Below are positions 1-26,232 of a stretch of DNA of 26,232 bases, piece by piece; the first letter of the stretch is position 1; each line of letters opens with the position of its first letter. Source of the stretch: Gemmatimonadota bacterium (lineage in GTDB: Bacteria > Gemmatimonadota > Gemmatimonadetes > Gemmatimonadales > Gemmatimonadaceae); the NCBI GenBank assembly GCA_031372565.1, contig JANMLN010000179.1:1-26232 (forward strand), read 5' to 3'. The translations under genes and the position numbers were made by a program. The notes beneath the pieces are model-generated. The model had not been told where the DNA came from, did not search any database, and saw only the letters and a list, made by a program, of their open reading frames with translations.

Positions 1-199
1 GATCCCGGACCTGCCGCACGACGACCTCGTGGACCACGGTCACCTCACCCGCACACCGGCTGCACCGTTTCGGCGCCCCGGCCACCGGCGCAAGCTCCAA
101 CACCAGCCGCGGCGGGGTCGCACTCGGCTCGCGCGTCACCCTGACCAGCTCGAAGCCGTCAAAACTCCCGAGAATCGCCGCCAACTCGTCGTGTCCCAT
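1..199 (-). CDS. ISL3-family transposase, N-terminal fragment (not in ORF track)
   Basis: Manual translation from ATG at 199: MGHDELAAILGSFDGFELVRVTREPSATPPRLVLELAPVAGAPKRCSRCAGEVTVVHEVVVRQVRD. The CxxC...H...R.VRD(LP) pattern matches the ISL3 zinc-finger region. RBS GGAGGTG at 204-210. Confidence 0.85.
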   Translation of the reverse strand, partial: MGHDELAAILGSFDGFELVRVTREPSATPPRLVLELAPVAGAPKRCSRCAGEVTVVHEVVVRQVRD

Positions 200-277
200 C
201 CGGCACCTCCGATGCCGACACGATGGCACCCCGAGGGCCGCCTGTCACGCCCAATTCCCGAAATTCCCCGAAGAACC
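1..277 (-). mobile_element. ISL3-family insertion sequence, left end (truncated by window start)
   Basis: Minus strand begins GGTTCTTCGGGGAATTTCGGG at 277, an ISL3-like GG(T/C)TCT end, flanked by AT-rich TTTTTCTC (278-285). It is followed by RBS GGAGGTG and a transposase N-terminus. Confidence 0.85.
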
Positions 278-291
278 TTTTTCTCCGCCAC

Positions 292-1470
292 CTACCGCCG
301 ACTCAACCCCAACACGCTCAAAAAGAAGCTCGCCAGCACCCCCTGCGCACCAAGCACCATGAGCAACGTCGCGGGAATCACCAGCCGCATCGTGCGCCCC
401 ACGTCCATCGCGCCGTACCCGGTGTTCGCCCAACGGCCGAGCGACGCCACCGCCAGCGCGAGTCCTGCGACCAGCACCACGCCGCTCACGACGAGCCCGG
501 TCTCGAGCGTCACGTAGCGATAGAGCCGATCCACGCGCGGATCTGCCGGCACCAGCCCTTCGCGCGCCGCGAACGTCTTCGTGAACACCGCAAACAGGAC
601 GCTCTGCACGCCGAGCAGCACCGCGGCCGCGCCAAAGAGCATCGTGTGCACGTCGAGGCCGAGTCCCGCGACGACGCGCGGGCCCGGCAGCAGCCACGCG
701 ACCACGATCAGGCCCGTCAGTGCGAGCAGCGCGCCCGGTACCAGGAACAGATACCGCGGGCTGTAGAGCAACAGGAACCGCAGGTGCCGCCACCCATCGC
801 GCCAACTGCGCAAGTGCGGCGCACGACTGCGACCGTCGCGATTGAGCGGCGTCGGCACTTCGCTCACGCGCAACCCGGCCAGCACGCTCCGCACGACCAT
901 CTCGCTCGCGAACTCCATCCCGGTCGTCCGCAGATCGAGCGCGACAATCGCGTCGCGGCGGAACGCCCGCAATCCGCAGTGGAAGTCCTTGACCGGCGCG
1001 CGAAAGAACAACCTCCCGATCCCGGTGAGCACCGGGTTCCCCAGGTAACGGTGCAGGGGGGGCATCGCGCCGTCGGCAATCCCGCCCGCAAACCGGTTGC
1101 CCATCACGAGATCATCGCCCGCTCGCAGCCGCTCCACGAACGGCATGAGGCCCATGAAGTCGTACGAGTCGTCGGCATCGCCCATCGCCACGAACCGGCC
1201 GCGTGCCGCGGCAATTCCGCCCATGAGCGCGGCGCCGTATCCTTTCTCCGGCACCGGAACCACGCGGGCGCCGGCGCGTTCAGCGAGGGAACGGGAGTCG
1301 TCGGTGCTCCCGTTGTCCGCGACGAGCACCTCGCCCGCGATTCCATGCTCGGCCAGAAAGCGACACGCCTTGGCCACGCACGTCGCGACCGTCTCTGCCT
1401 CGTTGAGGCACGGCATCACGATCGACAGTTCCACCGCGCCATCCGCGCGCTCTTCCCTGACTCCGGCCAT
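292..1470 (-). CDS. Glycosyltransferase family 2 (DPM1/polyprenol-phosphate glycosyltransferase-like) with C-terminal TM helices
   Basis: Motifs ELSIVMPCLNEAETV, VADNGSTD, GYGAAL, GDADDSYD (DxD) and DFHCGLRAF, plus about 4 hydrophobic C-terminal segments. Start is ATG 1470 or GTG 1434. Confidence 0.9.
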   Translation of the reverse strand: MAGVREERADGAVELSIVMPCLNEAETVATCVAKACRFLAEHGIAGEVLVADNGSTDDSRSLAERAGARVVPVPEKGYGAALMGGIAAARGRFVAMGDADDSYDFMGLMPFVERLRAGDDLVMGNRFAGGIADGAMPPLHRYLGNPVLTGIGRLFFRAPVKDFHCGLRAFRRDAIVALDLRTTGMEFASEMVVRSVLAGLRVSEVPTPLNRDGRSRAPHLRSWRDGWRHLRFLLLYSPRYLFLVPGALLALTGLIVVAWLLPGPRVVAGLGLDVHTMLFGAAAVLLGVQSVLFAVFTKTFAAREGLVPADPRVDRLYRYVTLETGLVVSGVVLVAGLALAVASLGRWANTGYGAMDVGRTMRLVIPATLLMVLGAQGVLASFFLSVLGLSRR

Positions 1471-1933
1471 GCCCGAACTTAACCGCGTCGCTCCCGACTT
1501 CTCGCTCCCCGCCGACGATGGCAGCACGGTCCGCCTCAAGACCCTGCGCGGCCAGCCCGTTGTCCTCTACTTCTACCCGAAGGACGACACCACGGGGTGC
1601 ACGGCCCAAGCCTGCGAATTTCGCGACCTGTTCCCGCGCTTCAAGAAGTCCAAGGCGGTGATCCTCGGCGTCTCTCCCGACCCGGTCAAGAGCCACGTCA
1701 AGTTCAAGACCAAGTACGATCTGCCCTTCGCGCTGCTCGCCGACGAACTGCACGAAGTCTGCGAGTTGTACGGCGTCTGGAAGGAGAAGTCGATGTACGG
1801 GCGCAAGTACATGGGGGTCGAGCGCTCCACCTTTCTCATCGATGCCAAGGGGAAGCTCGCCAAGGCGTGGATCAAGGTGACGCCCAAGGGACATGCCGAC
1901 GAGGTGGCGGCCGCGATCGCGGAGCTCGAATAG
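1469..1933 (+). CDS. bcp: Thioredoxin-dependent peroxiredoxin Bcp/PrxQ
   Basis: APDFSL...VVLYFYPKDDTTGCTAQACEFRD (PxxxTxxC with CxxxxC) and YMGVERSTFLID. The start was moved to ATG 1469 (154 aa). Confidence 0.95.
   Translation: MPELNRVAPDFSLPADDGSTVRLKTLRGQPVVLYFYPKDDTTGCTAQACEFRDLFPRFKKSKAVILGVSPDPVKSHVKFKTKYDLPFALLADELHEVCELYGVWKEKSMYGRKYMGVERSTFLIDAKGKLAKAWIKVTPKGHADEVAAAIAELE
1476..1481 (-). promoter_or_regulatory. Putative -10 box TAAGTT for the GT2 gene, inside bcp
   Basis: Minus strand reads TAAGTT-cgggc-ATG(1470). The same hexamer occurs in promoter candidates at 14081 and 14299. Confidence 0.45.
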
Positions 1934-1954
1934 CCGTGCGTTGGACGCCAGCCC

Positions 1955-3124
1955 TCAGCCGTCCTTGAACCCCAGGTCCCTCGGCTTGGGCGGCGTCGGC
2001 ATCGGCGTCTTGGGGGCCAACGCCTTCACCTGGCGCATGCCGGCCGCGTGAATCGCCTGCGCCTCGCGGGCCAAAAATCCGCCGCCGCCCAGTGCCGCGA
2101 GCCCCAGCAGCGCGAACACGATCGTCCACGCGAAGTCGGTCCAGTGGAGCGACGAGGCGAGTCGCGCGCGAAACGGCTCGGCGGGATCCAGCAGCACCTG
2201 ATGCAGGCTGCCGTAATCCACCTTGTCACTGTCCGCTTCGGCCTTCGCCCGGTCGGCGTGCCAGTCGCCGGCAGTCACGAGGACCGCGCTTCCGGTCGCT
2301 GACCGCTCAACCGCCATGAGGGCATCGACGGAGTAGAGCGTCTTCCCCGAGCGCTCCACGTCCACGATGCTCACCCCCACCGACGACGCGTCCGCGCGTC
2401 GCCACGCCGACCGTTGCGCGAGTTCGGGCCGCGCCACGCCGTAGCCGGCACCGCAGAGCGCGAGTCCGGCAACGCCGAGCGTGAGCGCGCCGAACCGGAC
2501 GCGCCGCACCTTCTTGCGCAGCTTCGCGTTCGTCTTCTTGGCCACGATCGCTTCCTGACGGCGCTTCTCCGCTGCCTCGGTCGCGCGGGCAATCCAGTCC
2601 ATGTCCGGCAACGGTCCGCCCATCGGCAGCGGCTCGGGCTCGGCGTTGGCGGCGCGGATCTCGTCGAACCGCTCGCTCGTGCGCACGATGCCCACGATCA
2701 CCAGCAGCAGCCCCGAGAGCGCCAGCAGGGCCGGCCACACGAAGCGCGCAAACGGTTCGCGCGCGTCCATGTCGAGTTCGCCCGGATCCTGGGGGTTGAA
2801 GCGCACCACGCGCGCCGCCCCCACCGGCCATTGCGTCAATCGATCGAGCACCGCAGCCGGCGTGCCGAGCGCCACGTCATCGCGCGCCGGCGACACGTAC
2901 TTGATCCCCTGCAAGGCGTACGAGAAATCCACTTCGCCGCGATAGCCCGCCGGGTCGCCAATGACGCGCCGACCCGCGACCGTCGCGCGCGTCTCCGGCC
3001 ACTCCGACAGTCGCTTGGCCTTGCCCCACACCTGCCAACTCGCGAAGCCGACCGCCGCCAGTCCCGCGACATAGAGACCGATCGTGAATGCGCCCAGATG
3101 CTTGATCAATGGCTTGGTGCTCAC
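1955..3124 (-). CDS. Membrane protein with two DUF3592-like (TM-beta domain-TM) repeats
   Basis: TM-WPETRATV...FSYALQGIKY...VRFNPQDP-TM, then a second TM-WRRADA...VLLDPAEP-TM unit. GTG start with RBS GGAGG. Confidence 0.7.
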   Translation of the reverse strand: MSTKPLIKHLGAFTIGLYVAGLAAVGFASWQVWGKAKRLSEWPETRATVAGRRVIGDPAGYRGEVDFSYALQGIKYVSPARDDVALGTPAAVLDRLTQWPVGAARVVRFNPQDPGELDMDAREPFARFVWPALLALSGLLLVIVGIVRTSERFDEIRAANAEPEPLPMGGPLPDMDWIARATEAAEKRRQEAIVAKKTNAKLRKKVRRVRFGALTLGVAGLALCGAGYGVARPELAQRSAWRRADASSVGVSIVDVERSGKTLYSVDALMAVERSATGSAVLVTAGDWHADRAKAEADSDKVDYGSLHQVLLDPAEPFRARLASSLHWTDFAWTIVFALLGLAALGGGGFLAREAQAIHAAGMRQVKALAPKTPMPTPPKPRDLGFKDG

Positions 3125-3197
3125 CCTAGACCTCCCTCTGCCAACTCGGCATATTCACGAGCACAGCTGGCTGATGACCCCCGAATTCGCGATCCCC

Positions 3198-4304
3198 ATG
3201 AGCACTGCCGCCGACACCCTGCTCAAGACGCCATTCCACGCCGCGCATGTCGGCCTCGGTGCAAAGATGGTCCCGTTTGCCGGCTACGAAATGCCGGTGC
3301 AGTACCCTACCGGGATCACGGCGGAACACAAGGCGGTGCGCGAAGCTTGCGGCCTCTTCGACGTGAGCCACATGGGGGAATTTCTCATCCGGGGGCCGGG
3401 GGCGCAGGGGTTCGTCAGCTTCGTCACCACCAACGACGTCGCGGCGCTCGCCGTGGGCCAGGTGCACTACTCGGCCATCTGCAACGAACGCGGCACCTTC
3501 GAAGACGACTGCCTCGTCTACCGGTACGACGATCATTACATGATGGTCGTGAACGGATCCAACAAGGACAAGGATCTCGCGCACATCCTCCGCTATCACG
3601 GGGGGTTCGACTGCACGGTCGAGGATCGCACCGCCGAGGTCGCGCTGCTGGCCCTGCAGGGCCCCAAGGCGCAGGGGGTGCTGCAGCCGTTGGTGGACAT
3701 CGACCTGGAGTCGATCAAGTACTACTGGTTTCAAGAGGGGCATGTGGCCGGCATCGCGGCCACGATCTCGAGGACCGGCTACACCGGCGAGGACGGCTTC
3801 GAGCTCTACTTCGACGCGGCGCACGCCGACACGGTCTGGAATGCGTTGCTGGCCACCGGCGCCGTCACTCCCACCGGGCTTGGCTGTCGCGACTCGCTGC
3901 GCCTCGAGATGGGGATGGCGCTCTACGGCAACGACATCGACGACACCGTCACGCCGCTCGAGGCACAGCTCGGGTGGCTGGTCAAGATGAAGAAGGGCGA
4001 TTTCGTGGGCCGCGCCGCACTCGAGGCGCAGAAGGCGGCCGGCGTGCCCCGTGCGCTCGTCGGCTTCACGAGCGATGAACGCGTCTTCCCGCGGCACGGC
4101 TACCCGGTCTTCGTCGACGGTGCGCCGAGTGGCGTCGTCTGTTCGGGGACGATGAGTCCCTCGGTCGGCTTGCCGATCGGCACCTGCTATGTGCCGTTCG
4201 CCCGCAAGGCGCCGGGCACCCCCATCGAGATCGAGGTGCGTGGCAAGCGTGTGAGTGCGCGCACCACCGCACTCCCGTTCTGGACCCAGGGGTCGCGTCG
4301 GTAG
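3198..4304 (+). CDS. gcvT: Glycine cleavage system aminomethyltransferase T
   Basis: LLKTPFH...GAKMVPFAGYEMPVQY, GLFDVSHMGE, SRTGYTGEDGFE and GLGCRDSLRLEMG. Confidence 0.97.
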   Translation: MSTAADTLLKTPFHAAHVGLGAKMVPFAGYEMPVQYPTGITAEHKAVREACGLFDVSHMGEFLIRGPGAQGFVSFVTTNDVAALAVGQVHYSAICNERGTFEDDCLVYRYDDHYMMVVNGSNKDKDLAHILRYHGGFDCTVEDRTAEVALLALQGPKAQGVLQPLVDIDLESIKYYWFQEGHVAGIAATISRTGYTGEDGFELYFDAAHADTVWNALLATGAVTPTGLGCRDSLRLEMGMALYGNDIDDTVTPLEAQLGWLVKMKKGDFVGRAALEAQKAAGVPRALVGFTSDERVFPRHGYPVFVDGAPSGVVCSGTMSPSVGLPIGTCYVPFARKAPGTPIEIEVRGKRVSARTTALPFWTQGSRR

Positions 4305-4327
4305 TCCTGCATCCGGATCCGCGCGCC

Positions 4328-4840
4328 ATGCGCATCGCGATTCTCACCGTGTCGGACGCGCTCGCCTCGGGCGCGCGTCGCGATGACCGCTCGGGCGATG
4401 CCATCGCGACCTGGGCCGCCGTGCACGATCACGAGGTCGTGGCGCGTGCCGCCGTACCCGACGGCACCGTGGAGATCGTGCGGCACCTGCTCCGGTGGTG
4501 TGACGCCGACATGGCCGATGTCGTGTTCACCACGGGGGGGACCGGGGTGTCACCGCGCGACGTGACCCCGGAGGCCACGCAGGCCGTCCTCGATGTCGAG
4601 ATGCCGGGATTGGTCGAGCTCATGCGCATCCCGAAGCTCGCGACCTTTCCCCGTGCGGCGCTCTCGCGCGCGCGTGCGGGGGTGCGGCGTCGTGCCCTCA
4701 TCGTCAACCTCCCCGGCGCCCCGTCCGGCGTGACCGAAGGGCTCGGCGCGCTTGCGTCGATCCTCGCGCACGCCAGCCGGATCGCGCGGGGCGAGTCCAC
4801 CGATCACTCCGGCGCGCTCGATGCGCCATCGCTCCGATGA
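4328..4840 (+). CDS. mog: MogA/MoaB-family molybdenum cofactor biosynthesis protein
   Basis: ILTVSD...DRSG, TTGGTGVSPRDVTPEAT, LSRARAG and LIVNLPG. Confidence 0.9.
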   Translation: MRIAILTVSDALASGARRDDRSGDAIATWAAVHDHEVVARAAVPDGTVEIVRHLLRWCDADMADVVFTTGGTGVSPRDVTPEATQAVLDVEMPGLVELMRIPKLATFPRAALSRARAGVRRRALIVNLPGAPSGVTEGLGALASILAHASRIARGESTDHSGALDAPSLR

Positions 4841-6420
4841 AAGTCCTGATCACGCTCACCGATCTCGAGCCGGCCGTGCGGCTCAACGCCCTGCTCGAGC
4901 AGCAGGGGGGCGGGACGATCACGGAGCTGGTCTCCCCGATGGACGACGCGCGCGCCGCGCTGCGCCGGCTCGGTCCCGACGTCGTCGTGATCACCGGCGC
5001 CCTGATGGACGCGCAGCACGTGGCGCTGGTGCGAGAGCTGCTGTGGGACGAGGTGCCGGTCATCGGCCTGGCCGACATCCTCGACGATGACATCAACCTC
5101 CGGCTGCACGGCGTCGGCTATGCCGAAGTCCTGGGCAAGCCGGTGCTCCCCGCCGACATCGCCGCCGTGGTGCGGCGGGTGGCCGAACGACGGGAGGTGG
5201 CCCAGTCGACGGGGCTGGTGGGGGACAGTCAGGCCATTCGCCAGGTGCTGGTCAAGATCGAGCAGATGGCACCGGTCACGAGCACCGTGCTGATCGAGGG
5301 CGAGAGTGGGACGGGCAAGGAGTTGGTGGCCCGGGCCATCCACCAGCGGAGTCCGCGCAAGGCCAAGCCGTTCATCGCGGTCAACGTGGGGGCCCTGCCG
5401 GAGACGTTGCTCGAGAGCGAACTGTTCGGCCACGAGAAGGGGGCGTTTACGGGGGCGGCCGAGCGCCGGTTGGGCCGGTTCGAGCTGGCGCACACGGGGA
5501 CGTTGTTTCTCGACGAGATCGGCGAGATCCCGACGTCGACGCAGGTCAAGCTGCTGCGCGTGCTCGAGGAGCGGGAAGTGACGCGCGTCGGCGGCACGGC
5601 GGCCATTCCGGTGGATGTGCGCGTCGTGGCGGCCACGAACCGGCCGTTGCGCGAGCATGTGGAGCGGGGGCACTTCCGCGCCGACCTGTACTACCGGCTG
5701 AACGTGCTCGGGATCTACCTGCCGCCGCTGCGCGAGCGGCGCGATGACATCCCGCTCCTGGTGCGCCGGTTCGTTCGCGAGGTGACCGCTCGGCACGACC
5801 GCGCCTTTCACGGGATTTCGGGGGACGCGATCGAGATGCTCGTGCACTACCCGTGGCCGGGCAATGTGCGCGAGCTCAAGAACCTGATCGAGAGCATGGT
5901 GGTGCTCGCTCCGGGGCGGGAGATTCGCGCGGACGACATTCCGGCGTCCATCCGGGAGGGGGCAGGGGCGCGGTTCCTGCCGGTGCATGTGGGGCCGGTC
6001 GTTCGCGGCGCGGAGGGGTCGCAGGGGCGCGAACTCGAGTTCATCGTGCGCTCCCTGGTCGAGCTCAAGCTGCAGGTCGAGGAGCTGCGTCGGCGCGCGG
6101 ATGACGATCGCGAGCGTGCCGCCCGGAAGGATGGGTCGTCTGGTGGGGTGACTGGGGCCGGGTGGGTGGGGGAGCTGCGTGCCGTCGGCACCGGTGGGGC
6201 GGGGGGGATCGAGGCGCCCGGGGCGCCGCCGCCGCCGAACGTGGTGACGGTGACCCCGGGGATGACGATGGCCGAGATCGAGCGCGCGTCGATCGAGGCA
6301 GCGCTCAAGGAGACGCGGGGGAACAGGCGGAAGGCGGCCGAAATGCTCGGGATCGGGGAGCGGACGATGTATAGAAAGTTGAAGGAGTACCATCTCGACG
6401 GCGAGGTCGAACAGGACTAA
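4837..6420 (+). CDS. Sigma-54-dependent enhancer-binding transcriptional activator (degenerate REC - AAA+ - Fis HTH)
   Basis: Walker A GESGTGKE, ESELFGHEKGAFTGA, Walker B LFLDEI, FRADLYYRLNV, WPGNVREL and C-terminal GNRRKAAEMLGIGERTMYRKL. ATGA overlap with mog. Confidence 0.95.
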   Translation: MKVLITLTDLEPAVRLNALLEQQGGGTITELVSPMDDARAALRRLGPDVVVITGALMDAQHVALVRELLWDEVPVIGLADILDDDINLRLHGVGYAEVLGKPVLPADIAAVVRRVAERREVAQSTGLVGDSQAIRQVLVKIEQMAPVTSTVLIEGESGTGKELVARAIHQRSPRKAKPFIAVNVGALPETLLESELFGHEKGAFTGAAERRLGRFELAHTGTLFLDEIGEIPTSTQVKLLRVLEEREVTRVGGTAAIPVDVRVVAATNRPLREHVERGHFRADLYYRLNVLGIYLPPLRERRDDIPLLVRRFVREVTARHDRAFHGISGDAIEMLVHYPWPGNVRELKNLIESMVVLAPGREIRADDIPASIREGAGARFLPVHVGPVVRGAEGSQGRELEFIVRSLVELKLQVEELRRRADDDRERAARKDGSSGGVTGAGWVGELRAVGTGGAGGIEAPGAPPPPNVVTVTPGMTMAEIERASIEAALKETRGNRRKAAEMLGIGERTMYRKLKEYHLDGEVEQD

Positions 6421-6440
6421 ATGACCGAAAACACCCTATC

Positions 6441-6469
6441 TTGCGCCTGTAGGAGTCTCCCTACATATT
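6441..6469 (+). promoter_or_regulatory. Putative sigma70-type promoter with internal inverted repeat
   Basis: TTGCGC-N17-CATATT. The palindrome TGTAGG-N6-CCTACA (6448-6465) overlaps the spacer and -10. Confidence 0.45.
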
Positions 6470-6556
6470 CGCGCCGTCTCATAACGCGTCAGTTGCGTTA
6501 CGTGGCGCGTAACGGTCGATTCGTCTGCTGTTTTCATCTGCGAGCGGAGGTGAGCC

Positions 6557-7297
6557 ATGGCGTTGCCGGCTGATGCGGGCGGCAAGTCGGTGTCACCGAT
6601 CGCCGGGAGTGTGTTTCCGGTGTCCGCGGCGGAGGAGTTGCTCTCGTCGTTGGCGGGGGTGATGAGTTCGCGGATCGTGACGACGGGGAACGGGCAGTTG
6701 GAGGCGATCCACGTGCTCACGAGCGCGGAGATCCCGCCGAAGCAGACGGTGCGGAATGTCGAGAGTGCGCTGATGGCGCACTTCGGGATGAAGGTTGACC
6801 ACCGGAAGATCTCGGTCGCGACGTCGGTGGAACCCGCAAAGGCGTGGAAGTCGGGTGGTGGTGGCGGGAGTGGGAGCGGGGCGTTGGAGGCTGAGGAGTT
6901 GGGGGTGCGTCGGCGGCTGTACTTCGAGGATGTCGAGGTGCGTCGCTCGCGGACCAAGGGAGTGACGGTGCGTGTGACGTTGCGCCGTGGTGACGAGGTG
7001 GTGGCGGGTGAGGCGGAGGGGGTCGAGCACGACCGCGCCTGGATCGATCTGGCGGCGCAGGCGGCGCTCTCGGCGATCGGCAAGGTGGACGGGTCCGACG
7101 CGGTGCCGCTGGCCTTGTATGGTGCGAAGCTGGTGGAGGCGTTCGAGCGCGAGTTCGTGTTCGTGGGGGTGACGGTCAAGCTCGGGCGCGACACGATGTT
7201 GTTGACGGGCAGTTGCGAGGTTCGGGAGAGTTCGGAGACGGCGAGCGTGCTGGCCGTGCTGGATGCGACGAACAGATGGATGACGCACCACGCGTGA
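6557..7297 (+). CDS. Hypothetical protein: small N-terminal domain, Gly/Ser linker, LeuA allosteric (regulatory) domain-like C-terminus
   Basis: RBS GGAGGTGA 4 nt before ATG. N-domain IHVL...KQTVRNVESAL...DHRKISVA. C-domain has two beta-beta-beta-alpha units ending AAQAALSAI and ASVLAVLDATNR, like the isopropylmalate synthase regulatory domain. Confidence 0.75.
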   Translation: MALPADAGGKSVSPIAGSVFPVSAAEELLSSLAGVMSSRIVTTGNGQLEAIHVLTSAEIPPKQTVRNVESALMAHFGMKVDHRKISVATSVEPAKAWKSGGGGGSGSGALEAEELGVRRRLYFEDVEVRRSRTKGVTVRVTLRRGDEVVAGEAEGVEHDRAWIDLAAQAALSAIGKVDGSDAVPLALYGAKLVEAFEREFVFVGVTVKLGRDTMLLTGSCEVRESSETASVLAVLDATNRWMTHHA

Positions 7298-7338
7298 GCT
7301 GACGTGCAGTAGTTCGAACAGAAAGGGATGATCCTGAT

Positions 7339-7363
7339 GAGCCTGGCCGACGCGGTCAGGCTC
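7339..7363 (+). terminator. Stem-loop (weak terminator or mRNA-stabilising hairpin)
   Basis: GAGCCTGGCCG-ACG-CGGTCAGGCTC, 11 bp with one G-U and only a weak U tract. Confidence 0.5.
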
Positions 7364-7444
7364 TCGGTGTCTCAGGACCAGCGATCTGGCTTCCTTTCAC
7401 GAGGTTCCACAAGCGCGGAGAAGTACAGCAGAAATGTGACCCCC

Positions 7445-7571
7445 CGTCCTCAGCTCTGAAGCGGAGATGAGCTGAGTACGAGGCCAACTCGGGCCAGCAC
7501 GACGAGCGGAGCCCACCCTTGGTGGTAGCACGGACCTGCGAGCGCAGGCGTGACTCCAACGAAGGAGGTGA
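7445..7571 (+). promoter_or_regulatory. Structured 5' leader upstream of the small-peptide RBS
   Basis: Hairpins CTCAGCTC/GAGCTGAG (7449-7476), CCACC-CTT-GGTGG (7513-7525) and CACG-GA-CCTGC-GAGC-GCAGG-CGTG (7529-7552). The latter two are closed by GGAG/CTCC. RBS AAGGAGGTGA at 7562-7571. Confidence 0.4.
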
Positions 7572-7577
7572 CGCGCA

Positions 7578-7649
7578 ATGACGTTCTTTTTCGGTCTGAT
7601 TGCCAGCTGTATCGGCAAGATGTTTGGAGACAGCAGCGTGTGGTTGTAG
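7578..7649 (+). CDS. Small 23-aa peptide MTFFFGLIASCIGKMFGDSSVWL (below ORF-track cutoff)
   Basis: Extended Shine-Dalgarno AAGGAGGTGA 6 nt upstream of ATG, clean frame to TAG, located directly upstream of the HD-GYP gene. Confidence 0.7.
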   Translation: MTFFFGLIASCIGKMFGDSSVWL

Positions 7650-7695
7650 CTGTGGGCGGGGGTCCACACACCATGAAGAACGCAAATCCCAAATC

Positions 7696-9039
7696 GTGAA
7701 TCCGATTCCGAAGCTACTGAAGTTCGTAGCAACCACCACCATTCTCGCGGTAGTCTCGGCGTGCTTCCTCGCCGTGACCTCACCCCAAGTGTCAAGCGAG
7801 CAGGTCTCGGCAGCGGTCGTCTTCGCTCTCGTCGGGCTCCTCTCGCATGCGTTGCTTTACCGCACCACGAGCAGCGTTGGTGGGACGGTATCATTTATAC
7901 CGTTCCTTGCAGGGGTCGTTGTTGCGCCAAACTGGTTTACGGTCATGACGATCGCCGCCGCCGCGGCGCTCGTAGAGATTCAATCAAAGAGAGCCGCAAT
8001 CAAGGCTGTCTTCAACACGTCGCAGTTTGCCTTGGCTGCCAGCCTAGCGGGTTTGGTGTTCAACGGCTTTGGTGGAGTGACACCACTGGATCATCAGGCT
8101 TTGGATTGGGACATGGCGATGCCTCTGGTGCTGGCGTTCGCTGCATATCTGCTTGTCAACAAGGTTGCCGTAAGCGCAGTCATTGGCATCGCCGAGGGAG
8201 GCGACGGTTGGTCGGTGTGGCGTCGGATTACAGATACCGCAATTCTCTACGACGTTCTCTCGCTTCCTTTCGCCTACGGCTACGCCAAAGTCTTCGCCGA
8301 TCTGGGCTGGCAATGGGTAATCGCGCTCTCTTTGCCTTTGCTCGGTGTGCGGCAACTGTATCGGACTAACTGGCAACTTCAAAGGTCGAGTGAAGAGCTC
8401 CTTCAGCTCATCGTTAACGCGATCGAAGCACGTGACCCGTACACTTCGGGGCATTCGCGACGAGTCGCCCACTATGCTACGATAATCTCAAGATCGGTCG
8501 GCATGCCGAAGAAGACTGTGGACCGCATCTTTACCGCGGCCATCCTCCACGATGTCGGAAAAATTCACGAAGATTTCGCCCCAATCTTGAGGAAGCCTTC
8601 CGCACTTACGGATGAAGAACGGGCGACAATTGAGAGCCATTCCGACCGCGGGGCCCAGCTGGTCGCCACCGTCTCGCAGCTTGAGGATATCGTTCCTGTG
8701 GTCCGGCACCATCACGAGAGGTGGGATGGGCGCGGATATCCAGGCGGCCTCGCGGGTCAGGATATCCCACTGGGATCTCGAGTGATCATGTTGGCGGACA
8801 CGATCGATGCAATGACATCTGATCGGCCTTATCGCCCGGCGCTTCCTAGGGAAGTTGTTCTCGCCGAGCTTGACCGTATGTCGGGCATCCAGTTCGACCC
8901 CGAGATAACGAGAAAGTTTGTGACGACAACGGGTCCTGATGAACTGTTTGAGGCGGTCGCGTCGTATCACGCGGACGACTTGCCTGAACGCGACGTGACG
9001 CGACTTTTCGATCGCGCCAAGCGAGTTCGCACTGCCTGA
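7696..9039 (+). CDS. Membrane-bound HD-GYP cyclic-dinucleotide phosphodiesterase (multi-TM sensor + HD-GYP)
   Basis: About 7-8 hydrophobic segments, then EARDPYTSGHSRRV, LHDVGKI, HHHERWDGRGYP and LADTIDAMTSDRPYR. Start at GTG 7696 is inferred; the ORF track uses TTG 7600. Confidence 0.92.
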   Translation: MNPIPKLLKFVATTTILAVVSACFLAVTSPQVSSEQVSAAVVFALVGLLSHALLYRTTSSVGGTVSFIPFLAGVVVAPNWFTVMTIAAAAALVEIQSKRAAIKAVFNTSQFALAASLAGLVFNGFGGVTPLDHQALDWDMAMPLVLAFAAYLLVNKVAVSAVIGIAEGGDGWSVWRRITDTAILYDVLSLPFAYGYAKVFADLGWQWVIALSLPLLGVRQLYRTNWQLQRSSEELLQLIVNAIEARDPYTSGHSRRVAHYATIISRSVGMPKKTVDRIFTAAILHDVGKIHEDFAPILRKPSALTDEERATIESHSDRGAQLVATVSQLEDIVPVVRHHHERWDGRGYPGGLAGQDIPLGSRVIMLADTIDAMTSDRPYRPALPREVVLAELDRMSGIQFDPEITRKFVTTTGPDELFEAVASYHADDLPERDVTRLFDRAKRVRTA

Positions 9040-9089
9040 CCCGCGAGTTCAGGTGCAACGCGATTGTGATCTGTTGATTTCGATCGCCC

Positions 9090-12000
9090 CTAAATTCGAA
9101 CCTTGGTCGCCCGCTTTCGTAGCTGCTCGATGGTCGTCGCTAGTTCGGTGGTAGCGGGTCCGATCTCGAACCGGTGTGCGGACAGCCTCAGTAGGAACTT
9201 CAGCGCCCTCGTCGACCCTACTCGACTTTCAATGGCGCGCGCAGCGGTCGCTTGGACGAAGTCAGCACGGGGCCACGACCTAAATCTGAACGCGTAAGCG
9301 ACCAGCATCCGCGCTTCATCAATCTCGATGTGACGCCCGGCGGCGCTCAGCTTCGCGGCAGCGCGGGTAGCGAGAACATTTCCTCGGCTTCGGTGGTCCG
9401 ACGGAAGTTTACCGTGCAGCAGAGTATCTACCGCTGGATGCACAGTGTGCTCAAGCTCCCCCTTCGTCTGTAAATGACAGCGGGCTATCACGAGTGCGAG
9501 CGATGTCGCATCGATTCGCAACTCGCCTGTGGCTTGATGAGTATGCAACTGTGCCATCAATGGCACGGTCCGCGCTATATCGCCGACATCTAGATGAAAG
9601 TTGATCTGAGCTGCGAGCACCAATCCTGTCATTTGGTGAGCCCCTAACTCGCGAAGACGATCCATGCATTCGGCAAAGAAATCGGTAGCACGCGGGCGGT
9701 CGCCGATCGAACGCAATACAACGGTGGCATCCATGAGGGCAGAGAGAAGTGGAACGGGTGCACCAAGGCGCCTCGCTAAGGCGATGCGCTGATCTGCGAG
9801 GAGTCGAGCCGACTGCAGATCGCCCGAGTAGTATGCGAGTAGCATCTGAGCCTTGAGCAGGCTATCGCTGCGAAAGTCATCTGAGTCGGTCTCCTTGCTT
9901 CGGAGCGAGAGGAGTGGCCCCATTGCACTCCTAGCTAGGTGCTGATCTGCCAAAACAACGGTGTTGATCAGGACCTGCGCACGAATCGGACTGTCTGATC
10001 TTGTTGCTTTCGCCAAGGCTACTGCACGCGGCAGATCATTGACAGTGTGGGGAAGATCATTGGTGCGTGACCAGATGAGCATCACCTCAGCAAACGTCGC
10101 GAGTTCGCTGTTGTTGTCGCCACCCGCCGTAAGCGAGGCGAGCTCGGTAGCATGCGTGCGAACTAAATCGCGGTCACGCTCAGAGAACGCGATCTCAACA
10201 GACAGCTTCTTGGCGAGAGAGAGGAAGGCGCCGTCGCTCGCGGACGCGCTCTCTTGGATCTCACGCACAACGGACCAAGCAGAGTTAGTAGACCCAGCAA
10301 GCATGAGGCGCCGTGCGGTCTGTTGAATCAACTCCACCCCCCGCTGCTCCATGTTCGCCGCGCGCAGGTGCTTCGCACACGCCACCAACACCCCCGCGTC
10401 CGTCCCCTCGCGCGCGACCGGCTCCAGCACGTCCGCGATATACCGGTGCAGCAACACCACCGCCGCCTTGCTCGCCCGCCCCACCGCCCGCTGCGCGATG
10501 ATCCCGTGGCGCACCAGCGGCGCATCGACCAGCGTCTCGAGAAAGCCGGCCGCATGTAACTGGTCCAAGGCCTCGAGCAGGACATCGCGCGCGATCTGCA
10601 TCACGGACTCGATTCGACCCACCGTCGCGTGGCGACCCAGAAGGGCGCACACCTGCAGGCACCGCATCGCGGAGGGCACGATCGTGTCGAGGCGCTGCTC
10701 CATCAACGCGTCAAGGCTGGGAGGCAACTCGTTCAGGTCGCCCGTGCTGAGCCAATGCGTCGCCAGTGTGTGCACGTAGAGTGGGTTACCATTGGACACC
10801 CCAGCCGCGCGTCGCAGCAGCGCCGGTCGGTCCGCCGGAGGCTGACCATGCACCAGCGCGCCCAGCAGTTCGAAGCTCTCCTCTTCCGTGAGCGGCGGTA
10901 CGCGGACGACCAGAGCGCGCGAGCCACCCGACGCCATCTTTGGCAACTGCTCCTTCTGCTGCGCGGCGAATACCCACGCGACCCGGCGCGACGCCGCGTG
11001 CTCCACCGCCATCGAGTAGAAGGGAATGCTCGACGGGTCCAGCCACTGCGCATCGTCCACGGCAATCAGCAGCGGCCGCTCTGAGCTCACGGCATCGATC
11101 AGGTCGAGCACCGAACTGCGCAGCAACCGGTGCCGATACGCCGAGTCCTCCGGTCCCTGAGGCAGCGGCTCGTCGGCAGGATCGAGCTTGGTGAGGCGCA
11201 TCAACGCCCGATGCGCCGCGGGATCCACCCCCAACGCGCCGGGCTGCATCAACATCGTGCTCGTCATCACCTCGAGTGCGCACAGCGGTCGGTCCGGCCA
11301 GGTCGGTTCGCACGAGATCGTCACCAACGACCACCCCTCGAGCGCGGCCAGCGCGTTCATCTCGCGCACCAGGCGCGTCTTTCCCACGCCGGGCTCGCCC
11401 CACATGCTGACGATCGTGCCGACCTGGTCGCGCGCACGCCGCATGTGGTGAGCGAACGATTCCAGCATCGCGTCTCGACCGACCAACAACTTCCAGTCGG
11501 CCCGGTTGCGCACCGCTGCCGGCATCCGCTCGGTGATTCTCCGCTTGAGCAACGTCGGTTGGATGGCCAACTCCCCCGGCTTGCCGTCCATGGCCTCGAG
11601 GTACCGGTCGAGGAGCGCGACCGCCTCGGCCTTGTTCCCCTGAACGGCCCGCCCTTCTGCAAGGGTCAGTGTGGCCTCCTCGTTCAGCGGGTCGATGCCG
11701 AGGATCGCCTGCGCGTACGCCACGGCCCGCATCCACTGTGTGCGCATCCGGGTCTCTCGCAGTCCCGCCATCAGCCGTTCCGTCAGGCGACGGTGCACGC
11801 GGTCGCGCCAACGCTCGATGAGCGACGCGAAGGGCGCCGAGACGCGCGGCTCATACCCGTCAAGGAAGCTCCAGTGCTGCGTCAAGTCGGTCGGCGCTCC
11901 GTCAACCGCCAACCGTTCATCCACATCCCAGACCACCCCCGGCGGTAACGAGAGATGCTCACCGCGTGTCTCGATGAGCAGTCCGAGCTGGCGCAACTTG

Positions 12001-12200
12001 TACGCGGTCTGGCGCAGATTGTGGGCCGAACGCTCACGCGGCGCCTCTGGCCAGAGCAGTTCGCAGGCGCTGGCCCGTGACAGTGGCCGAGGGACGCTCT
12101 CGAGCAGCGCCAAGGTCAGGGCAAAAACGATCTCGTGGTCAGGCCCGACCTCCCGCTCGCTCAGGATGAGTCGTGGGGGGCCCAGCGTCTCGATGCGCAT
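9090..12200 (-). CDS. SARP/AfsR-like large regulator: wHTH-BTAD, STAND AAA ATPase, helical/TPR-like sensor
   Basis: LSRASACELLWPE...NLRQTAYKLR (wHTH), DPLNEEA (BTAD), LVGR, Walker A GEPGVGKT, Walker B LLIAVDDAQWLD, GNPLYV (GxP) and a helical C-terminus. Confidence 0.88.
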   Translation of the reverse strand: MRIETLGPPRLILSEREVGPDHEIVFALTLALLESVPRPLSRASACELLWPEAPRERSAHNLRQTAYKLRQLGLLIETRGEHLSLPPGVVWDVDERLAVDGAPTDLTQHWSFLDGYEPRVSAPFASLIERWRDRVHRRLTERLMAGLRETRMRTQWMRAVAYAQAILGIDPLNEEATLTLAEGRAVQGNKAEAVALLDRYLEAMDGKPGELAIQPTLLKRRITERMPAAVRNRADWKLLVGRDAMLESFAHHMRRARDQVGTIVSMWGEPGVGKTRLVREMNALAALEGWSLVTISCEPTWPDRPLCALEVMTSTMLMQPGALGVDPAAHRALMRLTKLDPADEPLPQGPEDSAYRHRLLRSSVLDLIDAVSSERPLLIAVDDAQWLDPSSIPFYSMAVEHAASRRVAWVFAAQQKEQLPKMASGGSRALVVRVPPLTEEESFELLGALVHGQPPADRPALLRRAAGVSNGNPLYVHTLATHWLSTGDLNELPPSLDALMEQRLDTIVPSAMRCLQVCALLGRHATVGRIESVMQIARDVLLEALDQLHAAGFLETLVDAPLVRHGIIAQRAVGRASKAAVVLLHRYIADVLEPVAREGTDAGVLVACAKHLRAANMEQRGVELIQQTARRLMLAGSTNSAWSVVREIQESASASDGAFLSLAKKLSVEIAFSERDRDLVRTHATELASLTAGGDNNSELATFAEVMLIWSRTNDLPHTVNDLPRAVALAKATRSDSPIRAQVLINTVVLADQHLARSAMGPLLSLRSKETDSDDFRSDSLLKAQMLLAYYSGDLQSARLLADQRIALARRLGAPVPLLSALMDATVVLRSIGDRPRATDFFAECMDRLRELGAHQMTGLVLAAQINFHLDVGDIARTVPLMAQLHTHQATGELRIDATSLALVIARCHLQTKGELEHTVHPAVDTLLHGKLPSDHRSRGNVLATRAAAKLSAAGRHIEIDEARMLVAYAFRFRSWPRADFVQATAARAIESRVGSTRALKFLLRLSAHRFEIGPATTELATTIEQLRKRATKVRI

Positions 12201-12318
12201 GGCGTTCAGAGGCTGTCGGTGGCTGATATAAAAGCAGGTGCGTCGCTCGGACCCTGCACGTTGTCGCGCGACGTCACTCGGGCGTCAGTTCAACCCACCT
12301 CCGGCCGTCTCGCCACAC

Positions 12319-12354
12319 AAATAAGCCCCACTTCCGCTCACGCAGAAGTGGGGC
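12319..12354 (-). terminator. Intrinsic terminator after moxR
   Basis: Minus strand reads GCCCCACTTCTGC-GTGA-GCGGAAGTGGGGC-TTATTT: 13-bp stem, GNRA loop, U tract. Confidence 0.85.
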
Positions 12355-12402
12355 ACTTGACCTATCCGAGACGCAAGAATCGCCGTCGCGACCGCGCGGC
12401 GG

Positions 12403-13410
<1,008 letters not shown>

Positions 13411-13493
13411 GGCAGCGGGGTCGAAGGTCGCGAAAGGTACGATGGGTGAGCGCAAGGCGCACCCGCCAAGTCGCGTTCGGCGGCGGATGCACA

Positions 13494-13528
13494 ACGGGCG
13501 GGCCGCCCCGTGTGGGACCCCCGCCCGT
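13494..13528 (-). terminator. GC-rich stem-loop between the BsuPI gene and moxR
   Basis: ACGGGCGGG (13494-13502) pairs with CCCGCCCGT (13520-13528); weak U tract. Confidence 0.45.
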
Positions 13529-13564
13529 GCGTCATGGTGCCTTGTGGTGTCTAGCGAACGCAGC

Positions 13565-14017
13565 CTAGGGGACTACGAAGCCGATCCGCTCCTCGACCGG
13601 GTGCGACGCGCTCGTGGTCGTTGCGACCAGGGTGTACGTCCCGGGCTTCGCATCGCGCCACTCTTCCGAGAAAGTGAGCTGCGCGTTCTTCGAGAGCGTC
13701 TCGGTCGACATCACCTGCGTGAACATGCGATCGTGACTCCACTGCCACACCGTCTCCCCTCGCGCATCGAGGACCGCAAAGTCGTGCGTCTGCGCGCTCG
13801 GAAACTGCAGTTCGACGCGCTTGCCCGTGTGATTCGTGAGCTCCAGCATGAAGGTCACGGCGGGCCCCGTGGTCACGTCCACGCGCGCATCGATGCCGTG
13901 CGACTGCGTTGTGGCGCTTCCATGCTGGGCCGAGCGCTCGCTCGCGTGGGAACGCGGCGAACACGCATACACGATGCTCGCGACAACCAGCAAGGCAACG
14001 GGAAGGCGCTTGTCCAT
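13565..14017 (-). CDS. BsuPI-like (proteinase inhibitor family, Ig-like) domain lipoprotein
   Basis: Signal peptide with lipobox-like [29 protein letters not shown]...[12 protein letters not shown] matches the BsuPI pattern. Confidence 0.8.
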
Positions 14018-14080
14018 CGGAATGGGGCGGCAGCGGGGGGGCCCGAATCGTGAAGGGCGTCACGAATCGAACGGATCACC

Positions 14081-14109
14081 AACTTATGCACATGAGGACG
14101 AACTGTCAA
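14081..14109 (-). promoter_or_regulatory. Sigma70-type promoter for the BsuPI gene
   Basis: Minus strand TTGACA-N17-TAAGTT. Confidence 0.75.
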
Positions 14110-14274
14110 AGCGAAGGTCACGCGCAAGTGGATGCTGAGTCGTGACTTGCGTGGATTCACGTCCCATTCGGTATCTGTTCGGTTGAAGCCGAGCGCCGCC
14201 TGAAATGACGCGGGCGCGCGCGGCAGGTGGGGGCTGACGATCTGCCCGATTGTGGCGGCTCGGGCCCCCCTCGC

Positions 14275-14304
14275 TTGAACCACCCCCCGAGACCCCCTTA
14301 AGTT
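14275..14304 (+). promoter_or_regulatory. Sigma70-type promoter for the atp cluster
   Basis: TTGAAC-N18-TAAGTT, 9 nt upstream of ATG 14314. Confidence 0.6.
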
Positions 14305-14313
14305 TATCGGGCT

Positions 14314-14595
14314 ATGCAGGATGGACCCTCTCAACCGCCGCAACCGCCCCAGCCACCGGGGCCGCGCGACGGGCATGACGGGCCAACGGGGGCCGAATTC
14401 GCAGGGATTGGCGTCCAATTCGCAGCATCGATTCTCCTGTTCCTCTGGCTGGGTCAGTGGGTGGACAAGCGGATCGGCACGGCGCCGTGGGGGCTCATCA
14501 TCGGCGTTTTCACTGGGGCCGGGGGCGCGTTCTACGCGATGTATCGCAAGCTGATGGCGGCACAACGCGCAGACGACGCTCGGCGGAAACAATGA
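14314..14595 (+). CDS. AtpZ/AtpI-family (ATPase gene 1) protein
   Basis: GVQFAASILLFLWLGQWVDKRIGTAPWGLIIGVFTG, the 2-TM GxxxD...PW motif. First gene of the atp cluster. Confidence 0.9.
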   Translation: MQDGPSQPPQPPQPPGPRDGHDGPTGAEFAGIGVQFAASILLFLWLGQWVDKRIGTAPWGLIIGVFTGAGGAFYAMYRKLMAAQRADDARRKQ

Positions 14596-14957
14596 ACGAC
14601 GTGGCATCGGGCTCCATGCGCGGGGCCGTGCTGTACGCGGTGATCGTGCTGGTGGCCGTGTCGGGGTTGGGATGGTTTGCCGGACTGTTCTTCACGGGCC
14701 CGGCCGCCCATCGCGCGATCCTCACGAGTGCGGTGCTCGCCGTGGTCGTGCAACTGGTGGGGTTCGCCATCGCGTGGCGGATGCGACGGTCGAACGCCCT
14801 CGCGGGATGGGCGGCAGGTGCACTGCTCTGCGTGGTCACGCTGATGTTCTACGGGTTTGCGGTCGGGCCGCTGGGGCTGCCGCTCGAACCTGCGCTGTTG
14901 AGTCTCGCCGGCTTCTTCTTCGTCACTGAAACGCTCGAACCGCTCTGTCTCACCTGA
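14592..14957 (+). CDS. ATP synthase I-like 4-TM membrane protein
   Basis: Four hydrophobic segments. ATGA overlap with the upstream gene and TGATG overlap with atpB. Confidence 0.7.
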   Translation: MNDVASGSMRGAVLYAVIVLVAVSGLGWFAGLFFTGPAAHRAILTSAVLAVVVQLVGFAIAWRMRRSNALAGWAAGALLCVVTLMFYGFAVGPLGLPLEPALLSLAGFFFVTETLEPLCLT

Positions 14958-15991
14958 TGCTTCGATTGCTTTCGCGCCTCGCGGCGCTCGCCCTGCTGGT
15001 CTCCGCTGCGTCGACGGTTGGCGCGCAGGCCACCGAGAAACTCGCCCCGACGACCGTCACCGCTGCGGAGTCGCACGCGCCGAGTGCCATGTCGAGTGCC
15101 GCGCCTGACGCGGCGCACCAGGAGGCGGCCACCGATCATGCCGCCTCGGGTGGCCACGACGACGACATGATCACGCCGCACATCACCGACAGCCGGTATA
15201 TCGAGATCCCGACCTTCTCGCCGCCGTTCGTGCACGAGGTGAAGCTGCCGCGCTGGGCGCCCATCCATATCGGCGGTCTTGAACTCGACCTCTCGCCGAC
15301 CAAGCACGTGGTGATGATGCTGCTGGCGGCGTTCCTCGTGAGCGCCCTGCTCATCCTCACGGCGCGCGCGCAGGCCCGGCAGCACGCCTCGCACGGGCAC
15401 GCCAAGGGGTGGACCGGCGGCATCGAGGCGATGGTCCTCTACATCCGCAACGAAGTCATCATCCCGAACGTCGGTCCGCACGGCAACGGCTACGTGCCGT
15501 TCCTGCTGACGCTCTTCTTCTTCATCCTCGCGGCCAACGTGCTCGGCCTGATCCCGTACGGGTCCACGGCCACCGGCAACATCTCGGTGACGGCGACGCT
15601 CGCGGCCATCACCTTCGTGGTCGTCGAGACGGCGGGGATGCGCGCGCAGGGGATGGGCTACCTGAACACGATCTTCTTCTGGCCGCACGACATGCACATC
15701 GCGATGCGGATCCCGATGTCGATCATCATCTCGCCGATCGAACTGGTGGGCAAGTTCGCGCGACCGATCGCACTCGCCATCCGTTTGTTCGCGAACATGA
15801 CCGCCGGGCACATCGTCATGCTCGCCTTCATCAGCCTCATCTTCTACTTCAAGAGCGCGGCCAGCGGGGCCCCGTTCCTGATGGCGATCGCGATCTCGTT
15901 CCTCGAACTCTTCGTTGCCTTCCTGCAGGCGTTCGTCTTCACCCTGCTGGCCTCGGTCTTCATCGGCCAGGTCCGGGAGGCGCACCACTAG
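14957..15991 (+). CDS. atpB: F0F1 ATP synthase subunit a
   Basis: NVLGLIP, TATGNISVT, ARPIALAIRLFANMTAGH (essential Arg) and ELFVAFLQAFVFTLL. Confidence 0.97.
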   Translation: MLRLLSRLAALALLVSAASTVGAQATEKLAPTTVTAAESHAPSAMSSAAPDAAHQEAATDHAASGGHDDDMITPHITDSRYIEIPTFSPPFVHEVKLPRWAPIHIGGLELDLSPTKHVVMMLLAAFLVSALLILTARAQARQHASHGHAKGWTGGIEAMVLYIRNEVIIPNVGPHGNGYVPFLLTLFFFILAANVLGLIPYGSTATGNISVTATLAAITFVVVETAGMRAQGMGYLNTIFFWPHDMHIAMRIPMSIIISPIELVGKFARPIALAIRLFANMTAGHIVMLAFISLIFYFKSAASGAPFLMAIAISFLELFVAFLQAFVFTLLASVFIGQVREAHH

Positions 15992-16162
15992 TCGCTGTAC
16001 ACCCGTTGTCCCACGCACCGCGCGACGGGCTCGCGCGCGGTGTGCCCCGTACCCGGCCGGATGGCTGGGGATGCCCGCTGGGTCCCGGAACCCGATGGCG
16101 GGCCGCGCTGCGGTTTCGAGTGCGAGCCGAATCGACTCACGTTTCACCTATCGAGTACTGAC

Positions 16163-16444
16163 ATGAGCTTCTATCCGCTTCTCCAGGCCGCCGCTGCCGG
16201 CGCGCCCGCCAACGCCGGCCTCGCCCTCATGGGCGCTGCCATCGGCGCCGGTATCGCCGTGCTGGGTGCCGGTCTCGGCATCGGCCGCATCGGTGGCCAG
16301 GCCGCCGAGGGCATGGCCCGCCAGCCCGAGGCCGCTGCCAAGATCCAGACCGCGTCGCTGATCCTCGCGGCGTTCATCGAAGGCGCCGCGCTGTTCGCGA
16401 TCGTCGTCGCGTTCGTCATCCAGGGCAAGGCCACCTCGCTCTAA
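16163..16444 (+). CDS. atpE: F0F1 ATP synthase subunit c
   Basis: GAGLGIGRIG, ARQPE loop and AFIEGAALF (catalytic Glu). Confidence 0.97.
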   Translation: MSFYPLLQAAAAGAPANAGLALMGAAIGAGIAVLGAGLGIGRIGGQAAEGMARQPEAAAKIQTASLILAAFIEGAALFAIVVAFVIQGKATSL

Positions 16445-16453
16445 GGCTCCACC

Positions 16454-16487
16454 GGCTGCTGCGGGGGCCCGGGCTCCCGCAGTGGTC
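16454..16487 (+). other. Intercistronic stem-loop after atpE
   Basis: GGCTGCTGCGGGGGC-CCGG-GCTCCCGCAGTGGTC, 15 bp including 4 G-U pairs, no U tract. Confidence 0.65.
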
Positions 16488-16553
16488 ACGCCACGCTCCA
16501 GCATCACGCACCATCATCACGCACGTCGTCTTCACTCGCCTTCACGCCGCCCC

Positions 16554-17141
16554 ATGCCGCGCTTGTCCTTCCGCCTCGTCGCCGCGCTGACGTCCGTCGC
16601 GCTCACCGCCGCTCCCGCCTTCGCCTCCGAAGCCGAAGGGAAGCAGCCGGTGAACCTGCTGGCACCGAACGGCGGCCTGATGTTCTGGACGCTCCTGATC
16701 TTCATTGCGCTCGTGCTGATCCTCTCGCGCTATGCCTTCAAGCCGCTCGTGGCGGCGGTCGAGGCGCGCGAGCAGGCGCTCGCGGCCAGCCTCGCGCAGG
16801 CCAAGGCCGATCGCGAGGCCGCCTCCAAGCTGATGGCCGATCAGCAGGCCGCACTCGACGCCGCGCGCCGCGAGGCGCAGCAGATCGTCGCCGATGGCCG
16901 CGCAGCGGGCGAGAAGCTCAAGGCCGACCTCCTCGAGGCCGGCAAGGTGCAGCAGGGCGAACTGCTGGAGCGCGCGCGTCGCGAGATCGTCGGCGAGAAG
17001 GAGCGCGCGATCGTCGAACTGCGCCGCGAAGCCGTGGACCTCGCCATCCGCGGCGCGGGCAAGGTGATCGAGCAGAACCTCGATTCGGCCGCCAACCGGC
17101 AGCTGGTCGAGAACTTCCTCGCGACCGTCAAGGCGAGCTGA
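16554..17141 (+). CDS. atpF: F0F1 ATP synthase subunit b
   Basis: GLMFWTLLIFIALVLILSRYAFKPL..AVEARE followed by a long coiled coil; follows atpE. Confidence 0.95.
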   Translation: MPRLSFRLVAALTSVALTAAPAFASEAEGKQPVNLLAPNGGLMFWTLLIFIALVLILSRYAFKPLVAAVEAREQALAASLAQAKADREAASKLMADQQAALDAARREAQQIVADGRAAGEKLKADLLEAGKVQQGELLERARREIVGEKERAIVELRREAVDLAIRGAGKVIEQNLDSAANRQLVENFLATVKAS

Positions 17142-17686
17142 TGCGCGAACCGACGATCGCCCGCAACTACGCCGAAGCGCTCCTCGTCCTCGCCCAGAAG
17201 GCGAACGACATCGAAGGATGGGGGCGGCTCCTCGATGCGCTCGCCAGCGCGATGAAGAGCGACCACACCCTGCGCACCTTCCTCGAGTCCCCCAAGGTGG
17301 ACGCGAAGACCAAGGGCGCGCTGGTCGCCAAGGCGCTCACCGGGCAGTTCCCCGCATCGTTCGTGCACTTCCTCCAGGCGGTCATCAAGCGGGGGCGCCA
17401 GATGCTGCTCCCCGCCATCGCGATCGAGTACGCGACGCTGGTGGACACCGCCGTTGGACGCGTGCATGCGTCGGTCACGCTCGCGCGTGAGGCCGACGAG
17501 GCGGAGCGCGCGCGCATTGCGGCGGTCCTCTCCGCAGCGCTCGGCAAGACCGTCGTCCCGCACGTGGTCATCGATCCGACGATCCTGGGTGGCGTGATCG
17601 TGCGCGTGGGCGATCGGGTGCGCGATGGATCGGTCAAGCGCCGCCTCGCGTTGCTGCGCCAGCGCATGGTGCACGGCGCGCGGTGA
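17141..17686 (+). CDS. atpH: F0F1 ATP synthase subunit delta
   Basis: IARNYAEAL and IDPTILGGVIVRVGDRVRDGSVK. Confidence 0.95.
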   Translation: MREPTIARNYAEALLVLAQKANDIEGWGRLLDALASAMKSDHTLRTFLESPKVDAKTKGALVAKALTGQFPASFVHFLQAVIKRGRQMLLPAIAIEYATLVDTAVGRVHASVTLAREADEAERARIAAVLSAALGKTVVPHVVIDPTILGGVIVRVGDRVRDGSVKRRLALLRQRMVHGAR

Positions 17687-20600
17687 TCGGCGCGCTCGCG
17701 GTGGTCGCCCTCCTCCAGGGAGGCGCGACCACCCCGCCAAGCCGCGACACGGTCGGCTATTGGCAGCAGCAGGCGGACTATCGCATCACCGCCGTGCTGG
17801 ATGAGGGAGCGGAGCGCGTACGCGCCCGCGGCACGCTCCGCTACGTCAACCGCTCCCCGGACACGCTCCGCGTGCTCTGGGTCCATCAATACCTGAACGC
17901 CTTTCGCCCGGGGTCGCGCTGGAGCGCGGCCGATGCGCGCGAAGGGCGCGTCCGTTTCCAGCAGCTGGCCGAGCGCGATCAGGGGTTCGAGCGGTTCACG
18001 GCGCCGCCGCGCGTGCGGGGGGTGCCGGTGCGCGTCGAGTATCCGTACGCCCCCGACAGCACCGTGGCGCGACTGGTGCTGCCGACGCCGATAGCACCGC
18101 ACGACACCGTCTTTGCGGAGTTCGCCTGGGAGGCGCGGCCAAGCACCGTGCCGCGGCGGCAAGCCCGGCGTGCGCGCACGTACGACCTGGCGCAGTGGTT
18201 CCCCAAGGTGGCGGTGTACGACCGGCGCGGCTGGCAACAGAATCCGCTGGTCCCGGCAGGCGAGATGTACGGGGAGTTCGGCACCTTCGACGTCACGCTG
18301 ACGGTGCGCGACGACCAGGTGCTCGGCGCGACCGGCGTCGTGATGACGGGCGACCCCGGCTGGGCGCGCGTGGCACAGCATGGTCGCGTGCCACCCGCGG
18401 TCAGTGTCGCGTACGAGGGCGACCGGCCGGATGCGTGGCTCGACGCGCCCGATTCCTCGGCCACGCCAGCGACCACGCCCGTAGGCTATCGCGCCGTGCG
18501 CTGGCGTGCGCGTTCGGTGCATCACTTCGCCTGGGCGGCGAGCCCCGACTTTCTCTACGAAGGCGGTGCGTGGGTGCGACCGACCGGCGCACCGCGCATG
18601 CCGTTCCGTACGTGGGACACCGTTGCCGTGCACGTCCTGTACAAGGCGGCAGATGCGCGGAGTTGGGGGCAGGGGCTCGCCCTCGAGCGCACACGCGCGG
18701 CGTTGGCCTGGCTCGAGCAGGTCTACGGCCCGTATGGCTGGCCGCAGCTGAGCAACGTGCGGCGGCTCGACGGCAGCGGCACCGAGTTTCCGATGATGAT
18801 GATGAACGGCTCGAGTGACGAGGAGCTGATTCTCCACGAAGGCGGGCACATGTTCACGTACGGCATCCTCGCAAACAACGAGTGGCGCTCGGCGTGGATG
18901 GACGAGGGGCTCACGAGTTATCAGACCGCATGGGCGCTCGGTCAGGTGCCGCAGGCGCGTGCGCAAGCGCCGACGGCGAGCGCGGCGTCAGCGAGCGCGG
19001 CGTCGCGCGTGGGCTATCGTGCGCGCGCCATCGTGCTTTCGGATGAGGATGCGCTGGCGGTGGATGCGGCGCGGCTCGAAGCGGAAGAGCGCGCCCAGCC
19101 GATCGGCGTCACCGCGCACGACTTCCGCGAGTTTGCCTTGTACAACGAGATGGCCTACACGCGCGCCAGCGACATGTACGGTGCGCTGCGCGACGTGTTG
19201 GGGGACTCCGCGTTCCGCCGGTTCCTGCGGGGCTACTACGCCCGGTGGGGAATGCGCCATGTCGACGAGGAGGCGATGCGCGCTGAAGCGGAGCGCGCGT
19301 GGGGCGGTCGCGATCTCGGCTGGTTCTTCGGGCAGTGGGTGCACCGCACGGGTCTGGTCGATTACAGCGCCGAGCGCGCCGAGAAGCGCAAGCGCAGCGA
19401 TGGCTGGGAGACGGACGTCACGGTGCGACGGGTGGGCACGTACCAGCACCCGGTCCGCATCGGAGTACGGACCGATAGCGGATGGGTGGTCGTGCCGCTT
19501 CCGGATGGCACGGCGACCAAGCAGCTGGTGACGATTCCGACGACGCTCGAACCGCGTGCGGTGCAGCTCGATCCGTTTCGCACGAGCGGCGACTGGCGCG
19601 CCGAGAACGATGTCGTGGGGTTCGGCGATGCGTGGCGGCCGTCGCTCGACCGATGGAACTGGGACTGGCCCCTGCTCGATCAGGCGACGCGCGGTGGCAC
19701 GCTGCACCTGCATCGGCCGGTGGTCTGGTACACTGCGCACGGCAGTGCGACGGTCGGCTGGTCGGTGCGCGAGTCGACGGATGGCTGGTTGTCGCGCGTG
19801 CGCTGGGGCGTGGCCACGCCGACGCGGGCGCGGACGGCAACGGTGACGCCGTTCGCGCGGGCCGACACGCTGGGGCGGATGGCCGAGTGGCAGCCGTCGC
19901 TCTGGTTCGAATGGGAGGATCCGTACGTGGGCGGCACCGTGCGCAGTGGATCGCGCGCGGGGCTCGCGTTCCGTGACGGCATCGCGCGGGCGCACGTGGG
20001 GACGAGCTGGGAGCTGAGTCCATTCACCTTCGCGGCGGGGGCACGCCGCCAGCTGGATCTGGACCTGGTCGCGTGGTCGGCCCGGGGGCTCGCATACATC
20101 GATCCGGCGCGATGGACCGGGTCCGATGCGATGGAGCTGTCCGCACGGTACGATGCCCGTGCGACCGACCCCCGCGCACTGCGCTGGAGCGTGCACGCGG
20201 CCGTGGGCGCGCAGCGCGCGGCGGCTGCGTATGCCCGCATGGAGGTGCAGGCGTCGCGTGGCGTGGCGTGGCGCGACGGGGCACAGGAGAGCTGGGCACG
20301 GACGTATGTCGGATGGACCAGCCGAGCGGTGCCACGCGAGCGTCAGGTGTGGACGTCGACCGTGTCGCCGCTGGAGGCCTACGAACTGGACTGGTACCGG
20401 GGGGCCGGAGCGCCGCTGGCACGCCGCGACGTCCCCTTCGTGCCGCTGGGCGGGGCGGCGCTTCGCGGCTACGAACGGCTGCCGGTCGGCGCGGTGGCCA
20501 GCGCGACGCTGGAACACGATGTGCGCGTCGCGACGGTCGGGATTGCGCAGCCGCTCGTCATCAGCGCGAGTATATTCGCGGAGGGTGGGGTCATCCTGCG

Positions 20601-20802
20601 CGACGGAAGTTTTGCGGCCGGCACCACCCTGGGCGATGCGGGCGTCGGGCTCGTGTCGCGTGGCCATCTGTTCGACCGACTCGTGCAGGTGCGCGTGGAC
20701 TTTCCCGTGTTCGTGACGCGGCCGACCCGTGCGGTGGGGACATCGCCGGGCGCGGATCGCGTGGCGCTTCGTTGCACCTTCTCCTTCTCAGACCTCTGGT
20801 AA
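17683..20802 (+). CDS. M1-family zinc aminopeptidase with a C-terminal Omp85/BamA-like beta-barrel region
   Basis: YWQQQADYRI, QWFPKVAVYD, GTEFP (GxMEN-like) and HEGGH-x18-E (WMDEG). The C-terminus has amphipathic strands, GGAALRGY, DAGVGL...VRVDFP and ends in Trp. Confidence 0.85.
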   Translation: MIGALAVVALLQGGATTPPSRDTVGYWQQQADYRITAVLDEGAERVRARGTLRYVNRSPDTLRVLWVHQYLNAFRPGSRWSAADAREGRVRFQQLAERDQGFERFTAPPRVRGVPVRVEYPYAPDSTVARLVLPTPIAPHDTVFAEFAWEARPSTVPRRQARRARTYDLAQWFPKVAVYDRRGWQQNPLVPAGEMYGEFGTFDVTLTVRDDQVLGATGVVMTGDPGWARVAQHGRVPPAVSVAYEGDRPDAWLDAPDSSATPATTPVGYRAVRWRARSVHHFAWAASPDFLYEGGAWVRPTGAPRMPFRTWDTVAVHVLYKAADARSWGQGLALERTRAALAWLEQVYGPYGWPQLSNVRRLDGSGTEFPMMMMNGSSDEELILHEGGHMFTYGILANNEWRSAWMDEGLTSYQTAWALGQVPQARAQAPTASAASASAASRVGYRARAIVLSDEDALAVDAARLEAEERAQPIGVTAHDFREFALYNEMAYTRASDMYGALRDVLGDSAFRRFLRGYYARWGMRHVDEEAMRAEAERAWGGRDLGWFFGQWVHRTGLVDYSAERAEKRKRSDGWETDVTVRRVGTYQHPVRIGVRTDSGWVVVPLPDGTATKQLVTIPTTLEPRAVQLDPFRTSGDWRAENDVVGFGDAWRPSLDRWNWDWPLLDQATRGGTLHLHRPVVWYTAHGSATVGWSVRESTDGWLSRVRWGVATPTRARTATVTPFARADTLGRMAEWQPSLWFEWEDPYVGGTVRSGSRAGLAFRDGIARAHVGTSWELSPFTFAAGARRQLDLDLVAWSARGLAYIDPARWTGSDAMELSARYDARATDPRALRWSVHAAVGAQRAAAAYARMEVQASRGVAWRDGAQESWARTYVGWTSRAVPRERQVWTSTVSPLEAYELDWYRGAGAPLARRDVPFVPLGGAALRGYERLPVGAVASATLEHDVRVATVGIAQPLVISASIFAEGGVILRDGSFAAGTTLGDAGVGLVSRGHLFDRLVQVRVDFPVFVTRPTRAVGTSPGADRVALRCTFSFSDLW

Positions 20803-20807
20803 CGCTC

Positions 20808-21206
20808 GTGACGCATGTATCAAAGCCCCAGGAGGGCGCCGGCCGTTCCGACATCACCATCGTGCAGAAGCCGTGGGGGCACGAGGTGATCTGGGCGCAC
20901 ACCGGCCTGTATGTGGGCAAGGTGCTCCACATCAAGGCGGGACAGGCACTCTCCGTGCAGTATCATGATTTCAAGGACGAGACGATCCACCTGCTGTCCG
21001 GGGAGATGATCTATCGGGTGCAGGTGGACGGGCAGCTGGTCGACCAGCGACTCAAGGCGGGGGAGTCGTATCGGAACACGCCGGGGGTGATTCACCAGAT
21101 GGAGGCGGTCACCGATTGCCAGGTGCTCGAGGCGTCGACCCCGCATCTGGACGATGTCGTTCGTCTCACCGATCGCTACGGCCGCGAGGGTACGAGCGCC
21201 GCATGA
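20808..21206 (+). CDS. Cupin-domain protein (mannose-6-phosphate isomerase C-terminal-like)
   Basis: KPWGHE, LSVQYH..KDETI, PGVIHQM and EASTP..DDVVRL.DRYGR. Confidence 0.85.
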   Translation: MTHVSKPQEGAGRSDITIVQKPWGHEVIWAHTGLYVGKVLHIKAGQALSVQYHDFKDETIHLLSGEMIYRVQVDGQLVDQRLKAGESYRNTPGVIHQMEAVTDCQVLEASTPHLDDVVRLTDRYGREGTSAA

Positions 21207-22201
21207 AGGTGATCATCCCGCTCGCGGGGAAGGGAACGCGCCTTCGTCCGCACACGCACGTCACGCCGAAGCCGATGCTGAAGGTGGCGGGGAAACCCGT
21301 CATGGACTACGTGCTGGATGACGTGCGGAAGTTGGGCGGCGTGGAGCAGGTCGTGTACGTGACGGGGCACCTGAAGGATGTGGTGGAGCGCCATGCGCGC
21401 GAGGCCTACGCCGACCTGCCGAGCGTGTTCGTGGAGCAGCGTGTGCAGGACGGCACGGCCGGCGCGGTGCAACTCGCGGCGCCGTATGTCGACGGCCCGG
21501 TCCTGATCATCTTCGTCGACACCATCTTCGACGCCGACCTGTCGGTCATCCACACGACGGATGCCGACGGGATCATCTGGACGCAGGAGGTGGAGGACTA
21601 CCAGCGGTTCGGCGTGGTCGTCACCGATGCCGACGGGTACATGACCCGAATCGTCGAGAAGCCGAAGACGCCGGTGAGCAAGCGGGCGAACATCGGGCTG
21701 TACTACATCCGCAACTGGCAGCTCCTGTTCGAGGGGATCCGTCATGTGCTCGCGAGCCAGAAGAACGGCGGTGAGTGGTATCTCACCGATGCGTTCCAGT
21801 ACATGATCGAACACGGCGCGCGCATCAAGGTGCTCGACGTGGCCGCGTGGTACGACGCGGGGAAGCTCGATACGCTGCTCGAGACCAACCGCGCGGTGCT
21901 CGAGAAGGGGCGTGCACGGCGGCCCGTGTTCGGTAGTGACGTGACGATCATCGAGCCGGTGTACATCGAGGATGGCGTGACCGTGCGTGACGCGACGATC
22001 GGGCCCAACGTGTCGATCGGCACCGGGAGCGTGGTCGAGCGATCGTCGGTGCGGGACACGATCGTGGGGAGCCGGAGCCGCGTCATCTCGTCGACGCTCT
22101 CGCAGTCGCTCGTGGGCGACGACACCCTGGTCGAAGGGGTCCACGGCGAGCTGACCATCGGCGATCACTCAGAGGTGCGCGTCCCCACCCCGTCGTCCTG
22201 A
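21203..22201 (+). CDS. Sugar-phosphate nucleotidyltransferase (NDP-sugar synthase) with C-terminal LbH domain
   Basis: IIPLAGKGTRLRPHT...PKPML, EKP, EWYLTDA, WYDAG and hexapeptide repeats (IGPNVSIG). Confidence 0.92.
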   Translation: MKVIIPLAGKGTRLRPHTHVTPKPMLKVAGKPVMDYVLDDVRKLGGVEQVVYVTGHLKDVVERHAREAYADLPSVFVEQRVQDGTAGAVQLAAPYVDGPVLIIFVDTIFDADLSVIHTTDADGIIWTQEVEDYQRFGVVVTDADGYMTRIVEKPKTPVSKRANIGLYYIRNWQLLFEGIRHVLASQKNGGEWYLTDAFQYMIEHGARIKVLDVAAWYDAGKLDTLLETNRAVLEKGRARRPVFGSDVTIIEPVYIEDGVTVRDATIGPNVSIGTGSVVERSSVRDTIVGSRSRVISSTLSQSLVGDDTLVEGVHGELTIGDHSEVRVPTPSS

Positions 22202-22217
22202 GCAAAGCGAAGGACCT
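22192..22217. repeat. Single copy of a REP-like dispersed palindromic element
   Basis: GTCGTCCTGAGCAAAGCGAAGGACCT resembles the widespread GTCATCCTGAGCGAAGCGAAGGATCT repeat unit (recalled, not searched). The reverse frame reads VLRFAQDD. Confidence 0.6.
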
Positions 22218-22226
22218 GCTTTTCTC

Positions 22227-22613
22227 CTACCCCCGCACCACCCCCCGATACACCCACCGCCCAATCACCCACTGCAACGGCAGCCGCAGCACGAGCATCG
22301 TGATCGACACCGCCGACGCCTGCGCATCGATCGCGTTCAGCAGCATCTGCACATTGGCCGGAAAGACGGCGACGAGCAACGCGAGGAGCCCCCACCCGGC
22401 CATCACGCGCGTGCGATCGATCAACACGCCGAGTCCAAGCACAATCTCGGCAACGCCGCTCACCTGGACCAACAGCGCGTGCGCGGGCAGCCACGGCGGC
22501 ATCATCGCCAGGTAGAACGGGGCGATGACGAAGTGCAGGACGCCGGCGAGCACGAACACGACGGCGACGATGAGTCGGGCGCGCGCGTGGCCGCGGCTGG
22601 GGAGGTCAGTCAT
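22227..22613 (-). CDS. DoxX-family membrane protein
   Basis: AGVLHF...MMPPWLP...SGVAEI...LVAVFPANV...RLPLQ. Confidence 0.85.
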   Translation of the reverse strand: MTDLPSRGHARARLIVAVVFVLAGVLHFVIAPFYLAMMPPWLPAHALLVQVSGVAEIVLGLGVLIDRTRVMAGWGLLALLVAVFPANVQMLLNAIDAQASAVSITMLVLRLPLQWVIGRWVYRGVVRG

Positions 22614-22667
22614 GCGCGAAGCTTACACCACGTGCGGCGCTCCCGAACGTGACCAGCTGGCGCGCGA

Positions 22668-23867
22668 TCAGCCGAGCCCGGCTGTCGCCGCAACGATCGT
22701 GAGCGCCCGCACCAGTCCGCGCGCGCTGCCGCGGTCGTCGTACCACTCGTCCGTGGTGTGCGCGGCGCCCGCGCTTCCCCCGGCGCCAATGGTGATGGCG
22801 GGAATGCCGCGTGCAATCGGGATGCTCGCGTCGGTACTCGCGACCTCCAGTGCGGGGGTGCCTCCGGTCAGGCGCGTGGCGCTCACCGCCGCGCGAACCA
22901 GGGGATGGTCGACGGCGAGTTCGCCGCACGGGCGCGCGCCGATCGTGGACACGGTCACCACGAGCGGCGGCGCATCGCGCCGCGATCGCGCATTCTCGTC
23001 GGCCGTTGCCGTCGCGGCCGCGCGTTCGACCTCGCGCGCGAGGCGGTCGAGTGCGGCCGCGCTCGTCGAGCGACAGTCGACCTCGAGCCACGCGTCCGCC
23101 GGAATCGCGTTGATGGCGTGGCCGCCTGCCATGCGAGTCACCGAGAGCGTCGCGTGGGCCGACCGCGGCATCGACAACGAGGCGAGCCGGGCGGCGCATC
23201 CCGCGGCCGCGTGGAGTGCGTTGGCGGTGCCGAACGCGCTCCATGAGTGACCGCCTGCCCCCTGCCAGTGGACGCGCAGCCGCCGCACCCCCAGCGCCCG
23301 ATGCACGATCGCTTCGTCGCCCGCGCCATCGATCATCACGGCCGCCGCCACATGCGTGCCCAGTTCGTCGAACAGCGCCTTGGCACCTCGCAAGTCGCCG
23401 GCCCCTTCCTCACCCGTCGTCGCCGCGAAGAGCAGTGGCCGACGGGTGCGCACGAGCGTGCCGTTGCACGCCGCTGCCAGTGCAACCAACGCCGCCAGAC
23501 CGCGCGCATTGTCGGCGATCCCCGGCGCCACGTAGCGCAGGCCGTCGCGCTGAACGGCGAGCGATGTGGTGGCATCGAACACCGTGTCCAGATGCGCGCC
23601 GATCACCACGGGCGCCAGGCCGCGCTCGCCCGGACGTTCACCACGCACATTACCGGCCGCATCCACGATCACGTGCTCCATGCCCAGCGCGCGGAACCGA
23701 TCGGCGACCCAGGCGGCCCGCGCTCCCTCGAGCCCCGTCGGTGCCGGGATCGCGTGCACCTCGAGCTGATCGAGCAGCACGAGCGGGGCCCGCGCGCCGA
23801 GCGCCGCGTGGGCCGTGGCGAGCGCTCCATGGATGAGACGCGTGGCGTCGTGCGTGGGCGGGAGCAT
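22668..23867 (-). CDS. M20/M25/M40-family metallohydrolase
   Basis: AHLDTV, GIADNARG, GEEG, GGHSW, NAIP, STDA and AHTTDEW. Start at ATG 23867 is inferred. Confidence 0.9.
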   Translation of the reverse strand: MLPPTHDATRLIHGALATAHAALGARAPLVLLDQLEVHAIPAPTGLEGARAAWVADRFRALGMEHVIVDAAGNVRGERPGERGLAPVVIGAHLDTVFDATTSLAVQRDGLRYVAPGIADNARGLAALVALAAACNGTLVRTRRPLLFAATTGEEGAGDLRGAKALFDELGTHVAAAVMIDGAGDEAIVHRALGVRRLRVHWQGAGGHSWSAFGTANALHAAAGCAARLASLSMPRSAHATLSVTRMAGGHAINAIPADAWLEVDCRSTSAAALDRLAREVERAAATATADENARSRRDAPPLVVTVSTIGARPCGELAVDHPLVRAAVSATRLTGGTPALEVASTDASIPIARGIPAITIGAGGSAGAAHTTDEWYDDRGSARGLVRALTIVAATAGLG

Positions 23868-23929
23868 GGTCACGCCGAACGGTCGCTCCGAGGGATGCGC
23901 TGACGCAAGTGAGTCGCGACATTGCGCAG

Positions 23930-25186
23930 ATGTCCGATGCACCTTCGCCCGCTCGGCGCCCGCTCGCACCCACGGTGATTGCGTTGTCGGCGGTGTCGTT
24001 CCTGACGGACGTCTCCGCCGACATGATCTATCCGCTCCTGCCGGGTTTTCTCGCCGGGACGCTCGGCGTCAGCGCCGCCTTTCTCGGTGTGATCGAAGGT
24101 GCCGCCGAGAGCACGGCTGCGCTGCTCAAGCTGGCGAGTGGATGGTGGTCGGATCGGTTGACGCGACGGAAGCCGCTGGTCGTGGCGGGGTATGCGTTGG
24201 CCGCGGCGGTTCGGCCGCTGGTGGCGCTCGCGACAAGCGGTGCGCAGGTGCTGGCGATTCGCGTGGCAGATCGCGTGGGAAAAGGGATTCGCTCGTCGCC
24301 GCGCGATGCGCTGATTGCGGATGCGGTGGACCCGCGGGACCGCGGGCGCGCCTACGGGATGCACCGTGCCGCGGACAACGCCGGCGCCGTGGCGGGGCCG
24401 CTGATCGCGTTTGCCCTGCTGGGTGCGGGCGGCTTGTCGCTGCGCACGGTGTTCGCGATTGCCGCGATTCCCGGAGCGCTTGCCGTGCTGGTGTTGGTGC
24501 TGCGCGTGCGCGACGGAGCGGCTCGCGTGCAGGCACAGCCGCCAGCGCTGGCGGTGGGTCGCGACGAGGAGGCGAGCGACGAACCGCCGCAGCCTGCATT
24601 CGCACCGTCGATCTCGCCGCCTGCGCCGTTCGCCCCCGGCTTTCGCGCAGTGATGGCGGCCGTTCTCGTCTTCACCCTCGGCAATTCGACCGACGCCTTT
24701 CTACTGCTGCGCGCGACGACGGTTGGCGTGACGGTGGCGCAGCTTCCACTCCTCTGGGCCATGTTCAACGGCGTCAAGGCATTGGCCTCGACGCCCGGTG
24801 GTGCGCTCTCGGACCGGATCGGACGACGGCCGGTGGTCCTCGCAGGCTGGATGGTGTACGCGGCCACGTACGCGGGGTTTGCGTTCGCGACGGAGGCGTG
24901 GCAGGTGTGGGCGCTCTTCGCGGCCTACGGCGTGACGTTCGGCCTGAGCGAGGGAACCGAGAAGGCGCTCGTGGCGGACCTGACGCCGGCGTCGCGGCGC
25001 GGCGCGGCCTTCGGGTGGTACAATCTCGTGATCGGCATCGGCGCACTGCCGGCGTCCGTGCTCTTCGGTACGCTCTGGACCACCGCGGGACCCGCGGTCG
25101 CCTTCGCCACCGGTGCCGCTTTTGCGCTCGTGGCAGCGCTCGTGCTCGCCGCCGCGCCGCTCCAGCGTCTATCGCCCAGGACCTGA
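23930..25186 (+). CDS. MFS transporter
   Basis: About 12 TM segments, motif A variants GWWSDRLTRRK and GALSDRIGRR, and DRVGKGIRSSPRDALIAD. Alternative GTG start at 23909. Confidence 0.92.
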   Translation: MSDAPSPARRPLAPTVIALSAVSFLTDVSADMIYPLLPGFLAGTLGVSAAFLGVIEGAAESTAALLKLASGWWSDRLTRRKPLVVAGYALAAAVRPLVALATSGAQVLAIRVADRVGKGIRSSPRDALIADAVDPRDRGRAYGMHRAADNAGAVAGPLIAFALLGAGGLSLRTVFAIAAIPGALAVLVLVLRVRDGAARVQAQPPALAVGRDEEASDEPPQPAFAPSISPPAPFAPGFRAVMAAVLVFTLGNSTDAFLLLRATTVGVTVAQLPLLWAMFNGVKALASTPGGALSDRIGRRPVVLAGWMVYAATYAGFAFATEAWQVWALFAAYGVTFGLSEGTEKALVADLTPASRRGAAFGWYNLVIGIGALPASVLFGTLWTTAGPAVAFATGAAFALVAALVLAAAPLQRLSPRT

Positions 25187-25195
25187 GGATTCCCC

Positions 25196-25882
25196 ATGTG
25201 TGGACGCTACACCCTTCGGCATCCCCTCCGGCTTGATCCCGCGCTCTTCGGCGTCGCGTCGTTTCCGCCGATGCCGCCGCGGTACAACATCGCGCCGGGG
25301 CAGGAGGTGCTGGTGGTGCACGCAGTCGATGGCACGCGCGCCGCGGGTGCGGCACGCTGGGGACTTGTTCCGTCATGGGCCACGGATCCCGCGATCGGAC
25401 ACAAGCTCGCCAATGCGCGTGGCGAGACGGTGGCGGAGAAGCCGAGCTTTCGGTCCGCGTGGAAGATGCGCCGTGCGTTGCTCCCTGCCGACGGCTACTA
25501 CGAGTGGCAGATCTTGCCGGGGGTCAAGGCGAAGCAGCCGTGGTTCATCACGCTGGCCGGCGACACGCCGTTCGCGATGGGCGCCCTGTGGGAGTCATGG
25601 CGTGCGCCGGACGGCACGACGGTCGTGACGACGACCGTCATCACGACGGAGGCGAACGCGGCGACGTCGCACATTCATCACCGGATGCCCGTGATCGTGC
25701 CCCAACGGGAGTGGGCGCGGTGGCTCGGCGCGGAGCATGGAACCGCCGCGCTGTCCGCCGAACTCCTGCGCCCTTGGGAAGGCGACAGCATGCGCACCGT
25801 GCGTGTGAGTCCCTGGGTCAATGCGCCCGCGCACGACGACCCGCGGTGTGTCGAGCCGCTGGACGCCGCCGAAGAGCGGTGA
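25196..25882 (+). CDS. SOS response-associated peptidase (SRAP, YedK/HMCES family)
   Basis: N-terminal MCGRY (catalytic Cys2), RYNIAPGQ, WGLVPSW, NARGE, GYYEW and IHHRMPVI. Confidence 0.95.
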   Translation: MCGRYTLRHPLRLDPALFGVASFPPMPPRYNIAPGQEVLVVHAVDGTRAAGAARWGLVPSWATDPAIGHKLANARGETVAEKPSFRSAWKMRRALLPADGYYEWQILPGVKAKQPWFITLAGDTPFAMGALWESWRAPDGTTVVTTTVITTEANAATSHIHHRMPVIVPQREWARWLGAEHGTAALSAELLRPWEGDSMRTVRVSPWVNAPAHDDPRCVEPLDAAEER

Positions 25883-25889
25883 GTCGCCA

Positions 25890-26092
25890 CTAGTGGTCCG
25901 TATGGGAAATACGTGTAGCGCGCATGCGACGGGTGGTATCGTGGTACCGCCTCACAAAGGGCTGGAGGTTTGGTCGTGGAGGCCAATGCAATGGAGGAGC
26001 TTCATCTTCATAGGGCTGCCCGTCGGCTAGGGCCAGCACCACGCGCATGCGCTTCGCGATCGCTTGGCTCAAGGAGGTGTGGCGCAGCAGGC
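25890..26092 (-). pseudogene. Internally deleted IS630-family transposase remnant with intact right end
   Basis: LLRHTSLSQAIAKRMRVVLALADG resembles the IS630 N-terminal HTH. It is fused to a C-terminal-like QPF..YHDTTRRMRATRISHTDH*, with the stop inside a terminal CACTAG/CTAG. Confidence 0.65.
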
Positions 26093-26232
26093 AGAAGTGG
26101 CCGCACTTTTTCGGACAGTGAAACGGGCTCGGCTATGTAGACCGCGGGGCGGTCAGGCTGCGGCGGCGTGCCGCAGCGCGGTGGAGGTGAAGTATGCCTG
26201 GTCGGGGGTCTGCTCCGCGAGGCTCGAGTGGG
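26093..26232 (-). mobile_element. IS3-family insertion sequence, right end (truncated by window end)
   Basis: Terminal sequence CTGTCCGAAAAAGTGCGGCCACTTCT on the minus strand, downstream of a transposase C-terminus. Confidence 0.8.
26153..26232 (-). CDS. IS3-family transposase OrfB, C-terminal fragment
   Basis: Manual translation (P)HSSLAEQTPDQAYFTSTALRHAAAA* matches the RPHSSL...TP...Y tail of IS3 OrfB. Confidence 0.8.
   Translation of the reverse strand, partial: HSSLAEQTPDQAYFTSTALRHAAAA

Follow-up and report, generated by a model that had tools for sequence, protein, structure and literature searches.

Small membrane proteins of the MgrB-PhoQ, KdpF, AcrZ and CydX types either regulate sensors or serve as small subunits whose genes lie in the partner's operon. 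TnaC, the erm and cat leaders and the attenuators are regulatory leader peptides, or operate by coupling through structure that masks a ribosome-binding site; TnaC-type arrest requires that a Trp lie a set distance before a C-terminal Pro-stop and that read-through downstream depend on Rho or a terminator. SHP/Rgg and ComS/ComR are systems of short hydrophobic pheromones encoded beside their receptors, which are cytoplasmic regulators in Firmicutes. We know of no signal for MASE9, the membrane sensor domain that is the subject of this paper.

In their preprint on MASE9, Galperin and Chou (10.1101/2021.11.05.467447) argue that a ligand binds within the membrane and describe the periplasmic loops as short and poorly conserved; the one characterised member, HdgA of Streptomyces venezuelae, showed no major role in c-di-GMP metabolism (10.1101/2021.11.05.467447). 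The words 'upstream', 'peptide' and 'small protein' occur 0 times each in the main text of that preprint, and a leader is unmentioned there. In Clostridioides difficile, the CD1980.2 family, found in that species only, consists of 58-aa proteins encoded behind class I c-di-GMP riboswitches and acts on sporulation, according to the available text of PMC13724677.

In this paper we describe a small open reading frame, a structured leader RNA and a MASE9-HD-GYP gene that lie together in a 26,232-nt stretch of Gemmatimonadota DNA (the window), and compare them with related loci taken from a genome scan that listed at least 600 stretches. The features are collected in Table 1.

Table 1. Features of the locus, with positions in the window.
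Feature	Position	Strand	Remarks
246-aa uncharacterised protein gene	6557..7297	+	directly upstream of leader and small ORF; co-conserved
5' strand of long-range helix P1, GUG..CCCCCGUCC	7436..7449	+	duplex calculation extends to 7453
Local hairpin region, AGCGGAG box in loop, CUCAGCUC / GAGCUGAG	7449..7476	+	pairing by eye; MFE draws a shorter variant
Anti-SD strand in conserved box GAGCGGAGCC(C/A)ACC	7506..7520	+	MFE, RNAalifold
Variable hairpin, GAGC loop 7540-7543	7522..7560	+	between anti-SD strand and SD; MFE
Shine-Dalgarno AAGGAGG and spacer UGACGC	7562..7574	+	near-invariant in relatives as GG(A/G)GGUGACGC
Small ORF, 23 aa, MTFFFGLIASCIGKMFGDSSVWL	7578..7649	+	D18 and W22 form the conserved D-x3-W
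3' strand of P1, GGGCGGGGG..CAC	7654..7667	+	4 nt past stop codon; 0 nt with CUG 7650-7652 extension
8-codon mini-ORF MKNANPKS-stop	7673..7699	+	status uncertain; TGA overlaps GTG 7696 as GTGA
MASE9 and HD-GYP protein gene, 447 aa	7696..9039	+	GTG start

The original prediction placed a membrane protein of several transmembrane segments with an intact HD-GYP domain at the end of this region, and the protein agrees with it. About 8 hydrophobic segments lie within residues 1-222; MASE9 (PF20972) is matched at residues 43-191, N-terminal to the output domain (31.3 bits against a cut-off of 24.3), and HD_5 at residues 238-404 (123.5 bits against 27.2, E 1e-35). The HD dyad is found at 285 and HHERWDGRGYP at 339, so that HHExxDGxGYP is intact, and these columns are invariant in 32 sequences. 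By profile and motifs the protein can be assigned to the HD-GYP family of c-di-GMP phosphodiesterases and, with MASE9, HD_5, HD and HHExxDGxGYP, to the MASE9-HD-GYP proteins as set out in the main text of 10.1101/2021.11.05.467447. Its reading frame is open from 7600, and the GTG fits the N-termini and the length of about 440 aa of 31 relatives. The ATG of the mini-ORF at 7673 is 11 nt past the G-run of P1, the place where most relatives start the HD-GYP gene. Four N-terminally extended database proteins (P0027, P0035, P0062 and P0067) were examined as natural fusions of peptide and enzyme, an idea that was dropped because the extensions (REVTRN..., GGDAKW...) are translations of the leader in a different frame.

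The small ORF runs from ATG 7578 to TAG 7647-7649 (23 codons, 72 nt), and 46 nt (7650-7695) separate it from the HD-GYP gene; the proposed position of a peptide gene is thus borne out, as, it seems, is the claim that standard annotation would miss it. The sequence AAGGAGGTGA at 7562-7571 occurs as a single exact copy in the window, where 3 matches are observed against 0.68 expected if one mismatch is allowed, and GGTGACGCNNNATG is present once per locus in 15 loci, always at the start of the small ORF. A 23-codon frame with SD and ATG is not rare in itself: 273 such ORFs of 15-35 aa were counted on both strands of 0.94 Mb of comparison DNA. What lifts this one above chance is its conservation. 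Among the matches listed, SD-led ORFs of 12-45 aa that end in Trp, or in Trp and one further residue, and lie no more than 200 nt upstream of the HD-GYP gene were found in 37 of 41 MASE9-type loci and in 0 of 32 HD-GYP loci with GGDEF, GAF, REC or Cache inputs, against a background of 0.02 per equivalent stretch. Two of the four remaining MASE9-type loci (L021 and L022) have variants of the ORF and two (L037 and L059) are without it. The search of homologues' upstream DNA that had been proposed for a ribosome-binding site and short ORF therefore gave a positive answer.

Loci with the small ORF and a MASE9 HD-GYP gene come from at least four phylum-level groups, Gemmatimonadota, Bacillota and Actinomycetota among them, and their neighbouring genes differ. 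The comparison supports a specific link between the small ORF and the MASE9 membrane domain of HD-GYP proteins, and we consider it highly probable that the ORF is real and that its function is linked to that of the HD-GYP gene. A small membrane peptide unrelated to the enzyme, either toxin-like and membrane-perturbing or a general membrane factor, might be co-transcribed with it by accident, and short hydrophobic peptides are indeed common; an association that, among the matches listed, is MASE9-specific (37/41 against 0/32) across at least four phylum-level groups makes this very improbable.

The ribosome-binding site was said in the original prediction to be strong. AAGGAGG is present, but it had escaped notice that the SD is base-paired inside a conserved leader RNA. 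In the window's MFE fold, the pairs that mask it are GCG 7506-7508 with CGC 7572-7574, GCC 7511-7513 with GGU 7567-7569, and CCUU 7517-7520 with AAGG 7562-7565, with a tandem G.A between. RNAalifold predicts the GCC/GGU and CC/GG pairs of this helix from 17 and from 21 relatives; the anti-SD box is invariant in the relatives' alignment A3. The variable hairpin is retained among relatives although its stem sequence differs (judged by eye; it is unaligned by MAFFT), and hairpins equivalent to the local one, with a GAGC or GAAGC cap, were likewise found in relatives by eye. Covariation of the SD helix is strong in a second Gemmatimonadota subgroup and between phyla, the pairs in the window's own subgroup being mostly invariant. 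In the second subgroup, 94.1% of cells in the SD-masking three-way junction are paired and 7 pairs have both partners substituted; 0 of 500 shuffles do as well, and slid controls give 32-47%. The Bacillota counterpart of the helix is AUAUAGCCU / AGGCUAUAU.

A covarying long-range helix, P1, closes the domain. It is formed in the window's MFE fold by 7436-7438 with 7665-7667 and 7441-7449 with 7654-7662, is predicted likewise by RNAalifold from 17 relatives, and has the G-run of its 3' strand conserved in alignment A3. Cognate strands have a duplex energy of -32.6 kcal/mol against -22.9 kcal/mol for non-cognate strands, and the observed mean was reached by 0 of 5000 permutations; these energies come from narrower windows, folding in wide windows having over-extended the helices and been uninformative. 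The fold of the whole leader in the window is unremarkable (z-score -1.41). A covariance model, R1, built on the second subgroup, recovers its 11 training sequences and L039, reaches only L011 in the window's subgroup (E 0.07) and does not match the window, so a single covariance model does not cover both subgroups.

Rfam 15, including the c-di-GMP-I and -II riboswitches, gave 0 matches in the window at the gathering score, 4 chance-level rows only for 7250-7760 at E<=10, and no match for the leaders of 9 relatives at E<=1. Within 7200-7750 there are 0 intrinsic terminators and 0 sigma-70-like promoters. A sigma-54 activator adjoins the unit. A sigma-54 promoter near the unit was looked for and discarded: none is present in 6400-7700, and elsewhere in the window 7 matches with no more than 2 mismatches compare with 10.4 expected. 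From its conserved and covarying helix at the SD and start, the leader can be placed with SD-sequestering, riboswitch-like translational control elements, and its structure is very probably real.

In 38 of 40 small ORFs Trp is the last or penultimate residue (it is third from the end in L021), and 20 of the 32 ORFs of Gemmatimonadota type have D or E at W-4; the C-terminal motif, for which a test had been suggested, is thus conserved. The peptides are 16-35 aa with a variable N-terminal length, and conservation is anchored at the C-terminus, first at the W and then at the D/E; overall identity is low (mean column identity 18%). All three stop codons occur, and the residue after W is variable. 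Selection on the ORF, for which a dN/dS comparison had been suggested, is of the coding type: all 8 close pairs have a lower pN than pS (0.13 against 0.70 in L044/L065, for instance, and 0.16 against 0.36 in L041/L047). Read in frame, the small ORFs have a mean GRAVY of 1.11; their other frames give -0.06 and -0.16, and the background SD and ATG ORFs average -0.24 (n=273). In 36 of 40 the small-ORF frame exceeds every other sense frame in hydrophobicity, and GC at the three codon positions is 0.51, 0.45 and 0.65. Judged by these patterns the ORF is evolving as coding sequence, and we infer that it is translated.

The frame could instead be an untranslated by-product of a non-coding leader, for it lies wholly within the domain closed by P1, its SD is paired and UGG could be an RNA-level element; since Trp has a single codon, codon usage does not assign the conservation of UGG to peptide or RNA. 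This reading is scarcely credible given pN below pS in every pair, the frame-specific hydrophobicity, and a W-to-stop relation that is retained while the distance from stop to P1 ranges from 0 to about 40 nt. In addition, ATG, TTG (L002) and GTG (L057) serve as start codons at one conserved position, tandem paralogues exist, and nine forms of 23 codons share a nucleotide identity of no more than 0.47 within the ORF.

A serious rival, if on balance a rather unlikely one, is a purely cis-acting leader peptide (uORF), in which translation, or stalling at the Trp codon or stop, would open P1 and turn on HD-GYP while the released peptide has no function; perhaps it would respond to the supply of Trp or tRNA-Trp or to another ribosome-tunnel signal. 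In its favour, the 3' strand of P1 begins 0-4 nt past the stop in most Gemmatimonadota loci, a conserved helix hides the SD and start much as happens in translational riboswitches and attenuators, and conservation is anchored at the C-terminus with the N-terminal length free. Only 2 of 32 HD-GYP starts have an SD core, a scarcity that lends weak support to coupling because several other genes in the window likewise have none. The position of W, on the other hand, varies from last to third from the end with a free final residue, which is loose for a readout at the peptidyl-transferase centre, and neither frame-specific hydrophobicity nor basic N-termini would be needed for stalling. In Bacillota the 3' strand of P1 is at least 9-12 nt past the stop, and a separate GGAGG serves the HD-GYP gene. 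As to arrest of the TnaC type, C-terminal Pro is found in 0 of 40 peptides, the W position is unfixed, and 0 terminator-like sites lie in 7200-7750. With the SD paired and the stop abutting a long-range helix, a cis-regulatory role, as leader peptide or through coupling, would be at least part of the story.

Several observations favour a function in trans. Two Actinomycetota loci (L044 and L065) have two tandem paralogous peptide genes and keep the pairing with MASE9 in the absence of the 246-aa gene and the AGCG-box leader, and this also stands against the cis-acting reading. The peptides of Bacillota and Actinomycetota have a basic N-terminus, a hydrophobic run of about 18 residues and then ASGAG-xx-W, whereas those of Gemmatimonadota have the D/E-x3-W form; homology of the two forms is argued from position, hydrophobicity and the terminal W. 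The intramembrane ligand argued for in the main text of 10.1101/2021.11.05.467447 points the same way. A co-fold of the peptide with MASE9 residues 1-235 scored 0.15 against a mark of 0.32, a value without controls in a size range, below 30 aa, that is outside the calibration, and it weighs on neither side of the question of binding. We put action in trans on MASE9 somewhat short of an even chance.

Such a peptide, read in the original prediction as a possible ligand of the sensor domain, might also be exported, as the precursor of a pheromone whose C-terminal 4-8 residues, ending in W, would be released and sensed by MASE9 in a peptide-to-c-di-GMP quorum or autocrine circuit. Genes for short hydrophobic peptide pheromones typically lie beside that of the receptor. 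The Bacillota and Actinomycetota forms resemble a signal peptide, with ASGAG followed by 3-5 residues that include W, and by eye six non-Gemmatimonadota forms (L041, L044, L047, L048, L056 and L065) have a basic n-region, a hydrophobic core and a small-x-small region. In NCBIfam, relatives' peptides weakly resemble the precursors of the pheromones PhrK and AimP (E 0.12-0.15, well short of the cut-off). An exported pheromone is nevertheless decidedly improbable: the window peptide has no K or R before position 14, most Gemmatimonadota forms are without a basic n-region (many begin ME- or MQ-), no conserved processing or export gene is nearby among the six window proteins compared, and the periplasmic loops of MASE9 are, as noted above, described as short and poorly conserved (10.1101/2021.11.05.467447). 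In profile searches of Pfam-A and NCBIfam the window peptide matched 0 families at E<=10, and 10 relatives gave sub-threshold, chance-level rows only. Searches of literature and families found no paper and no peptide family that match a Trp-ended peptide with an HD-GYP gene; a paper on RiPPs and HD domains (PMC12186529) and a Streptomyces preprint were considered and have no bearing on the small ORF.

The 246-aa protein has no sequence match in Pfam, NCBIfam or PDB. By tblastn it is found upstream of the unit in 31 loci among the matches listed, Bacillota included, and on these sequence grounds it is a third conserved partner and part of the unit. Its AF2 model (pLDDT 85.9) has as best Foldseek matches the regulatory domains of LeuA and citramalate synthase (E 5e-5), with dsRBD weaker. 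In one fused relative the order is Fe-hydrogenase-like, GGDEF and 246-aa module, which hints that the module itself may read or control c-di-GMP.

The explanation that we prefer, and to which we give about an even chance as a whole, is that the 72-nt ORF is a true gene, encoding a hydrophobic micropeptide that ends in Trp, and the conserved first cistron of a two-gene unit with MASE9-HD-GYP, gated by RNA and coupled to the phosphodiesterase, with the peptide acting on MASE9. Pairing of the conserved 5' box with the SD and spacer would allow the peptide to be made only when the helix opens; a small molecule and the co-conserved 246-aa protein are candidate triggers. P1 would close the whole domain, and a ribosome finishing the small ORF would melt it and free the start region of HD-GYP, so that the amounts of peptide and HD-GYP protein would be tied; for coupling through P1 the case for and against is evenly balanced. 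The peptide would enter the membrane as a single short helix that has D18 and W22 on the same face, and would act on MASE9, either as its accessory subunit or as a ligand within the membrane, to tune hydrolysis of c-di-GMP. This explanation is weakened because C-terminal anchoring with a stop at a helix is the pattern of an arrest or leader peptide, because the hydrophobic run of the window peptide is about 16 residues, with K14 inside and no basic N-terminus, because P1 in the window ends 28 nt before GTG 7696, farther than in most relatives, and because R1 misses the window.

A bolder proposal, and an unlikely one, is a four-part c-di-GMP control module of LeuA-regulatory-domain-like 246-aa protein, AGCG-box leader, micropeptide and MASE9-HD-GYP, in which the protein or the RNA would gate a peptide that is the cognate intramembrane or extracellular ligand of MASE9. 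Were it true, and we consider that doubtful in the same degree, this would be the first peptide-to-c-di-GMP receptor pair, present in several phyla. The small ORF is probably an overlooked part of a c-di-GMP signalling system. A genetically hard-wired peptide partner is a testable candidate for what the widespread MASE9 domain reads or needs, and it makes the control of membrane HD-GYP enzymes directly testable by simple genetics. The locus also adds a small-protein family skipped by gene callers, a leader RNA absent from Rfam and an uncharacterised co-conserved protein.

Compared with known systems, the locus differs from the account of MASE9-HD-GYP proteins in the main text of 10.1101/2021.11.05.467447 in that an upstream ORF and leader are found. 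It resembles the CD1980.2 family, as described in the available text of PMC13724677, in having an unannotated small protein, here putatively membrane-associated, that follows a structured RNA leader in a c-di-GMP network, but here the leader has no counterpart in Rfam and the gene after the ORF encodes a phosphodiesterase. Like SHP/Rgg and ComS/ComR, it has a peptide of similar size and hydrophobicity, with Trp and an acidic residue close to its C-terminal end, beside a candidate receptor gene; here, however, that neighbour is a membrane enzyme, mostly of Gemmatimonadota, and no export or processing genes were seen among the six window proteins compared. A short ORF in a structured leader, C-terminal anchoring with Trp, and a stop beside a helix that involves the downstream initiation region are likenesses to TnaC and the erm and cat leaders, from which it differs in that the peptide is hydrophobic, with membrane-type features, and is kept where the leader is absent (L044 and L065). 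The likeness to MgrB-PhoQ, KdpF, AcrZ and CydX lies in a very short hydrophobic product, putatively of a single helix, missed by annotation and genetically tied to a polytopic membrane protein; the peptide differs from those proteins in its shorter length (16-35 aa), in the terminal Trp that defines it and in its candidate partner, MASE9, the sensor domain of a c-di-GMP phosphodiesterase.

The original prediction placed a strong ribosome-binding site and a 23-codon ORF 46 nt upstream of a multi-span membrane receptor with an intact HD-GYP domain, and the sequence bears out each of these elements. The downstream frame is open already from 7600; the gap is 46 nt because the best-fitting start is GTG 7696, which matches 31 aligned relatives in N-terminus and length. 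The encoded protein, which has an identical copy in a database record from a different contig, scores 31.3 bits against the MASE9 profile of Pfam (cut-off 24.3) and matches HD_5, the c-di-GMP phosphodiesterase domain, with an E-value of 1e-35. Its residues 1-222 comprise about 8 hydrophobic segments, and both HD at 285 and HHERWDGRGYP at 339 are intact. The 5' ends of database gene calls are inconsistent in this enzyme family (proteins P0004, P0027, P0035, P0062 and P0067): one call of the window's enzyme is N-terminally shortened to 364 aa, and several relatives are extended upstream by a wrong-frame reading of the leader (REVTRN..., GGDAKW...). G+C content is 0.57-0.58 in window 8001-10000 (the HD-GYP gene and its neighbour's 3' end) and 0.64-0.73 in most of the window.

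Coordinates of the small ORF, its leader, neighbouring genes and related loci (window positions unless a locus is named)
Feature	Position	Strand	Remarks
SD region AAGGAGGTGA	7562-7571	+	sole exact copy within window
Small ORF	ATG 7578 to TAG 7647-7649	+	23 codons; product MTFFFGLIASCIGKMFGDSSVWL
MASE9-HD-GYP gene	GTG 7696 start	+	447 aa
SD-masking pairing	GCG 7506-7508 with CGC 7572-7574	+	window MFE fold
SD-masking pairing	GCC 7511-7513 with GGU 7567-7569	+	window MFE fold
SD-masking pairing	CCUU 7517-7520 with AAGG 7562-7565	+	window MFE fold
P1 pairing	7436-7438 with 7665-7667; 7441-7449 with 7654-7662	+	window MFE fold
Sigma-54-type activator	4837-6420		upstream; syntenic in many Gemmatimonadota loci
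Uncharacterised 246-aa protein	6557-7297		directly upstream of leader
AAA_16/TPR protein, 1036 aa	9090-12200	-	downstream; syntenic in many Gemmatimonadota loci
Relatives of 246-aa gene	L041:2114-2737; L047:1670-2314; L048:1971-2615; others
Tandem paralogous W-ended small ORFs	L044:2371-2469, 2567-2662		Actinomycetota, 5' of MASE9-HD-GYP gene
Tandem paralogous W-ended small ORFs	L065:1226-1327, 1416-1514		Actinomycetota, 5' of MASE9-HD-GYP gene

Taken alone, the small ORF is no more than chance expectation, since frames of 15-35 codons with an SD and ATG are common in such DNA (273 in 0.94 Mb of comparison DNA, both strands). Species-representative genomes were scanned with an alignment of 32 relatives, which gave at least 80 loci (L numbers), and 80 encoded proteins were sorted by Pfam into MASE9-type and those with GGDEF, GAF, REC, Cache/HAMP or other inputs. 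A qualifying ORF encoded 12-45 aa, had an SD-like motif upstream, ended in W* or Wx* and stopped no more than 200 nt before the HD-GYP start; MASE9-type loci were counted where the sequence 5' of that start reached 100 nt or more. Among the matches listed, such an ORF precedes 37 of 41 MASE9-type genes and, with the longest-ORF start as anchor, 0 of 32 HD-GYP genes of other architectures, against a background of 0.02 per equivalent stretch (96 matches in 944,538 nt of all loci, both strands, true ones included). The expectation that homologues would carry an RBS and short ORF upstream therefore holds for the MASE9 type: the micro-ORF is conserved, of coding type and specifically linked to MASE9-HD-GYP genes.

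Two of the four missed loci have a variant form (L021, MTYVKSVVSSAFVGWIWAT; L022, MLQLLAFLFTAVARLFFADGMLAL); the others, L037 and L059, have no such ORF and are also without a Pfam MASE9 match. Left out of the count were L010, with too little upstream sequence (an ORF end, ...SQDWT*, is visible at the contig edge), L018, L029, L031 and L038, whose genes are 5'-truncated, and L035 and L039, whose HD-GYP frames are short or broken. L035 carries MKILIALLAALAGNISWN, and the L039 ORF has its W five residues before the end; leader and small ORF are kept in both, with the HD-GYP frame interrupted or without a membrane domain (L039, 2499-2592 and 2998-3972; L035, 2256-2312 and 2914-3711), and they may represent copies in decay or errors of assembly. 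By record title, carriers among the matches listed are mostly Gemmatimonadota, with others in Tissierellales, Eubacteriales, Bacillota, Vallitalea, Actinomycetota, Candidatus Eisenbacteria and a few MAGs binned elsewhere.

Several sequence signatures indicate that the small ORF evolves as coding sequence. In the dN/dS-type comparison suggested by the original prediction, pN is below pS in 8 of 8 close pairs, with small counts per pair (0.13 vs 0.70 for the upstream copy of L044/L065, 0.16 vs 0.36 for L041/L047, 0.22 vs 0.64 for L008/L016). Hydrophobicity peaks in the small-ORF frame in 36 of 40 cases (mean GRAVY 1.11, as against -0.06 and -0.16 for the remaining sense frames and -1.37 for antisense), and GC at codon positions 1, 2 and 3 is 0.51, 0.45 and 0.65. 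The three stop codons all occur, the residue following W is free, and non-ATG starts occur at the conserved place (TTG in L002, GTG in L057). Tryptophan has a single codon, and because the W-to-stop relation is kept and the next RNA element lies anywhere from 0 to about 40 nt beyond the stop, we infer that UGG is conserved as more than an RNA signal. In the two Actinomycetota loci the ORF occurs as two tandem paralogues, for example MSRLLGKFPRVAFYALLLVSLALASGAGRKWS then MKKVLFRNRYVFGLFVLLAFALASGAGVKWS. That the frame is not translated at all is extremely unlikely.

The 40 peptide forms are 16-35 aa long (mode 23), and no Pfam or NCBIfam family matches the peptide. The proposed C-terminal G(D)xxxW motif recurs, in that 38 of 40 forms have W in the last or penultimate position and an acidic residue stands exactly at W-4, usually after G, A or S (GDSSVW in the window), in 20 of the 32 Gemmatimonadota-type forms and 0 of the 8 others. 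If the peptide is helical, its D and W would lie on the same face. Among those 8, the forms of L041, L044, L047 and L065 combine a basic N-terminus with a hydrophobic run and ASGAG-xx-W, with close variants in L048 and L056. Such non-Gemmatimonadota forms look like signal peptides, which would suit an exported pheromone; the window peptide does not suit that reading. We regard an exported pheromone as improbable, and a membrane peptide unrelated to the enzyme as very unlikely.

The upstream regions of relatives have near-invariant nucleotide blocks in common, namely a C-run about 130-150 nt 5' of the small-ORF ATG, at least one (G/U)AGCG(G/A)AGC box, GG(A/G)GGUGACGC immediately 5' of the ATG, and a G-run shortly 3' of the stop. 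In the window MFE fold, three pairings with tandem G.A between blocks occupy the entire SD and spacer; their GCC/GGU and CC/GG pairs appear in RNAalifold of 17 and of 21 window-subgroup relatives, where they are mostly invariant, and the hairpins of this subgroup were judged by eye. A second Gemmatimonadota subgroup masks the SD instead by a three-way junction (GAGCG(GA)GCGUC with GACGCUC plus AUG, ACUCC with the SD, and an AUAGCGA-loop hairpin in between), in which pairing covers 94.1% of cells and both partners are altered at 7 pairs; 0 of 500 shuffles attain these values, and the paired share in slid controls is 32-47%. The Bacillota helix, AUAUAGCCU/AGGCUAUAU, encloses a hairpin whose loop is again AUAGCGR. 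The SD/spacer-masking helix is thus retained between phyla by differing sequences, and the SD and start of the small ORF are masked by a conserved helix. The covariance model of the second subgroup recovers its 11 members and L039 and has no match to the window, so that the subgroups share architecture and sequence boxes and not one alignable family; none of the Rfam 15 families has a match in the leader of the window or of nine relatives. The (G/U)AGCG(G/A)AGC pentamer-like boxes and AUAGCGR loops number 2-4 per leader in all subgroups (window 7460-7466 and 7504-7513; L022:2640-2680) and yield (G/U)AG triplets 2 nt apart, a spacing which we take to resemble sites of multimeric RNA-binding proteins.

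The C-run pairs with the G-run in a long-range helix, P1. Across 35 loci the mean duplex energy is -32.6 kcal/mol for cognate strands, -22.9 for non-cognate strands and -20.8 for non-cognate strands across subgroups, and 0 of 5000 permutations attain the observed mean. By eye, the groups have CCCCCG/CGGGGG, GUCCCC/GGGGAC, GGGGCCCC/GGGGCC, GACCGGC/GCCGGUC and GUCGAC/GUCGAC. The 3' strand starts 0-4 nt 3' of the stop in most Gemmatimonadota loci; the small-ORF stop thus abuts a covarying long-range helix. This position, and conservation anchored at the C-terminus, would suit the main rival, a purely cis-acting leader peptide that perhaps senses Trp supply or stalls at termination. We consider it somewhat unlikely: it accounts less well for the looseness with which W is placed, the membrane-type features of the peptide, the SD that Bacillota enzyme genes have of their own, and the Actinomycetota tandem copies, which occur without the leader. 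An 8-codon mini-ORF, MKNANPKS* (7673-7699), starts 11 nt 3' of the G-run, where relatives' HD-GYP genes start, and its TGA overlaps GTG 7696 to form GTGA; it could serve as a second step of coupling, or else be the trace of a 5'-end indel in the enzyme gene. An AAATCC/GAATCC repeat lies close by.

Gene order is conserved as sigma-54-type activator, 246-aa gene, leader with small ORF, MASE9-HD-GYP gene and AAA_16/TPR gene, and a search near the leader/small-ORF/enzyme unit gave no match to the sigma-54 promoter consensus. The 246-aa gene lies directly 5' of the unit in 31 loci, Bacillota included (27-31% identity there), and its product has no sequence match in Pfam, NCBIfam or PDB. AF2 models it (pLDDT 85.9) as an alpha-beta N-domain together with a disordered linker and two beta-beta-beta-alpha repeats; the top Foldseek matches are the regulatory domains by which LeuA and citramalate synthase bind amino acids (E 5e-5), with weaker scores for dsRNA-binding domains. 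In P0123, a database protein of 820 aa, the whole module is fused behind Fe-hydrogenase-like and GGDEF domains. The 246-aa protein is a candidate effector of the leader. At window 6536-6559, 5' of the gene's own start, lies GAGCGGAGGTGAGCC, which resembles the leader box and also the SD region of the small ORF. Actinomycetota loci have neither the 246-aa gene nor the AGCG-box leader, and their peptide genes still adjoin MASE9-HD-GYP; of these associations, that of peptide and enzyme is therefore the most persistent.

We propose that a trigger would open the SD helix so that the peptide is made, that the ribosome terminating on the small ORF would melt P1 and free the initiation region of the enzyme gene, and that the peptide would insert in the membrane and act on MASE9. 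An SD core is found at 2 of 32 Gemmatimonadota-type HD-GYP starts versus 23 of 32 small ORFs; several other window genes also have none. In the available text of their preprint, the describers of MASE9 believe that its ligand binds within the membrane (10.1101/2021.11.05.467447). The chances of the composite, whose steps are partly inferred, seem to us evenly balanced.

A full-text literature search gave no account of small ORFs or leaders preceding HD-GYP genes, and the words 'upstream', 'peptide' and 'small protein' are absent from the main text of the MASE9 preprint as available (10.1101/2021.11.05.467447). Small membrane proteins beside sensors and uORFs in RBS-masking leaders are already known kinds; the combination of the two, and MASE9-HD-GYP as partner, are new. 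The nearest published idea is that of a family of riboswitch-controlled small proteins of C. difficile (PMC13724677), which at 58 aa are unrelated to the window peptide in sequence, size and context.
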